Source: an uncultured Clostridium sp. (GTDB lineage: Bacteria > Bacillota > Clostridia > TANB77 > CAG-508). Taken from it: 64,000 nucleotides of DNA. Where the stretch lies: positions 1,020-65,019 of the forward strand of contig CABPZP010000001.1 of assembly GCA_902461935.1 (NCBI GenBank), read 5' to 3'. Position numbers and translations under genes: made by a program. The stretch's first letter is position 1, and every line of letters starts with the position of its first letter. Positions 1 to 64,000 of this stretch are shown here, in pieces. Below the pieces are notes generated by a model, which was not told the origin of the DNA, searched no databases, and worked only from the letters and a program-made list of their open reading frames with translations.

Positions 1-152
1 CTGCGGCTCCCCAATAATAGATATTTAAATTTTTATTATTTTTTTGGTTTCTATTTTCTCTTCTCATATAATCCTCCTAAATAACTTTTTATTTATTAGG
101 ATTATTTCCAAAATTTTTCTTATTATACAAATTATTTTATAATTATGTTTTA

Positions 153-1154
153 TTAATAATCTATTATTTCAACTCCTGTATAAAAGTGTTTTATTATTTC
201 TTCAAAATTTGAACCTTGTTTTGCCATTGCATCTGCTCCTGTTTGACTCATTCCAACTCCGTGTCCATAACCTTTTACATTAAATTTTATTGTTGTTTCG
301 TTTATTGTGAATTCAAAGTTAGTAGATTTTAACCCAAAAATTGTTCTTGCTTCTACTCCTGATAGATTTTTGTTTCCTACTTTCAGTGTTTTTACTCTTC
401 CACTTTGTGTGTATTCTAATATTTGTATTGCGTTTTCTTCTTGCCAATTTATTTGAAAATCGCTATATTTTTCTTTTACTTTTTGCTCTAATTCTTCTTT
501 TGACATTTCAACTTCTGATGAGTATTGTGTGTAACTATCTTCTCCTGCTGTTGTTACCGACTGCAAGTATTCATATCCGCTTCCTCCCCAAACATTTATT
601 GGAATTTCTGTTGTTCCTCCACTGTTTGAATGAAAGAATGCATCTATTGGTTCTCCTTTATATGTAATAATTTTTCCTTTTGTACTATCTACTGCACTAA
701 CAATTTTATTCCAATTTGTTTCTCTTTCACTTTCTTCCCACTTGCTTAACCTATCTTCCTTTGTTATCCATGCTTGGCAACATTTAGAATCATCACATAT
801 ACTTGCACCTTCATGTTTGTTATTGCTGTGTATAATAGTATAAATTGTGTAAGTTCTTGCAACAACTGCCTGTGCTTTTAGCGCTTCTTGCTCAAAACTT
901 GCAGGCATTTCACTAGAAACTACACCATATAAGTATTCATCTAAATTTATTTTTTGAATTTCTCCTGTTTTACTATGTAATAATTTTATTGTTGAATATT
1001 CTTTATAATTATATGGTGTTTTATTTTCTTCCTTTTGTGTTTCTGCATTTTCAGAAGTTTCTACTGTTTTTGTTTCAAATTTATTTGTAAAAATAAAAGG
1101 TATTATAAAACATATAACTACAAACCCTACTATATACAAAAATATCTTTTTCAC
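153..1154 (-). CDS. spoIID: Stage II sporulation protein D (SpoIID/LytB-family lytic transglycosylase); GTG start with RBS aaaggag
   Basis: 333 aa with N-terminal TM/signal and SpoIID-type motifs (KGYGHGVGMSQTGA); lies next to the sigF operon. Confidence 0.8.
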   Translation of the reverse strand: MKKIFLYIVGFVVICFIIPFIFTNKFETKTVETSENAETQKEENKTPYNYKEYSTIKLLHSKTGEIQKINLDEYLYGVVSSEMPASFEQEALKAQAVVARTYTIYTIIHSNNKHEGASICDDSKCCQAWITKEDRLSKWEESERETNWNKIVSAVDSTKGKIITYKGEPIDAFFHSNSGGTTEIPINVWGGSGYEYLQSVTTAGEDSYTQYSSEVEMSKEELEQKVKEKYSDFQINWQEENAIQILEYTQSGRVKTLKVGNKNLSGVEARTIFGLKSTNFEFTINETTIKFNVKGYGHGVGMSQTGADAMAKQGSNFEEIIKHFYTGVEIIDY

Positions 1155-1165
1155 ATTCTTCTCCT

Positions 1166-1885
1166 TTATGATATTAATTTCACTTTCATTGAATTTAATA
1201 TTTTCTTTTCTATTCTAGATACTTGTACTTGTGATATTCCTAGTATTTTTGCTACTTGAGTCTGTGTTTTATCTTTATAATACCTTAATAATATTATTTC
1301 TTTTTCTTTTTCTTCTAAATTAGAAATTGCTTCTTTTAATGCTATATTATTTGTAATAATTTCCGATTCATCTTTATTTGATGAAATTCTATCTAAAATA
1401 TTTATTCCATCTTCATCATTTGAATTTGTTGGTGAATAAATAGATTCTACAACCTGTTTAGATTCCATTGCCATTGCTATTTCTTCTTTACTTACCTTTA
1501 GTTTACTTGCAATTTCCTCTATTCCAAGTTCGATTCCTTTTGCTAAATATTCTTTTTGAATTACTGCAATTTTAGTAGATAATTCTTTTAAGCTTCTGCT
1601 TACTTTTACAGGGCCATCATCTCTTATAAATCTCTTTATTTCCCCTAATATATATGGTACAGCATACGTTGATAGCTTTACCTCGTAATCTGTATCAAAT
1701 CTTTTTATTGCTTTTACAAAACCCATCATACCAATTTGGTATAAATCATCTATTTCATAGCCTCTACCTACAAATCTTTTAACAATATTGTAAACTAGGC
1801 CCTTATTATTTTCTACTAATTCATTAAACTTTTCTTTATCACCTTGCTTTGCAAGAATTATATCCTTTGTATTATTTTCATACAT
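1166..1885 (-). CDS. sigF: Sporulation sigma factor sigma-F
   Basis: 239 aa sigma-70 family (regions 2-4 visible, ...GLVYNIVKRF..., C-terminal HTH); immediately downstream of spoIIAB as in the spoIIA operon. Confidence 0.8.
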   Translation of the reverse strand: MYENNTKDIILAKQGDKEKFNELVENNKGLVYNIVKRFVGRGYEIDDLYQIGMMGFVKAIKRFDTDYEVKLSTYAVPYILGEIKRFIRDDGPVKVSRSLKELSTKIAVIQKEYLAKGIELGIEEIASKLKVSKEEIAMAMESKQVVESIYSPTNSNDEDGINILDRISSNKDESEIITNNIALKEAISNLEEKEKEIILLRYYKDKTQTQVAKILGISQVQVSRIEKKILNSMKVKLIS

Positions 1886-1906
1886 AGAAATTTCCTTTCT
1901 CTTTAT

Positions 1907-2395
1907 TTAATTTGCTCTCATTGAAAATTTATTTGCTCCATCAAATAAGTTTTCAATATTTTCAGGCTTTTTTATTAGTTTTTTCATTGTAACTTTTGTT
2001 CCAAGTCCTAAAACAGACTCAACTTGCATTTCATCCATAAAACTTTCCATTATAGTAAATCCCATTCCGCTTCTTTCTAAATCTCCTTTTGATGTGTATA
2101 ATGGTTGTTTTGCAAGTTCTATATTTTCAATTCCTTTTCCTGTATCAGAAATTTCTATAGAAATTGTATTGGCAAAAATTCTTGCAACAATTTTTATTAT
2201 TCCTTCTGTATTTTCATAACCATGAATAATTGAATTTGTTACAGCCTCAGATACTGCTGTTTTTATGTCTGCAAGTTCCTCTATTGTAGGATCTAATTGT
2301 GCTGCAAATGCAGCAACAGTAACACGAGCAAAAGCCTCGTTGTTAGATTTACTTAAAAATTCCAATTTCATTTCATTTTCATATAAACTTTTCAT
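1907..2395 (-). CDS. spoIIAB: Anti-sigma F factor (serine kinase) SpoIIAB; start chosen at [13 protein letters not shown] (RBS gaaagg upstream). The longer ORF to 2458 runs into a repeat
   Basis: N-terminus matches SpoIIAB ([24 protein letters not shown]) and has a GHKL ATPase fold signature; the extension beyond 2395 is translated repeat sequence. Confidence 0.8.
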
Positions 2396-2430
2396 TTTAA
2401 ATTTCCTTTCTTTTTTGTTATTTTCTATAA

Positions 2431-2526
2431 GGGCATACAGAAGTGTCTGCCCCAACAATGTTTAAGATTATTTTTATTAATTTTTTCGGGTCGCCGGGGA
2501 CGTCGACCCCTACAACGTTTGACATT
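2431..2526 (+). repeat. Two tandem family-A REP-like elements (a degenerate copy at 2431-2466 and a canonical copy at 2487-2526) inside the spoIIAA-spoIIAB spacer
   Basis: cgggtcgccggggacgtcgacccCTACAACGTTTGACATT; near-palindrome plus conserved tail. Confidence 0.8.
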
Positions 2527-2537
2527 ATTTTTTATAA

Positions 2538-2760
2538 CATAATAAATATATTTGTTTTGAAATACCGCGTAAGCGACCAAACGAGCAGACTTTCTGCGAG
2601 TGCGATTTGGAGCAATCTTCCTTTTTTTAATTTATATTTTAGCTATGTAAATATATAAAATAATTTTATATAAAATTAATTCTGTGCTAAATGGTCTATT
2701 GACCATTTTCAAATCCGAAGATTGCGACACCAAGGTATAAAAAACAATATATTTATTATG
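2538..2760. mobile_element. Family-B MITE-like palindromic element, full copy 1
   Basis: TIR cataataaatatatttgttttgaaatacc / ggtataaaaaacaatatatttattatg; internal gcaatcttc/gaagattgc subterminal inverted repeat; aatggtctattgaccatt hairpin. Confidence 0.75.
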
Positions 2761-2788
2761 TTTATTATTTTATATTGACATTTTTTTA

Positions 2789-3115
2789 TCAAATAGCAAA
2801 TTTAAAATTATCATAAATAGGTATAACCTTTAGTGCTCCTGACATTTCTAAAATCTTTTTTGTACTTTTACTTACATTTATTAACCCTAAATCTCCACTA
2901 AGCATTGTAGCAAGTTTAAATCTACCAAGTAAAAATCCTATTCCGCTACTATCCATGAAGTTAACACTATTAAAATCAAATATAACTTTTTTAGGCATAT
3001 GTCTTTCAATTTCATAATCTATTTTCCTCCTTAGTTCTTCTGTTTTACAATGGTCTATTTCTTCAGTTAATTCAACAAGCAATAACTTGTCCTTTTCTAG
3101 ATAATTTATTTTCAA
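2789..3115 (-). CDS. spoIIAA: Anti-sigma F factor antagonist SpoIIAA (STAS domain)
   Basis: 108 aa STAS protein (..FNSVNFMDSSGIGFLLGR..), RBS gaggagg; upstream of spoIIAB and sigF. Confidence 0.8.
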   Translation of the reverse strand: MKINYLEKDKLLLVELTEEIDHCKTEELRRKIDYEIERHMPKKVIFDFNSVNFMDSSGIGFLLGRFKLATMLSGDLGLINVSKSTKKILEMSGALKVIPIYDNFKFAI

Positions 3116-3375
3116 ATTAATTACCTCCTCTTTAGTTTTTTATAATTATACTCTTACTGGTAATTTTTTCCAATAGCAAAACATAGGAAGTTTTAGCGAA
3201 AAATAAGAACTTTTCGACAAAAAAATCCACACATAAAATATGTGGATTTTTTTATTTTTCTATTATGTATAAATATATGGTAAATATAAATTGTTGCATA
3301 ATTATTGTAATTTTTAACAAATACTAATGTAATTACATATAATTTATAAGAAATTTGTATTTTGGAGGATTTGTA

Positions 3376-5223
3376 ATGTGTGGTTTAGTTGGTTTTGTTA
3401 ACTATAAAAAAGATGTTAGTTCTTACAAAAATGTTTTGTGTAATATGACTGAATCTCTTCAAAAAAGAGGTCCTGATGAACTTGGTTATTACATAAACGA
3501 TAATGTTGCTCTCGGTCATAGACGTTTAATTGTTATTGACCCAGATGGCGGTAAGCAACCTATGATTGAAACATATTCTTATGGCGAATATGTTATTGTT
3601 TACAATGGTCAAATTTATAATACAAAAGAATTAAGAAAAACTTTAATTGAAAATGGTTTTGAATTTTCTGGACATTGCGATACAGAAGTTTTACTTAAAA
3701 GTTTCATTCATTATGGTTACGATGTTCCTAAGCATTTGAATGGTATTTTTTCTTTTGCTATTTGGAACACCGCTAAACATGAATTATTTCTAGCAAGAGA
3801 TCATTTTGGAATTAAACCTTTATTTTATACTTTTTGTAATGATTCTTTAATTTTTGCTTCAGAAATTAAAGCATTATTTAAATATCCTGGTGTAGATAAA
3901 GTTTTAGCTACTCAAGGCATTTCAGAATTATTTGGAATAGGTCCTGCTCATACTCCTGGAACAACTGTATTTAAAAATATTTTTGAAATAAAACCTGCTC
4001 ATTTTGGAATTTATAATAAAGATGGTTTGCATTTAGAAAGATATTGGAAATTGGAAACTAAAAAACATACAGATAATTTTGAAGAAACTTGTGATAAGGT
4101 TCATTTTTTATTAGATGATGCTATTCAAAGGCAGCTTGTTTCAGATGCTCCTTTATGTGTTATGCTTTCAGGTGGTTTAGATTCTAGCATTATTGTTGCA
4201 TATGCTAGTAACTATTGTAAAAAGAATGGCTTAAAACCAATAGATACTTTTTCCGTGGACTATGTAGATAATGATAAAAACTTTGTAAAAAGTGATTTTC
4301 AACCTAATTCTGATAATTATTATATAGATTTAATGAGAAAAAAATTTGAAACAAATCATCATAAAATAGTAATAGATACACCAGAACTAGCTGAAAGTTT
4401 AGAAGATGCAATGATAGCGCGTGATTTTCCTGGTATGGCAGATGTTGATTCTTCTTTTTTACTATTTTGCAAAAACATAAAAAAAGAAGCTACAGTTTGT
4501 TTGTCTGGTGAGTGTTCAGATGAAATTTTTGCAGGCTATCCTTGGTTTTTCCGTGAAGATGCCCTAAACAGTGGAACTTTTCCTTGGTCTATAGCAATAG
4601 ATGAAAGACAACAAATATTAAATCCTAGTATTGGAGAAAAAATCAATTTAAAAGATTATATAGATTTTAGATATAATGAGAGCTTAAATGAAATAGAGTT
4701 TTTGGATTCAGATTCAAAAGAAACTACAGAAAAAAGAAAGATAACTTATTTAACAATGAACTGGTTTATGCAAACACTTTTAGATAGGTCGGATAGAACT
4801 TCTATGTACAACGGTTTAGAGCTTCGTGTACCTTTCTGCGATTATAGATTAGTTCAATATATGTGGAATGTACCTTGGGAAATGAAAGCTTTAAATGGCA
4901 GAGAAAAAGGATTACTTCGTTATGTTGTAAAAGATTTATTACCAACAGAAATTGTAGATAGAAAAAAATCACCGTATCCTAAAACACATAACCCAAACTA
5001 TTTAGCCAAAGTTAAACAAATGCTTACAGAAATAATGAATAAGCCTGATGCACCTATTAATGAATTATTAAATAGAAAATATATTTTGGAAATACTAGAA
5101 ACTGACGGAAAAGCATTTTCAAGACCATGGTTTGGTCAGCTTATGACTGGTCCTCAACTTATGGCTTATTTATGTCAGGTTAATATGTGGCTTGAAAGGT
5201 ATCAACCTAAAATAGAATTATAA
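3376..5223 (+). CDS. asnB: Asparagine synthase (glutamine-hydrolysing)
   Basis: Class-II amidotransferase N-terminus with catalytic Cys2 (MCGLVGF) right after RBS ggagg; asparagine synthase domain; 615 aa from the corrected start. Confidence 0.85.
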   Translation: MCGLVGFVNYKKDVSSYKNVLCNMTESLQKRGPDELGYYINDNVALGHRRLIVIDPDGGKQPMIETYSYGEYVIVYNGQIYNTKELRKTLIENGFEFSGHCDTEVLLKSFIHYGYDVPKHLNGIFSFAIWNTAKHELFLARDHFGIKPLFYTFCNDSLIFASEIKALFKYPGVDKVLATQGISELFGIGPAHTPGTTVFKNIFEIKPAHFGIYNKDGLHLERYWKLETKKHTDNFEETCDKVHFLLDDAIQRQLVSDAPLCVMLSGGLDSSIIVAYASNYCKKNGLKPIDTFSVDYVDNDKNFVKSDFQPNSDNYYIDLMRKKFETNHHKIVIDTPELAESLEDAMIARDFPGMADVDSSFLLFCKNIKKEATVCLSGECSDEIFAGYPWFFREDALNSGTFPWSIAIDERQQILNPSIGEKINLKDYIDFRYNESLNEIEFLDSDSKETTEKRKITYLTMNWFMQTLLDRSDRTSMYNGLELRVPFCDYRLVQYMWNVPWEMKALNGREKGLLRYVVKDLLPTEIVDRKKSPYPKTHNPNYLAKVKQMLTEIMNKPDAPINELLNRKYILEILETDGKAFSRPWFGQLMTGPQLMAYLCQVNMWLERYQPKIEL

Positions 5224-5240
5224 AAATAAAAAAGCCACAC

Positions 5241-5352
5241 GGGGTCGCACTAAGAACGACGACCCCTACAGCGTCTGATATGATATTTTATAAAAAACAA
5301 TTTATTTGTCATTTTATATTATCGGGTCGTCGAGGACGCCGACCCCTACAAC
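5241..5352 (+). repeat. Two family-A elements (5241-5279, with a 12-nt insert in the hairpin, and 5324-5352) between convergent asnB and tdk
   Basis: ggggtcgcactaagaacgacgacccCTACAGCGTCTGAT and cgggtcgtcgaggacgccgacccCTACAAC. Confidence 0.75.
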
Positions 5353-5429
5353 AAAAATAGAATTTTTTTATAATAAAAGGTCGCTAACCCTAGGCTACTT
5401 TTTCAGCAGCCTCGCTAACCCGAGGCCTT

Positions 5430-5966
5430 TTACTCACCTCTTATTAATTTTTCATAGCAACTGCTACATACTGGCATGTATTGACTGTCACCTATTAAGA
5501 TGTCTCCATCTTTTTTTGTTTTACAATAACTGTATACAGCATTTTCCGATTTACAACATTCACATATTGATGTCATCATTTTTACATTGTCTGAATTGCA
5601 AAGTAATTCTCCCATTTTTCCAAATGGTTTTCGTTCTGCTGTTAGGTTTAGTCCAGATATAAAGAATTTCTTTCCTTTTGAAGCTAGTTTTTGTATTGTA
5701 TTTACATCGCCTTCTAAAAATTGAAATTCGTCTATACAATATACATCTGCATCGTAATCTTCTATTTCATTTATACTTTTTATATTTATTGCAGGAAATT
5801 TATTTCCATTTCTATCTGCTATATCATCATTTGAAAATCTATTGTCTATTATTGGTTTAAATACTTTTACGTCTTTACCTGCTATAGATTGTCTATTTGC
5901 TGCATTTATTAGCATTTGACTTTTACCACATTTCATTGGTCCTGAAAAAACATTTATATTTCCCAT
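5430..5966 (-). CDS. tdk: Thymidine kinase
   Basis: P-loop GPMKCGKS plus C-terminal zinc ribbon (CxxC..CxxC); start at MGNINV with RBS ggag-N6. Confidence 0.85.
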   Translation of the reverse strand: MGNINVFSGPMKCGKSQMLINAANRQSIAGKDVKVFKPIIDNRFSNDDIADRNGNKFPAINIKSINEIEDYDADVYCIDEFQFLEGDVNTIQKLASKGKKFFISGLNLTAERKPFGKMGELLCNSDNVKMMTSICECCKSENAVYSYCKTKKDGDILIGDSQYMPVCSSCYEKLIRGE

Positions 5967-5981
5967 TTTTTTCTCCATGTT

Positions 5982-6287
5982 TTATCTTTCTTTTTCTTCT
6001 ATTTCTTTTATTATTTTATCTACATTTCTTTGTTGCGGATTTGGTGAGTTAGTTAAATATCTTTTTACATGTTTTTCTTCTATCTCTTTTGCTTCCTTTA
6101 ATATTTTATTTTTTTCTCCTTTTATGATCTTATTTACAGCGCTTTGACCTGTTGCTTTCATTATTTCTTCTGCTTTTCTTTTTTCTTCACTTTCACGTGC
6201 TTTTTCTTGTTCTATAATTTCGTTTACTTTTTTTTGCTTTGTTCCTTTAAGAATTTCTTCTATTCTTCTTTTTTCTTCCTTTTTCAT
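5982..6287 (-). CDS. Small Lys/Glu-rich protein with about 22-aa internal repeats (xEEI(L/M)KxTxQ..VNxII)
   Basis: 101 aa ORF, low complexity with three internal repeats; no family recognised. Confidence 0.4.
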   Translation of the reverse strand: MKKEEKRRIEEILKGTKQKKVNEIIEQEKARESEEKRKAEEIMKATGQSAVNKIIKGEKNKILKEAKEIEEKHVKRYLTNSPNPQQRNVDKIIKEIEEKER

Positions 6288-6300
6288 AATTACACCTCTT

Positions 6301-8913
6301 CTATTTCATTTTTTCCTTTATTCTCACTAAAACATTTAATGCATCTATTGGTGTTAGTTCATTTAAGTTTATTTTATCTACTTCATGTGCTATTTCTGCT
6401 AGCTTATAATTAAACATATCAAATTGTCCTTCTACAACTTTTTTGCTTTCTTTTTCTTGTTTTTTACCATTTAATATATTTTTCTTTTCTAAACTTTTTA
6501 GTATTCCATCTGCTCTTTGTGTTACTGTTTTTGGAACTCCTGCTAGTCTTGCAACATGTATTCCATAGCTTTCATCTGTTCCACCACTTATAATTTTTCT
6601 TAAGAAAATTATATCTTCGCCTTTTTCTTTTACGGCTATTGAATAATTTTTTACTCCATCTAATTTTTCTTCAAGCTCTGTTAATTCATGGTAATGTGTT
6701 GCAAATAGAGTTTTTGCTCCACATTTTTCTTTATCAGCTATATATTCAGCAACTGCCCACGCAATAGATAGTCCGTCATATGTAGAAGTTCCTCTACCTA
6801 TTTCGTCTAGAATAACTAAACTATTTTCTGTTGCTTCTTTTAAAATTGTTGCAACTTCCATCATTTCTACCATAAATGTACTTTGTCCCATGCTTAAGTC
6901 ATCTGATGCTCCAACTCTAGTAAATATTTTATCTACAACACCTATTTTTGCTTCTGTTGCTGGTACAAAACTTCCTATTTGAGCCATTAGTGTAATTAAT
7001 GCTACTTGTCTCATATAGGTTGATTTACCTGCCATATTAGGTCCTGTTATAATAGATAGTCTGTCTTCATCTTTATCTAAATATGTATCATTTGCAATAA
7101 AACTTCCTACTCCTAGCATTTTTTCTATAACAGGATGTCTTCCTTCTTTTATATCTATTTTTCCTGAATTATCAACAAGTGGCATGCAATAATTCATATC
7201 TTCTGCAACTGTTGCAAATGAAGTTAAAACATCTAGTGTTGAAACTACATTACTTGATTTTTGCAATCTTTTTATATTTTTTGCTATTTCACATCTTATC
7301 TCTACAAATGCATTATATTCTAGATTTATAACTTTTTCTTCTGCTCCAAGTACTTGGTTTTCTATATTTTTTAATTCTTCTGTTATATATCTTTCTGCAT
7401 TTGTTAATGTTTGTTTACGTACATATCTTTCTGGTACTTGACTTAAATTTGATTTTGTAACTTCTATAAAATATCCAAAAACTTTGTTATAACCTATTTT
7501 TAAATTTTTAATTCCTGTTTTTTCTCTTTCTTCTGCTTCTAATTTAATTATCCAATTTTTTCCTTCTGTTGTGGCTGTTTTTAATTTATCTATTTCTTCA
7601 TCATATCCAATTTTTATCATTCCACCATCTTTCATTGTCATTGGTGGATCTTCAACTATAGATTTTTCTATTAAAGCTTTCACATCTTGCAATTCATCTA
7701 AGTTAATATATAATTCTTTTAGCATTTCTGAATTGCATTTTGATAATATTTCTTTTAACTCTGGCAATTTCATTAATGAATTTTTTAGAGTTATCATGTC
7801 TCTTGCATTTGCATTTCCATATGCCATTTTTCCTGCTAAACGTTCTATATCATACACTTTTTTTAGTGCTTCTATTATATCTCCTTTTAGCATTAAATTA
7901 TCTTTTAGTTCTTTAACTGCATTTAGCCTTTTATTTATTTCTATTGTGTCTATTAATGGGTCACTTATCCATCTGCGTAATGCTCTACCACCCATACTTG
8001 TAGAGGTTTTATCTAGTACCCATAAAAGAGTTCCTTTTTTAGATTTGTCTCTCATTTTTTCTGTTAATTCGAGATTTCTTCTTGCATTTATATCTAAAGA
8101 CATATATTTAGAAATACTATATAAAACTATTTTATTAATACTATCTAATGTAGTCATTTGAGTTTGTTCTATATAACTAATTAAAGCATTTATAGAAGCA
8201 ATTGCAATTTTTTTATCTTCTAAATCCTTTACTTCATTTCCTTTATTATCTACATATGTAAATCTTGTTTCTATATCTAAGCAATCTGTATCAAAGAATT
8301 TATCATTAAATTTTGTTATATAAACATCAAATCTTTCTTTTATTGTATCAATTTCTTCCGTGCAATCTGACATCATACTGTTTATTACAAGTTCACTCGG
8401 ATTATATCTTGCAATTTCATCTAATAATTGTGGGAAATTTTGAGTATCTTTAATCTCTGCTGAATAAAATTCTCCTGTTGTAATATCACATACACTTATT
8501 CCAAAGTAAATTCCTGTTTTAAATATACTCATTATGAAATTGTTTTTTCTTTCTTCTAGCATATTACTTTCTACAACTGTACCTGGTGTAACAACTTTTA
8601 TTACTCCTCTTTTTACTATACCTTTTGCTTGTTTTGGATCTTCTAGCTGTTCACATATTGCAACTTTATATCCTTTTGAAACAAGTTTTGAAATATACAT
8701 TTCAGCTGCATGATGTGGTATTCCTGCCATAGGAGCTCTTTCCGCTTGTCCACAATCTTTTCCTGTTAATGTTATTTCTAATTCTCTTGCAACTAAAATT
8801 GCATCATCAAAAAACATTTCATAAAAATCACCTAATCTGTAAAAAAGGATACAATCTTTATATTCTTCTTTGGTTTCAAGATATTTTTGCATCATTGGAG
8901 AATATTCTGCCAT
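6301..8913 (-). CDS. mutS: DNA mismatch repair protein MutS
   Basis: 870 aa; N-terminal mismatch-binding region (GDFYEMFFDDA), Walker A GPNMAGKST, complete C-terminus. Confidence 0.9.
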   Translation of the reverse strand: MAEYSPMMQKYLETKEEYKDCILFYRLGDFYEMFFDDAILVARELEITLTGKDCGQAERAPMAGIPHHAAEMYISKLVSKGYKVAICEQLEDPKQAKGIVKRGVIKVVTPGTVVESNMLEERKNNFIMSIFKTGIYFGISVCDITTGEFYSAEIKDTQNFPQLLDEIARYNPSELVINSMMSDCTEEIDTIKERFDVYITKFNDKFFDTDCLDIETRFTYVDNKGNEVKDLEDKKIAIASINALISYIEQTQMTTLDSINKIVLYSISKYMSLDINARRNLELTEKMRDKSKKGTLLWVLDKTSTSMGGRALRRWISDPLIDTIEINKRLNAVKELKDNLMLKGDIIEALKKVYDIERLAGKMAYGNANARDMITLKNSLMKLPELKEILSKCNSEMLKELYINLDELQDVKALIEKSIVEDPPMTMKDGGMIKIGYDEEIDKLKTATTEGKNWIIKLEAEEREKTGIKNLKIGYNKVFGYFIEVTKSNLSQVPERYVRKQTLTNAERYITEELKNIENQVLGAEEKVINLEYNAFVEIRCEIAKNIKRLQKSSNVVSTLDVLTSFATVAEDMNYCMPLVDNSGKIDIKEGRHPVIEKMLGVGSFIANDTYLDKDEDRLSIITGPNMAGKSTYMRQVALITLMAQIGSFVPATEAKIGVVDKIFTRVGASDDLSMGQSTFMVEMMEVATILKEATENSLVILDEIGRGTSTYDGLSIAWAVAEYIADKEKCGAKTLFATHYHELTELEEKLDGVKNYSIAVKEKGEDIIFLRKIISGGTDESYGIHVARLAGVPKTVTQRADGILKSLEKKNILNGKKQEKESKKVVEGQFDMFNYKLAEIAHEVDKINLNELTPIDALNVLVRIKEKMK

Positions 8914-8928
8914 TTGTTATTCCTCTTT

Positions 8929-9798
8929 CTATTTTAATAATTCTTCTAGTTCTTGTTTTGTAAATTCATATTTTTTATTACAAAATTGACAAGTTGTTTC
9001 TATTTTATCTTGAGTTTCTATTAATTTCTTTAGTTCTTCTTTTCCAAGAGATATTAAGCCTCTTTCAAATCTTTTCTTATTACAATCGCATTGGTATTTT
9101 GGATTAATATCATCTTCAATTAATTTTATATCTTCATCTCCGGTTATTTTTTTTGCAATTTCTTCTAAACTTAATTTTTCATCTAACATTTTTGAAATTG
9201 CTCCTGCTTTAAAAATATTTTGCTCTATGTTTGATATATCTTCATTGGTTGCATCTGGCATTGGTTTTATTATATAACCTCCAGCAGATTTTACTCCATT
9301 TTTATCTACTAAAACACCTACTGCAACTGCTGCATCTTGACCTTCTGATTTCACAAAATAATTTGCAAAATCATCTCCGATTTCTCCAGATACTAATGGC
9401 ACCATTCCTACATATGGTTCTTTTAAGCCAATATCTTTTATTACATTTATAAATCCATCAAATCCCACTGCTCCACCTACATCAAGTTTTCCATCTTCAT
9501 TTAATGGTATATCTACAACTGTGTTTTTAGCATAACCTTTTATTTCATTATTACTATTTGCAATTGTTACCATACTTTCTATTGGTCCATTTGCTTTTAT
9601 TTGTATTGTTAATTTATCTTCTTTGTTTTTTAAATCTGTTGCCATTAAACTTGTAACTGTTAATAATCTACCTAATGCAGCTGTTACAACTGGACTTAAA
9701 TCGTGTATTTTTCTTGTTTCTTCTACAAGTGTTGTTGTATCGCAACATATTACATTTATTCTTCCATTATATGCTAAAAACTTATTAATTTTGTCCAT
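8929..9798 (-). CDS. hslO: Hsp33 redox-regulated chaperone
   Basis: 289 aa with the C-terminal CxC...CxxC zinc centre (QCDCN....CQFCNKKY). Confidence 0.8.
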   Translation of the reverse strand: MDKINKFLAYNGRINVICCDTTTLVEETRKIHDLSPVVTAALGRLLTVTSLMATDLKNKEDKLTIQIKANGPIESMVTIANSNNEIKGYAKNTVVDIPLNEDGKLDVGGAVGFDGFINVIKDIGLKEPYVGMVPLVSGEIGDDFANYFVKSEGQDAAVAVGVLVDKNGVKSAGGYIIKPMPDATNEDISNIEQNIFKAGAISKMLDEKLSLEEIAKKITGDEDIKLIEDDINPKYQCDCNKKRFERGLISLGKEELKKLIETQDKIETTCQFCNKKYEFTKQELEELLK

Positions 9799-9812
9799 CT
9801 TATTCTCTCTTT

Positions 9813-11069
9813 CTATCCTTCATGTACTTTAAAATTATCTTTATTTTTACCACAAACAGGGCATGTCCAATTATCTGGTAAGTCTGAAAATTCTGTATGT
9901 GGTTTTATTCCTGCTGCTTCATTTCCAACTTTTGGATTATATATATATCTACAATTCATACATTCATATTGGCTTCCTGGTTCTCTATCTGGCTTTATAA
10001 AGTTTTTCAAGCCAACTGCAACAATTAGAACAACCATTATTGCAAAAGATATTGCTTTCCATATTCCGCTTTCTAATAGAATAACAGCAAACATTCCACA
10101 GCAAGCACTAATTCCATATAAAATATAAACAGCTTGCTTTGTTGAAAATCCTCTTCTTACTATTCTATGATGTAAATGCCCCTTATCTGCTTTAAATACT
10201 GCTTTAAAAGATTTTTCTTTAATAATTCTTCTAAATATAGCCCAAATTGTATCAAATATAGGTAACCCCAATACTATTATTGGTAAAACAATTACTGCTG
10301 CAGTATATGTTTTAGCTACTCCTAATATAGATACTATTGAAAGTGTATAGCCTAAAAAATTTGACCCTGTATCTCCTATAAATGTTTTTGCTGGATTGAA
10401 ATTATATGGTAAAAATCCAACTATAGCACCTGCAAGTGCTGTTATCATTATAATTGCTATTATTGGGGAATTATTTAAAGCAAAAATAATTAGTAATGAT
10501 AAACAAGATATTAGAGTTATTCCAGATGATAGTCCATCTAACCCATCCATTAAATTAATCGCATTTGTTATTCCTACAATCCAACCTATTGTAAGTATTA
10601 TTGAAATTAATTCATTTATTTCTGCCGAATGAATGAATGGTATATTTATAGTTCCAAGTCTTAACCCAAAAGATGTTACAATTATAGCTGCTAATAATTG
10701 ACCTGAAAGTTTTACTAATGGTTTTATGCTTTTTATATCATCTATAAAACAAGTTATTCCAAGTACCAAGGCTCCTAAGAAATACCCTATTATTTTCATA
10801 AAATAATGTTCTTGAAATAAATCTAAGTTGCCTTCGTTTTCTATTGTCATTGTGAATATTAAATAACACATTGATACTATAAATCCACAAATAACAGCAA
10901 TTCCACCAAGTTTTGGTATTGGTCTACTATGCATTCTTCTATTATCTTTTGGTATATCTACCGCTCCTACTTTAATTGCTAATTTTATTGAATATGGAGT
11001 CATCATAAAAGCTGTTATAAAAGCAAGTAAAAACGCTATTGCAATATCTCCCCACATATGGTTTTGCAC
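9813..11069 (-). CDS. MraY/WecA-family (GT4) polyprenyl-phosphate sugar-1-phosphate transferase fused to a C-terminal rubredoxin-like domain
   Basis: Polytopic membrane protein with the NAINLMDGLDGL motif; the last about 50 aa are CxxC..W.CPxCG (YECMNCRYIY..DNWTCPVCG). Confidence 0.65.
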   Translation of the reverse strand: MQNHMWGDIAIAFLLAFITAFMMTPYSIKLAIKVGAVDIPKDNRRMHSRPIPKLGGIAVICGFIVSMCYLIFTMTIENEGNLDLFQEHYFMKIIGYFLGALVLGITCFIDDIKSIKPLVKLSGQLLAAIIVTSFGLRLGTINIPFIHSAEINELISIILTIGWIVGITNAINLMDGLDGLSSGITLISCLSLLIIFALNNSPIIAIIMITALAGAIVGFLPYNFNPAKTFIGDTGSNFLGYTLSIVSILGVAKTYTAAVIVLPIIVLGLPIFDTIWAIFRRIIKEKSFKAVFKADKGHLHHRIVRRGFSTKQAVYILYGISACCGMFAVILLESGIWKAISFAIMVVLIVAVGLKNFIKPDREPGSQYECMNCRYIYNPKVGNEAAGIKPHTEFSDLPDNWTCPVCGKNKDNFKVHEG

Positions 11070-11072
11070 CTC

Positions 11073-11519
11073 TTATTTCATATTTTCTTTTTCTATTTCT
11101 TCTATTAATTTAATTCTTTCTTCATGTCTTCCACCTTCAAATTCTGTTGCTATCCACATTCTTAATATACAAATTGCTTCGTTTACAGTAAGTTCATCTG
11201 CTCCTAAAGTTAGTACATTGCTATCATTATGCATTCTTGCATATTTAGCCATATTTTCGTTTAGGCAGTTTGTTGCTCTAATTCCTTTAAATTTATTTGC
11301 AACAATGCACATTCCTAAACCAGATCTACATATTAAAATTCCTTTCTCGCATTCTTTTAATTGAATACTTTTAGAAACTTCTTTTGCTATAGTTGGATAT
11401 TCAGCTCTTTCCTCTGAAAAACATCCGAAATCTTTATATTTTATCTCTTTTTCTTCTAAGTATTTTTTTATTTCTTCTTTTAATTTATATCCTCCATGAT
11501 CACTACCAATAGCTATCAT
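11073..11519 (-). CDS. rpiB: Ribose-5-phosphate isomerase B
   Basis: MIAIGSDHGGYKLKE start preceded by RBS ggaggg; RpiB/LacAB fold; the longer ORF to 11609 has no RBS. Confidence 0.8.
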   Translation of the reverse strand: MIAIGSDHGGYKLKEEIKKYLEEKEIKYKDFGCFSEERAEYPTIAKEVSKSIQLKECEKGILICRSGLGMCIVANKFKGIRATNCLNENMAKYARMHNDSNVLTLGADELTVNEAICILRMWIATEFEGGRHEERIKLIEEIEKENMK

Positions 11520-11662
11520 TTTTATCCCTCCATTTCTGAAAGAATAATAACACAAATTATTACATTTTACAATGTTTTTTATAAAATTGCTTGCATTTTT
11601 CCGTATCACGTGTTAAAATGGTTTCTGTTATAGTTTATTTCATATAAGGAGGTGCAAACACA

Positions 11663-11929
11663 ATGCCAAATATCAAATCAGCAATGAAAAGAGTAAAAGT
11701 TATCGAAAAGAAAACTATGAGAAATAATATGATTAAATCAGGTTATAGAACAGCTGTTAAAAAATTTGAACAAGCTTTAGAATCAGGAAATGTTGAAGAA
11801 GCAAAAGCTTTATTTTCTGAAGCTACTAAAAAAATAGACCAAGCTTGCACAAAAGGTGTTTTAGTAAAAAACACTGCTGCTAGAAAAAAATCTAGATTAG
11901 CTAAAAAATTAAACGCTACTATAGCTTAA
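11663..11929 (+). CDS. rpsT: 30S ribosomal protein S20
   Basis: 88 aa [13 protein letters not shown]..., RBS aaggagg. Confidence 0.9.
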
Positions 11930-11965
11930 GTTTAAATTAAATATATAAAAAATTATGCATAGTTT

Positions 11966-11999
11966 TAAGAAAGCAATTTTAAATTGCTTTCTTTTTTTA
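11966..11999 (+). terminator. Rho-independent terminator after rpsT
   Basis: aagaaagcaatt-ttaa-aattgctttctt followed by a T-run. Confidence 0.6.
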
Positions 12000-12698
12000 T
12001 TCTCTTATTTCTTTTGCTAATTTTCCTATTGCTTTTGTTTCTATTCTTGAAACATATGAACGTGATATTCCCATTTCTTGTGCTATTTCATTTTGTGTTT
12101 TTGGTTTGTTTCCATCTAAACCGAATCTTAAGTTTATTATTGTTCTTTCTCTGTCTTTTAAAATACTAGAAATTTTACCATACAATTTCTTTATTTGTAA
12201 TTTTAAGTCTACTTGTTCATCTATTGTTTTTTCATCAGCAACTAACACTTCTTGCAAGGTTACAACATTCGAATCTTTATCTTCTCCGATTGTATCATTT
12301 AAATACACTTCATTTTGTAATTTTTTTGTGCTTCTTAAGTACATTAAAATTTCATTATCGATACATCGACTTATATATGTTGATAATTTAGAACCTTTAT
12401 CAACATTAAAACTATTAATTCCTTTTATAAGTCCTATGCTTCCTATTGAAATCAAATCATCTGTATCTACATTTGAAGTAGAGTATTTTTTTGCAACATG
12501 TGCTACTAAACGTAAATTTCTTTCTATAAGTATATTTCTAGCTTCTTCATTTCCTTCTTTTAATTGTTTTAGATATAAAGCTTCTTCAGCTTGTGTAAGT
12601 GGCTCAGGAAATAAATTGCTACTTTGAATGTATCCAACAACTAAAATAGCTGATTTTATAAAACCTAAAAAACCAAAAAGTGAAAGGGTATGTAACAT
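11997..12698 (-). CDS. sigK: Sporulation sigma factor sigma-K, apparently uninterrupted with a pro-sequence
   Basis: MLHTLSLFGFLGF.. pro-sequence then ..NLFPEPLTQAEE..ARNILIERNLRLVAHVAKKY; RBS ggaggtg; 234 aa continuous. Confidence 0.75.
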   Translation of the reverse strand: MLHTLSLFGFLGFIKSAILVVGYIQSSNLFPEPLTQAEEALYLKQLKEGNEEARNILIERNLRLVAHVAKKYSTSNVDTDDLISIGSIGLIKGINSFNVDKGSKLSTYISRCIDNEILMYLRSTKKLQNEVYLNDTIGEDKDSNVVTLQEVLVADEKTIDEQVDLKLQIKKLYGKISSILKDRERTIINLRFGLDGNKPKTQNEIAQEMGISRSYVSRIETKAIGKLAKEIRE

Positions 12699-12779
12699 AA
12701 ATGCACCTCCATTTTGCTTATAACAAATTATATGAAATAGCAAAACAGAAAGTGCATGACCTATAAAAAATTAATATGT

Positions 12780-13556
12780 TTACCCTAATGCAACGTCTAA
12801 TACCATCATTATTACAAATCCTATTAGCGTAAATAGTGCCATTACGTCTTTTCTTTCGTTTGATTGGCTTTCTGGTATTAATTCTTCTACTACTACGTAT
12901 ATCATTGCTCCTGCTGCAAATGCTAGTAGAAATGGTAGAAACATTCTTATTTTTGCTACTAACAACGCTCCTATTACTGCTGATATTGGTTCTACTATTC
13001 CACTTAACATTCCATAGAAAAATGCTTTTTTTCTACTGAAACCTTCTCTTCTTAGTGGTACACTTACTGCTGTTCCTTCTGGAAAATTTTGCAGTCCTAT
13101 TCCTAGTGCTAATATGCATGCAGATATTAGGTTTGCTCCTTCTAAGTTGTAGGCAAGTGAACCAAATGCTACACCTACTGCCATTCCTTCTGGTATGTTG
13201 TGTAAAGTTATTGAAAATATAAGCATTAAACATCTTTTTAAACTTTTTCGCTCTTGTTGTTTTGTTATACTTCTGTTTTCTTTTTGTTTATCGCTTATTA
13301 TATCAAATACTTTATCTCCTATGAATAATAGTATTCCCCCACATAAAAATCCTGCTGCTACAATTAGCCATGGTATCATATTTAGTTTTTCTGCCATTTC
13401 TATTGCTGGTGATAATAATGACCAAAATGATGCTGCTATCATAACTCCTGCTGCTAATCCTAACATTCCATCCATTATTCCTTTTTTTACTTTTTTAAAG
13501 AAAAATACTATTGCTGCTCCGCAGAGCAGTAACTCCCCATGTAAATAGTGTTGCAA
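12780..13556 (-). CDS. zupT: ZIP-family divalent metal (zinc) transporter
   Basis: Polytopic; LQNFPEG and HNIPEG ZIP signature motifs. Confidence 0.7.
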   Translation of the reverse strand: MQHYLHGELLLCGAAIVFFFKKVKKGIMDGMLGLAAGVMIAASFWSLLSPAIEMAEKLNMIPWLIVAAGFLCGGILLFIGDKVFDIISDKQKENRSITKQQERKSLKRCLMLIFSITLHNIPEGMAVGVAFGSLAYNLEGANLISACILALGIGLQNFPEGTAVSVPLRREGFSRKKAFFYGMLSGIVEPISAVIGALLVAKIRMFLPFLLAFAAGAMIYVVVEELIPESQSNERKDVMALFTLIGFVIMMVLDVALG

Positions 13557-13665
13557 TTAGGGTTTGAAATACATAATTAGAATTAATAAAATAGTCTATC
13601 AAAATACTTCACCCCTGTATTATGATATGACTATTTTGAATTTTATGTGAACTTTTATGTAAAAT

Positions 13666-14421
13666 TTATCTTTTTATAATATCTTTTACAATTTCTCCTG
13701 CTATCATTAAGCCTGCAACAGACGGTACAAATGATATGCTTCCTGGTACCTGGTTTCTTATTGTACATTTTCTTTTTGTTCCCGGTGGACATATGCAATT
13801 TGTTTTGCAACTGCTTTCACTTGTATCGTCTGGTTTTATCGGTTCTTCTTCTGAATAAATAACTTTTAAATTTTCTATGTTTCTTTTCCTTAGTTCTTTT
13901 CTCATTACCTTTGCTAATGGACATATTTTTGTTTTATTTATATCTGTTATTTTAAATTTTGATGGGTCCAATTTATTTCCTGTTCCCATAGCAGATATTA
14001 TCGGTACATTTAATTTTTTGCATTGCATAATAATTTCTATTTTTGCCGTAACAGTATCTACACAATCTACTACATATGATAAAGTATTATCTATAATATT
14101 GTTTTTTGAATTCGGCATATAAAATTCTTGATATACTTCTACTTTAGCATTTGGATTAATTTCTAATATTCTTTCTTTTGCTACTTCTACTTTATATTTT
14201 CCAATTGTTTTTCTTGTTGCAATTATTTGTCTGTTTAAGTTTGTTAAACAAATTTTATCGTCATCTATTAATACAAAGTTCTCTACACCTGCCCTTACTA
14301 GTCCTTCTACAACAAAAGAACCAACTCCTCCTATTCCAAATATTGCAACTTTAGCATTTTTTAATTTTTCTATTCCTTCTTTTCCTATTAATAATTCTGT
14401 TCTTGAAAATTGATTTAACAT
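13666..14421 (-). CDS. tcdA: tRNA threonylcarbamoyladenosine dehydratase (ThiF/MoeB family)
   Basis: Rossmann motif GIGGVGS..LIDDD, 251 aa. Confidence 0.7.
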   Translation of the reverse strand: MLNQFSRTELLIGKEGIEKLKNAKVAIFGIGGVGSFVVEGLVRAGVENFVLIDDDKICLTNLNRQIIATRKTIGKYKVEVAKERILEINPNAKVEVYQEFYMPNSKNNIIDNTLSYVVDCVDTVTAKIEIIMQCKKLNVPIISAMGTGNKLDPSKFKITDINKTKICPLAKVMRKELRKRNIENLKVIYSEEEPIKPDDTSESSCKTNCICPPGTKRKCTIRNQVPGSISFVPSVAGLMIAGEIVKDIIKR

Positions 14422-14495
14422 TTTTTACCTCTTTTATATTTAATAATCTATAAAAGTTTACACCCTCATCTATTACATTGTCAATATTCGATAAT

Positions 14496-14876
14496 TTATT
14501 TTTTTACATTAATGCCTATTATTCCACCTGTTGCTCCTGCTACTAAACTTGTAAATATCATTATTATAGAATTAATATTCAATGCAAATTTCATACTCAT
14601 AATACTAGAAACTATATATATTATTCCTATATAAATTCCACCAACAGCTAAACCTTTTAGCATTCCCTTATTTTTTTCTTTTAATGTGCAAAAAGAACTT
14701 CCTAATAATATTGAAACAATATTTATTACTATAATCCCACTTGTTTCAATATTTTCAGAAACATTTGAATACGTTAGCACTAAGGACAATACAATTAGAG
14801 CTATACATGTAAATATAAAAGATATTAAAATTCCTTTTCCTATATATCCTATATTATTTTTTATACTTTCACTCAT
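14496..14876 (-). CDS. Small polytopic membrane protein
   Basis: 126 aa with four hydrophobic segments; no family recognised. Confidence 0.45.
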   Translation of the reverse strand: MSESIKNNIGYIGKGILISFIFTCIALIVLSLVLTYSNVSENIETSGIIVINIVSILLGSSFCTLKEKNKGMLKGLAVGGIYIGIIYIVSSIMSMKFALNINSIIMIFTSLVAGATGGIIGINVKK

Positions 14877-14922
14877 AAAAAAACCTCCTTTTAATTTATA
14901 TTCAAAAGAGGTTTTTTTATTA

Positions 14923-16485
14923 CTATTCTTCTACATCTTGAAAGCCATCATTATTTGAACTTTCTTCATTGTTGCTTTCTTCGCCATCTTCATCATTTTC
15001 TTCATTAGTTTCTTCATCAGTTTGTTCACTACTATCAGCAGCGTTATTAGTTGTAGTATTTGACGTATTACCTGTTGTATTATTTGTTGTATTTGATGAA
15101 ATATCTTCTATATTTTCTGTTTCTTTTTCTGATGAATTTCTATTTACCTTTTTTATATTCATTGCATCAAAATATTTTTCTAAATCGTAACTATATGCAG
15201 AGCCATTTTGAGTACCTTCTATTTTGTATGTTGTTTTTCCAGATGATGTTATAGAATATACTGTATCTAGTGCGCAAGGTATTAAAGTTGCACCTGTTGA
15301 ATTTATTATTCCATAATGTTTATCTTTTCCTATAACAATAGCTTCATAATCATCTATTGTAACTACATTTCCAGCTGATTTTGTTGATGCTGTACCTACA
15401 ACACATCCTATACTATCGTATTCAATTGGTAATATAAGTTTTCCGTTTTTATTATAAATTCCCCATTTTTCATCTTTTTTTACAGGAATACAATTTTCAT
15501 ATAATAAATATTTATTCTTTATATTTGAATCTTTATATAAAGATGTATCTATTCCTATATCATCATTTTCTATATATATTACAACACTACCACTTTGATT
15601 TAGAACGCCATATTTTTCATTTTGTTTTACAATATAAAGCCCTAAATCCTCATCTAATATTTTTATTTCATCATAATCTAAACTAATTTTAGATTTTCCC
15701 TGGCTATTAATAATTCCAACTTTATTTGCACTTGTAACCATAAAGTCTCCTGTATTTTCCAAGTATGAAATTTCATCATATTTTGGACCTACAATTTCTG
15801 ATCCATCGCTTTTTATTACACCTTTTTTTCCATCTTCTTTTTCAACTACTAATATATCATTTTTTAAAGCTTTTTTATTTTTAAATTCATCACTTAAGCT
15901 TTTATATCCATAACTTGCTATTTTTTCTGTATACGCTGTTTCTAAATAATCTAATGAATATATATTAATATCTTTATTGTAATTAAATCCTATATTTAAT
16001 ATTTTTTGTATTCCATCTGGAGTTGTATACAACTTTCTATTTGAATATTTTACTTCTTCATCTAAATACATATATGAATATGTTTCTTCATTAGAAGATG
16101 TATCTATTTTATATATTTTATTTGAATTTGCACTAAAAGTTACAACTTCATCTGAAAATGCAACATATCCAGTTGAGGTATCTTCTGATATTTTTCCATA
16201 TTCTCCATTATAATAATTAATTCCTAACAATTGAGCTATATCATATATAGAAATATATATTTTCCCATCATCTGTAAATTGAAAATAACTATCATTTAAA
16301 TCTTTTTTTACACCATCAACATAAAATTTAGTTGAAAGTGATTTTAAATACATCATTGTTCCAAATATTCCTATAATGATAACAAGCAAAATAACAATTA
16401 CAGCAATAATTATTTTTTTTGTTTGATTATTTTTTTTCTTTTTTCCAATTATTTGATCTCCATTTATTTCCTCAAATAAATCCAT
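14923..16485 (-). CDS. WG-repeat protein with N-terminal TM anchor and acidic Ser/Asn/Glu-rich C-terminal tail
   Basis: Repeated (K/H)(W/Y)G(I/V)xNxxGxxxIPxxYD modules; one TM helix near the N-terminus. Confidence 0.55.
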   Translation of the reverse strand: MDLFEEINGDQIIGKKKKNNQTKKIIIAVIVILLVIIIGIFGTMMYLKSLSTKFYVDGVKKDLNDSYFQFTDDGKIYISIYDIAQLLGINYYNGEYGKISEDTSTGYVAFSDEVVTFSANSNKIYKIDTSSNEETYSYMYLDEEVKYSNRKLYTTPDGIQKILNIGFNYNKDINIYSLDYLETAYTEKIASYGYKSLSDEFKNKKALKNDILVVEKEDGKKGVIKSDGSEIVGPKYDEISYLENTGDFMVTSANKVGIINSQGKSKISLDYDEIKILDEDLGLYIVKQNEKYGVLNQSGSVVIYIENDDIGIDTSLYKDSNIKNKYLLYENCIPVKKDEKWGIYNKNGKLILPIEYDSIGCVVGTASTKSAGNVVTIDDYEAIVIGKDKHYGIINSTGATLIPCALDTVYSITSSGKTTYKIEGTQNGSAYSYDLEKYFDAMNIKKVNRNSSEKETENIEDISSNTTNNTTGNTSNTTTNNAADSSEQTDEETNEENDEDGEESNNEESSNNDGFQDVEE

Positions 16486-16498
16486 AAATTATCTCCTT

Positions 16499-18381
<1,883 letters not shown>

Positions 18382-18547
18382 CTTTTTTTTAGTATCAAAT
18401 TTCGCATTTTTGTATATTATATATTATAAGAATATTATTTGTTTTTAATTTCTTTTTGTGTTGTTTTCAATGATGCAAAAAGTTTATATAGATTTTCCGG
18501 TGCTTTGCACCGGATTTTGAATTTTGTAAAAAAATTTTCAGTTTTAT

Positions 18548-18774
18548 TAAATTATATTATATATTGTTTTGAAATACCGCGTAAGCGACCAAACGAGCAA
18601 ATATTTTTGCGAGTGCGATTTGGAGCAATCTTCCTTTTATATTATAGTAATTTTCTATTTTTATTGTAGTGGTCGACGCCTCTGTCGACCAGCATATAAA
18701 ATGCTCAATAGACCATTTTTAGTCCGAAGATTGCGACACCAAGGTATAAAAAACAATATATAATATAATTTTAA
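18548..18774. mobile_element. Family-B MITE-like element, full copy 2, with a reverse-oriented family-A hairpin (18664-18690) in its centre
   Basis: TIR ttaaattatattatatattgttttgaaatacc / ggtataaaaaacaatatataatataattttaa; central ttgtagtggtcgacgcctctgtcgacc. Confidence 0.75.
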
Positions 18775-18793
18775 TTAATTTGATTTAATATTT

Positions 18794-19705
18794 TTATTTT
18801 TCTTCTTTTAGTTTTTCTAAAACATCTTCAAAATATGGTGGCAAAGGAGCCTCTATTTCCATTTTTTTGCCTGTTATTGGATGCATAAATTTTATTTTCC
18901 AAGCATGTAACATTTGTCCTTGTACACCAAATTTATTTTTTCCATTTGAATATACCATATCTCCAACTATTGGATAACCTATTTGTGATAAATGTACACG
19001 TATTTGGTGAGTTCTTCCTGTTTCTAAGTTAATTTCTAATAAAGTATTTTCTTTAAACCTTTCTAAAACTTTAAAATGTGTTATTGCTTCTTTTCCTGTT
19101 TTTATAACTGCCATCTTTTTTCTATCTGTAGTACTTCTTCCTATTGGCATATTTATTGTTGCTTCGTTTTCTTTTATTATTCCTCTTGTTAATGCTAAAT
19201 ATGTTTTCTTTACTTCTCTATTTTTTATTTGCTCACAAAGTGCTAAATGTGCTTTATCATTTTTTGCAACTATTAAAACCCCTGATGTATCTTTATCTAA
19301 TCTATGTACTATTCCTGGTCTTATTTCTCCACCAATTCCAGATAAAGTTCCTTTGCAAATTTTCATCAAAGCATTTACAAGAGTTCCATCTGGATTTCCA
19401 TTTGCTGGATGAACTACTAAACCTTTTGGTTTATTTACTACTATTATATCGTTGTCTTCGTATAAAACCTCTACTGAAATATCTTGTGCTTTTATACTAA
19501 TTTCTTTTACCTCTGGAATTTCTACTTCAACTTTATCATTTTCATTTAATTTATATGATGTTTTTACACTTTTTCCATTTACTTTAACATTTTCTTGTTC
19601 TATTAATTTTTGTGCCATTACTCTTGTTAAATTCTCATCTAATGTTGGGAGTACTTTATCTATTCTATTTCCTGCTAATTCTTTATTTATTGTATATAAC
19701 TTCAT
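18794..19705 (-). CDS. rluD: RluA/RluD-family 23S rRNA pseudouridine synthase
   Basis: S4 domain plus HRLDKDTSGVLIVAKN, 303 aa. Confidence 0.75.
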   Translation of the reverse strand: MKLYTINKELAGNRIDKVLPTLDENLTRVMAQKLIEQENVKVNGKSVKTSYKLNENDKVEVEIPEVKEISIKAQDISVEVLYEDNDIIVVNKPKGLVVHPANGNPDGTLVNALMKICKGTLSGIGGEIRPGIVHRLDKDTSGVLIVAKNDKAHLALCEQIKNREVKKTYLALTRGIIKENEATINMPIGRSTTDRKKMAVIKTGKEAITHFKVLERFKENTLLEINLETGRTHQIRVHLSQIGYPIVGDMVYSNGKNKFGVQGQMLHAWKIKFMHPITGKKMEIEAPLPPYFEDVLEKLKEEK

Positions 19706-19726
19706 TTTCTCCTCTTTTCTACTGAA

Positions 19727-20194
19727 TTATTTATTATCTTTTCTTACTGTTACTGCAAACATTGCAAAAAATAGTGCTAATAAACCCCAGCCTACAACTA
19801 TTAATATATCTGAAATATTAAATGCTGGCAATTTCCATAATATTATAAATTTTACAACATACCCTCTAAATAATCTATCTATTAAATTTCCAATTGCACC
19901 TGCAATAATCATTGTTAACGCTACGTAAGTTTTTTTATCTATTTGTTCTTGTTGCATTTTCATAAATTTTATTATTACACCTAGTACTATTAAGTTAGTA
20001 ATTACAAATGTAAAGGTTCCTTTAAATCCAACTCCAAAAGTTCCTGCTACTTCTTCACTAAATTTAAAATTTAGCATATTTGGTATTAAATTTATCTCTT
20101 TTCCTATTATAAAAAATTTAGCTATTTGATCTATTGCAATTAAAACAATAACTGCAATTGTAATTATTATCATACGTTTTTTATTTTTTTCCAT
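19727..20194 (-). CDS. lspA: Lipoprotein signal peptidase II
   Basis: 155 aa, four TM segments, conserved NLIDR motif. Confidence 0.8.
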   Translation of the reverse strand: MEKNKKRMIIITIAVIVLIAIDQIAKFFIIGKEINLIPNMLNFKFSEEVAGTFGVGFKGTFTFVITNLIVLGVIIKFMKMQQEQIDKKTYVALTMIIAGAIGNLIDRLFRGYVVKFIILWKLPAFNISDILIVVGWGLLALFFAMFAVTVRKDNK

Positions 20195-20195
20195 T

Positions 20196-21860
20196 TTATT
20201 TCAACCTTTCATAAATAACAAAATGTTTATCTGAATATATTTGTCTGTAATTATTATCTAGTTTTAAAGAATTATTTAGTTTTGCATCTTGATACAAAAT
20301 TACATGTGTAATTCCATACTTTTCAAAACCATCTTCATAATCCATACCAAAATTAGAAATATCTAAGAAATCTGAGAATATATCTTCATCTTTCCCACTA
20401 AATTCTGGTGCATATAAATCTGCTCTAGAATCTATAAATACCGGTATATTTCTATATAGCATATAACTTCCATAATTGTATTCATTAAAAAATCTTGCAC
20501 TTTTTAAATCTATATTATTAAGTATAAAATCACAAGCCTGTACAGGATATGTACTTTCACTTATGTATTTATCATCTTTTATATCTTTATATAAATTAAA
20601 TCCTGTTAAGCCTATTATTGCAATTATAAGAGTTCCACCTACAATTGTGCCTACTGTTTTAGTTATACTTTCTACTATATTTTTCATATTTGTTGTGTCT
20701 AAATATTGGGTTAAGTATTTATTAAATATTAGTGTTCCAACTACAAGTAACATAGAAGACTGCCTTTTAGACATTATAGTTAAAAGCATCAATCCACCTA
20801 TTAGGAATAAATCTCTTAATTTTATTTTTGTTTTTGTAAACATCCATAAAGCAATTAACACTGCATATACTATAAGAATAGGTTTGTTGTCCCAAAATGT
20901 AATTGGCAAATGTTCATTTATGTTTTGTGTTGTATTTCCTTGCATTGTTTTTATTAAATATGTGTATGGTGTATCTCCTAAAGGTGTTAATAATCCCATT
21001 AGTGCACAAATAATTGCAACTATTATTAGATATTTTATATTTTTATTTTTTTCTATTTCAATTTTATATGCATTTTCTCTTGCTGAATTTCTTTGTTCAT
21101 TTATGGCTTTTAGTTTTCTTTCTAGTTCTTGTTTTTCTTTATTTATTAATTCTTCTTTATTACTTTTCTTTGATAGTTTAATTTTCATTTTTTTTATTAA
21201 ATAAATTACTCTTAGCATTACATCTGAATCATAATATACAATAAATAGGTATTCTGCAATATATGGCAAGAATAGTATAAAGAAAAATGGCCATACTGCA
21301 CAATGTAAATTTGCAATTAAAAGTGATATTATTATCAAGCAAGCTGCATATATTTTTTTTGGTTTTACTACAAATCTTTCTAGCAAATATATAGTTAAAG
21401 CAAACAATATAAATGTTACAAGTTGTGCTCTAGCTGCAATAAAATCTTTTAATAAATATAAATCTAGTAATACAAATATTAGTGATGTTAATTTATTTTT
21501 TGTAAGTTTAGAATTGGTAAAATATATTGCAATTCCTAATAAAAATGAAAACATTATTGTAGATATATAAATTCCATCCCAACTCCCAATTTGGTATATT
21601 ATATTCATAATAACATCATATAACCAATGTGGATATGTATATTTTAAATCTTGGTGCCACGAAAACGGATCCATCATATCTACTGTTTTAGTATTTAAAA
21701 TATGTTCTCCAATTTTTACTGTATAATATGTATCATTTTGTAAAGTTTTTGGTGAAACGGCAAAAGCCATAATTGCAATACAAACAACTGCAACAATATT
21801 AAATATTACTTTTTGTTTTTTCGTAAGTTCCATAAAATTTCCTTTCAAACTTTTTTGCAT
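20196..21860 (-). CDS. Large polytopic membrane protein, possible GT-C-fold glycosyltransferase, with an internal coiled-coil
   Basis: 554 aa, many TM segments, charged coiled-coil segment in the middle; family not confidently recognised. Confidence 0.4.
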   Translation of the reverse strand: MQKSLKGNFMELTKKQKVIFNIVAVVCIAIMAFAVSPKTLQNDTYYTVKIGEHILNTKTVDMMDPFSWHQDLKYTYPHWLYDVIMNIIYQIGSWDGIYISTIMFSFLLGIAIYFTNSKLTKNKLTSLIFVLLDLYLLKDFIAARAQLVTFILFALTIYLLERFVVKPKKIYAACLIIISLLIANLHCAVWPFFFILFLPYIAEYLFIVYYDSDVMLRVIYLIKKMKIKLSKKSNKEELINKEKQELERKLKAINEQRNSARENAYKIEIEKNKNIKYLIIVAIICALMGLLTPLGDTPYTYLIKTMQGNTTQNINEHLPITFWDNKPILIVYAVLIALWMFTKTKIKLRDLFLIGGLMLLTIMSKRQSSMLLVVGTLIFNKYLTQYLDTTNMKNIVESITKTVGTIVGGTLIIAIIGLTGFNLYKDIKDDKYISESTYPVQACDFILNNIDLKSARFFNEYNYGSYMLYRNIPVFIDSRADLYAPEFSGKDEDIFSDFLDISNFGMDYEDGFEKYGITHVILYQDAKLNNSLKLDNNYRQIYSDKHFVIYERLK

Positions 21861-21910
21861 ATTATATCAAAAAAAAGATAAAATGCATAGACATTTTATC
21901 TTTTTTATTT

Positions 21911-22369
21911 TTATCTTTCTCTATCTCTTTCAGATTTGTTTGTATATAATTGTCTTAAATCTGCTACGAGTTTTGATTCCTTTTCTGTTGGCTCATGTCT
22001 TCTTGGTTCTAAGTTTATTTGCGGTTTATTATTATATACATTTGCAAGCCTACTTAAAGTTTCTTTTCTTTGTTCTTCTTTGGTTAATACTTTTTTATTT
22101 TTTTCTGGTACCTTTAAAATTTTTGAACCATCTACTGATTTATATGCTCTTAATCCGCCCTCTTTTATAAATTTATCAATTTCTCTTGGTTTTATTTCTA
22201 AGGTTTCTACAAGTTCTAAAGCACTTGCATTAGGATGCTTTTCTAAATATTTCTTTATTGCAAGTATTTTTACTCTATCACCTTTTGTTTTTATACATAG
22301 TCCACATATATCTATTCCATTTGATTGTTGAACTCTATTTCCACACACACAGCATGTTACAAATTCCAT
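21911..22369 (-). CDS. Zinc-ribbon protein (resembles YvyF/TIGR03826-type 'flagellar operon' proteins)
   Basis: N-terminal CCVCG...CGLC zinc ribbon followed by a small helical domain; 152 aa. Confidence 0.4.
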   Translation of the reverse strand: MEFVTCCVCGNRVQQSNGIDICGLCIKTKGDRVKILAIKKYLEKHPNASALELVETLEIKPREIDKFIKEGGLRAYKSVDGSKILKVPEKNKKVLTKEEQRKETLSRLANVYNNKPQINLEPRRHEPTEKESKLVADLRQLYTNKSERDRER

Positions 22370-22382
22370 AACTTTGTCTCCT

Positions 22383-23858
22383 CTACATTTTTTTCTCTAC
22401 TAGCATTATAACATAGTAATTTCCTTGATATTTTGTATCAAAAGTTTCTGTACTTATTTTACTATATTTTTCATTATTGAACAAGTAGTTATAAATATTT
22501 TCGTTATATCCTACAAGCCAAAATCTATTTGCATCATTTGTAAATTCGTCATTTTCTGTAATTTTCATTGTTGGTTCATAGGCTTTATATGCTTCATATA
22601 TATTCCAGTGATCTGCATTATAAAAATATTGATTATTTTGAGTTAAAAATTCATTTACAACTGCTCCTACACCAACATCTGAATATACTATTAAATCTCC
22701 TTCTTGAATATTTTGTTTTAAATATTCAATTGGTTGTTTATTGCTTTTATCATAATTTTCATTTATCAATTTTATATTATTTATCATTCCTAATAAAACT
22801 ATTACTATACAAATAGTAATAGAAACTATTTTGTTTTTTTCTTTTGCTAAAACAAAGCTTAAAACAAATATAAAAAAACCTGTTATTACAAATAAATATC
22901 TATAATATAAAATTGATGTATTCATAACTAATGTTATTAATAATGCTGCAATTATTACTGCTGCATAAATTATAACAGATAATATTGCTGGTTTTATATC
23001 TTGTTTTTCTTTTTTGTATTTATAAATTTTCACACCTAAATATATGTATAATTCTATAGCTAATACAAAAATTACATGTTGATATAAAACAAAATCGTCA
23101 TTTATATAATCTCCTAAGAATCCAAAGCTTGTTAATTCTATTAGTGTTTTAGGAAATTCAAAGCCTATCCAAAATCCTCCAGATACGTTCTTTAATTGTG
23201 TTGCAAAATTAATAAGCCATGGTACATATGCTATTAGCTGAATTATTCCAAGTAATGTTATTTTTATTGCTGTAGATTTTCTTTTCTTTATAACTAAGTA
23301 TATTAATAAAATTGCATTTATTATTCCTGCTGCCATTAATCCATAATAATGTAGGTATATGCTAACTAAACTTGATATTCCAAATATTATTAAGTTTTTA
23401 TTTGAATCTTTTCCTTTAAAAATTCTATATGCATATATTGCAAGAATTGTAACCGTAAGTATAGACCATGAATACATTCTTACTTGGTTTGTATATACAC
23501 TCATTGCTGGCATAAAGTAAGTTAATAGCGAAAATATATAACCTTCTTTTTCTCCAAAATCTTTTCTTATATGGGTAAAGCCTAAAACTCCAAGAATTAT
23601 AATTGGAATAGCAGAAAATATTCTGTATGCTAAAACTGAACCTCCTGTTATTATTTGAATTATATGTAACATCCAATAATATAAAATAGGGTGCACATCG
23701 TTTCCACCTATGTTCCATATTTCTGAAAAAGAATGTCTTGCAATAGCTACAGAGTAACTTTCATCAAACCATAAATTTGTATGAAATATACTTAAGCTTA
23801 CAAAAATTGCACCTAATATAATTGTAAAAATATGTGCTTTTTTTATTGTTAATTTCAT
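22383..23858 (-). CDS. GT-C-fold glycosyltransferase (ArnT/PMT-like, GT39/83)
   Basis: Polytopic membrane protein; first extracytoplasmic loop has the DE-type motif (LWFDESYSVAIARH). Confidence 0.55.
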   Translation of the reverse strand: MKLTIKKAHIFTIILGAIFVSLSIFHTNLWFDESYSVAIARHSFSEIWNIGGNDVHPILYYWMLHIIQIITGGSVLAYRIFSAIPIIILGVLGFTHIRKDFGEKEGYIFSLLTYFMPAMSVYTNQVRMYSWSILTVTILAIYAYRIFKGKDSNKNLIIFGISSLVSIYLHYYGLMAAGIINAILLIYLVIKKRKSTAIKITLLGIIQLIAYVPWLINFATQLKNVSGGFWIGFEFPKTLIELTSFGFLGDYINDDFVLYQHVIFVLAIELYIYLGVKIYKYKKEKQDIKPAILSVIIYAAVIIAALLITLVMNTSILYYRYLFVITGFFIFVLSFVLAKEKNKIVSITICIVIVLLGMINNIKLINENYDKSNKQPIEYLKQNIQEGDLIVYSDVGVGAVVNEFLTQNNQYFYNADHWNIYEAYKAYEPTMKITENDEFTNDANRFWLVGYNENIYNYLFNNEKYSKISTETFDTKYQGNYYVIMLVEKKM

Positions 23859-23871
23859 AGTTTTTCTCCTT

Positions 23872-26244
23872 TTATCCTCTTAATTCTGCATTTAATTTTG
23901 TTTTTGCTGCTTCTATTATTTTTTCTAATACTGCATTTATTTCTTCATCTGTTAGTGTTCTATCTTTTGCTCCAAATGATAGTGAATATGCTATACTTTT
24001 TTTGTTTTCTTCTATTCCTTTTCCTGTGTATACATCAAATACTTCTATTTCTGTTAATAGTTTTCCTGCAGCTCTTTTTAATACATCTGCCGCTTCTTTT
24101 GAAGTTATATCTTTATCTATAATTATTGCTAAGTCTTTTTTTATTGTTGGATATTTAGATATTTCTTTATATTTCATATTTCCAACTTTTTTTGCTAGTA
24201 ATTTATCTAAGTTTATTTCAAATGTAAATACATCTTCTTTTGTTACTTCTGGATGAAGTTTTCCCATAATTCCAACACTTTGACCATTTACATTTATTTC
24301 TGCTGTTTGACCTGGATGAAATTCTTTTGGCATATTTTTAGGCATTACAAAACTATATCTATTTTCATATCCTAAATAATCTAGCATTTCTTCAATTATT
24401 CCTTTTACAATATAAAAGTCTACGTTTTTCTTGTTATCTACTCCATAATAGAATTCTCCTGAAAGTATTGCACATAACTTATTTTCTTCTCCATATATAT
24501 CGCCTTTTTTGAAAAATCCTTTTCCTATTTCAAATATTGCAACATCTTTTTGATTTCTTGCATAATTGTATTCATATATTTTATATAAAGATGGAATCAT
24601 ACTATATCTTAAAGTATTTCTTTCTATTGTAATTGGATCTAGTAGTTTTAATTCTTCAAATTCATCTGTTGTAAATTTATGAACATCTGCATCATTTATT
24701 AATATATATGATAATGTTTCGTTTAATCCTAAATCTACCATTTTATTTCTTATGCTTCTTGTTGTTTTGTCGTAGCTTCCTGTCTTTATAGGTAATGTTG
24801 GTAATTTTCCTACTATATTGTCTACTCCATAAATTCTTCCAACTTCTTCTATTAAATCTTCTTTTATAGATATATCTATTCTTCTACTTGGTACATTTAC
24901 CATTGCTTTTTCATCATCTGCTTTATATTCAAATCCAAGTTTTCTAAATACGTCTAATATATCTTCTTTGGATATATTTGTTCCTAAAACTCTATTTATA
25001 TCTTCGTATTTTATTTCTACGTTTTTTTCTTGTTTCTCGATTTTATCGTATACAACTGTTCCTGTTATAATTGTTGCATCTGCATATTTTTCTAGTAATG
25101 CACATGCTCTTTCTGCTGCCATGTATGTTCTTTTATAATCCAATCCTTTTTCAAATCTGTTGCTTGCTTCACTTCTAACTATTTTATTTGATGTTTTTCT
25201 TACTAAAACAGAATCGAAAATTGCAGATTCTATTATTATGTTTTTAGTATCGTTTTCTACTTCTGTTGTAAGTCCACCCATTACTCCTGCTAAACCTATT
25301 GCTTCGTTTTCTTTTGAAATTACAATATCGTTTTTAGTAAGTATTCTTTCTATGTTGTCTAGAGTTGTTAATTTTTCTCCTTCTTCTGCCATTCTAACAA
25401 TTAGTTTTCCTTCTAAATTATCTGCATTATAGAAATGTAATGGTTGACCTAACTCTAACATAACATAGTTACTTATATCTACAACATTATTGATTGGTCT
25501 TATTCCACTTGCAATAAGTCTATTTTTTATAAATTCTGGACTTTCTTTTATGGTCACATTTTCTGCTCTTTTTGCTAAAAATAATTTACAATTATCTGTT
25601 TTTACTTCTACCTTAAAGCTATTGTTTATATCTTCTCCATTTTCTTTATGAGATAAGTCTACTTCTTTTTTTAGTGGTTTATCATAAATTGCTCCTACTT
25701 CATATGCCATTCCTAAAACACTTAGTAAATCTCCTCTATTAGCTGTTAAGTCAAAATCTATTACACTATCATCTAATCCTAAAAATTTAATTGGATCTTC
25801 TCCTGGCAGAGCATTTTCTGGTAATTCGCATATACCGTTTTTATCTGCTTCTGATAAAAATTTTTTATCTATTCCTATTTCATATAAAGCACACATCATT
25901 CCGTTTGATTTTTCACCACGAATAACTCCAGCTTTTATTTTTACTCCACCTGGTAATTCTGCTCCTGGTAAAGCAACTATTACTTTTATTCCTGCTCTTG
26001 CATTTGGAGCTCCACATACTATATCTAAAATTTCGTTTCCTACATCAACTTTACATAGGTGTAAATGGTCTGAATCTGGATGTTCTTTACATTCTTTTAT
26101 TTCTCCTATAACTAAGTTTGTTGCTTCTACTAAATTTTCTGCTGAATCATATTCACTTCCTGCTTTTGTCATTGCTTCGGCTAGTGTTTTTGTGTCTACA
26201 TCAACATCTACATATTCTTTTAAAAAGTTTGTACTTAATTTCAA
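23872..26244 (-). CDS. pheT: Phenylalanine--tRNA ligase beta subunit
   Basis: 790 aa with B3/4, tRNA-binding and FDX-ACB domains. Confidence 0.9.
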   Translation of the reverse strand: MKLSTNFLKEYVDVDVDTKTLAEAMTKAGSEYDSAENLVEATNLVIGEIKECKEHPDSDHLHLCKVDVGNEILDIVCGAPNARAGIKVIVALPGAELPGGVKIKAGVIRGEKSNGMMCALYEIGIDKKFLSEADKNGICELPENALPGEDPIKFLGLDDSVIDFDLTANRGDLLSVLGMAYEVGAIYDKPLKKEVDLSHKENGEDINNSFKVEVKTDNCKLFLAKRAENVTIKESPEFIKNRLIASGIRPINNVVDISNYVMLELGQPLHFYNADNLEGKLIVRMAEEGEKLTTLDNIERILTKNDIVISKENEAIGLAGVMGGLTTEVENDTKNIIIESAIFDSVLVRKTSNKIVRSEASNRFEKGLDYKRTYMAAERACALLEKYADATIITGTVVYDKIEKQEKNVEIKYEDINRVLGTNISKEDILDVFRKLGFEYKADDEKAMVNVPSRRIDISIKEDLIEEVGRIYGVDNIVGKLPTLPIKTGSYDKTTRSIRNKMVDLGLNETLSYILINDADVHKFTTDEFEELKLLDPITIERNTLRYSMIPSLYKIYEYNYARNQKDVAIFEIGKGFFKKGDIYGEENKLCAILSGEFYYGVDNKKNVDFYIVKGIIEEMLDYLGYENRYSFVMPKNMPKEFHPGQTAEINVNGQSVGIMGKLHPEVTKEDVFTFEINLDKLLAKKVGNMKYKEISKYPTIKKDLAIIIDKDITSKEAADVLKRAAGKLLTEIEVFDVYTGKGIEENKKSIAYSLSFGAKDRTLTDEEINAVLEKIIEAAKTKLNAELRG

Positions 26245-27294
26245 TTAGTCCACATCCTTTCTATCAAATTGACTTAAAAATCTTACATCGTTTGCATATA
26301 AATATCTCATATCTGGTATTCCATATTTAAACATTGCTAGTCTATCTATTCCTGTTCCAAATGCAAATCCTCCAAATTTTTCTGGGTCATAGCCATTTAT
26401 TTTTAATACATTTGGATGAACCATTCCACATCCTAATACTTCAATCCAACCTGTTTGTTTACATAGGTTACATCCTTTTCCTCCACATTTAAAGCAAGAT
26501 ACATCTACTTCATAAGATGGTTCTGTAAATGGGAAATAACTTGGTCTAAAACGTAATTCACTATTCTTTCCTATTACTTTTCTAACAAATACTTCTAGTG
26601 TTCCTTTTAAGTCTGCTAAAGAAACATTATTTTCTTTGTAATCTATTACTAATCCTTCTACTTGCCCAAATTGATGTGAATGTGTTGCATCGTCTTCTCT
26701 TCTATATGTTTTTCCAGCTGTTAGTTCTCTTATTGGTGTTTTTTCCGTATTTGCCATCATTGTTCTTGCTTGCACTGCAGAGGTTTGTGTTCTTAATAAA
26801 TATTCATCTGTAATGTAAAAACTATCTTGCATATCTCTTGCTGGATGTCCTTTTGGTAAGTTTAATCTTTCAAAGCAATATTCATCTGTTTCCAATTCTG
26901 GTCCACTGCATACATCATATCCCATTGATACAAATAAGTCCTCTATTTCTTCTATTATTCTGTTTACAGGATGTTTACTTCCTCTTTTTACTTTTGTTGC
27001 TGGTAAAGTTATATCTATTTTTTCTTGTTCTAATTTTTTATTTATTTCTGCTTTTTTAAATTCTTCTTCTCTTACATCTATTAAATTTTCTAATTCAGCT
27101 TTTACAACATTTACTAAGCTTCCTATAACAGGTCTTTCTTCTGCACTTAAATCTTTCATTCCTCTTAAAATGGCTGTTAATTCACCTTTTTTTCCTAAGT
27201 ATTTAACTCTAGCATTATTTAACTCTGTAATATCTTGTGCCTTACTAATTTCTGCTAATGCTGTTTCTTTCATTTTTGCAATTTGCTCTTTCAT
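26245..27294 (-). CDS. pheS: Phenylalanine--tRNA ligase alpha subunit
   Basis: 349 aa class II aaRS core; directly abuts pheT. Confidence 0.9.
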   Translation of the reverse strand: MKEQIAKMKETALAEISKAQDITELNNARVKYLGKKGELTAILRGMKDLSAEERPVIGSLVNVVKAELENLIDVREEEFKKAEINKKLEQEKIDITLPATKVKRGSKHPVNRIIEEIEDLFVSMGYDVCSGPELETDEYCFERLNLPKGHPARDMQDSFYITDEYLLRTQTSAVQARTMMANTEKTPIRELTAGKTYRREDDATHSHQFGQVEGLVIDYKENNVSLADLKGTLEVFVRKVIGKNSELRFRPSYFPFTEPSYEVDVSCFKCGGKGCNLCKQTGWIEVLGCGMVHPNVLKINGYDPEKFGGFAFGTGIDRLAMFKYGIPDMRYLYANDVRFLSQFDRKDVD

Positions 27295-27299
27295 AGTTT

Positions 27300-27600
27300 C
27301 CTCCTTTAAATTTTATTTATATAAATTTATTTTTATATAAAAATAAAAGAATCATCCCTTGCATAGGACGATTCTTTTACCCGTGTTACCACCTAAATTC
27401 ATTGAACTATTTTTAATTCAACCTCATTTGCTATATCGTTGCAACCGTTTTTCCCTACTATTATTTCAAGAAAAAACCTCAAAAGTGAAATTTCTATAAA
27501 CCTTATTTTAGTAAACTTTCAGCCACGATTTACTTTCTCTTTAAAAATAATTATTGTTTATATACTTTGCTTTTTCATCGGCTTTATTCAATTTTATTTT
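27300..27600 (-). promoter_or_regulatory. T-box riboswitch leader of pheST
   Basis: On the minus strand: AGAGA-type stem I, T-box sequence AATTTAGGTGGTAACACGGG (plus strand 27381-27400), then a terminator hairpin with U-run (27340-27380) just upstream of the pheS RBS. Confidence 0.6.
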
Positions 27601-27606
27601 TTATAT

Positions 27607-27807
27607 TTATATTGTATCTCTTTTTATTTCTGTATTTTGTGTTACTTTGTTATTTACTGTATTATTATGATGAACTGTATTTGTGTTTTTTACAGCTGCA
27701 TTTCCAAAATACCCAACAACAAATCCAATTATAAAGGCGACCACAATTATAACTACTGTATTCAAACTTTTTTGTTTATTATAAATTTCTTTATCATAAA
27801 TTTTCAT
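27607..27807 (-). CDS. Small single-pass membrane protein
   Basis: 66 aa with one TM helix. Confidence 0.35.
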   Translation of the reverse strand: MKIYDKEIYNKQKSLNTVVIIVVAFIIGFVVGYFGNAAVKNTNTVHHNNTVNNKVTQNTEIKRDTI

Positions 27808-27920
27808 ATTTTATTGCCACCCTTCTTTATACAAAAATCTTGTTTAATTATATACCTTTACTTCAGGTTTTGTAAATAGTTTTTTAAAAAAGAATTGCAA
27901 TATTTGCAATTCTCTTTAAT

Positions 27921-28184
27921 TTATTTTTTAAATTTTACTTCTTGAAATAAAAAGTTTTTTACTTTCTTCCAAGTTACTTCTTGATGTAAAAATTCATTTA
28001 TTTCATCTTCAACCTTTTGTTGTTTTGGTGTTAATTCTACTTTAATATCTTGTAGGAAAAAATTTTTTATTTTAGTCCACATACTTACTTTTGTTGGTAA
28101 ATTGAATTCTGTATTAACTTTAATTTCCTCTTGTGGTTTTACTTCTACTCCACCAAATACACTATTCTCAAATTGTTCTTCCAT
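27921..28184 (-). CDS. Small protein with two internal W(T/K)KxKNF(F/L)xQ(D/E)(I/V)K repeats
   Basis: 87 aa ORF; no family recognised. Confidence 0.35.
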   Translation of the reverse strand: MEEQFENSVFGGVEVKPQEEIKVNTEFNLPTKVSMWTKIKNFFLQDIKVELTPKQQKVEDEINEFLHQEVTWKKVKNFLFQEVKFKK

Positions 28185-28307
28185 TAATGTTTCCTCCTTT
28201 GTATTACATTCCTTTTATACTTATACTATAATATGGCACTTTTTTCAATAGTTTCCTCAAAAATCATATTTTACATTTTTGTATTGTTTTTGTAATATTT
28301 TTGTAAT

Positions 28308-29600
28308 CTATTTTATATTTCCTATTAACATTTCACCATCTTCTTTTTCTATTTCAACATTTACTATATTGTTGCAATTTTCTTCTTTTCCTTTTGCTTC
28401 TACCATTATATAATTGCTAGTATGTCCTTTTACAATTCCGTTCTCACATTCTTCAAATAACACCTTTAGTTCTTTACCTAAGTATTGATTATTTATTTCT
28501 TTTTGATTTTTATTTGATAATTCTATTAATTCTTTACTTCTCTTCGCCTTTATTTCCGGAGAAATTTGATTTTCCATTACTGCCGCTTTTGTTCCTTTTC
28601 TCGGTGAGTATTGAAACACATGCATTTTATAGAATTTTATTTTCTTTAAATAATTATATGTTGTTTTAAATTCTTCCTCTGTTTCACCCGGAAATCCAAC
28701 TATAATATCTGTTGTGAGTTCTACATCTGTATATGTTTTTCTTAATAATTCAACTACTTTTGTAAATTCTTGAATAGTATATTTTCTATTCATTCTTTTT
28801 AGTGTTTCTGTGCATCCACTTTGAAGTGATAAATGAAAATGATGGCATATTTTTTCTAATTTGGAAAGTCTTTTTATAAATTCCTCTGTAATTATCATTG
28901 GCTCTAAGGAACCTAAACGGATTCTTTCTATTCCTTCTACTTCATTTATTTTTTCTAGTAAATCTATTAAGCCTATATCTTCTTTTAAATCTTTTCCATA
29001 TGATGCAACATGAATTCCTGTAATTACAACTTCTTTTATTCCTTTTTTAGCTATATGTTTTACCTCATCTATAACATTTTCTATTTTTCTACTTCTAACT
29101 CTTCCTCTTGCATATGGTATTATGCAATATGAACAAAATCTATCACATCCATCTTGCACTTTTATTACAGCCCTTGTTTTGTCTGTATATGTTACTTCTC
29201 CAAATTCATCAAAATATTTTTGTTTCATTACATCTGAAATAACTTCAATTTTGTTATTTGTTTTTAAAAATTCTTCTATGTATGAAAGCATTTTACTTTT
29301 TTCGTTAGTTCCAAGTATTAAGTCTATTTCTGGAATTTCTTCTAGTTTATCTTTTCCTACTTGTGCATAACAACCAACTGCAACAACTACAGAATTTTTA
29401 TTTAATTGTTTTGTTCTTCTTAAAATTTGCCTTGATTTTCTATCAGACATATTTGTAACTGTGCATGTGTTTATTACATATATATCTGCTTTTTTATGAA
29501 ATTCTACTATTTCATAACCGTGTTTTATAAATTCTTGTATCATTCCATTTGTTTCGTATTGGTTGACCTTGCAACCTAGCGTGTAAAATGCTGCTTTCAT
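28308..29600 (-). CDS. mtaB: Radical-SAM tRNA methylthiotransferase (MtaB/MiaB family)
   Basis: UPF0004 N-terminal domain, CxxxCxxC radical-SAM motif (CDRFCSYC), TRAM C-terminus; 430 aa. Confidence 0.75.
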   Translation of the reverse strand: MKAAFYTLGCKVNQYETNGMIQEFIKHGYEIVEFHKKADIYVINTCTVTNMSDRKSRQILRRTKQLNKNSVVVAVGCYAQVGKDKLEEIPEIDLILGTNEKSKMLSYIEEFLKTNNKIEVISDVMKQKYFDEFGEVTYTDKTRAVIKVQDGCDRFCSYCIIPYARGRVRSRKIENVIDEVKHIAKKGIKEVVITGIHVASYGKDLKEDIGLIDLLEKINEVEGIERIRLGSLEPMIITEEFIKRLSKLEKICHHFHLSLQSGCTETLKRMNRKYTIQEFTKVVELLRKTYTDVELTTDIIVGFPGETEEEFKTTYNYLKKIKFYKMHVFQYSPRKGTKAAVMENQISPEIKAKRSKELIELSNKNQKEINNQYLGKELKVLFEECENGIVKGHTSNYIMVEAKGKEENCNNIVNVEIEKEDGEMLIGNIK

Positions 29601-29666
29601 TCTTTTATTTCCTTTCTGTTTATAAATAATTTTTTATATATAATTATAAAAAATTTAAAAGTAATT

Positions 29667-29809
29667 GCATGCTAAATGGTCTATTGACCATTTTCAATTT
29701 CGAAGATTGCGACACCAAGGTATAAAAAACAATTTATTTCTCATTTGGTAATTTAAAAAAATTTAGCGAGTCGCCCTAAGGACGCCGCCCCCCTACAATG
29801 TCTGACATT
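29667..29809 (+). repeat. Right-half family-B copy (29667-29740) followed by a family-A element (29766-29809)
   Basis: gctaaatggtctattgaccatt..cgaagattgcgacaccaaggtataaaaaacaat then agcgagtcgccctaaggacgccgccCCCCTACAATGTCTGACATT. Confidence 0.75.
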
Positions 29810-29864
29810 AATTATATATTTTATTACAAATAGACAATTTTTCAAAATAGAAGAATTCAAGTGT

Positions 29865-30107
29865 TCACTTGAATCCTTCTAACAAATCTTGTACCTCTAT
29901 TATTCCGAATTTGAGAGAAATTTCAGAATTATTGTTAATTTGAACTAGTTCTTCTAAGAAAATTTTTAACCGTTCAAATTTTTCAGGAGAAATATTTTGT
30001 ATTTCACCCGAATATATGCGTTTGGAGTTTTGATACAAATAAATCTCCGCATATTGCTTATGGTCTTCAATAATTTTAAAAATCCTAAATTCATCAGGGT
30101 AAATCAT
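29865..30107 (-). CDS. Hypothetical 80-aa protein
   Basis: ORF only. Confidence 0.3.
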   Translation of the reverse strand: MIYPDEFRIFKIIEDHKQYAEIYLYQNSKRIYSGEIQNISPEKFERLKIFLEELVQINNNSEISLKFGIIEVQDLLEGFK

Positions 30108-30170
30108 AAAAATCTCTCCTTTCTATTCAATTATGTTCACTATTATATCACTATAATTTACAAAAATCTA

Positions 30171-31556
30171 CTAAAATTCGACTTTTTCTTCAATCCACTT
30201 TTCAAGTTCATCTATTTTTACTCTTACTTGTTCCATTGTATCTCTATCTCTTATTGTAACACTTTCATCTTCAAGTGTATCAAAATCAACTGTTACGCAG
30301 TATGGTGTTCCTATTTCATCTTCTCTTCTATAACGTTTACCTATAGAACCTGCTTCATCATAGTCACACATAAATTTCTTTGCAAGTTTTTCATATACTT
30401 CTGTTGCTTTTTCACTTAATTTTTTAGAAAGTGGTAAAACTGCAACTTTATATGGTGCAAGTGCTGGATGTAAATGTAATACTGTACGAGTATCTCCTTC
30501 AGCAATTTCTTCTTCTTCGTAACTGTTGCATAAAAATGCAAGTGTTACTCTGTCTGCTCCAAGTGATGGTTCTATAACATATGGTACGTATTTTTCGTTA
30601 GTTTCTGGGTCTAAATATGTTAAATCTTGTTTTGAATATTCCATATGTTTACTTAAATCGAAATCTGTTCTTGAAGCTATTCCCCATAGTTCTCCCCATC
30701 CAAATGGGAATGTAAATTCTATATCTGTTGTTGCATTACTATAATGTGATAATTCTTCTTTGCTATGGTCTCTTAAACGTATATTTTCTTCTTTTATTCC
30801 TAAATTTAAAAGCCATTCTTTACAGAATTTTTTCCAGTATTCGTGCCATTCTAGTTCTGTTCCTGGTTTGCAGAAAAATTCTAATTCCATTTGTTCAAAT
30901 TCACGTGTTCTAAATGTAAAGTTACCTGGTGTGATTTCATTTCTGAAAGACTTACCAATTTGTGCAATTCCCATTGGTAATTTTTTTCTTGTTGTTCTTT
31001 GTACATTTTTAAAGTTTACAAATATTCCTTGTGCAGTTTCTGGTCTTAAATATATTTCTGATTTTGCATCTTCTGTAACTCCTTGGAAGGTTTTAAACAT
31101 CAAATTAAATTTACGTATTTCTGTAAAATTATGTTTTCCACAATTAGGACAACAAATATTGTTATCATACATATATTTTATCATTTTTTCATCTGGCCAA
31201 CCATCTACAACTTCTTCACAATTATGTTCATGCATCCATTCTTCTATTAATTTATCTGCTCTATGTCTGGTTTTACATTCTTTACAATCTATTAATGGAT
31301 CTGAGAATCCACCAACATGGCCTGAAGCAACCCATACCATTGGGTTCATTAATATTGCTGAATCTAAACCAACATTATATTTATTTTCTTGAATAAATTT
31401 TCTTCTCCAAGCTTGTTTAATATTATTTTTTAATTCAACACCTAAAGGTCCATAATCCCATGTATTTGCAAGTCCTCCATATATATCTGAACCAGGATAT
31501 ACATATCCTCTATTTTTGCAAAGTGCAACTATTTTATCCATAGTTAATTCTGACAT
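30171..31556 (-). CDS. glyQS: Glycine--tRNA ligase (homodimeric class II type)
   Basis: 461 aa; N-terminal [34 protein letters not shown] is characteristic. Confidence 0.9.
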
Positions 31557-31996
31557 TTTTCATTCCCTCTTTCTTACTTTAAAAGCTAATTTCTTAGAGC
31601 ATTTTACCACATATAAAAATTGTAATCAACTATTTTACAATTTTTTATTTCTTATATATTACGATTATTTTACAAAAGTCATATTTTGTATTTTTTTGCT
31701 ATTGTATTGTTTTCAGTATTTTGCATTTTTATTTTTTCCAATTATTACCATTTTATTACAATTATGTTACTTTTTATTTGTATTATGTAACTTTTTATAG
31801 TTTACATTTAGTTATACACATTTTTTGTGGATAATGTGGAAAACTTTGTGAATAACTTTAAATTAGCTATTTTCAGATTTGATTTATTCACTTTTTTTCA
31901 AGGTTTTTATTTTTCAAAAAAGTATTTCCAATTATTTACAGTGTGTTATGTAATTCTTTTATTGTAAATTTAGTTATATCAAATAAAAAAAATTAA

Positions 31997-32015
31997 GGCT
32001 ACTAATAGTCGCCCC
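31997..32015 (+). repeat. Degenerate family-A remnant just downstream of the DUF1294 gene
   Basis: gtcgcCCCCTACATATTT. Confidence 0.4.
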
Positions 32016-32023
32016 CTACATAT

Positions 32024-32311
32024 TTACTTATATTTAACTAAGTAATATATAATTAACACAATTTCTGTAATTAAGATTGTGGGAAATCCTATATAAAATT
32101 TTGGCTTTTGTGTTTTGTGATGAAATGTGTACATTCCAGCTATTCCACCTATTCCACCACCAAGAAGAACTAATGTCATTAATGCATTTTCGCTTATTCT
32201 CCATTCATTTTTTATTGCTCTTCTTTTATCTATAAACATTGCTAAAAAAGCTATAAGATTTATTCCTAAAACATAAATGATTATATTTTTTATTGTTAAA
32301 ATTTCTTCCAT
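32024..32311 (-). CDS. DUF1294 small membrane protein
   Basis: FIDKRRAIKNEWRISENAL...GGGIGG motif. Confidence 0.6.
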   Translation of the reverse strand: MEEILTIKNIIIYVLGINLIAFLAMFIDKRRAIKNEWRISENALMTLVLLGGGIGGIAGMYTFHHKTQKPKFYIGFPTILITEIVLIIYYLVKYK

Positions 32312-32338
32312 TTTATCACCTATTTTATTTTTTATTCA

Positions 32339-32660
32339 GGCGGACAGAGGCGTCCGCCCCTACATTTTATTTTATGAACAATTCAAATTTGTCTAAAGAC
32401 AAAATAATAATTAAGATTAAATTTCGCGAAGCAAGTGGGGACCTTTCCGGCATTCTTCAAAATTCTTTTGAATTTTGTTAGAAGGGCGTGAATGGGGAGC
32501 TTCGATGAAATTTTAGATTAATTCATTATTTTGGCTTATATCACATTTTTCATATTGCGGGTCGTCGGGACGCCGACCCCTACAACGTCTGGCATCATTT
32601 TTAATGTTGTTTTATTATATTCGGGCGGACAGAGGCGTCCGCCCCTACATTGTCTGACAC
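32339..32660 (+). repeat. Three family-A elements (32339-32368, 32568-32600, 32623-32660) downstream of polC
   Basis: ggcggacagaggcgtccgccCCTACATTTT; gcgggtcgtcgggacgccgacccCTACAACGTCTGGCAT; gggcggacagaggcgtccgccCCTACATTGTCTGACAC. Confidence 0.8.
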
Positions 32661-32685
32661 AATTTTCAAATACCATTTTATTAAT

Positions 32686-32911
32686 ATAATAACAAATATA
32701 TTTGTTTTGAAATGCCGCGTAAGCGACCAAACGAGCAGATTTCCTGTGAGTACGATTTGGAGCAATCTTCATTTTATTAATTTATATGTTTATAATGTAA
32801 ATATATAAATTAATTTTACAAAAATGTAATTATGTGCAAATGGTCAATAGGCCATTTTTTAATTCGAAGATTGCGACACCAAGGCATAAAAAACAATATA
32901 TTTGTCATTAT
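32686..32911. mobile_element. Family-B MITE-like element, full copy 3
   Basis: TIR ataataacaaatatatttgttttgaaatgcc / ggcataaaaaacaatatatttgtcattat (the atgcc/ggcat variant is mirrored in both arms). Confidence 0.75.
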
Positions 32912-32945
32912 AATTATTTTAATTACAGATAAATTACAATAACAT

Positions 32946-35900
32946 TTAAAATTCAAAGAAAGACATTTGATTACTTTGTGTCATTCCTTTTAAACATCCT
33001 GCATTTTTTAACATTTCTATTACAGATTTTCCTACTCCTGAACGTTGTTGCAAATCATCTATACACATAAATTTACCATCTTTTTTTGCTTTTTCTATCC
33101 CCTCTGCTGCAACTGTTCCAAGTCCTGGTATACTATTTAATGGTGGACGTATTCCGTCTTCTTCCATTACAAATTTGGTACTATGTGATTTATATAAATC
33201 CATTGGCAAGAAGTTTATTCCTCTTTCATACATTTCTAATACCAATTCTAATATTGCATACATGTTTTTTTCTTTTACTGTTGCTCCATTTCCTAGAAGG
33301 TCTATTTCTTTCATTTTGTTTTTTACTCTTTCTTCTCCATGGCACATTATATCACTATCAAACTCATCTGCTCTAATTGTAAAATATGCTGTGTAATACG
33401 CTTTTGGCTCGTGTACCTTAAACCATGCAATTCTGAAGGCATTTGTTACATATGCTGCAGCATGTGCCTTTGGGAACATATATTTTATTTTTTTACATGA
33501 ATCTATATACCAATCTGGTACATTATTATCTTTCATCATTTTCTCATATTCTGGCCACTTTGGCTCTTTTCCTTTTGCAACTTTTCCTTTACGTACAGCT
33601 TCCATTATTTTAAATGATGGTTGTGGTTCTAATCCTTTTTTTATTAGATATATCATAATATCGTCTCTACAACATATTGCTTCATCCAGTTTTATTGTTC
33701 CTGCTTCTATTAAGCTTTGAGCATTGTTAAGCCACACATCTGTACCATGAGAAAGTCCAGAAATACGAATAAGTTCATCAAATGTTGTTGGTTTTGTATC
33801 TACTAACATTCCGCCTTACAAATTTAGTTCCAAATTCTGGTATTCCAAAGCTTCCTACTTCTGAATGTATTTGATCCGGTGTAACTCCTAAAGCCTTTGT
33901 TGAACTAAATATAGACATTGTTTCTTTATCATCTAATGGTACTTTTGTAGGGTCTTTTCCTGTTATATCAAATAGCATTCTTATCATTGTTGGATCGTCG
34001 TGTCCTAGTATATCTAGTTTCAATAAGTTTTGATCTATTGAGTGATAGTCAAAGTGTGTTGTTATAATATCTGAATTTGGATCATCTGCAGGATGTTGCA
34101 CTGGTGTAAATTCATATATTTCTCTACCTTTTGGAACAACTATAATTCCTCCTGGGTGCTGTCCTGTTGTTCTTTTAATTCCAACACAACCTTTTGAAAC
34201 TCTATTTATTTCAGCACTACTTACAGGTATTTGTCTTTCTTCATAATATTTTTTTACATAACCATATGCAGTTTTCTCTGCTACTGTACCAACGGTTCCA
34301 GCTTTAAAAGTTGTTCCTTTTCCAAATATTACTTCTGTATATTTATGTGCTTTTGCTTGATATTCTCCAGAGAAGTTTAAGTCTATATCTGGCTCTTTAT
34401 CTCCATTAAATCCAAGGAATGTTTCAAAGGGTATATCCATTCCATCTTTATCTAACCTATGTCCACATTTTGGGCAATTTTTATCTGGTAAGTCGAATCC
34501 ATTTTTACATCCATAATCTGTAAAATCCGAATATTTACAATTTGGACATCTATAATGTGCTGGCAGAGAATTAACTTCTGTTATACCTGTCATATTTGCA
34601 ACAAATGATGAACCAACAGAACCTCTTGAACCAACTATATATCCATCTTCGTTTGACTTCCAAACTAATTTCTGTGCAATTATATACATAACGGAGAAAC
34701 CATTTTTTATAATTGAGTTTAATTCTTTATCTAGTCTTTCTTGCACTATTCCTGGTAATTGTTCTCCATATAATTCGTGAGCTTTACTATATGCTATATT
34801 TTTTATTTCATCTTCACAACCTGGTATGTGTGGAGGACATTTTTCTGGTGATATTGGGCTTATTCTTTCACACATATCACTTATTTTATTTGTATTTTTT
34901 ACAACAACCTCATATGCTTTTTCTGGTCCTAAATATTGAAATTCTTCAAGCATTTCATTTGTTGTTCTTAAGTATAAAGGTGCTTGTAAATCTGCATCTG
35001 CATATCCTTGCCCTGCCTCCAGAATTCTTCTATATATTTCATCTTGAGGGTCCATAAAGTGAACATCACAAGTTGCAACTACTAGTTTACCTAGTTTTTC
35101 TCCTAATTCTACTATTTTTCTGTTTATATCTCTTAATGCTTCATCGTCTGCAACTACACCATTTCTAACTAAAAAAGCATTGTTTCCTATTGGTTGAATT
35201 TCTAAGTAGTCATAGTCTCTTGCTATTTCTTCTATTTCTTCATCTGATTTTCCTTTTTCTATTGCTTGGTACAATTCTCCTGCTTCACAAGCACTTCCTA
35301 GTATAAGACCTTCTGAATATTTTTTATACAAACTTTTTAATATACGTGGTTTTCTATAAAAATAGTGTAAATGAGATAGTGAAACTAATTTATATAAATT
35401 TTTTAGTCCTACATAATTTTTTGCAAGTATTATAGCATGGTATGATGGTAATTTTTTATATGATTGTTTTTCAGCTTCCTTATCTGGTCCTACAATGTCT
35501 ATATCATCTATTGTTTTTGCACCTTTCTCTTTTAACATATCTATCATTACATTAAATACTTTAACTGTTGTATCAACATCATCTAAAGCTCTATGTGCTA
35601 CTTCAACTTTTATTCCTAAGTTTTCTGCAATTATTCCTAATTTATACTTTTTATAATCTGGAAATAGCATTTTTGCAAGTTTAAGTGTATCTAAATATGT
35701 ATTATTTAACTCATATCCTAATATCTTTGCATTGTGTTTTAAAAATCCAATATCGAAATCTGCATTATGTGCAACAAGCACAGAATCTCCAAAAAATTCT
35801 AAAACTTTTGGTAAAACTTGTTCTATTGTTTCTGCTTCTTTTACCATATCATCTGTAATATTTGTAACTTCTGTAACCTTTTCTGGTATATGCTTTTCCG

Positions 35901-37359
35901 GATTTACAAAACACGAAAATGTATCTATTACTTCTCCACATTTAATTTTCATTATTCCTATTTCTGTTATTTTTTCTGTTCTATATGAAAGTCCTGTTGT
36001 TTCTAAGTCAAATACACAATATGTTGTATCTATATCTTGTCCTTTAGAGAATGAAATTGTTGGAACTCTATCTGGTACTAAATATGCTTCAACTCCATAT
36101 ATAATTTTCATATCTTTGTTGTCTCTACCTAAAAGTTTATGTGCTTCTGGAAAGGCTTGCACAACTCCATGGTCTGTAATTGCAATAGATTTCATTCCCC
36201 ATTTCATAGCTCTTTTTATTAAATCTGTTGCAGATGTCATTGCATCCATTTGGCTCATTTGAGTATGCATATGTAGCTCTACTCTTTTTTCTTCCGCTAA
36301 ATCCATTCTTTCTTGTTTTTTTCTTCCTTGTGTTTCAATTATTGTATTCGCTATAACTCCGAGTTCTTTTGCAAATGGATCAAATTGTGCTGTTCCTTCT
36401 ATTTTTAATCCTTTTGCACTTTGTATTTTCTTTAATACTTCTGCTCCTCTTTCTCCCGGTACGAAAGCTTTACAAGTTATTGTACTTGTTCCATCATATA
36501 CATCAAACATAACAAGCCATTTACCACTTTTTAACTCTCTTGAATCTGTGTTTATTACTTCTCCTTCTAAACTTAGTTTTCCAGTATCTACTCCAATATC
36601 TTCTACTTTTACAAGTTCTTCTCTTATATTCATATTTCTTCCCAATATTAATGGTGTATTCTCTTCTGGCATTGATGGTGGTGGCGGAGCTGGAACATAA
36701 TCATTTTGAGAAACTTGTTTTGTTTCTTTTTCCTTTGATTTATTTTCATTTGGTTTATTATTTTGTTTTTTATGTATTTTATTTTCTTCATTTTTTTCAA
36801 TATCAATTGAAGTAGCAACTTTTTCTAATGCCATAATTTCTAAATGTTTTTTTCGTTGTTCTAAAATTTTCAAAGTTTCTTCAGAAATTCTTTCTATATA
36901 CGTTACTTTGTATTTTTTCATGTATAAACTTTCTATTAGTTTTTCTAACACTACATTTAATCCTCTAGCATTTAAAAAATCTGCACCTTTCATAGTTAAA
37001 TAAACCTTTAGTTTATTTTCTTCTAACTCTAATTTTGCATTAGCAAGTAATTGTCTTGCAATTGGATATTTTCTCGCAAGCAATGCCATTATATTTTTCC
37101 ACTCGTCTTCTATACTTGGAATTTTTGCATTTTCTCCATAATGCATATTTATCCAAGTGTGTTCAATTCTAAATCTTTCACTAACAAAGGCCTCAAATAT
37201 AGCAATAGCTTTAAGTTCAATAAATTCTTCTGATTCTAAATCTAATACTAATGTATTTTTTCTTTTGTATAACTTCATATTTAATATTTTTGCATTTTCT
37301 AAATTATCTTCAAATTTAAAATCTTTAAAAGTTTCTTTCATTGCTTTTATTGTTGCCAT
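32946..37359 (-). CDS. polC: DNA polymerase III PolC (Gram-positive type), split by an apparent single-base insertion near 33808-33816 into ORFs 33778..37359 and 32946..33809
   Basis: OB, exonuclease (DEDDh), PHP and polymerase core recognisable; the two ORFs join seamlessly as ..[33 protein letters not shown].. if one A is removed from cggAatg. Confidence 0.85.
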
Positions 37360-37490
37360 TTATTTTCCTCCTATTTTGAAATATTTTATCACAATAAGAA
37401 AAAGTTGCCAATGAAAATGACAACTTTTTTTATTTTATATATAGGAAATTTCTATTCTAAGTATAAGTTTTCCAATAGCGCATACACTTT

Positions 37491-39671
37491 TTATGTATTT
37501 TCCCAGCTTAATATAGGATATCCATTATTTATTTTTGAATTTACAGTAAAATTATCCCATTTTAATTGTTTTATTTCTGTTTCACTTTTTACTGTTGTGC
37601 TTACTTTATCATTATCTATTCCACCTTTTATACAATCTTTTAATTGCCAACATGCTGTTACAGGAAACGTTCTTCCAGTAAATTTCATTCCGACAATTCC
37701 ACCAGTTTTTCCATTATAATTTCCAGTATTTTTATTATTAATGTCGCCTATATTATAGCAATATTTTATACTTCCACTATATACATAACCAATTATTCCA
37801 CCTATTGCTCTGTAATTTGAATCAACATTTCCAGTATTATATGAATATGAAATTGCAACATTTTCTCCTGTACAGCCAATTATCCCTCCCGTTCTAGAAT
37901 TATAAGAAGCATCGCATCCTTTTGAACATACATATGCAGTATTTACTGCTTGTTCTATTTTCCCACCCAATCTTAGGTAACCAGTTATTCCTCCTACATA
38001 ATTATTACCAATTATTTCTCCTGCATTTTTAACTTTTTTAAAACTAACAATATTAGTACCATCACCACTACAACCCGATATTCCTCCTACTTTTACTACA
38101 TTATTATTTATATTCGAATAATTTTCACATCCAATTATATTTCCTTTTCGTATCCATCCAACTATACCACCAATTCCATCATAACTTCCTGTTATTGTAC
38201 CATAATTTTTGCAATTTTCTATATTTCCACCATATTCTCCCATTCTACCTACAATTCCTCCTACTGAACTACTATTAGCACTTTGTGGTTCATCCGAATG
38301 ATGACCTATTGATTTTACATTCGCCTTGTTTACACAATTTTTTATATTTCCATAATTAACTCTTCCTGCAATTCCTCCTACATCATATGTTCCTATTATA
38401 TTGCCTTCTACAGCTAAATTTGCAACTTCTGCATATTCATTTTCTGTTCCATATACATATGAAAATAATCCTTGGTCGGAATTAGCTTGATTTATATTTA
38501 TACCTTCTATTTTATGCTCTTCCCCATCATATGTTCCTGAGAAATATTTTTGATAGCTTCCTATTGGTATCCAAGTAATATTATTTAAATTTATATCTGC
38601 TTTTTGTTTTATGATACAATTTTCAAATTTATTTCCGTTATTTACCTTATTTCTAAAATCCAACAACTGTGACTTATTCCATATTTCATAGCTATCAGAA
38701 TATGTTATATTTCCTATTGTTGTACTTCCTTTAGATTCTATATTTGTTACTTCTTTCCATTTTGCATATACTTCTATATTACTACTTACTTTTATAATTT
38801 TATCTCCAGTACCTTCAGGATTATTATACCAGCCTTCAATTATATATCCTCCTCTTGAAAACTTTGTTGTATCTAATGTTATTTCTTGATCTTTTAGTAC
38901 TATTTCTTCTAGTTTTTCTTCTGTTCCATCATTTTTATTATATACTATTTTATATTCGTTCTCTTCAGGATCTGCTTCAGCTTCATCTATATAAGTTACA
39001 TTTTTATTCTCATCAATTTTAAAATAATAACCTTTATATTTTATTATAAAAACTTTTTCTTCACTTTTTTCTTTAACTTCTAAATTTTCATCATTTTTTC
39101 TTAATGTATTCCATACATTTTCGTAATTAAACTTATTTCCTAAATTTTCTCCTGAATTTGCATTTGTTTCTTCTTCCATTATTGCTAATTGAATTTCCTC
39201 TTTTGCATTAGAGATATTCGTTTTTTGCATTGCTTGTTGTGCCTTTTTTATTATTCCATTTTCTCCCATTACCATATTTAGTGTTACACCGGCTAAAATT
39301 AATAGTACGATTATTGTTATTATTAAAGCTATTAAGGTGATCCCTAGATTATATTCTGCCATTTGTAAGGGTCGGCGTCCTCGACGACCCGATTTTCCAT
39401 CTTTTTTCATTTGTGGATAGATAGAATTATATTTTGAAGCATTATTTAACATTATTTTATCGGTATGTCTACTTTTTGCATTCGGGTCGTCGGGGACGCC
39501 GACCCCTACAGCGTTTAATTTTATTTGTTCAAATATTGCAATATTGTTTTTATTTATTATTTTTGCATCATAATTTGAGACATTTTCATAAATGTCCCTT
39601 TCACATATTTCATTATTTTTATTTAAAACACCGGTGTGTGTGTATATATACAGTTTCAACGCTTTCAGCAA
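37491..39671 (-). CDS. GLUG-motif repeat surface protein with prepilin-like hydrophobic N-terminal segment; start uncertain (39671, 39410 or 39362)
   Basis: Eight or more GGI(V/A)G..G.I.N(C/S)..N.G.(V/I) GLUG-type repeats; N-terminus ..GRRGRRPLQMAEYNLG-ITLIALIITIIVLLILAGV; the region upstream of the TM contains two family-A repeats in frame. Confidence 0.6.
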   Translation of the reverse strand: MLKALKLYIYTHTGVLNKNNEICERDIYENVSNYDAKIINKNNIAIFEQIKLNAVGVGVPDDPNAKSRHTDKIMLNNASKYNSIYPQMKKDGKSGRRGRRPLQMAEYNLGITLIALIITIIVLLILAGVTLNMVMGENGIIKKAQQAMQKTNISNAKEEIQLAIMEEETNANSGENLGNKFNYENVWNTLRKNDENLEVKEKSEEKVFIIKYKGYYFKIDENKNVTYIDEAEADPEENEYKIVYNKNDGTEEKLEEIVLKDQEITLDTTKFSRGGYIIEGWYNNPEGTGDKIIKVSSNIEVYAKWKEVTNIESKGSTTIGNITYSDSYEIWNKSQLLDFRNKVNNGNKFENCIIKQKADINLNNITWIPIGSYQKYFSGTYDGEEHKIEGININQANSDQGLFSYVYGTENEYAEVANLAVEGNIIGTYDVGGIAGRVNYGNIKNCVNKANVKSIGHHSDEPQSANSSSVGGIVGRMGEYGGNIENCKNYGTITGSYDGIGGIVGWIRKGNIIGCENYSNINNNVVKVGGISGCSGDGTNIVSFKKVKNAGEIIGNNYVGGITGYLRLGGKIEQAVNTAYVCSKGCDASYNSRTGGIIGCTGENVAISYSYNTGNVDSNYRAIGGIIGYVYSGSIKYCYNIGDINNKNTGNYNGKTGGIVGMKFTGRTFPVTACWQLKDCIKGGIDNDKVSTTVKSETEIKQLKWDNFTVNSKINNGYPILSWENT
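39355..39519. repeat. Inverted pair of family-A elements (reverse copy 39355-39391, forward copy 39483-39519) about 91 bp apart inside the 5' coding region of the GLUG gene
   Basis: ttctgccatttgtaa-gggtcggcgtcctcgacgaccc ... gggtcgtcggggacgccgaccc-CTACAGCGTTTAAT; tails point outward. Confidence 0.75.
39634..39650. repeat. Dinucleotide tract (GT)5(AT)3-4 in the 5' end of the GLUG gene
   Basis: ggtgtgtgtgtatatatac. Confidence 0.8.
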
Positions 39672-39768
39672 TTTTCATATTTTTTATCTCCTTCTTTTGT
39701 ATTTTGGGTACAGAACACTGTACCCACACATTTAATTTTTACACTTTTATTCTATGTTAAAAAAATGT

Positions 39769-40527
39769 TTATTTCAACTCTTTTTTTGCTTTTTCTACTA
39801 ATATATCTCCAAATACTTCTTCTTGTGTTGTTGTTACTTTGCTTCTTCTTGACATTTCTAACATTCCTGAAAATGCAGTTACTACTTCTTGTTTGTTATG
39901 TTCTTTTATTGAAAATAGCTTATTAAAAATAAATTTTTTTTGTTTTATTAATATTTTGAACATTTCTTTTACTTTACTTCCTACACTATAGCTTTCTGAT
40001 ATTGCTATTTTTTCTATATTTTTGGCATTTTGATTTTTCTTTTTCTCATTTTTTTCTACTATTTTTTTGTATATTTCAGGAATTATCTCTTTATTATATT
40101 CTCTTTCTAATTTTTGCTTTGGTAATTTAATTTCTTCTCTTACACCATATAGCCTATCTCCACTGTTTTCATATTGTTCTTTAAATTTTTTTATTATTTC
40201 TTTATATTTTTTATATTCTATAATTCTTTTTATTAATTCTTCTTCTGTTATTTCTTCTTCATCTTCTACTTGTTTTGGCAATAAACTTTTAGATTTTAAT
40301 AAAATTAGCGTTGATGCCATTATTAAAAATTCACTTGCTATTTCTAAATTTAATCTTTCCATTTCATTTAAGTAGTCTATGTATTGGTCTGTTATCTCAC
40401 TTATTTTTATATCGTATATGTTCATTTTGTTTTTATCTATTAAATGACATAATAAATCTAATGGTCCTTCGAAATTGTCTATTTTTATTGCATATTTATT
40501 TGTTTCTAGCGTTAATACATTTGACAT
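39769..40527 (-). CDS. scpA: Segregation and condensation protein A
   Basis: 252 aa; N-terminal FEGPLDLLCHLIDKNKMNIYDIKISEITDQY. Confidence 0.8.
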   Translation of the reverse strand: MSNVLTLETNKYAIKIDNFEGPLDLLCHLIDKNKMNIYDIKISEITDQYIDYLNEMERLNLEIASEFLIMASTLILLKSKSLLPKQVEDEEEITEEELIKRIIEYKKYKEIIKKFKEQYENSGDRLYGVREEIKLPKQKLEREYNKEIIPEIYKKIVEKNEKKKNQNAKNIEKIAISESYSVGSKVKEMFKILIKQKKFIFNKLFSIKEHNKQEVVTAFSGMLEMSRRSKVTTTQEEVFGDILVEKAKKELK

Positions 40528-40952
40528 TATATATTATCTCCTTTATATCCTTTTTTTAATAGGTAGATTTTTATTTCTTCTTCATTCATTGAGTTTTGTT
40601 TTTTTAGTTTTATATTTTCTGCTGATTTCATTTCATATTCTTCTAGTTCTTCATAATTATTTTGAATATATTCATCTAATATATTTCTATTAATTCCCTT
40701 TGAATATAATTTATATTTTAATTCTTTGATTGAAAGATTTTTTAGTGCTATACATTCATTCACAAATCTTTCTATATATTTATAATCATTAATATATCCT
40801 GTTTCTTTTAAATAGTCAATAATATCTTCTAATAAATTTTCTTCTATAGTTAATTTAAATTTATTTCTTATCTCATTTTCTGTTCTTTTTTTATACATTA
40901 TATATTTTAATATTTTTGTTTTTTCTCTATCAAATTCTTCTATTGAATACAT
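40527..40952 (-). CDS. recX: RecX-like regulatory protein
   Basis: 141 aa of three-helix repeats, directly downstream of recA. Confidence 0.55.
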   Translation of the reverse strand: MYSIEEFDREKTKILKYIMYKKRTENEIRNKFKLTIEENLLEDIIDYLKETGYINDYKYIERFVNECIALKNLSIKELKYKLYSKGINRNILDEYIQNNYEELEEYEMKSAENIKLKKQNSMNEEEIKIYLLKKGYKGDNI

Positions 40953-40993
40953 TGTTTTCTCCTTTTTTTATAAAAAAATAGAAATTTTCTATA

Positions 40994-41028
40994 TCTAAAA
41001 AACACGGGTTCCAATTTGAACCCGTGTT
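40994..41028 (-). terminator. Rho-independent terminator after recA
   Basis: Perfect 11-bp stem aacacgggttc/gaacccgtgtt followed by TTTTTT on the minus strand. Confidence 0.75.
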
Positions 41029-41156
41029 AAGCAAGAAAATAAAATTATAGTTCCCTGTACTTCTGCACTACTTATTTAATCTTCTCACTTTTTTAATGGC
41101 TGAACTTTATTATTATAACATATTATGTTTTCATTTTCAAGTGTTATCGTGTTACA

Positions 41157-42206
41157 TTATTCGTCATCTTTTTCATCTTCGTCTTTTTCATTGTCTCCAA
41201 GACTTTGTTCAAATGCTTTTTCAAAGTTATCTCTTACTTTTTTCTCAACTTCTTCCATTATCTCTGGATTTTCTGCTAAGTATCTTTTAACATTTTCTCT
41301 ACCTTGTCCAATTTTGTTTCCGTTATAGCTAAACCATGATCCAGCTTTCTCTATAATGTCTAAGTTTACAGCCATATCTAAAATATTTCCTTCTTTTGAA
41401 ATACCTTTTCCATAAACTATATCAAATTCAGCTTCTCTAAATGGTGGTGCAACCTTATTTTTTATAACTTTTACTCTAGCTCTACTTCCTACTACTTCTC
41501 CGTCTTGTTTTATATTTTCTATTTTTCTAATATCCATTCTAACTGATGCATAGAATTTTAATGCTCTTCCTCCTGTTGTTGTTTCTGGATTTCCAAACAT
41601 AACTCCAATTTTTTCTCTTAATTGATTTATGAATATTAAAACTGTTTTAGATTTATTTATTGCACCTGCTAATTTACGTAATGCTTGTGACATAAGTCTT
41701 GCTTGAAGACCCATATGTGAATCACCCATATCACCATCTATTTCAGCCTTTGGAACTAGTGCTGCAACAGAGTCTACTACTATTACATCTAAAGCTCCAC
41801 TTCTAACTAATGCTTCTGTAATTTCTAGGGCTTGTTCTCCTGTATCTGGTTGTGATACTAATAGTTCATCTATATTTACACCTAAGTGTTTTGCATATAC
41901 AGGATCTAATGCGTGTTCTGCATCTATAAAAGCTGCTTCTCCGCCCATTTTTTGTGCTTCTGCAACTATGTGTAATGCAAGTGTTGTTTTACCAGAAGAT
42001 TCTGGACCATATACCTCTATTATTCTTCCTCTTGGAACTCCACCTATTCCTAATGCTATATCTAATCCTAATGCTCCTGTTGGTATAGCTTCTATTTCCA
42101 TAGCTTTATATTCTCCAAGTTTCATTACTGAACCTTTTCCAAATTGTTTTTCTATTTGTGCCATTGCAACTTCTAATGCTTTTTTTCTTTCATTGTTTTC
42201 TCCCAT
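41157..42206 (-). CDS. recA: Recombinase RecA
   Basis: 349 aa, Walker [10 protein letters not shown], acidic C-terminal tail. Confidence 0.95.
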
Positions 42207-42293
42207 TTATATCTTCCTTTCTTTTACAAACATTTTTTCAACAAATTTATGTTTGTATTGTATTTTATATTTTAATTTTTGTCAATAGTTTTT

Positions 42294-43892
42294 TTAAATT
42301 TCTCTATACCAATTTTCTATATTATAAAAAATACTGTAATTATTAGGTTCTATATCTGCTTTTAAAGATGTACTACAAATTAATGATTTTTGATTAATAT
42401 ATAAACTTTTATACGGACTTTGTTCTTTATATAAATTTGCTATTTCTGTATATTTTTCTTTTAATTTTTCTCCATCCGTTATATTTGATATCTCTTTTAG
42501 TAATTCTGTACATTCATTGCTTTTATAATTTGCTAAATTTCCATCTCCTAAATATGTATTTAGGTTAGGTGATAACCCAATATTTGTTCCCGCTATAAGC
42601 AATTCATAATTTTTATTTTTTAATATATTATTATAATTTGCAGTTGTTACTTTTATAATATTTACAGGTATTCCAATTGCTTCTAAATTAGTTTTTATTA
42701 TTTCTGCAACTCTTGCTCTTGCTCCATTTTCAGAATTTACTGTTAATGTAAAAGCCAATCTCTGTGTTCTATAATTTTCTTTCTTTTGCCAATATCCTTT
42801 TGTGTATTCCCAACCACTATCTACTAGTAATTGTTTTGCCTGATCTGGATTATATCCAGAACTGCTGCTTTCTGAGTTATATAGCCACATTCCAAAGTTT
42901 AATGGAAAATCCATACTGTAATATTTTCCATTAAAAACTGTAGCTATAATATTTTCTTTATCTATGCTAAAATTAATTGCTTTTCGTACATTTACGTCAT
43001 TTAAAAATGCATTATTACAGTTCATTGCTAAAAAGTCGTATTCTCTTCCTTTAAAGTCTATTTTGTTGTATCCTATTGTACCAACATATTTTTCAAGTTC
43101 TTCATTTTGTGTTTCTAATAAATCTAAATTTCCCATTTTAAATGCATTGTAAGCATCTCCCATAGAACCATACAAATTAACCTTTATTTCGCTTGCTTTA
43201 GTATTTTTATTTTCTATATTCCACCAATTTTCATTCTTTTTTAAAGTAATTACTCCGCCTTCATTGCTAACTATTTTATACATACCTGTTCCCATAGGTA
43301 CATTATTTTTTTCTGTTGTTTGAAAATCTTGTTCTAAATAAAAGTTTTTAGATAATATTGGAAATGTTAAATTATATGCAAAATAAGGATCTTTACTATC
43401 TAAGGTTATTTTTATTGTGTAGTCATCTATTACCTCAACCTGAACTACTTTCTGTAAATTGGCTGAATAAATAGAATCTATATTTTTTAGTATGTCAATA
43501 GTAAATTGAACATCGTTTGCAGTAAATTTACTTCCATCATGCCACTTTACATTATCTCTAAGTTTTATAATATAAGAATTATCTCCACTTATTGACCATT
43601 CTGTTGCTAAACAACTTTCTGGCTTATAGTCATTTGATAATGTTACTAATGGTTCAAATACTATTCTAGATATTTCTTGAACATTTGAATTTTTACTTAG
43701 TATTGGATTTATTGTATCATAATTTACAATAGCTAGTCTTAAATCTTGTGCAATTCTTGTTTCTTGTTTTTTTGTTTCAGAATTTTCGTTTTCCTCATTT
43801 TTACTGTTATCTTTGTTTATTTTAAACACTGCAAAAATTATTAGTATAACTACAAATACTATAAACAAATATTTAATAAAATTATTCTTCAT
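42294..43892 (-). CDS. ABC peptide-transporter substrate-binding protein (SBP family 5, OppA/DppA-like), orphan
   Basis: 532 aa with signal-anchor; no permease genes adjacent. Confidence 0.65.
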   Translation of the reverse strand: MKNNFIKYLFIVFVVILIIFAVFKINKDNSKNEENENSETKKQETRIAQDLRLAIVNYDTINPILSKNSNVQEISRIVFEPLVTLSNDYKPESCLATEWSISGDNSYIIKLRDNVKWHDGSKFTANDVQFTIDILKNIDSIYSANLQKVVQVEVIDDYTIKITLDSKDPYFAYNLTFPILSKNFYLEQDFQTTEKNNVPMGTGMYKIVSNEGGVITLKKNENWWNIENKNTKASEIKVNLYGSMGDAYNAFKMGNLDLLETQNEELEKYVGTIGYNKIDFKGREYDFLAMNCNNAFLNDVNVRKAINFSIDKENIIATVFNGKYYSMDFPLNFGMWLYNSESSSSGYNPDQAKQLLVDSGWEYTKGYWQKKENYRTQRLAFTLTVNSENGARARVAEIIKTNLEAIGIPVNIIKVTTANYNNILKNKNYELLIAGTNIGLSPNLNTYLGDGNLANYKSNECTELLKEISNITDGEKLKEKYTEIANLYKEQSPYKSLYINQKSLICSTSLKADIEPNNYSIFYNIENWYREI

Positions 43893-43980
43893 TTTTTCAC
43901 CTCAATTTATATCAATTATAATATATTAAATGTTCTTTTTTTTCAAGAATTTATTAAAATTATTTTTATTAATAAAATGA

Positions 43981-44096
43981 CAAATATATTTGTTTTGAAA
44001 TACCGCGTAAGCGACCAAACGAGCAAATATTATTCCAAATTTAACAATTTCATTATTTCGGGTCGTCGGGACGCCGGCCCCTACAACGTCTGACAT
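43981..44096 (+). repeat. Left-half family-B copy (43981-44031) followed by a family-A element (44059-44096) between the peptide-binding protein gene and spoVS
   Basis: caaatatatttgttttgaaataccgcgtaagcgaccaaacgagcaaatatt ... cgggtcgtcgggacgccggccCCTACAACGTCTGACAT. Confidence 0.75.
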
Positions 44097-44168
44097 AATT
44101 TATAGCAAAATAATATTATTTGTATAAAAAAAGAGAGCATTTTTTTGCTCCCTATAAATTTATATTAA

Positions 44169-44432
44169 TTATTTTCTAGATTCCACAATTAGTTTCATTC
44201 CAGTTCTATCTTCCCCCTCGACTTGAACCTCCGCAAATGCTGGTATACATACCAAATCAACTCCTGTTGGTGCTACAAATCCTCTTGCTATTGCTACTGC
44301 CTTAACTGCTTGGTTTAGTGCTCCTGCACCGATTGCTTGCATCTCTGCTCTACTACTTTCTTTTACTAACCCTGCTATTGCTCCTGCAATTGAATTTGGA
44401 TTAGATTTTGATGAAATTTTTAAAGTTTCCAT
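44169..44432 (-). CDS. spoVS: Stage V sporulation protein S
   Basis: 87 aa METLKISSKSNPNSIAGAIAG... Confidence 0.85.
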   Translation of the reverse strand: METLKISSKSNPNSIAGAIAGLVKESSRAEMQAIGAGALNQAVKAVAIARGFVAPTGVDLVCIPAFAEVQVEGEDRTGMKLIVESRK

Positions 44433-44563
44433 TTTTTCCTCCTATTATTAAAATATATTTGTACTTGCGACAGTTATATTTATAATACATCTGGAAAAAA
44501 TTGTAAATAATAATTTGGTAATTTTTACCATTTTGTATCGCGTTATATTACATTATTCGACAG

Positions 44564-45340
44564 TTATATTTTGTTATATCTTTCAATCTTTTCTATTTTA
44601 CCATTTTCGTCATTTATTTCAAAAATTATACTATTAAAAATACAATTTCCTTCTGCTAATTTATATCTTTCTGGTAAAGATGTTTCAAATCTTTTTATAG
44701 ATGCTTTTATATCCATTCCAATAACAGAATATTTTGGACCTGTCATTCCAATATCAGTTATATATGCTGTTCCTTTTGGAAGTACTGTTTCATCTGCTGT
44801 TTGTACATGAGTATGTGTTCCAAATATAATATTTGCTTTTCCATCTAAATAATAACCTAAGGCTATTTTTTCTGCTGTAGCTTCTGCATGAAAATCTACA
44901 ACAATTATATCTACGTTATTTTTTATTTTTTCTATTATGTCGTTTGCAACTGTAAATGGATTTTCTGAAAGAACCCCCATAGATGTTCTTCCTATTAAAT
45001 TTATAACTGCAATTTTTTTATTTTTACATTCAAAAATGTTATATCCCTTACCTGGATTTCCTCTTGAATAGTTTGCTGGTCGAATTATATTTTTCTCTTC
45101 ATTTATAAATGTAAATATATCTTTTTTCCCCCAAGTATGGTTTCCCATTGTTATAACATCTGCACCAGCTTCTATTAACTTATCGTATATTTTTCTAGTA
45201 ATTCCCATACCACCTGCTGAATTTTCTCCATTTACTATTATAAAATCTATATTTTTCTCTTTTTTAATTTTTCTTAGTTCAGATATAGCTTTTTTTACTC
45301 CATTTTCTCCAACTATATCTCCCACAGTTAAAATACGCAT
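44564..45340 (-). CDS. ymdB: YmdB-family (TIGR00282) metallophosphoesterase
   Basis: MRILTVGDIVG..GENSAGG..NHTWGK motifs; 258 aa. Confidence 0.75.
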   Translation of the reverse strand: MRILTVGDIVGENGVKKAISELRKIKKEKNIDFIIVNGENSAGGMGITRKIYDKLIEAGADVITMGNHTWGKKDIFTFINEEKNIIRPANYSRGNPGKGYNIFECKNKKIAVINLIGRTSMGVLSENPFTVANDIIEKIKNNVDIIVVDFHAEATAEKIALGYYLDGKANIIFGTHTHVQTADETVLPKGTAYITDIGMTGPKYSVIGMDIKASIKRFETSLPERYKLAEGNCIFNSIIFEINDENGKIEKIERYNKI

Positions 45341-45365
45341 TTTTTCACCTCTATTTTTCTTAGAT

Positions 45366-46175
45366 TTATTCTTCTATTTCTACGTATTGAATTTTTTTAT
45401 TAAATATTATAATTAATTCAAATATTGGTTTTAATAGCCAAATTCCAAGTCCAAAGAAAAATCCTTTTTCAAATGATTTTGCAAGTTCAAAGTTCATTAT
45501 AAGTTTTAAAATTCCATACATAAACCAACCTATTACAGGAATTAATAATAAGATTAACCACCAATAACTATATCCACATATTTTAAATAATACTCCATCT
45601 CTATAAACAGGAATAAATGTTACCCAAAAATGTCTTCTAGCTTTAACAAAAATTAATCCTTTTAAAATAATCATTATAATTGCATATATAATAACGACTG
45701 TTAAAACATTTTTCACAGTTTTATTGCTTAAAAGAATCTTGCCTACTATAGATGCTTTTTTAGTTGTTGACATATTTTCTTGCATATCTTTTAGAATTTC
45801 CTCAGCTGATTCACCATTATCTAATTTTTCTTTTACTTCATCTATATTAACATCTTCTAAAACTTCATTTATAGTACTTGCATCTGTTTGTCTTAATACC
45901 TTAGTTCCTGTTGAAATTGTATTACTGTTAATCCCACCTTGCTCTAGCTCTGCTGAATAACTATCTATCATATCAGCAATTTCATCGTTTGAGTATTCTT
46001 TGCTTAAATCTTGATACATATTTAAAATATCTGTTGATGTAATATTATTTACATTTATTTTTTTATCTTTAATATAGTTTTCAACCGCAGATGTATCTGT
46101 TGCAAATACACTATTTCCTACTCCTAAAATTAATATCATAAATATTGCTACCACTACTACTTTTAAATATTTCAT
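45366..46175 (-). CDS. Membrane protein with signal peptide and C-terminal multi-TM region
   Basis: 269 aa ORF; hydrophobic N- and C-terminal segments. Confidence 0.4.
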   Translation of the reverse strand: MKYLKVVVVAIFMILILGVGNSVFATDTSAVENYIKDKKINVNNITSTDILNMYQDLSKEYSNDEIADMIDSYSAELEQGGINSNTISTGTKVLRQTDASTINEVLEDVNIDEVKEKLDNGESAEEILKDMQENMSTTKKASIVGKILLSNKTVKNVLTVVIIYAIIMIILKGLIFVKARRHFWVTFIPVYRDGVLFKICGYSYWWLILLLIPVIGWFMYGILKLIMNFELAKSFEKGFFFGLGIWLLKPIFELIIIFNKKIQYVEIEE

Positions 46176-46288
46176 TTGTATACCTCTTTTCTATAATCTA
46201 TTTTTAAAATAAATCTGTCACATATTATACAATAAAATTAAAAACATTTCCATTGATTTCTATAAAAAAATAAATTATAATAAAAAAT

Positions 46289-47140
46289 ATGAAAGAATTA
46301 ATAGTAAATAAAAAATATAATAATAAAAAAATAGATGAATTTTTATATGGTAATTTTCCAGCACTAACCAAAGGTGTTTTATATAAAGCACTACGAAAAA
46401 AAGATATTCAAATAAATGGCAAACGTATTAATTCTATTCAAAATGTATTTGAAAACGATGTTGTTAAAATATATATTTTAGATGCCTTTTTAGAGTTAAA
46501 ACTTGAAATTGTTTATGAAGATGATAATATTTTAGTTATAAATAAACCTTCTGGAATTGAAGTTACAGGAGAAAATTCACTTACTACTTTTGTTCAAAAG
46601 CAAATATGTAAAACTGCTATGCCTTGCCATAGGTTAGATAGAAATACTTATGGTTTAATTTTGTTTGCAAAAAATAACGAATCTTTAAATATACTTTTTG
46701 ATAAATTTAAAAATAAAGAAATTGAAAAACATTATATTGCCTATTGCTATGGAATTCCAATAAAAAAGCAAGATAGATTAGAAAGTTTTTTGTTTAAAGA
46801 TAATAAAAAATCTATGGTATATATTTCAGACACTTTTAAAAAGGGTTATCAAAAAATAATAACGAATTATACTGTTTTGAAAGTAAATAAAGATAATAAA
46901 ACTTGTATTTTAGATGTAAATATAGAAACAGGTAAAACTCACCAAATACGTGCACATTTAGCTCATATAGGACTACCAATTATAGGTGATGGTAAGTATG
47001 GAATAAATGATATTAATAAGAAATTTGGATTTAAAACACAACAATTATGTAGTTATAAATTGATTTTTAATTTTAAAAATAATAATGGAATTTTGGATTA
47101 TTTAAATAAGAAACAAATTGTTTTGAATTATAAAAAATAA
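46289..47140 (+). CDS. RluA-family pseudouridine synthase
   Basis: HRLDRNTYGLILFAKN catalytic motif; 283 aa. Confidence 0.7.
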   Translation: MKELIVNKKYNNKKIDEFLYGNFPALTKGVLYKALRKKDIQINGKRINSIQNVFENDVVKIYILDAFLELKLEIVYEDDNILVINKPSGIEVTGENSLTTFVQKQICKTAMPCHRLDRNTYGLILFAKNNESLNILFDKFKNKEIEKHYIAYCYGIPIKKQDRLESFLFKDNKKSMVYISDTFKKGYQKIITNYTVLKVNKDNKTCILDVNIETGKTHQIRAHLAHIGLPIIGDGKYGINDINKKFGFKTQQLCSYKLIFNFKNNNGILDYLNKKQIVLNYKK

Positions 47141-47165
47141 GTCACACTTTTGTGCGACTTATTTT

Positions 47166-48953
47166 TTATCCTACTATTTCGTAAAATTCTCTTCCTGATA
47201 TTACTTCTTTTTCTAATAATTTTTTGGCTACTGCATTTAGTTCGTCCATATGTGCAAGTAGTATTTTTTGTGCATCGTTGTATGCTGTATCCATTAGTAT
47301 TTTTACTTCTGCACCTATTACATCTTCAATTTTTTCTCCATATATTAATAGTTCGTTTGGATCATCTGTTTTTAAAGATATTGGTCCTAAGTTTTCGCTC
47401 ATTCCATATACTGTTACCATATCTTTTGCAATTTTTGTAGCTACTTCTAGATCATTACTTGCACCTGTTGATATATCATCTAAAGCTATTTTTTCTGCTG
47501 CTCTTCCTCCTAATAGAGATATCATTTTTTCTTCCATTTCTGTTTTTGAAATATAGTATTTATCTTCATTTGTTTTGTACATTGTATATCCACCTGCAAC
47601 ACCTCTTGGTATTATAGATACTTCTTTTATGTCGTTTTGTGTTTCTAAGTATCTACTAACTATTGCATGTCCTGCTTCATGGAAGGCCGTTAATTTTTTG
47701 TCTTTATCTGATATTATTCTACTATGTTTTTCAAGTCCTACTGTGACTTTTTTTACTGCATCATCTAAGTCTTGATTTGTTATTGCTTCATGTTTGTTTA
47801 TTGTAGCTATTATTGCTGCTTCGTTTAAAACATTTGCAAGCTCTGCACCTGTAAATCCAGCTGTATCTTCTGATATTGTTTTTAAAGATACATCTTCTGC
47901 AAATTTTTTATCTTTACTATGAATTTTTAATATTTCTTCTCTTCCTCTTTGATCTGGGGCTGCTATCATTATTTGTCTATCAAACCTTCCTGGACGTAAA
48001 AGTGCTTGGTCTAACATTTCTGGTCTATTTGTTGCTGCTAAAACTATGATATTTTCTTCACTTTCAAATCCATCCATCTCTACTAGTAATTGATTTAGAG
48101 TTTGATTATTTTCAGATTCCGCACCACTGTTGCTTGTTCTTCTTGCTCCTATTGCATCTATTTCATCTATAAATATTATACATGGAGACATTTTTCTTGC
48201 TTTTTCAAATAATTTTCTAACTCTTGAAGCTCCAAGTCCTGCAAACATTTCTATAAACTCTGATCCACTCATTGATATAAATGGCACATTTGCCTCTCCA
48301 GCTATTGCCTTTGCTATTAATGTTTTTCCTGTTCCTGGCTTTCCACAAAGTAAAACTCCTCTTGGAACTTTTGCTCCCATTTTATGAAACTCTTCTGGTT
48401 TTTTTAAGAAATCAACAATTTCGGCTAATTCATGTTTTTCTTCATCTAAACCTGCTACATCATCAAATTTTGTTTTTGTATCTTTTTCTTCTGCATCATA
48501 TACTTTTCCTTTATCTCCTAAACCTTGCATTTGGAATAAAAGCACTATTAATGCAATCATTATTAATGTTGGAAGTAATGAAAATAAGTTTTGGGATATA
48601 GTTACTAATGGATTTACTTTATTTTGAATTAATTCAATTTCATTTCCTTCTTGTACTTTTGATTGTATTAATTCCATAAAAGTTTGTGTATTTGGAACTA
48701 TTGCCTTTTTTTCTTCATCTTCATTTTTTATTTTTACTTTTAGAGATGTACTTCCTACTGTCATTTCTATTTTTTCTATATTTCCTGCTTCAACTTGTTT
48801 TATTAAGTCTGTATATGCTAGTGTGTTTTCTTTATCTTTATTTTTGTTCATATAGAAGTATATTGCTATTGATGCTATTATTGCTAGTATTAGTAGTATA
48901 ATTCCTGCTATATACCATTTTGAGTTATTTTTCTTGTTTCCTTTTTTATTCAA
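47166..48953 (-). CDS. ftsH: ATP-dependent zinc metalloprotease FtsH
   Basis: Two TM segments, AAA+ module (GKPGTGKT), HEAGH zinc site. Confidence 0.9.
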   Translation of the reverse strand: MNKKGNKKNNSKWYIAGIILLILAIIASIAIYFYMNKNKDKENTLAYTDLIKQVEAGNIEKIEMTVGSTSLKVKIKNEDEEKKAIVPNTQTFMELIQSKVQEGNEIELIQNKVNPLVTISQNLFSLLPTLIMIALIVLLFQMQGLGDKGKVYDAEEKDTKTKFDDVAGLDEEKHELAEIVDFLKKPEEFHKMGAKVPRGVLLCGKPGTGKTLIAKAIAGEANVPFISMSGSEFIEMFAGLGASRVRKLFEKARKMSPCIIFIDEIDAIGARRTSNSGAESENNQTLNQLLVEMDGFESEENIIVLAATNRPEMLDQALLRPGRFDRQIMIAAPDQRGREEILKIHSKDKKFAEDVSLKTISEDTAGFTGAELANVLNEAAIIATINKHEAITNQDLDDAVKKVTVGLEKHSRIISDKDKKLTAFHEAGHAIVSRYLETQNDIKEVSIIPRGVAGGYTMYKTNEDKYYISKTEMEEKMISLLGGRAAEKIALDDISTGASNDLEVATKIAKDMVTVYGMSENLGPISLKTDDPNELLIYGEKIEDVIGAEVKILMDTAYNDAQKILLAHMDELNAVAKKLLEKEVISGREFYEIVG

Positions 48954-49041
48954 ATTTATTACATCCTTTCTAATTTAATTGATAAGATAAAAGATTTTCA
49001 TCTTTAATTTTCATATAATAATAATTAATATTAAATTATTA

Positions 49042-49218
49042 TTGTAGGGGCGACATCTGGTCGCCTTTTATAATTTTATTATGATGATCAATAACAGTCG
49101 ATACATCTATGAAGTCGTTTTTTCTGGTCGTCGAGCATTTCGGAGTTGTTCGAACGTATGTGAGATTACAAATCCGTTATACCTTTAGGTACGCCGACCC
49201 CCTACAATGTTTGACATT
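49042..49218. repeat. Inverted pair of family-A elements upstream of ftsH: reverse copy 49042-49066 and forward copy 49125-49218 carrying a 60-nt insertion inside its hairpin
   Basis: attgtaggg-gcgacatctggtcgcc ... ctggtcgtcgag[60 nt]ggtacgccgacccCCTACAATGTTTGACATT. Confidence 0.7.
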
Positions 49219-49233
49219 ATTTTTCTTTAAAGT

Positions 49234-50313
49234 TTAAGATTCTCCTGTGGCTGGGTTACCTTCATCATTTTTGTCTTTGTCTTCTAATTCTATTTTTCCT
49301 TCTTCTTCGCTTTTATCTTCTTTTTTGTTTTCTTCTTTTGGCTCTTCTTGTTTTTCTTCTGGCTTTTCATCTTTTTTTTGATTTTCTTCGTTTTCTTTTC
49401 TTATATTTTTTTGAACTTCTTCTATTTTTCCTATTACTATTTTTTCCTTTATTAGGTCTGACCTAATGCTTAATATTGCCGCAACCATACATATATAAGA
49501 AATTGTTGTGTACATTACTTCAAAGTATTTTATATAGAATCCTGTATAAGTATTTATTATTATATAAGCTACATTTAGTATTATTGGCAATGTTAAAGCA
49601 TGTATTGCCATTGCATATGAGGCTGAATATTTTAATTTTACTCTTACTATTCTTGCCGTTATTACTCCTAATAATGCTAGTATTAATGCATCTGTTAATA
49701 TTGAAATTGAATATGTTATATATAAATAAATATACATAACTACAAACATTTGAGCATATAACATATACATTTTATTATCTGTTATTTTATTTACTAATTC
49801 TGTTTTTGTAAATTCTTCTGATATTCCATAGCTATTTTGCATATCTGAATAAGTCTTTTCTACGTCTCCCTGCAAAAGTGAACTTCTAAATATAACTTTG
49901 TCTTTTAAAAATAATATTCCATAATTATATAATCCTATTTTTTCCTTGTAACTATTTATTTCTTCTTCATTTGCTGTTTGTGTATCTATTATTATTTTGT
50001 ATGAAATATCTTTTGTATCATCATTACTTTGTAATTCTATTTTTTTATTATCTTCAAACTCTAATTTTCCTTCTTTATAAGTAAATTCAGGTAATTCATT
50101 TTTTATATAGTTTGTAGCTTTGTTTATTATCATTCCATATTTTACACAAAAACTTAATGCAATAATTAATACAAAAAACAAGGCAAATTCAAAAAAATAT
50201 TTGAAAGATTTCGAAAGTTTTTCTATAGCAAATATTTTATATTTTTCAAAGTCCTTTATACTTATTAAAATTCTTTTCCAAAAAGATATTTTTTCATCAA
50301 CTTTTTCTTCCAT
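49234..50313 (-). CDS. Polytopic membrane protein with Lys/Glu-rich C-terminal tail
   Basis: 359 aa ORF; no family recognised. Confidence 0.4.
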   Translation of the reverse strand: MEEKVDEKISFWKRILISIKDFEKYKIFAIEKLSKSFKYFFEFALFFVLIIALSFCVKYGMIINKATNYIKNELPEFTYKEGKLEFEDNKKIELQSNDDTKDISYKIIIDTQTANEEEINSYKEKIGLYNYGILFLKDKVIFRSSLLQGDVEKTYSDMQNSYGISEEFTKTELVNKITDNKMYMLYAQMFVVMYIYLYITYSISILTDALILALLGVITARIVRVKLKYSASYAMAIHALTLPIILNVAYIIINTYTGFYIKYFEVMYTTISYICMVAAILSIRSDLIKEKIVIGKIEEVQKNIRKENEENQKKDEKPEEKQEEPKEENKKEDKSEEEGKIELEDKDKNDEGNPATGES

Positions 50314-51405
50314 TATTTATACTCCCTTCTTATGCGTGGATCTATATAAATAGGGTTTACTTCATAAACTGCTTTATCTCCAACTTTAACATTATTGTCC
50401 ACTATAACTGTTGAATGATACATTCCAAGTCTTCCTGCTAATTTGTAATTTTTATTATTTATATTTACTTTTAAATATTGCTCTTTGAAAAATCCTTTTA
50501 TATCATTTATTATATAACGTAATTTATCAACTTTTCTAAACATATCTCGGTTAGAACTTACATTAAATCCATCTGAGTGTCCAACAGGAATTATTGCCAC
50601 TTTTGTTTCTTTTTTTGTTAAATAAATATTTGAATATCCAATATTAAAATTAGCTGGCAATGTTCTTACTTCTGCAACTTTACTTTCTAATGTTCCTATT
50701 TTCTTTACTCCAATTTTATTTTCTACAGATAGTCTGCCCACAAATGCTGATCCTACTCTTACCGCATCTAAATGCATTTCTGGGAATTTTACAAATGCAG
50801 ATGAATTACATGCATGTTTTAATTTGAATTTAATATTATTTTCTTCTAAAAATTTTACAACATTCATAAATTTCTCAAATTGTTCTTTTGTTATTTTATC
50901 GTCATAAAAAGCTATTGAAAAATGTGTAAAAATCCCTTCAAATTCAATATTTGAATTTTGTTTTATTGTCTTTAATATATCATCTTTTTTAGTATAAACA
51001 AATCCGTATCTTCCAAAACCTGTATCTATTTTTAAGTGTGCTTTTATTTTTATATTTTTTTCGTTTGCTACCTCGTTTGCAATTTTAGCAGACTCTACTG
51101 AACCAATTGTTAAGGTTATATTATTTTCAATTAAACTTTGTACATCTTCTTTCAAACATGTTGAAGATAGCAATAAAATTTCTTCTTTTATTCCATTTTT
51201 TCTAAGTTCTAAAGCTTCTTCAATTGTTGCAACTGCAAATATTTCAATTCCGATTATCTATTAAAAACTTTGTTAATTTTACTAAATCTAAACCATAACC
51301 ATTAGACTTAACAACTGCAATTACTTTACTATCCTTTGCATATTTTTTTATTTGTCTAACATTATGTTTTAAATCTTCTTTGTTTATTACTAACTCTTTC
51401 AATTT
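50313..51405 (-). pseudogene. alr: Alanine racemase, interrupted by an apparent +1 frameshift near 51245-51252 (N-terminal fragment about 51247..51405 with TTG start after RBS aaggag; C-terminal ORF 50313..51173)
   Basis: Upstream fragment ..[21 protein letters not shown].. and downstream ..[33 protein letters not shown].. are contiguous alanine racemase sequence in two frames. Confidence 0.6.
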
Positions 51406-51437
51406 TATCTCCTTGTATTGTTATATTTTTTATATTG

Positions 51438-51476
51438 CGGGTCGTCGGGACGCCGACCCCTACAACGTTTAACATT
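51438..51476 (+). repeat. Family-A element between alr and the sortase-substrate gene
   Basis: gcgggtcgtcgggacgccgacccCTACAACGTTTAACATT. Confidence 0.8.
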
Positions 51477-51605
51477 AGTTTTGCAAAATAATAAATATTT
51501 TCAATAAATTAAATTTTCTTTCATATTTTACACTATTGTTTATTTTTTTACAAGACAAAAACCGCAAATATTTGCGGTTTTCTTTATTAATATCTTTGTA
51601 TATAT

Positions 51606-52766
51606 TTATTTTAATATTTTTTTATATTTTATATATTGAATTATACCAAAGGTAAAAATTATTCCAAATATAATTACAATTCTTGTTATTCCAGTTTTGG
51701 GAATTATTTTATTTGCCAAAGTGTTATCTACTATAGTTAAGCTTGCTTTATTTTCGTTTTTTACTGTTTGTTGTTTTTTGTTATTTTTTACTATAATATT
51801 TGTTTCTTTATTTGTATTTATATCTAACATTTTCCCATCGTTTGATACTATAAATGGAAATTCTTCATTATTAATTTCATATCCATCTGGTGCTTTTATT
51901 TGCTTTACTATATATCTCCCCGGAGTTAAGTTTTTAACAGAAAAAACTCCATTTTCATTTGTACTTTCTTCTAATATTTTATTTCCTTTTTCATCTTCTA
52001 ATATAAATGTTCCACCTCCTACTGGATTATTATTTATATCTGTATTTAATATTTCATAAGTATAATCTTCAATTTTAATATCAAATTGACTAAATTCTAT
52101 TTTTGATAATATTGCACAATCGTGTTGGCTATATGAAGATATCAATCCAAAATCATTTCCAACATTTAACGAATATTCCAATTTTTCGTTTACTATTTGT
52201 GTATCATTTTCTTTTATACTTATATTGGTAGGTGTTATTTCTATAACTAAATCATGTATTCCTGTATTATTTTTACTACATTTGCTAACAATCGTTCCAT
52301 ACATTTCAATTGTTTTATTTGGTGTAGTTTCAAATTCATCTATATTTATATTCTCTAATCTATATATAACAATTTCTTTTTCTTTAAAAAGTAGAACATA
52401 TCCTGTTAACTTGTTATTTACTATATTTGAATTAAATATTATACCAGCGCCATCTAGTGTATGGTAATTTGCTTGTGATTCATCTATTCTAAATGAAAAA
52501 GTTTTCTTGCCATTGTTTTTATATTTTTTATATAAAAAATCTTTATATGATACTACTCCATATCCATAAAAGTTAATTTTATCATCTTCTATTTTTATAT
52601 GTTCTCCATTATACGCTTTGTCATTTGTTGTAGTTCTTGTATGCCACTCCCAATAATTCTTTTCTTGCCATTCTTTCCAATTATTTGTTTCTGCCATTGT
52701 CTTAGAAGAGAAAAGAAACAAAATAATACTTATTAAAAAAATAATTTTTAAAAAAACTTTTTTCAT
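51606..52766 (-). CDS. Cell-wall-anchored surface protein (signal peptide; CnaB/SpaA-like fold; IPKTG sorting motif, TM, KYKK tail)
   Basis: C-terminus ..IIPKTG + hydrophobic stretch + KYKKILK; TPGRYIVKQIKAPDGYEI.. resembles CnaB-type domains. Confidence 0.6.
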   Translation of the reverse strand: MKKVFLKIIFLISIILFLFSSKTMAETNNWKEWQEKNYWEWHTRTTTNDKAYNGEHIKIEDDKINFYGYGVVSYKDFLYKKYKNNGKKTFSFRIDESQANYHTLDGAGIIFNSNIVNNKLTGYVLLFKEKEIVIYRLENINIDEFETTPNKTIEMYGTIVSKCSKNNTGIHDLVIEITPTNISIKENDTQIVNEKLEYSLNVGNDFGLISSYSQHDCAILSKIEFSQFDIKIEDYTYEILNTDINNNPVGGGTFILEDEKGNKILEESTNENGVFSVKNLTPGRYIVKQIKAPDGYEINNEEFPFIVSNDGKMLDINTNKETNIIVKNNKKQQTVKNENKASLTIVDNTLANKIIPKTGITRIVIIFGIIFTFGIIQYIKYKKILK

Positions 52767-52769
52767 CTT

Positions 52770-53699
52770 TTATCCTCTTTTTATCTTTTCTATTATTGCT
52801 TGTTTGTCTATTTTAAAGTATTTCATTAATTCTTCTGCTTTTCCAGATTTTCCAAAGCAATCGTTTATTCCCATTCTTTCTAGCTTTACTGGATATTTTT
52901 CTGTTAATACTTCAGCTATTGCTGAACCTAAGCCTCCAATTACATTGTGGTCTTCTATTGATATTAATCTTTTGGTTTCTTTAGCATTTTTTATTATTAT
53001 TTCTTCGTCTATTGGTTTTATAGTATGGAAATCCACAACTCTTATATTTATATTTTGTTTTTCTAATTCTTCTTTTGCTTTTATTGCCTCACTAACGGTT
53101 ACACCTGTTGCAAATATACATGCATCTGTTCCTTCCCCTGTTTGAATAGCTTTTCCAAATTCAAATTTCTGATTCTCATCATATATTATTGGAGTATTTA
53201 GCCTTGAAAGCCTTAAATATACTGGTCCATCTATTTTAGATATTTCTTTCACTGCCCATTTTGTTTGTGTATCATCAGATGTACTCATTACTTTTATGTT
53301 TGGCATTGTTCTCATTAATGCTATATCTTCTATCATTTGATGTGTTGCTCCATCTTCTCCTACTGTTATTCCACTATGTGTTGCACATATTTTTACGTTT
53401 AATTTTGGATAAGCTACACTATTTCGTATTTGGTCAAATGCTCTTCCTGCTGCAAATACCGCAAACGTGCTTGCATATGGTATTTTACCACAAGTTGAAA
53501 GTCCTGCTGCCGTTGATATCATATCTTGTTCTGAAATTCCCATATCGAAAAATCTATTTGGAAATTCCTTTGCAAATATTCCTGTTTTTGTTGCTTCTGC
53601 TAAATCTGCATCTAATACCACTACATTTTCGTTTTCTTTTCCTAATTCTAATAAGGCCTCTCCATAGCTTTGCCTTGTAGCTTTTTTTTCATCTTTCAC
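52770..53699 (-). CDS. Transketolase, C-terminal (pyrimidine-binding) subunit
   Basis: 309 aa; split two-gene transketolase as in many clostridia. Confidence 0.8.
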   Translation of the reverse strand: MKDEKKATRQSYGEALLELGKENENVVVLDADLAEATKTGIFAKEFPNRFFDMGISEQDMISTAAGLSTCGKIPYASTFAVFAAGRAFDQIRNSVAYPKLNVKICATHSGITVGEDGATHQMIEDIALMRTMPNIKVMSTSDDTQTKWAVKEISKIDGPVYLRLSRLNTPIIYDENQKFEFGKAIQTGEGTDACIFATGVTVSEAIKAKEELEKQNINIRVVDFHTIKPIDEEIIIKNAKETKRLISIEDHNVIGGLGSAIAEVLTEKYPVKLERMGINDCFGKSGKAEELMKYFKIDKQAIIEKIKRG

Positions 53700-53746
53700 A
53701 GCTATTCCTCCGTTTATAATTTTATTCTTCTAATAACTTTGTTTTT

Positions 53747-53785
53747 GCGGGCGGACAGAGACGTCCGCCCCTACATATTTGATAA
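53747..53785 (+). repeat. Family-A element in the spacer between the two transketolase subunit genes
   Basis: gcgggcggacagagacgtccgccCCTACATATTTGAT. Confidence 0.8.
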
Positions 53786-53856
53786 TTTTTATTTTTCATT
53801 TTTTATATTGCAGGTCACCTTAAAGACTCCAACAAATACGTTAAAATATCTTTTCC

Positions 53857-54678
53857 CTACTGTTTTAATTCTCTTAATGCAATTTCGTATTGTTCTTTAT
53901 TTGGAGCTTTTCCATGCCATTCAACTTGATTTTCCATAAAAGAAACACCTTTTCCTTTTATAGTTTTTGCAATAATAACTGTTGGCTTTCCTTTTACATT
54001 TCTTGCTACTTCAAAAGCTTTTAATATTTCCTCTATGTCGTTTCCATCTATATTTATTACTTGGAACCCAAAGCTTTTGAATTTTTCATCTATTGGATAT
54101 GAACTCATTACCTTATCTATTGGTCCATCTATTTGCAAATTGTTATTATCTACTATTACACATAAATTATCTAATTTATATTTATTTGCACTCATTGCAG
54201 CTTCCCAAACTTGACCTTCTTCTATCTCTCCATCTCCTAAAACGCAATATACTCTATAATTTTTATTATCAAGTTTTCCAGCTATTGCCATTCCATTTGA
54301 GGCAGATAATCCTTGACCTAAAGAACCTGATGTCATATCAACTCCTGGTACTTTATTCATATCTGGATGTCCTTGTAAATTACTGTTTATATTTCTAAAG
54401 GTTTCCAATTCATTTTTATTAAAAAAACCTTTTTCACTCAAAACGGCATATAATGCAGGTGAACAATGCCCCTTAGATAATACTAATCTATCTCTATTTT
54501 CCATTTTAGGATTTTTTTCATCTATATTCATTTCATTAAAATATAACACTGTTAAAATATCTGCAATAGATAAAGAACCACCCGGATGTCCAGATTGTGC
54601 TTTGTATACTTGTGTTACAATACTTTTTCTAATCTCTTTTGAGATTCTTTTTAATTCATTAATATCTGTTATTTTCAT
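53857..54678 (-). CDS. Transketolase, N-terminal (TPP-binding) subunit
   Basis: 273 aa; GDG..N TPP motif (CVLGDGEIEEG). Confidence 0.8.
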   Translation of the reverse strand: MKITDINELKRISKEIRKSIVTQVYKAQSGHPGGSLSIADILTVLYFNEMNIDEKNPKMENRDRLVLSKGHCSPALYAVLSEKGFFNKNELETFRNINSNLQGHPDMNKVPGVDMTSGSLGQGLSASNGMAIAGKLDNKNYRVYCVLGDGEIEEGQVWEAAMSANKYKLDNLCVIVDNNNLQIDGPIDKVMSSYPIDEKFKSFGFQVINIDGNDIEEILKAFEVARNVKGKPTVIIAKTIKGKGVSFMENQVEWHGKAPNKEQYEIALRELKQ

Positions 54679-54710
54679 ATTTTCTCCTAGATTATTTACA
54701 TATTATCTTT

Positions 54711-56225
54711 TTAAGAATGTTTTCCCTTTTTATGTTTACGACGAACCTTTCCTTCTGAAAATTCAATTCTTGTATTTTGACTAAAAAATTCATCCATTTT
54801 TGATTCTGTATTTTCTATTGTTTCATTATTATTGGTATTATTTTCTATTTTGTTATTTAAACCTTCTTCTGCAATATTATTTTTATTTTCTAATATTGTC
54901 TCTTTCTCACTATTTTTTATTTTATATAAATCTTCTAAAATATTATTTTCTTCTTTAGGCTCTTCATATTTTGAACTTATAAGTTCTTCATTATTATTTT
55001 CGTCTTCCTTATATCTATTTGAGCTATTCTTCTTTTCTTTTAATTTATTTGTACTTTCATAACATTCTTTTGCTATAAATATTATTCCTATAAATGTTAT
55101 TAAACATACTAAAGAGCATATTATTATTCTTTTTTTCATTAATTCTTTTGAATTATCTAAATTATCATCTGTTTCTTCTAACACAGGTTCAGCTTCTGTT
55201 TCAACTATTTCTTGTTTTACAACTTTTATAGTATAGGTTACTGTTTCATAGCCTTCTGCTTCTACCTTTATTGTTACAGTTGTTTCTCCATCTGTTAATT
55301 CTTTATTTCCTTCTATTGTAACTTTTGCTCCATCTATGTTTGGAAGTGCATTTATATATAATTCTTTTAAATCTAAATAATCATTTCCAAGTATTACTGT
55401 ATATTCGAAAATTTCTGGATCAAAATTTGGATCTAGTTTCACATTTAGGTTATCATCTAAAACTAAATTATCTAAACGTAATTTTTGTTTTTGCTCATCT
55501 TTCTTGTCCGTTGTTTCTTCATTATCTATTTCATTTGGTATTACTTCTCCCTCAGCAGTTTTTCTTGTTGCTATAATTGTATATCCATCTACACTTATTT
55601 TATTAGAACCTTCTTGTAAATTTTTAGCATATGAATTTTTTGAACCATCTGAATATTTTACAGTTATATTTAATTGACTAACTTTGTTTTCAACTGTTAC
55701 CTTATATGGTCCCTTGTTTGAAGCTTTAAATCCTGAAAAGTCTGTTGGACTTGTTGTAATCATTTTTACAGTTTTTCCAGAATTGCTTGTACTACCATTA
55801 TTTGAAGTACTGCCACTATTATTACTATTATTTGAATTTTGATTATTAGAATTACTATTACTACTGCTTATTGATATGCCTTTTGTTTGTCCTCCTAAAT
55901 CGTTTATATCTTGTTTATTCAAAGAAACCGGAAGTGCCGGTGTAACACTAATTTTTGTTGTTCCAGATTGTCCTAATGTTACTGAAAAACTGGCACTTGA
56001 GGCTTCAAGCCAATATTTATTTGTTCCATTAAGGGTTCCATTTGATACACTAACATTAAATCTACCTGTACAGTCTGTTGAAATGCTTACATTAACTGTA
56101 CTTCCAGGTTGACCACTTGAAGGAGCTGAAACGTTTAAATATTTTGCATTAGCACTTTTAGGAAAAAACATAATTAAAAAAAATGTTATTGTTATAATTA
56201 ATATTTTGTGTTTTGTTTTTATCAT
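54711..56225 (-). CDS. Type-I membrane surface protein with cadherin-like beta-sandwich domain and Asn/Ser-rich linker
   Basis: Signal peptide, ..LDPNFDPEIFEYTV..YTIKVVKQ cadherin-like domain, C-terminal TM then charged cytoplasmic tail. Confidence 0.5.
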   Translation of the reverse strand: MIKTKHKILIITITFFLIMFFPKSANAKYLNVSAPSSGQPGSTVNVSISTDCTGRFNVSVSNGTLNGTNKYWLEASSASFSVTLGQSGTTKISVTPALPVSLNKQDINDLGGQTKGISISSSNSNSNNQNSNNSNNSGSTSNNGSTSNSGKTVKMITTSPTDFSGFKASNKGPYKVTVENKVSQLNITVKYSDGSKNSYAKNLQEGSNKISVDGYTIIATRKTAEGEVIPNEIDNEETTDKKDEQKQKLRLDNLVLDDNLNVKLDPNFDPEIFEYTVILGNDYLDLKELYINALPNIDGAKVTIEGNKELTDGETTVTIKVEAEGYETVTYTIKVVKQEIVETEAEPVLEETDDNLDNSKELMKKRIIICSLVCLITFIGIIFIAKECYESTNKLKEKKNSSNRYKEDENNNEELISSKYEEPKEENNILEDLYKIKNSEKETILENKNNIAEEGLNNKIENNTNNNETIENTESKMDEFFSQNTRIEFSEGKVRRKHKKGKHS

Positions 56226-56229
56226 ATAA

Positions 56230-57792
56230 TTAATCTCCCATCAATTTATCTTTTATTAAAACATAATCACTTGCTGTAACTTTACCATCTCCATTATAAT
56301 CTGCTTTTATTTTTTGAGTATCACTTAGTTGAGTATCTCCCATTATATAATCTTTTATAATTACATAATCGCTTGCTGTTATTTTTCCATCTCCATTAAC
56401 GTCTCCTCTCATTGATGAATCAGGTTCTATAGCACCTGAATTATTATTTCCGCCATTTGCTGGTTGTGATGGTACAGAATATTTATCTGTTTTTGTATTT
56501 ACTTGTGTTAAATATTCCCTTGCTACATATCCTACTTGGCCAGATTCTGTTGATACTTTGCTCCAGTTGTATCCATTAGCAGTTCCTACATTTTCTTCAA
56601 TCATATTTACTACTATATCTTTATTTAGTCTTCCTAAACTTGTATATCCTGTTCCTGGTCCTGATCTAAATCCAACTGAGTTATAACTTGAACTAATGTA
56701 ATATAAATTTCCACTTGTTAAGTTACTTGGTTTTTTTATTGCTGTTGGCATATTTTTATATACTGGAATAATAAATGTTAATTCCCCATCTAACCATCCA
56801 TTATTTGTATATTTATCAAATAATATTTTTGCTTGGTTTGTTGGATCTTGCACATTTGTCATATATTGGTGAGTATATAATTGTTTTTTTTCACTACCTA
56901 CAACATCAAATTTAAAAGTATATTTGGTACTTTGTCCTGCTTTTATATATGAATTTGAAATTAGTTTTGCACCTTCTACTATTGCTGTTCTTTCGCTGTG
57001 CCATCCTGCATTGTTTGCATATGCTAATCCTCTTGTAACAGCACCTGTTCCATCTGTTGCTCCATAATTATAAAAATTGTATGTATGTGGGTATGCACTA
57101 TCTGTTCCAGCCGCCATTTTAGGTGGATTTCCTGGTGAGTTTTTACCTATTTCTTGGAAAATTTTTGTTATTATACTTAATGCACTTTCTCCAGATGATG
57201 CAGATGCATCATATATTATTTGAGCATAACTTTCACCTGTTGAACAATTGCCTTGCATAAAGCTTCCATTAAGTGCTTTTTGAATATCTGCTACGGACAA
57301 TGGTGAGCTATTTGATAAATCTAAAAATTGGAATATTGTTGTTTCAGTTAATGAATTTCTTGGATCTAAATAGTATTTTACTATTTTACCAGAAGCACAA
57401 TAGTATCCATCTCCACCATATTCTTTTTTGGTGTGACTTGCTGAACAATACCAACGTGAATCGTTTCCTTTATATATAGTATTTCTATAGCAAGCATTTT
57501 CATTTGAAGTACTTACCATTTCGTTCCAGTCTATATCTGTATAAAATGCTTTAAATTTCCAATTTGTATGTCCAGTTTCATCCACCAACTTGTTTAATAA
57601 AACTTGGTAGCTTTCTGGAAAAGCACTTATACCATTATTATTGTTTTCATTTGCATTTATAGTTACTTGATTATAGCTTGCAGCATTGGATTTCACAGGC
57701 ATAAAAGCTATAAAATTTATTAAAATTATGATTATTAAAATTACACAATTTATTACTTTTATTGTATTTTTTGAAAAAGATTTAATTTTCAC
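56230..57792 (-). CDS. Secreted putative cell-wall hydrolase with SH3b domain and C-terminal type-I dockerin; start GTG at 57792 after RBS aaggagg
   Basis: C-terminus has two dockerin segments DVNGDGKITASDYV../DYNGDGKVTASDYV..; SH3b-like region before it. Confidence 0.55.
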   Translation of the reverse strand: MKIKSFSKNTIKVINCVILIIIILINFIAFMPVKSNAASYNQVTINANENNNNGISAFPESYQVLLNKLVDETGHTNWKFKAFYTDIDWNEMVSTSNENACYRNTIYKGNDSRWYCSASHTKKEYGGDGYYCASGKIVKYYLDPRNSLTETTIFQFLDLSNSSPLSVADIQKALNGSFMQGNCSTGESYAQIIYDASASSGESALSIITKIFQEIGKNSPGNPPKMAAGTDSAYPHTYNFYNYGATDGTGAVTRGLAYANNAGWHSERTAIVEGAKLISNSYIKAGQSTKYTFKFDVVGSEKKQLYTHQYMTNVQDPTNQAKILFDKYTNNGWLDGELTFIIPVYKNMPTAIKKPSNLTSGNLYYISSSYNSVGFRSGPGTGYTSLGRLNKDIVVNMIEENVGTANGYNWSKVSTESGQVGYVAREYLTQVNTKTDKYSVPSQPANGGNNNSGAIEPDSSMRGDVNGDGKITASDYVIIKDYIMGDTQLSDTQKIKADYNGDGKVTASDYVLIKDKLMGD

Positions 57793-57819
57793 TTTTAATC
57801 TCCTCCTTCTTTTGTATTT

Positions 57820-57868
57820 TGACATTTTTTGTCATTTATAGTATATAATAACAGTATTTTTTAGTCAA
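57820..57868 (-). promoter_or_regulatory. Candidate sigma-A promoter (TTGACT-17-TATACT) with perfect palindrome TGACA-N5-TGTCA at 57820-57834 as a candidate operator
   Basis: Minus-strand -35/-10 hexamers with 17-nt spacer upstream of the GTG start; the inverted repeat sits between -10 and RBS. Confidence 0.4.
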
Positions 57869-57901
57869 TGAATTTGAAGATTTGTAACAAAAATGTAATA
57901 T

Positions 57902-57938
57902 TGGAAATAAAAAAATAGAGACGATTAATATTCGTCTC
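57902..57938 (-). terminator. Rho-independent terminator after the 58059..60062 gene
   Basis: agagacga-ttaatat-tcgtctct stem followed by a T-run on the minus strand. Confidence 0.65.
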
Positions 57939-58058
57939 TTACAATTAAATTTTTCTCCTCTATAATAGCATTGTAACAGTTTTCGCCCTAACAATGCTCA
58001 TCTGTCGCTCGAAAATAGCTTGCAAGTTTGTATTTTTCTGTATTTTTTTATCTATATT

Positions 58059-60062
58059 TTATTCTTCATCTGTTGCATTTACTGTAATTCCAGTATTTAG
58101 AGAAACTACAGGGCGTATACCTGAATAGACATTCATATAGTTTCCATAACTACTATGTCTATAACAACTCACAAATCCATTATACACCACACGAATTAAT
58201 TCATTCCCATTATATCCAACAGAGGGTGAAGCCAACCAATATCCACTTGTTGCATCACATTCTAATGTATATGGATAATATAATTTGTTTTTATATCCCT
58301 GTTTACTATTCATTGTGATAGAATTTGATGTCGGTTTTGATATTATTCCAATATAATATCCATTAATATCTGTATTATCACAATATAATTTTCCATCTAC
58401 ATTTTCATATAAATTGTTCCAACTAGCCATCCACATTTCTACTGTGGCTCCTCCTATTGCATATTCCGCTTTATTTTTACTATCTTTATAACAACTCCAA
58501 TTATTTGCATTTAGTAATGTTGATACACATTTTGAATTACTTTTTCCACTTTGCAATGCATATCCTGTTGCTTTAAATCTAGTTAATACTTCTGAGTTTA
58601 CTTCTTGGAATGCTGGTGCTGGATCCCAATATACTTTATACCCTGATTTTTTCATTCCTGTTTCTTTACTTATTCTATCTGTTTCTACTGTGTTTATATA
58701 ATCTCCTGTCATTAAAAATATATGTTCTCCATCTGAATAGAATATTTTCCAGTCATTTTGTCCGTTTTGTGATGTGTAATCTGTTACTTTTAGTCCATAG
58801 TATTTTGATGGCTCGTTTGCTACCATTTGTGCCGTTATTCCTGTATATGTTTTATATATTTTAATATTTTGTGTTGAACTTTGTTTTGTATTTCCAGCTT
58901 TATCGTATGCTATTGCATATATATTGTATGTTCCACTCTCTAGTTTTATTGGATTTGTTTCATGTTTTTGGTATTTATTCTCATCTTTTTTACTTACATA
59001 GTATTCTATTTTTTCTATTTCACTTTCTTCATCTTCTGCATTTACTGTTATTTTTAATCCTTCTTCTGTGTTTTCTGTTTTTTCTATTTCGCATTTTGTA
59101 GGTGCATTTGTATCTATATTTTTTATTTCTATTGTTTTGTTTGTTGTAGTTCCTTGATTATCTGTTACTTCATATTTGAATGTTGTATTTTGTGTTATAT
59201 TTTCTTTTGTTATTACATATTCTGTTTTTCCGCCTACGTCTATTTCTTCTTCGTTTTCTGGTTTTATTTTTGCTAGTCCATTATTGCTTTTTATTGTTAT
59301 ATTTACTTTTACTGGTCCTTTTGTCCAGCCTGTTGGTTCTATATTTGTTAGTATTCGTATTCCTGTTGATTTTTCTCCTATATGTGCTACATATTTTTCG
59401 TCTATTGTAAATTCGTATCCCTTGTAAATACCTTCTATTGTTTCACTTTCTTCTGCTGAAGTTATTTCTATATCATCTGTGTTTTGCAGTTCTTGTATTT
59501 TTTGTTTTAGATTTTTTCTTATTGTTTCTATATTAAATTCTAATCCACTTGTTGCTGAATCTGTTTGCATTTCTAATACACTCATTCTTAATTCTTCTTC
59601 GTATTGTGCTACTTCTGTTTTATTCTTTGCGCTGCTTGCTTTGGCAAACATTCCATTTTCTCCTATTACCATATTTAGGGTTATACCGGCAAGAATTAGT
59701 AGGACAATTATGGTAATTACCAATGCCACTAATGTGATTGCAGTATTTGAGGTTGGAAATTGGAGGTTAGATGTTGGAATGTTTGACGTTAATTTATTCA
59801 CTAATTTATGTTTTTCTTTCGGGTCGTCGGGGACGCCGACCCCTACAATGTTTGGTTTATGTTTTTCAAATGTTATAATATTATTTTTATTTTGTTTAAG
59901 GCGGACAGAGGCGTCCGCCCCTACAACGTTTGGATTGTGTTTGTCAAATTTAATATTATTTCTACTTTGATTTCGTTCTAGGCAGATATGAGCGTCCGCC
60001 CCTACAGTATTGAATATTTCTATATCACATTCATTGTTTGTTTGTTCATTTATTTTTTTCAT
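58059..60062 (-). CDS. Large surface protein: N-terminal three tandem 25-aa repeats (translated family-A elements), prepilin-like TM, Ig-like domains; paralog of 37491..39671
   Basis: Strong RBS aggagg-N6-ATG at 60062; ..NTAITLVALVITIIVLLILAGITLNMVIGENG.. then about 100 aa similar to the GLUG protein, then Ig-like (YAIAYDKAGN) domains. Confidence 0.65.
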   Translation of the reverse strand: MKKINEQTNNECDIEIFNTVGADAHICLERNQSRNNIKFDKHNPNVVGADASVRLKQNKNNIITFEKHKPNIVGVGVPDDPKEKHKLVNKLTSNIPTSNLQFPTSNTAITLVALVITIIVLLILAGITLNMVIGENGMFAKASSAKNKTEVAQYEEELRMSVLEMQTDSATSGLEFNIETIRKNLKQKIQELQNTDDIEITSAEESETIEGIYKGYEFTIDEKYVAHIGEKSTGIRILTNIEPTGWTKGPVKVNITIKSNNGLAKIKPENEEEIDVGGKTEYVITKENITQNTTFKYEVTDNQGTTTNKTIEIKNIDTNAPTKCEIEKTENTEEGLKITVNAEDEESEIEKIEYYVSKKDENKYQKHETNPIKLESGTYNIYAIAYDKAGNTKQSSTQNIKIYKTYTGITAQMVANEPSKYYGLKVTDYTSQNGQNDWKIFYSDGEHIFLMTGDYINTVETDRISKETGMKKSGYKVYWDPAPAFQEVNSEVLTRFKATGYALQSGKSNSKCVSTLLNANNWSCYKDSKNKAEYAIGGATVEMWMASWNNLYENVDGKLYCDNTDINGYYIGIISKPTSNSITMNSKQGYKNKLYYPYTLECDATSGYWLASPSVGYNGNELIRVVYNGFVSCYRHSSYGNYMNVYSGIRPVVSLNTGITVNATDEE
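59820..60012 (+). repeat. Three tandem family-A-containing units of about 75 bp (59820-59857, 59899-59934, 59972-60012) lying inside the coding sequence of 58059..60062
   Basis: cgggtcgtcggggacgccgacccCTACAATGTTTGG; ggcggacagaggcgtccgccCCTACAACGTTTGG; ggcagatatgagcgtccgccCCTACAGTATTGAAT. Confidence 0.8.
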
Positions 60063-60169
60063 TTGTTTCCTCCTATATTTTATTTGAATATATAGTATAT
60101 CAAAATAGGATATTTGTAAATACTTTATTTGTAAATTTATTTTATTATAAAATTTTTTTTGGTGATAAT

Positions 60170-60376
60170 ATGATAACTTTTAATATTGAAAATCTACTAA
60201 AGAAAAATGAAAAAACCAAATATTGGCTATGCCAACAAATGGGTATTACAAATAGAAATCTAAATAGAATTATAGAAGGTAAAACAACCTCTATTTCTTT
60301 TAAATATTTAGAAGATTTGTGCAAATTCTTAAATTGTTCTATTTCTGAATTAATTAATTTAGATTTAACAAAATAA
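60170..60376 (+). CDS. XRE-family helix-turn-helix transcriptional regulator (Cro/CI-like)
   Basis: 68 aa; YWLCQQMGITNRNLNRIIEGKTTSISFKYLEDLCKFLNCSISELI; RBS ggtga; divergent from 58059..60062. Confidence 0.65.
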   Translation: MITFNIENLLKKNEKTKYWLCQQMGITNRNLNRIIEGKTTSISFKYLEDLCKFLNCSISELINLDLTK

Positions 60377-60381
60377 AATAA

Positions 60382-60437
60382 TGATAGGTAAAAACAACTA
60401 ATTAATATAATTTAATTTTTGCTTTTACCTATCATTT
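60382..60437 (+). terminator. Hairpin after the XRE gene (14-bp perfect stem aatgataggtaaaa/ttttacctatcatt)
   Basis: Perfect inverted repeat with a 28-nt loop; weak T-run. Confidence 0.35.
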
Positions 60438-60837
60438 ATTATTTACTTTCATAAAATATATAATATAAAGTTAGTTAATATCCACCTTTATATTATAAAA
60501 TTTTCTATATATTCTATTAAAAATAGTGGTATATTTAATATTTTTTCATTATATACTTTTAATGGAAAATCGTTTTTAGTAATATTGTAAACCTTTATAA
60601 TAGTTATTAAGTAAAATCACATTTTTACAAGCATTTTAAAAGTTTTCATCACACTTTTGCAAGGTTTTAGACAAACTTTGTCACATTTTTGCATTTTTTA
60701 ATTTATTGCTTCTCCATTTACATATAATGTGTAGCCATTAAAATCTATATTGCTACAACTTATATCTTCATCGTTTAATGTTGTTACAAATGTGTTTCAT
60801 GTTAGTGTTAATTTTGATGTACTATCTATATTTAATT

Positions 60838-61101
60838 CTATTTTTTTGCCTCGTTATTTGTATTTATTGCACTTTTTAGTGTACTGTTTTCTTTTAAGTT
60901 TAGTATTAATAAGCTTATACTGTCTACTTCTATATTATCTTCTAATTCTTGGTTTGTGGCATTTAATGTTACATCTCCTCCGTTACTTCCACTTTTTCCC
61001 CATTCGCTTGTTCCTGCTATTTTTAATAATAAATTACATCCATATTTTAGTGTATTATTTTCTAAGTTTATTTCTGATTTTGTATTTGTTATTATGGACA
61101 C
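60838..61101 (-). CDS. Hypothetical 87-aa protein (possibly a remnant of a beta-solenoid surface protein)
   Basis: ORF only; Gly/Asn/Thr-rich. Confidence 0.25.
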   Translation of the reverse strand: MSIITNTKSEINLENNTLKYGCNLLLKIAGTSEWGKSGSNGGDVTLNATNQELEDNIEVDSISLLILNLKENSTLKSAINTNNEAKK

Positions 61102-61149
61102 TTAAGATTAGAATATTTAAAATCACATAAAAAAGCCGAATATATAATA

Positions 61150-61359
61150 ATGTTTATGAACAAAACTTTAAGAAAACATATTGTAGAAACTGACCAACAA
61201 GCTAAAAGAAGGTTTGAACTACTTATTAAACAAATGCTAAAAAGAAATCCTATTGATGAAAACTTGAAAGATACTGACCCTTTAGAATGGACTGGGCTTA
61301 TGAATAATTATAAGCATTTAGCAGAAGAAATTGTATTAAATGAATTGATTTATTGTTAA
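61150..61359 (+). CDS. Hypothetical 69-aa protein
   Basis: ORF followed by hairpin 61366-61397 (gagcagaga...tctctgctc). Confidence 0.3.
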   Translation: MFMNKTLRKHIVETDQQAKRRFELLIKQMLKRNPIDENLKDTDPLEWTGLMNNYKHLAEEIVLNELIYC

Positions 61360-61424
61360 ATTCATTTGAGCAGAGACTTACTTGAATCTCTGCTCAAATT
61401 ACATATATTGTCTTAAAATTTTTA

Positions 61425-63159
61425 TTAATTATTTTGAACTTTTTCCTTACTCATGTACAAATTATAATAATATCCTTGTTTTTCAATAAGTTCTTCATGA
61501 TTTCCCATTTCTACAATCTTCTTATCATCTATAAATATAATTAGATCAGCATCTTTAATTGTATTTATTCTATGTGCAATTACAAAAGATATTTTATTTT
61601 TTAAAATAACTTTATTTGCTTCCATAACATTTTTTTCAAATTCCAAATCTAAATTTGATGTTACTTCATCAAGTATTACAACACTTCCATCTTTTAGAAT
61701 TGCTCTAGCAAAACTTAATAATTGCTTTTCACCATAAGATAATATATCTGTTCCGAGCATCTATAATTGTATCATATCCATTATCAAAAGTTTCTATTTT
61801 ATCATTTATACCTATTTCTTTACAAACTTTTATAACATCTTCTAATTGCACATTATCATTTCCATACATTAGGTTATCTTTTATAGACATATTTAAAATG
61901 ACAGGGTCTTGGAATACATATGAAATATTTTTTCTTAATTCACTTAACTTGTATTTTGTATAATCAATTCCATTTATTAAGATTTGACCTTCTGTTAAAT
62001 TATAAAATCGTGGAATTAAATTAACAAATGATGTTTTTCCCGCTCCGCTTTTTCCAACAACTGCAATTGTTATTGACTTATCTATTTTTAAGTTTATATT
62101 TTCTAATATTGTGTTTACACCATCATAACTTAATTTTACATCTTTAAATTCTATTGAATCAATTTTTTCTAATTCTATTGTTCCTTTATCATCTTCTTTA
62201 TTAATACTTACAATTTCTAAAATATTTATAAAACAATTATATTTGTTCATTACTCCATGTGTATGTTCTAATAGACTGTTCATATGGCTACTAATATCAC
62301 TGATATAATCTACTATTAGAATTATTGTTGAACCTAATCCAACACCTATTATGAGTTGATTTCCACCAATAATCAAAGTTACGATTGTAGCAAAAAATGT
62401 TAATAAAGCAAATAAAGCTGTATGTAATCCTAAAATTTTACTAGATTTAATTAGTTCACATTTTGCTTTTCCTAACATTGACTTAATATCATTAATATTT
62501 ATTTCTTCTAATCTTAATGTTTTTGTAGTTGAAAAGCTATCTATATATTCATTAATTTTGCCTTGCAAATCAATTATAGATTGCTGTAATTTTCTATAAG
62601 TTTTCATATTATTATTATAAAATGGTATCAATATAATATAAGATAGAATGAATATTCCTATAACAACTAATGCAATTTTCCAGTCTATAAATAACATTAT
62701 AATTGATGTAATTAAAATACTTCTTATTCTTACTGCAAATATTCCTAAAAAATTCCATACAAATAATTGTGAAGATTCAAAACTTTGCGTTGTTGTTAAA
62801 ATAAATAAATTACCTACTTGTATTTTATCTAATTTGCTAATATCTGCATCTTGTATACTATTAAATACTTTATTTTTTATTTGCATATCATTATCATAAT
62901 AACATGTTTTTCTTTGAATTTCCGAATATTTATCAAAGAAAAATCTAATTACTATAATTACAATCAAAATTGATGATAATATCAATACCATATTTACATT
63001 TTTATCTGGTATATAGTTGTCAATTACTTGAGATAGTATATATTGATAAAATATAAGATATGGTAAAGATTGTAAAAACATAATTATTCCAATTTTTAGT
63101 GTTTTATTTTTATTGGTAGTAAAATTAAACATTTCCTTTAATATTTTTTTATTAAGCAT
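61425..63159 (-). pseudogene. ABC exporter (fused permease + ATPase), ATPase domain interrupted by an apparent frameshift at about 61740-61755 (ORFs 61729..63159 and 61425..61760)
   Basis: Six-TM permease domain, Walker A GKSGAGKTS; the signature region is split: ..YDTIIDAR | GTDILSYGEKQLLSFARAIL.. Confidence 0.6.
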
Positions 63160-64000
63160 ATTCTTCTCCTATTTTATTCAAATTTAAACTATATACTTCA
63201 TTATAATTTTTGTTTTCTAATAATTCTTCATGTGTTCCACATATCGCTTCTCCATTATTTATATAAATTATTTTTTCAAATTTTGTAGCTAATTCAATAT
63301 CATGAGTAACAAATATTTTGCTTGACTTGTCTTCTAATGACATTAAATTTTCTAATATTTTCTTTTTATTTATTCTATCAATTGCACTAAAAGAATCATC
63401 AAAAATCATTATTGGTTTTGGTTTTGTATATGCTCTTACCAATACTAATCTTTGTTTTTGACCTTTTGATAATACCATTCCATTTCTTCCAATTGCACTT
63501 TCATAGCCTTTTTCAAATTTTGTTACATCTTTATGAAATGAGAAGAAATTTGAAAGTTCTACTATTTCTGGATATGTTATTTGGGGTACTAATATTTTTA
63601 TGTTTTCCGCAATAGTTTTTGAAAATAAATATGAGTCTTGTAATACTAAGCAAATATTTTCTCTTACACATTTTTTATTTAAATCTCTAACTTCATATTC
63701 TCCTATTTTTATGCTACCTTCATAATCATAAAATCCTACTAATGTTTTTAGTAATATAGATTTTCCGCTTCCTGTACTACCTGCAATCATTACTTTTTCA
63801 TTTGGATTAATTGTAAAGTTTAAATTTTTCAAAACTGTTTTATCATTAACCTTAATGTTAGCATTTTTAAATGTTATTGTTGTATTTTCTATTTCAATAT
63901 TTTTATTTTCAGTCTTTTCATCTTCTAAAGTTAGATTTAATAAATTGTCTAGTCTTTTATATGAAGCAATGCATAAATTTAAAAATTCTAATATTTCTGC
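63152..64000 (-). CDS. ABC exporter ATPase/permease, C-terminal part (gene continues beyond the window end); probable heterodimer partner of 61425..63159
   Basis: Walker A GSTGSGKS, signature LSKGQKQR, Walker B IMIFDDSFSAID; the ORF is open to the window edge. Confidence 0.7.
   Translation of the reverse strand, partial: AEILEFLNLCIASYKRLDNLLNLTLEDEKTENKNIEIENTTITFKNANIKVNDKTVLKNLNFTINPNEKVMIAGSTGSGKSILLKTLVGFYDYEGSIKIGEYEVRDLNKKCVRENICLVLQDSYLFSKTIAENIKILVPQITYPEIVELSNFFSFHKDVTKFEKGYESAIGRNGMVLSKGQKQRLVLVRAYTKPKPIMIFDDSFSAIDRINKKKILENLMSLEDKSSKIFVTHDIELATKFEKIIYINNGEAICGTHEELLENKNYNEVYSLNLNKIGEEYA

Follow-up and report, generated by a model that had tools for sequence, protein, structure and literature searches.

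What are the long palindromes that lie between genes of an uncultured Clostridium: mobile elements, or copies of a structured RNA? The question was raised by a preliminary description of a 64-kb stretch of DNA (hereafter the window, meaning the whole stretch analyzed), in which these sequences, named family B, were presented as 225-bp MITE-like elements with mirrored, copy-specific inverted repeats and, alternatively, as a possible multi-copy structured small RNA.

Copies of family B in the window

The window has a G+C content of 27.3%, and its genes, nearly all on the − strand, are Firmicute housekeeping and sporulation genes (spoIIAA, spoIIAB, SpoVS, PolC, MtaB, PheST, GlyRS). Alignment and repeat finding identified three full copies of family B, two half copies and one extra fragment, that is, six pieces in 64 kb. 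Exact matches to the left-core 21-mer GCGTAAGCGACCAAACGAGCA lie at 2567, 18579, 32717 and 44005, and those to the right-core 20-mer CGAAGATTGCGACACCAAGG at 2716, 18725, 29701 and 32865. All these matches are on the + strand, and dinucleotide shuffles expect none for either string. Hence, exact core matches, alignment and repeat families bear out the three full and two half copies reported earlier; the fragment at 5289-5314 had been overlooked.

Nearly the entire element is palindromic, so that each strand is able to form a single long hairpin. The window copies measure 223-227 bp, and every full copy folds far better than shuffled sequence (for copy 1, z = -6.7 on the + strand and -5.8 on the - strand). 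The pieces, and the parts of copy 1, are listed below by window position.

2538..2762, + strand: family B copy 1, full, inside the spoIIAA-spoIIAB operon; the spoIIAA stop codon is 28 nt upstream
2538..2566, + strand: left arm of copy 1, made up of CATAATAAATATAT (outer and copy-specific), TTGTTTTG (conserved), a GAA internal loop and the inner P1 strand ATACC
2567..2574, + strand: P2 mini-hairpin GC-GTAA-GC of copy 1, invariant family-wide
2581..2601, + strand: P3 module of copy 1, AC-GA-[GCAG ACTTT CTGC]-GA-GT, with a stem that varies yet keeps pairing and a tandem G·A closure
2608..2620, + strand: 5' side of P4 in copy 1, TG-GA-GCAATCTTC
2621..2716, + strand: AT-rich expansion of the P4 loop in copy 1, lineage-specific, containing the hairpin AATGGTC-TATT-GACCATT (2690-2707)
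2717..2729, + strand: 3' side of P4 in copy 1, GAAGATTGC-GA-CA
2734..2762, + strand: right arm of copy 1, with GGTAT (pairing with ATACC), an AA loop, AAAACAA and then the mirrored ATATATTTATTATG
5289..5314, + strand: right-arm fragment TATAAAAAACAATTTATTTGTCATTT, between two REP units
18548..18772, + strand: family B copy 2, full; the rluD stop codon is 23 nt upstream
18666..18692, + strand: reversed family-A (REP-like) insertion (GTAG + GC hairpin) within the P4 loop of copy 2
29653..29746, + strand: right-half copy, with the P4 loop hairpin, right core and right arm
32686..32912, + strand: family B copy 3, full; the PolC stop codon is 36 nt upstream, and some strains are without this copy
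43964..44030, + strand: left-half copy, with the left arm, P2 and the start of P3, cut off in the P3 loop; other strains are without it

Three of these loci (copy 3 and both halves) showed presence or absence at the strain level, and their spacers range from 68 to 634 bp between strains of the window's species. In one strain, the right-half copy at 29653..29746 is missing, with a 109-bp gap bounded by the 10-bp direct repeat TAAATTTTTT. Overall, the strain comparison revealed mosaic spacers, with B copies gained or lost and with REP units and two other palindromic families brought in by swaps; no clean empty sites were seen.

Distribution of the family

One genome per prokaryotic species was scanned with an exact 19-mer of the core, GCGTAAGCGACCAAACGAG. 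It was found in at least 112 stretches from at least about 54 species-representative assemblies of uncultured gut Clostridia, among them Clostridium sp. CAG:440. The gut hosts of the positive Clostridia are human, rabbit, mouse (wild mouse), goat, sheep and chicken. Copy numbers are lower bounds, and among the matches listed one genome carries at least nine copies. A profile search, which rests only partly on the 19-mer probe, returned 13 further copies, each one or two positions off the 19-mer, the 19-mer being exact in 113 matches. Altogether 98 complete elements were recovered, all of them compact and without an ORF. In addition, a metagenome scan with the window-type right core CGAAGATTGCGACACCAAGG gave 38 stretches, corresponding to 18 distinct loci with complete elements (15 of the long window type, 3 short). 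BLAST searches of phage and plasmid collections and a scan of IMG/VR yielded no match, and an exact-string search of 8 million papers for the core strings found none. Family B is a previously undescribed repeat family, abundant in widespread uncultured gut Clostridia.

Termini, target duplications and mobility

The intact relatives are 177-340 bp long and have no ORF. When their symmetry was extended outward, two related types of inverted terminus were found, 5'-GTTAC(A/T)NTTCA(C/G)A... or 5'-TT(C/T)AAGTTTCGAC... Recognizable symmetric termini are present in 24 elements (GTTAC.../...GTAAC or TTCAAGTTTCGAC.../...GTCGAAACTTGAA). These are flanked by an 8-bp target-site duplication that is perfect in 11 of the 24 and carries one mismatch in 3, compared with 1/24 in a control shifted by 8 nt. 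By inspection of the sequences, several of the remaining terminus-bearing elements resemble boundary shifts of 1-2 nt. A second, independent scan detected exact flanking repeats of at least 7 bp in 7/98 elements versus 0.8% in shuffled pairings. Small elements without the B core, with other interiors, are bounded by the same termini. Only 2 of the 98 elements have both flanking genes in common with an element of another genome, and one pair sharing both flanking genes is in opposite orientation and belongs to different subfamilies.

The MITE-like nature proposed in the preliminary description is therefore not only borne out but strengthened by the conserved inverted termini and 8-bp duplications of intact relatives in other genomes. 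Size, lack of an ORF, terminal inverted repeats (TIRs), the 8-bp duplication and dispersed, polymorphic copies are the defining properties of MITEs (PMC10969869), and they firmly place the family among them. Neither the window nor the examined loci around solo termini revealed an autonomous element or a transposase with the family termini; the genes there are housekeeping genes only (e.g. thymidine kinase, asparagine synthase, ClpB). Likewise, none of the 113 matches is an ORF-bearing variant with a gene in the P4 loop. IS6-family ends (GGTTCTGTTGCAAAG) were considered as kin of the termini and set aside, the agreement at only about 7/14 positions being unconvincing.

The size of 225 bp that first defined the family turned out to be atypical. 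The window copies bear an AT-rich expansion of ~100 nt in the P4 loop, specific to their lineage; in most other species this loop segment is 15-40 nt long. Correspondingly, the distance from left core to right arm is 173-175 nt in the window copies versus 87-148 nt in other genomes. The arms of the window copies are shorter and less perfect than those of the intact relatives. Canonical termini and clean target duplications were not found in the window copies, the best flanking repeats of the three full copies being 0-5 bp. Given this, together with the half copies and the REP unit within the P4 loop of copy 2, the window copies are older, decaying derivatives of the family.

Mirrored arms

As first described, each window copy has outer arms that mirror each other but are unlike those of the other copies, with 16-19 Watson-Crick pairs per copy. 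Copy 3, for instance, carries atGcc/ggCat where the other window copies have atAcc/ggTat. The proposal that the two arms co-evolve within a copy is strongly supported by the relatives and holds generally. Across the 98 elements, arm positions outside the internal loop comprise 2363 Watson-Crick, 18 G·T, 18 A·C and 32 other combinations, the arms extending from about 15 to more than 50 bp beyond the loop. In one subfamily of 8 copies, 16 of 44 arm columns vary. Relative to its consensus, 37 differences are mirrored and 3 affect one arm only, and 19 of the mirrored ones are transversions.

These mirrored changes without wobble bias point to arm-to-arm copying at the DNA level and not to RNA-type selection, because G·T and A·C are equally frequent and intermediates are nearly absent, unlike what is usual under selection on an RNA helix. 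Template switching in quasi-palindromes homogenizes and extends inverted-repeat arms and produces one-step, apparently compensatory substitutions (PMC8794818, PMC8604942, PMC5941160). It explains the homogenization of the arms, the compensatory changes made in one step, transversions included, and the growth of perfect stems. However, template switching is a mutational process, not an element, and leaves the conserved asymmetric core and the spread of copies unexplained. Long-term selection for pairing or hairpin integrity in master copies could also be a source of the mirrored pattern.

Do the arms belong to the element at all? At unrelated loci the same types of arm turn up again, and the target duplications lie outside them; therefore, the arms are part of the element and not of the target. 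This bears on the view that the mirrored flanks are foreign, a short core having inserted into pre-existing palindromes (terminators, REP pairs, other MITEs) or acting as an invertible switch. Such a view could draw on the copy-specificity of the flanks, on a symmetry that exceeds 100 nt in some copies and takes in other repeat motifs, and on the elements of other interior bounded by the same termini. Yet arms that recur at unrelated loci, inside the duplications, must travel with the core, and insertion into pre-existing palindromes is largely refuted and was rejected. As for the switch, contig L019 shows the opposite core orientation at the copy 2 locus. There, the right flank is the reverse complement of the contig's own left flank, and the inversion is a fold-back assembly artifact. 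An inverton, with both orientations between fixed flanks, was rejected as well, since this sole inverted allele is artifactual and no recombinase gene lies nearby in the window. We give next to no credence to either form of the foreign-flank view. Another contig, L174, carries arms from two different loci and is probably chimeric.

A conserved asymmetric core

The tip of the element is an asymmetric, non-palindromic core of ~95 nt, predicted to form a four-way junction of inner P1, a GC-GTAA-GC mini-hairpin, P3 and P4. Its anatomy was derived from an alignment of 74 canonical copies, read along the top strand from 5' to 3'. The copy-specific outer arm is followed by the semi-conserved (A)TATATTATTTTT, an asymmetric internal loop (G-M-A opposite A-A), inner P1 (ACACY with RGTGT) and the invariant GCGTAAGCGACCAAACGAG that contains the mini-hairpin GC-GTAA-GC. 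Next come P3, a hairpin of 2-6 bp with variable sequence and the closure AC-GA...GA-GU, then GCGA(U)U, and P4, which reads UG-GA-GCAACC...GGUUGC-GA-CA and is variable in its distal part. P4 is followed by C(AC)AAG, inner P1 (right half), an A-run and, last, the outer arm in mirror image. P3 and P4 are each closed by A/C-G plus tandem G·A pairs. A pairing between TTGG and CCAA, proposed from the window copies, finds no support in the family, as most family members carry ACACAAGG there; the conserved pairing is UG-GA-[GCAAYC...GRUUGC]-GA-CA. A K-turn reading of the G·A motifs was discarded on inspection of the sequence, which has no 3-nt bulge: the motifs form symmetric internal loops of tandem G·A pairs.

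The core is nearly invariant across the family and conserved far above the arms, although its conservation is somewhat overstated, since an exact core probe tilts the sample to conserved cores. A transposase that recognizes the termini would not, on its own, explain a center better conserved than the arms.

Paired cells make up 94.8% of the named core structure, which was also examined with RNAalifold. Covariation is found in P1i, P3 and P4. Both sides have changed in 108 core cells, whereas shuffles give 30±6 and slid controls no more than 50; template switching and the kinship of the copies confound this count. The compensatory changes noted earlier in the inner stem P3 of the window copies were confirmed (GCAG-ACTTT-CTGC, GCAAA-TATT-TTTGC, GCAG-ATTTC-CTGT). 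P3 positions comprise 241 Watson-Crick, 4 G·T and 0 A·C combinations, and in P4 G·T and A·C are roughly equal. The covariation in P1i, P3 and P4 is thus real. It does not establish the selection on a folded RNA argued for earlier, as the arms lack a wobble bias and DNA template switching can mimic such a signal.

The structural motifs are not shared by the two strands. A GNRA-type loop, tandem G·A closures and, within P3, GCGAAGC-like mini-hairpins are all on the top strand. Furthermore, folding predictions favor the top-strand core over the bottom one in 70/97 copies with RNA parameters (by 2 kcal/mol on average) and in 87/97 with DNA parameters.

Database searches returned no relative of this fold. 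At the gathering threshold, the only Rfam match in the window is a T-box located elsewhere. When E-values as high as 10 were allowed, only the generic noise of long hairpins appeared, both for a window copy and for a canonical one (MIR2619, 51.6 bits against a threshold of 113). Scans for promoters and terminators found nothing conserved and nothing above shuffled expectation. The initial statement that the element corresponds to no known riboswitch, ribozyme or IS end was upheld by the Rfam, literature-string, phage, plasmid and viral searches, none of which gave a match. We tentatively raise the possibility that the ~95-nt core represents a new class of functional, folded nucleic acid riding in, or driving, a transposon. 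As such, it could be a self-processing or protein-recruiting RNA, or a recognition module made of single-stranded DNA.

Orientation of the core

Where both neighboring genes point the same way, the top strand is antisense to them in 46 elements and sense in 16. It also lies on the C-rich strand in 75 cases versus 23, as judged by local GC skew, a measure in which replication and transcription are confounded in 8-kb loci. With symmetric termini, a transposase has no means of selecting the core orientation; the bias then arises after insertion or from a strand-specific step. In either case, the core is read by the cell in single-stranded form, as RNA or as DNA. The 3:1 orientation bias shows that this reading is strand-specific.

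If the reading is of RNA, a structured RNA from the top (GCGTAAGCG) strand would be the functional product and the MITE a mere vehicle. The four-way junction would then be a ribozyme or a protein-binding RNA, and the long perfect P1 would serve as a double-stranded RNA handle, e.g. for RNase III processing. Several features are in keeping with this: the GNRA-type GUAA loop and two tandem G·A closures on one strand only, the covariation in P1i, P3 and P4, the better fold of the top-strand core under RNA parameters, the presence of G·T but not A·C in P3, and the conservation of the core far above the arms. The orientation bias would also fit a top-strand RNA that is harmful when embedded in mRNAs. 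But that strand is antisense to the surrounding genes in three quarters of the copies, the scans found no conserved promoter or terminator, and Rfam holds no matching family. Neither the arms nor P4 show a wobble bias, template switching can itself yield covariation (PMC8794818), and the DNA parameters, which favor the top strand in even more copies, make a single-stranded DNA fold fit equally well. An RNA product is thus, in our judgment, unlikely.

Alternatively, the host may have domesticated the element as a cis-acting part of its mRNAs (a 3' stabilizer, an RNase target, an attenuator or a terminator), in the manner of the transcript effects of Correia and ERIC sequences. Copies lie 20-60 nt downstream of stop codons, between co-directional genes, and copy 1, being inside the spoIIAA-spoIIAB operon, is therefore co-transcribed with it. 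The strong bias implies strand-specific consequences, and Correia and ERIC provide precedents (PMC10969869). On the other hand, sites differ between species, copies are gained and lost between strains, and no terminator-like signal was found in the scans. Moreover, the usual mRNA strand is the one without the GNRA and G·A motifs, and an effect on expression, as a by-product, would not account for the spread of the family. A domesticated mRNA element is accordingly an improbable account of family B.

REP-like neighbors

The − strand of family A reads ATGTCAGACGTTGTAG followed by a GC-rich hairpin (GTAG + GC hairpin), which is the REP pattern. There are 16 clear units in the window, all in one orientation. 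Those next to family B are:

2487..2525, + strand: family-A REP-like unit 12 nt left of copy 1; the - strand reads ATGTCAAACGTTGTAG + GC hairpin
29766..29808, + strand: family-A REP-like unit right of the right-half copy
32622..32661, + strand: family-A REP-like unit left of copy 3; a second unit is at 32558-32596
44059..44096, + strand: family-A REP-like unit right of the left-half copy

Family A had been placed near the ends of family B at five of five loci. It flanks four of the five; at the fifth, copy 2, the family-A unit is internal, and the hairpin to the left of that copy (18497-18513) has another sequence. Of the 18 distinct loci with the CGAAGATTGCGACACCAAGG core type, 8 have a REP upstream of the left core and 2 have one downstream of the right core, in each case no more than 110 nt away; the REP orientation is the same throughout, never inverted. 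Other loci of this core type, and all other species, show no adjacency of REP and B. Thus, the composite or target relationship suggested for the two families has partial support only: the adjacency is real at part of the 18 loci but lineage-specific and absent elsewhere. The simplest reading is that REP and B both accumulate in the same permissive spacers under the same orientation constraint. The REP tail CTACAACGTCTGACA resembles the MITE terminus TTCAAGTTTCGAC when the sequences are compared, a likeness that may be due to chance.

The REP association and the orientation bias relative to replication would be explained if an HUH (Y1) enzyme mobilized family B as single-stranded DNA, the element being a REPIN-like doublet dependent on a RAYT or else a palindromic element derived from IS200/IS605. 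REP/REPIN units, which are mobilized by RAYTs, consist of a GTAG/GTGG tetranucleotide followed by a GC-rich imperfect palindrome and have no target duplication, and palindromic elements derived from IS200/IS605 have subterminal hairpins, with neither terminal inverted repeats nor a target duplication. The REPs upstream of the left core in 8/18 loci, in one orientation, the co-orientation of 16/16 REP units in the window, the likeness of CTACAACGTCTGACA to TTCAAGTTTCGAC and the hairpin fold of the element are all compatible with such a route. Y1 HUH transposition, however, is not known to produce target duplications or terminal inverted repeats, and the intact members of family B have both, the duplications being 8 bp long. 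In addition, the AT-rich B arms are without the unit of GTAG plus GC hairpin, and most species have no REP beside B. Mobilization by an HUH enzyme is hence very improbable. Family B was rejected as a member of REP/REPIN, given the lack of a GTAG/GTGG + GC-rich palindrome unit and the presence of 8-bp duplications, and as an IS200/IS605 derivative, given the TIRs and 8-bp duplications of its relatives.

Comparison with known repeat families

Among prokaryotic MITEs, QMITE2 of Coxiella burnetii has direct repeats of 7-9 bp, TIRs of 23-29 bp and a core of 113-145 bp (PMC10969869). Like such elements, the present family is small, non-coding, AT-rich and intergenic, with many dispersed copies, TIRs, short target duplications (8 bp) and a long stem-loop in the transcript or single strand. 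Unlike them, it has a near-invariant center across at least about 54 species, and arms that, between the termini and this center, are hypervariable yet self-complementary. A further difference is that two related terminus types carry the same core, and no parent IS was found.

The Correia elements of Neisseria and the ERIC/IRU sequences of enterobacteria are palindromic intergenic repeats of 100-170 bp (PMC10969869, PMC2229807, PMC3184786). Co-transcription with neighbors, orientation-dependent effects and size variants created by internal insertion are features that family B shares with them, and, as for ERIC, the mobilizing enzyme is not known. However, family B occurs in a different phylum and has no sequence similarity to either group, neither of which has been described with a conserved, branched, non-palindromic core and hypervariable mirrored arms. 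Correia elements duplicate TA and have fixed 26-bp TIRs. As to the REP/REPIN sequences served by RAYT, family B is likewise hairpin-forming, abundant, intergenic and strongly orientation-biased, and is interleaved with REPs in the window; it differs from REPs in its AT-rich arms, 95-nt structured center, terminal inverted repeats and 8-bp target duplications.

Discussion

Family B in the window is probably a local form of a large non-autonomous DNA transposon (MITE) family that occupies intergenic regions of AT-rich, spore-forming, uncultured gut Clostridia. In the mechanism that we propose, a DDE-type transposase acting in trans would make 8-bp staggered cuts and insert the element. One arm would repeatedly be copied from the other at the DNA level, by quasi-palindrome template switching or by hairpin repair, and selection would act only against loss of the hairpin. 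The core would be needed in cis, folded as a single strand, most likely as a module for recognition by a protein. We rank such a cis-acting recognition module first among the functions of the core, a structured RNA product second and a domesticated mRNA element third.

As a new MITE family, these elements are notable for their reversed conservation, with an invariant branched center and hypervariable mirrored arms, and for a clear strand bias. Dozens of related copies constitute a large natural data set on the evolution of inverted repeats, in which the mirrored changes fit the prediction of template switching. The same arms warn against taking covariation of this kind as proof of selection at the RNA level. 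In practical terms, the hairpins of the family cause fold-back and chimeric contigs in metagenome assemblies (L019, L174), and the strain-level intergenic polymorphism that results from these elements could serve for strain typing.

For the cell, one copy of family B lies within the sporulation operon spoIIAA-spoIIAB. An asymmetric core conserved well beyond its arms, together with the 3:1 bias, means that one strand of this core is read by the cell. If the core acts as a single-stranded DNA module, the element would be captured as a hairpin by the mobilizing enzyme, and the sequence of the arms would be irrelevant beyond their complementarity. A core that functioned through its fold, as RNA or as single-stranded DNA, would represent a new class of motif.

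Family-A repeats and the hairpin beside family-B copy 2

On sequence criteria, family A is a REP-like repeat. Read on the - strand in the window, it consists of (ATGTCAGACGT)TGTAG and, after it, a GC-rich hairpin that comes in two sequence types (GGGTCG.../GGGCGGAC...), and the exact TGTAGGGG heads are all on this strand (16/16). The presence or absence of family-A units varies from strain to strain.

Family-A sites (window positions)
2431-2466
2487-2525
5256-5289
5322-5351
29766-29808
32013-32020
32357-32364
32558-32596
32622-32661
39482-39520
44059-44096
49186-49216
51436-51474
53747-53775
59819-59847
59897-59925
59978-60006

By counting family A beside family-B MITEs in five of five loci, the preliminary description implied that the following hairpin belonged to family A; CCGGTGC-TTT-GCACCGG is not a family-A unit.

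18497-18513, + strand: GC-rich hairpin CCGGTGC-TTT-GCACCGG, then a T-rich tract, left of family-B copy 2

Genes and palindromic spacers of the window

The genes spoIIAA, spoIIAB and sigF normally form one tight operon. Here, spoIIAA and spoIIAB are held apart by ~390 bp of repeats (2396-2788), made up of two REP units and family-B copy 1, and this insert must therefore be co-transcribed with the sporulation operon. PolC is called as two ORFs, of 1193 and 287 aa, that overlap by 32 nt. Several metagenome assemblies made independently (loci L005 and L007-L010) show the same division into two ORFs, which suggests that the frameshift or split gene is genuine and conserved, and not a sequencing error. 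The T-box leader ahead of pheS is an ordinary feature.

32946-33809, - strand: PolC, smaller ORF
33778-37359, - strand: PolC, larger ORF
27361-27587, - strand: T-box leader (Rfam RF00230, 100.2 bits), upstream of pheS (26245-27294)
32403-32530, - strand: family C, AATAATGAATTAATCTAAAATTTC...GAAATTTAATCTTAATTATTATT, ~128 bp

Family C is a third palindromic repeat, carried at the PolC-DUF1294 spacer by some strains and absent from others. Outside the window, a fourth palindromic family sits in the same spacers at loci L011, L137 and L140.

Variants and assembly artefacts of family B

At three loci of the compared assemblies, family-B copies are internally deleted, with the 3' side of the variable stem P3 fused directly to GCGACAC, a pattern that could be explained by recombination between the core's repeated TGCGA motifs, or by slippage between them. 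In some copies, the mirror symmetry reaches 70-140 nt per side; at L052 and L094, it takes in repeated units (TTGCCACGGTTCCGGGTTTGGATGGCAAT), giving palindromes of >300 bp in total within large scaffolds.

Internally deleted copies
L120:2553-2599 region
L129:4294-4390
L132:3635-3733

Copies with extended symmetry
L097:7402-7548 and flanks
L116
L106
L073
L064

Family-B hairpin elements also give rise to assembly artefacts. Contig L019 (2620-2925) is folded back through the element, so that its right flank repeats the left one in reverse complement. In L174, the right arm of copy 2 and the flank beside it are fused to a left arm that comes from a different locus.

Termini common to several small elements

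The termini GTTAC...TTCAC(A/G)G, whose GTTAC... start is one of the two family-B terminus types, were also found on other small elements with unrelated interiors, at five loci.

Small elements with these termini
L058:1-97
L088:3534-3614
L133:5200-5332
L037:6998-7150
L081:5722-5810

Since elements with unrelated interiors have these termini in common, the same putative transposase appears to serve several MITE families.

Follow-up and report, generated by a model that had tools for sequence, protein, structure and literature searches.

GTAG-type palindromic repeats are probably translated in the N-terminal leader of a surface protein from an uncultured Clostridium

The stretch of DNA analyzed here (64 kb; hereafter the window) carries on its reverse strand an ORF for a surface protein of 667 amino acids (58059..60062), for which 1215 homologues were found. 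The Clostridia genome from which it comes has 27% GC and encodes PolC and sporulation sigma factors; the nearest species-level genomes are MAGs named "uncultured Clostridia bacterium", with identities of at most 49%. The product of 58059..60062 begins with a leader (residues 1–108) and a hydrophobic N-terminal helix (residues 109–133, ITLVALVITIIVLLILAGITLNMVI; 59664..59738, reverse strand) that serves as a conserved anchor throughout the family; a long helix, beta domains of the Ig-like type, and a DUF6273-like C-terminus follow. A PDB profile search with the protein returned Ig/FN3-like modules only. The AlphaFold2 model of the whole protein has a mean pLDDT of 55; residues 1–108 are modeled at a pLDDT of 23–30 with next to no secondary structure, and the helix begins at residue 108.

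Three REP-type palindromes (REPs), each with a GTAG head followed by a hairpin, lie in frame within this leader, all on the reverse strand. Unit 1 (59981..60005) has the hairpin GGGCGGACGCTCATATCTGCC with a decayed stem (GGCGGAC..ATCTGCC), is read as VGADAHIC, and sits inside an 81-bp segment that some strains have and others lack; unit 2 (59900..59924) has the hairpin GGCGGAC-GCCTCT-GTCCGCC and is read as VGADASVR; unit 3 (59821..59846) belongs to a second stem subfamily, GGGTCGGCG-TCCC-CGACGACCC, and is read as VGVGVPDDP. The translation across the units, which includes FNTVGADAHICLERNQSRNNIKFDKHNPNVVGADASVRLKQNKNNIITFEKHKPNIVGVGVPDDPKEKHK, is exactly the one given in a preliminary description of the locus. 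The size of 75 bp and 25 residues given there for a unit has to be revised, since the GTAG heads at 60005, 59924, and 59846 are 81 bp (27 codons) and 78 bp (26 codons) apart. An alignment of the three units revealed loose similarity outside the hairpin, and Tandem Repeats Finder, run on 59500–60300, did not call the 78–81-bp units as a tandem array; being too dissimilar outside the hairpins, they can be termed a tandem repeat only loosely. They also do not directly adjoin the hydrophobic segment, as had been thought: an AT-rich spacer coding for the 27 residues KEKHKLVNKLTSNIPTSNLQFPTSNTA intervenes between unit 3 and the helix (59739..59820, reverse strand). This spacer has a REP-type 5' motif that no REP accompanies (TCAAACATT, 59778–59786), as well as a 14-bp near-duplication (59745–59771), and its 3' end, TCAAATACT, repeats TTCAATACT, which is located before REP unit 1. 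The RNA of the leader is predicted to fold into stable hairpins (−60.9 kcal/mol, z = −2.15). A helix of 5 bp between the Shine-Dalgarno sequence and CCUCC, predicted as long-range pairing in a single MFE structure, was given no weight; a role of the hairpins as terminators was rejected, with no U-run following them on either strand and an unrelated site at 60221–60237 as the only one called in 59600–60450.

REPs of this kind, in which an imperfect GC-rich hairpin follows the GTAG head and a 5' motif (..TCAAACGTT) is loosely conserved, are numerous in the window, which contains 17 copies: 11 in the intergenic DNA (∼7.5 kb), 5 in the leaders of two genes (∼0.66 kb), where the density is about five times the intergenic one, and none in the remaining ∼55 kb of coding DNA. 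The family is thus of high copy number and mainly extragenic within the window, and further copies occur in related contigs. The stems of 8–9 bp with one mismatch and the loops of 3–6 nt characterize the elements as short, GC-rich imperfect palindromes, and the 14-mer GTAGGGGCGGACGC has nine matches with up to three mismatches, versus 0.14 expected by chance. In an unbiased count of the tetramers that precede GC hairpins, GTAG ranked top (29 occurrences, plus 14 of the offset TAGG), with any other tetramer reaching at most 6; a scan that allowed seven head variants found the GTAG head in 53 of 65 candidate hairpins. All 24 REP sequences of an alignment share GTA, followed by G in 23 of them, and compensatory changes between stem subfamilies keep the pairing in four of the six consensus stem pairs. 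A role of the 5' motif as an independent target site is speculative: TCARACRWT occurs 9 times with 5.9 expected, which is not significant. The earlier statement that the intergenic copies begin with ATG holds for the five that have one at position −12 and fails for the rest of about 12; the 35-codon ORF reported at 2421–2528 does exist, but lacks a Shine-Dalgarno site.

Copies of the GGGTCGGCG subfamily are 22 nt long in 11 of 11 cases in leaders and 21 nt in 5 of 10 intergenic cases (one-sided Fisher p ∼0.012, with relatedness ignored; the leader counts are non-independent events, because leader copies may mostly descend from a few ancestral insertions). Leaders use a single frame per orientation (VG.. 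forward, GRRGRRPLQ reverse), with two of the three frames stop-free in each. Throughout the loci examined, all REPs between the start and stop of ORFs longer than 300 codons are found in such leaders; the two copies seen within longer spans free of stops, in L099 and L102, are located 5' of the ribosome-binding site, and REPs precede the Shine-Dalgarno site in the family members L098, L099, and L100. Chimeric "double-foot" hairpins were observed in P0178 and P0180. A protein search with the REP-encoded segment of 74 amino acids alone, for which the word index supplied few candidates, returned four short fragments. A Pfam scan of 30 window ORFs did not find Y1_Tnp (RAYT/TnpA-REP), and tblastn of ∼1.4 Mb of DNA with an approximate IS200 transposase query, a weak test for RAYT, gave no match. 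Rfam at the gathering threshold yielded a T-box at 27361–27587 as the sole match in the whole window, and a relaxed search of 32560–32860 (REPs and an adjoining 95-nt repeat) gave a chance match only.

The position of the start codon determines whether these repeats belong to the protein. The ATG at 60062–60060 is preceded at six nucleotides by the Shine-Dalgarno sequence AGGAGG (60069..60074, reverse strand), as described previously, and ∼30 nt upstream of the ATG lies a promoter-like TTTACA-17-TACTAT (60092..60120, reverse strand), which fits the consensus but showed no enrichment relative to shuffled sequences. Five orthologous strains keep the promoter-like sequence, as does L118, a relative without REPs; promoter, Shine-Dalgarno sequence, ATG, and first 18 codons are ∼100% identical across the five syntenic orthologues, and a homologous module heads the REP-free 18-codon leader of L118. 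Similarly, the Shine-Dalgarno sequence, ATG, and first ∼14 codons of the REP-free L108 (17-codon leader) are common to the REP-bearing L107, L120, and L111. The 108-codon leader contains no in-frame stop, whereas its two other frames have 11 and 15, an absence with a probability of 3e-4 under shuffling; the pattern recurs in eight other leader architectures, and leaders are open over 60–198 codons in frame and over at most 26 codons in the other frames. An internal start before the helix, with which, according to the preliminary description, the repeats would become 5'-UTR, is not apparent: no Shine-Dalgarno site or conserved start was found between the last REP and the helix, and the only in-frame GTG before the helix (LVNK) is missing from the orthologue L084. 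Judging from these sequence comparisons, ATG 60062 is most likely the start of the ORF, and since the REPs sit between this codon and the membrane helix, they would very probably be translated as part of the N-terminal tail. The 108-residue leader is atypical, because more distant relatives have leaders of 5–25 residues, which end in ..KG|ITLIAL.

The GLUG-protein paralogue encoded by 37491..39671 carries two REPs in frame, and both peptides noted before, NAVGVGVPDDP and the reverse-orientation SGRRGRRP, were recovered. The forward REP (39484..39509, reverse strand) is read as VGVGVPDDP; the REP of opposite orientation (39365..39390, forward strand) has the head GTAA, reads GRRGRRPLQ on the gene strand, and lies eight codons before the helix, which starts at 39341. 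The ATG of this gene (39676..39678, reverse strand), which follows AAGGAG, is one base out of frame with the ORF; its leader contains an (AC)5 tract (39634..39643, reverse strand), which is longer in the orthologue P0125, and one added AC unit would put the Shine-Dalgarno ATG in frame. Tracts of (CA)n/(GA)n of differing length are present upstream of the REPs in paralogues, and by our own count of the listed N-termini about half of them leave the Shine-Dalgarno ATG in frame (ON:OFF ∼12:13). Within 90% clusters, P0115 and P0239, as well as P0166, P0240, and P0243, show different tract lengths and states. Compared between strains, the paralogues qualify as simple-sequence-repeat phase-variable genes; 58059..60062, which has no dinucleotide tract, does not. 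As the tracts bear on the frame only if the leader is translated, their presence in paralogues supports leader translation.

The variation in copy number between strains that had been anticipated was found, with syntenic orthologues of 58059..60062 carrying one, two, or three REP units in forward and reverse orientation. One difference is an exact indel of an 81-bp unit, flanked by TGTAGGGGCGGACGC; all unit indels are multiples of three, and the REP indels between these orthologues preserve the frame. REP number differs even among members of single 90%-identity clusters, and leaders are mosaic and common to paralogues with different ectodomains. Several alleles have a broken leader with the downstream ORF intact: An 11-nt deletion is common to L087 and L097, from two samples; the GTAGGGG run of L094 is longer by one G; L088 contains a frame-breaking chimeric hairpin; and the frame is broken twice in L089. 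Such alleles may be off or dead, or else they use an unseen internal start.

The surface protein had been called pilin-like, and this label corresponds to sub-threshold matches only. The protein of 58059..60062 has no match to the N_methyl HMM (PF07963/TIGR02532), the relative P0085 reaches 15.3 bits against a cut-off of 21.2, and the GspG and PilA models give E values of 0.008–0.03, far below their cut-offs. No pilin structure was found in the PDB profile search, and none of the scanned window ORFs encodes a prepilin peptidase or an assembly protein of a pilus or T2SS. The likeness to class III signal peptides lies in the relatives, in which a short, basic leader with G as its last residue is followed by ITLIALV, ∼20 hydrophobic residues, and an amphipathic helix, and which fit the G|FTLIE.. 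layout position by position, with weak N_methyl and GspG matches. They differ in that position +5 is always alanine, not glutamate; paralogues and relatives keep G at −1, whereas the junction of 58059..60062 (..SNTA|ITLVAL) has alanine at both −1 and +5. As a class III signal peptide, the 108-residue leader would, to our knowledge, be far longer than any known. A prepilin-type peptidase may later remove the tail by cutting at (G/A)|ITL.

We consider it probable that REPs from intergenic DNA entered the 5' end of 58059..60062, multiplied there, and are translated as a disordered N-terminal tail. REP copies, abundant in intergenic DNA, would have come to lie between the true start and the membrane helix, and the captured copies would have multiplied through unequal recombination. 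Judging from the promoter-like match, transcription would begin ∼25 nt upstream of ATG 60062; ribosomes would initiate at this ATG and read through three hairpins, producing a disordered tail of 108 residues, which presumably extends from the membrane helix into the cytoplasm. Sequence and length of the tail would be almost unconstrained, save for the open frame, and REPs would therefore be tolerated as they are in intergenic DNA; because REPs supply homology for recombination, the tail would gain and lose units and be swapped between paralogues. The peptide they encode would be neutral.

Of the two origins offered in the preliminary description, uptake of a REP-type noncoding palindrome into a tolerant N-terminal tail is favored, as GTAG head and stem complementarity are conserved. 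The converse, a peptide-coding cassette of ∼26 amino acids with a function in the tail and with relics in intergenic DNA, is highly improbable. It would account for the one frame used per orientation in leaders though two of three are stop-free, and for the in-frame ATG that begins five intergenic copies; the single frame, however, is also explained by tandem duplication in multiples of three or by one fixed insertion site. Compensatory substitutions maintain the GTAG head and stem pairing and not a peptide, with at least three stem subfamilies encoding unrelated ones and both orientations being read in leaders. Most copies are intergenic, lack a ribosome-binding (Shine-Dalgarno) site, and include frame-shifting loop variants; the encoded region is predicted to be disordered (pLDDT <30), and homologues without a REP exist. 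That the REPs are instead 5'-UTR elements, whose hairpins affect mRNA stability or the control of translation while translation starts near the helix at a weak or noncanonical start, also appears improbable to us, even though the short leaders of distant relatives, the frameshifted leaders above intact ORFs, the REPs upstream of Shine-Dalgarno sites in L098, L099, and L100, the stable RNA fold, and a published caution on N-terminal REPs (Di Nocera et al. 2013; PMC3733652) would be in keeping with it. The stretch between last REP and helix offers neither a Shine-Dalgarno nor a conserved start, the LVNK codon being absent from L084, and the start module has homologues in REP-free genes, whose start it marks unambiguously. 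The bias in stop codons recurs in nine architectures, the leader copies all have a frame-preserving loop length (22 nt, 11/11), and every unit indel is a multiple of three; all of this argues against an untranslated leader.

A further reading takes the leader as a dedicated switch for variation and expression, in which REP arrays, through recombination, inversion, and indels that change the frame, act together with dinucleotide tracts to turn members of a large surface-protein family on and off and to swap N-terminal modules. The varying tracts with their near-even ON:OFF ratio, the GLUG gene of the window being off by one AC unit, the mosaic leaders shared by paralogues with different ectodomains, the "double-foot" hairpins of P0178 and P0180 together with the chimera of L088, and the roughly fivefold REP density in leaders point in this direction; but 58059..60062 has no such tract, REP indels among its orthologues all keep the frame, and tolerance with local duplication can account for the enrichment, so we hold this to be possible, if unlikely, for the leader. 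In a more specific form, which we find doubtful, the leader of this large protein family would be a hypervariable control region, into which GTAG-REPs are inserted site-specifically 3' of TCAAAY..T in a fixed frame before the helix and, with the (CA)n/(GA)n tracts, drive on/off switching and module swapping. Such insertion would explain the single reading frame per orientation, and, if this were true, it would represent a REP-based surface-variation system in gut Clostridia.

GTAG-tagged REPs are known from the Proteobacteria and other phyla, where they are mobilized by RAYT/TnpA-REP; they are imperfect GC-rich palindromes of 20–26 nt with a 5' GTAG foot, found in many, mostly extragenic copies, with several stem subfamilies per genome, inverted pairs, and "double-foot" derivatives, and with occasional in-frame intragenic copies, oftener at N-termini (PMC2817692; PMC3733652; Quentin 2018, PMC6006769). 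Di Nocera et al. (2013; PMC3733652) caution that N-terminal intragenic REPs are mostly annotation artefacts, and neither that study nor Nunvar (2010; PMC2817692) mentions Clostridia or Firmicutes. The elements described here agree with them in palindrome size, foot, copy number, subfamilies, inverted pairs, "double-foot" forms, and in-frame N-terminal copies. They differ in their host, an uncultured member of the Clostridia with 27% GC, in the extra conserved 5' motif TCAAACGTT, in the absence of a RAYT gene from the DNA examined here, and in that the intragenic copies are arrayed in the leaders of one protein family and not scattered. Rickettsia palindromic elements (RPEs) are 100–150 bp long and occur as single insertions in many unrelated housekeeping genes. 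Their in-frame insertion in protein-coding genes was reportedly described by Ogata and colleagues in 2000, in a paper cited by PMC3733652. In both cases a selfish palindrome lies within ORFs, the frame is kept, and an extra peptide would be added to a tolerant part of the protein; here, however, ∼25-nt hairpins of unrelated sequence occur in 78–81-bp units, in tandem and inverted arrays and in the N-terminal tail only, so that the repeats fall outside the 100–150-bp RPE families of Rickettsia and the resemblance is functional only. The opa genes of Neisseria have CTCTT coding repeats in the signal-peptide region, which mediate phase variation. Short repeats between start codon and mature surface protein are likewise present here in the (CA)n/(GA)n tracts of paralogues, for example at 39634–39643; 58059..60062 differs in having frame-keeping 78–81-bp units and no such tract.

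In-frame REPs as such are already known, and the form in which they occur here is unusually systematic. At N-termini they have hitherto mostly been dismissed as annotation errors; here, the homologous start module of REP-free relatives would place the repeats downstream of the real start. On this evidence from sequence, the locus would constitute a well-supported natural case, from beyond the Rickettsia and Proteobacteria, of a coding region that carries selfish palindromic DNA and has it translated. Leaders of these surface proteins of uncultured Clostridia from the human gut vary by strain in repeat number, orientation, and tract length, which could underlie surface-protein variation and provides a marker for strain typing. 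The N-termini given by gene callers to family members vary as well (MPDDP.., MVIGENG.., and M?LYTHTHT..), and the many different called N-termini confuse protein clustering.

The minus-strand ORF 58059..60062 specifies a protein of 667 aa and is preceded, as the preliminary description had stated, by AGGAGG and six bases before its ATG at 60062; the three GC-rich hairpins fall within the first 80 codons, and their translation is identical to the one proposed there. The unit size of 75 bp had to be revised, as the GTAG heads of units 1, 2 and 3 (60005, 59924 and 59846, minus strand) give periods of 81 and 78 bp (27 and 26 codons). Beyond the hairpin the units resemble each other only loosely, the stem of unit 1 is decayed, and Tandem Repeats Finder did not call the three units. 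TTCAATACT and TCAAATACT border the array.

When the window was scanned for GC-rich hairpins, 17 copies of this repeat were found, of which 11 are well formed and 6 degenerate; in 15, GTAG is on the minus strand, which also carries nearly all window genes. Across the window and contigs closely related to it, GTAG is by far the most frequent tetramer preceding such hairpins. Among 24 aligned copies the GTA of the head is invariant, the fourth base is G in 23, and four of the six consensus stem pairs stay paired through changes on both sides. Stem subfamilies include GGGTCGGCG/CGACGACCC, GGGCGGAC/GTCCGCCC, GGGCACGG/CCGTGCCC, GGGCGACC/GGTCGCC and GGGTTGGCG/CGACAACCC, and many copies, leader and intergenic alike, have a 5' motif ..(A)TGTCAAAC(G/A)TT. 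This is the anatomy of GTAG-tagged REPs (Nunvar 2010, PMC2817692; Di Nocera 2013, PMC3733652; Quentin 2018, PMC6006769). Intergenic DNA (~7.5 kb) holds eleven copies, two gene leaders contain five between them, and one sits in a mechanical 5' extension of ORF 1907..2458, with none in the other ~55 kb of coding DNA in the window; no RAYT gene was found in the small portion of the genome examined. The REPs reported for the GLUG paralogue (37491..39671) were described correctly, and the 35-codon ORF at 2421-2528 is present as described but lacks a ribosome-binding site.

More than 1200 homologues of the 667-aa protein align well from the hydrophobic helix AITL[IV]AL[IV]ITIIVLLILAG onward and diverge wildly before it. 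Their leaders hold zero to four REP-derived segments together with assorted N-terminal modules, the REP peptides reading VGADASVR or VGVGVPDDP in forward and GRRGRRPLQ or GRPKDAQP in reverse orientation; in more distant relatives the leader is short and basic and ends ..KG|ITLIAL. The likeness to pilins suggested earlier is positional only: relatives here have G at -1 followed by ITLIAL where type IV pilins have FTLIEL, position +5 in this family is alanine, every pilin HMM match scored below threshold, and a profile search of the PDB found no pilin.

Judged from sequence comparison, the REPs probably lie inside the translated part of ORF 58059..60062, and the strongest argument for such translation is the homology of the start modules. 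The promoter, Shine-Dalgarno site and ATG in the window align with those of the related locus L118, whose ATG is unambiguously the start because its leader is REP-free and 18 codons long. Another locus, L108, with a REP-free leader of 17 codons, matches L107, L120 and L111 in Shine-Dalgarno site, ATG and the initial ~14 codons; in these three, additional REP-containing stretches of 189, 249 and 96 nt, each a multiple of three, precede the same helix. To survey leaders independently of gene calling, every helix-coding site in the DNA was located and the upstream sequence inspected: in 10 distinct REP-bearing leaders an in-frame ATG with a Shine-Dalgarno site is followed by an open frame up to the helix, over 60-198 codons versus at most 26 in other frames. 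The window leader has no stop in frame versus 11 and 15 in the other two, only 0.03% of its shuffles are stop-free, and eight other leader architectures have a similar stop pattern. In leaders, every copy of the GGGTCGGCG subfamily is 22 nt long; half of the intergenic copies have 21 nt, which would shift the frame if read.

A start downstream of the repeats, which would place them in a 5'-UTR, finds no support between the last REP and the helix, where there is neither a Shine-Dalgarno site nor a conserved start. Several broken leaders count against translated REPs: an 11-nt deletion in L087 and L097, seen in two samples; one additional G in the GTAGGGG run of L094; a chimeric hairpin in L088; and L089, out of frame twice. 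Such alleles may be switched off or dead, or else they hint at an internal start. In many paralogue leaders, (CA)n or (GA)n tracts also separate the REPs from the Shine-Dalgarno ATG. Those of L089 (2670-2705), L114 and the homologous proteins P0240, P0243, P0166, P0115 and P0239, (CA)16, (GA)n and similar, vary in length and are found in both in-frame and out-of-frame states; by hand count, the retrieved proteins divide into about a dozen in frame with the upstream ATG and about a dozen out of frame, and tract length, on/off state and REP number all vary within single 90%-identity protein clusters. On this pattern the tracts bear the signature of simple-sequence phase variation, which is sensible only if the leader is translated from the far-upstream ATG. 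Phase variation is also probable for the GLUG gene in the window, whose ATG at 39678 (AAGGAG upstream) is offset by one base from the frame of the long ORF 37491..39671: lengthening the (AC)5 tract at 39634-39643 by one AC unit would connect the two, and P0125, a 92%-identical orthologue, has a longer tract. The leader of ORF 58059..60062 has no dinucleotide tract.

The predicted variation in REP copy number between strains was borne out by five orthologous strains defined by a common downstream SH3/dockerin gene, which are near-identical over the promoter region, Shine-Dalgarno site, ATG and first 18 codons and diverge in the REP region. The window and L090 have three forward units, L081 two, L084 one, L082/L083 one forward and one reverse, and L085 two forward and one reverse; unit 1 is present or absent as an exact 81-bp segment with TGTAGGGGCGGACGC at its boundaries. 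Because the helix-coding segment of L082 and L085 is of the type seen in the GLUG paralogue, these versions point to exchange between paralogues. Other Clostridia MAGs (L015, L016, L033, L064) have leaders with their own hairpin variants NVGVGLDRP, NVGGRLGKP, NVGVRLDES and NVGRRLDEP; since all are read in one common frame, this suggests that in-frame leader hairpins recur across species.

The simplest reading combines a tolerant tail with REP-promoted recombination. The segment from start codon to membrane helix would be a tail whose sole requirement is an open frame, and it would accept REPs like intergenic DNA for that reason; REPs within it would in turn favour unequal recombination, deletions between inverted copies, and exchange among paralogues. 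AlphaFold2 assigns residues 1-108 a pLDDT of 23-30 and almost no secondary structure, followed, at low overall confidence, by helices at 108-133 and 138-172, the latter long, and beta domains. P0178 and P0180, homologues of the GLUG paralogue, contain "double-foot" chimeric hairpins reading VGVGEDADPLQ, the product expected from forward-reverse REP deletion within one leader. Leader REPs use a single frame per orientation, though two are stop-free, which may reflect tandem duplication of triplet-length units or fixed-site insertion after a TCAAAY..T motif. The tail may be retained on the protein or may be cut at (G/A)|ITL by a prepilin-type peptidase.

The Rickettsia RPEs are the classic example of translated palindromic elements. 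In-frame REPs as such are already documented: Di Nocera 2013 (PMC3733652) lists them with an excess at N-termini, suspecting misannotation for most, and Quentin 2018 (PMC6006769) describes frame-preserving insertions within tnpA-REP genes and derives double-foot REPs from deletion between inverted dimers. The present case differs in its host, a low-GC gut Clostridia lineage without mention in Di Nocera 2013 or Nunvar 2010, in having its arrays concentrated in leaders of a single surface-protein family, in the comparative evidence for a start codon upstream of the repeats, in strain-level variation of copy number and orientation, and in the co-occurrence with dinucleotide tracts.

Other elements were observed in these leaders. 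A 51-nt insert within the REP loop (GTAGGGGTCGGCGT | ...51 nt... | CCCGACGACCC), read in frame as KGITDLYSHVRSNNSEM, recurs in several paralogues (L089 2935-3010; L095; L096; P0018, P0058, P0147, P0183, P0192, P0226). P0097 and L089 (2800-2910) share another palindromic element, GATCCATCTTGCATGGTGAAG ... CTTCACCATCGTGGATC: the former reads it in frame as TTDPSCMVKDIFFLHVFERKMLHHRGS, and in the latter its frame is joined neither to the start codon nor to the membrane helix. L086 (1-60) and L092 have unrelated GC-richer sequence (..AAGCCTAAGGGTGGGGGCGAAAATCAAGTCCACTTATTGGGGCATAGCTAA) in place of the REP just upstream of KEKHK, coinciding in L086 with the contig end, and a reverse-transcriptase (RVT_1) gene lies upstream of the L089 leader; a mobile element targeting the REP may be involved.

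The window is chromosomal and from a Firmicute (27% GC), encodes PolC, RecA, MutS, PheST, sporulation sigma factors and SpoIID, and matches the human-gut metagenome scaffold ERZ28568900 BENG15-1 scaffold_45 (ENA). It also contains four copies, versus none expected, of a second repeat family, ~95 nt long and built around the core TCTGCTCGTTTGGTCGCTTACGCGG (2565-2589, 18577-18601, 32715-32739 and 44003-44027, minus strand). All four lie upstream of minus-strand genes and no more than ~100 nt from a GTAG-REP; this family has no Rfam match, its 25-nt core has no exact copy in 169 other loci, and it may be a small RNA or leader element. Two overlapping ORFs, 33778..37359 and 32946..33809, make up the PolC-type DNA polymerase III alpha gene (32946-37359, minus), the split being due to either a frameshift or an assembly error. 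A T-box leader (27361-27587, minus; Rfam RF00230, 100 bits) lies upstream of pheS/pheT (26245..27294, 23872..26244).
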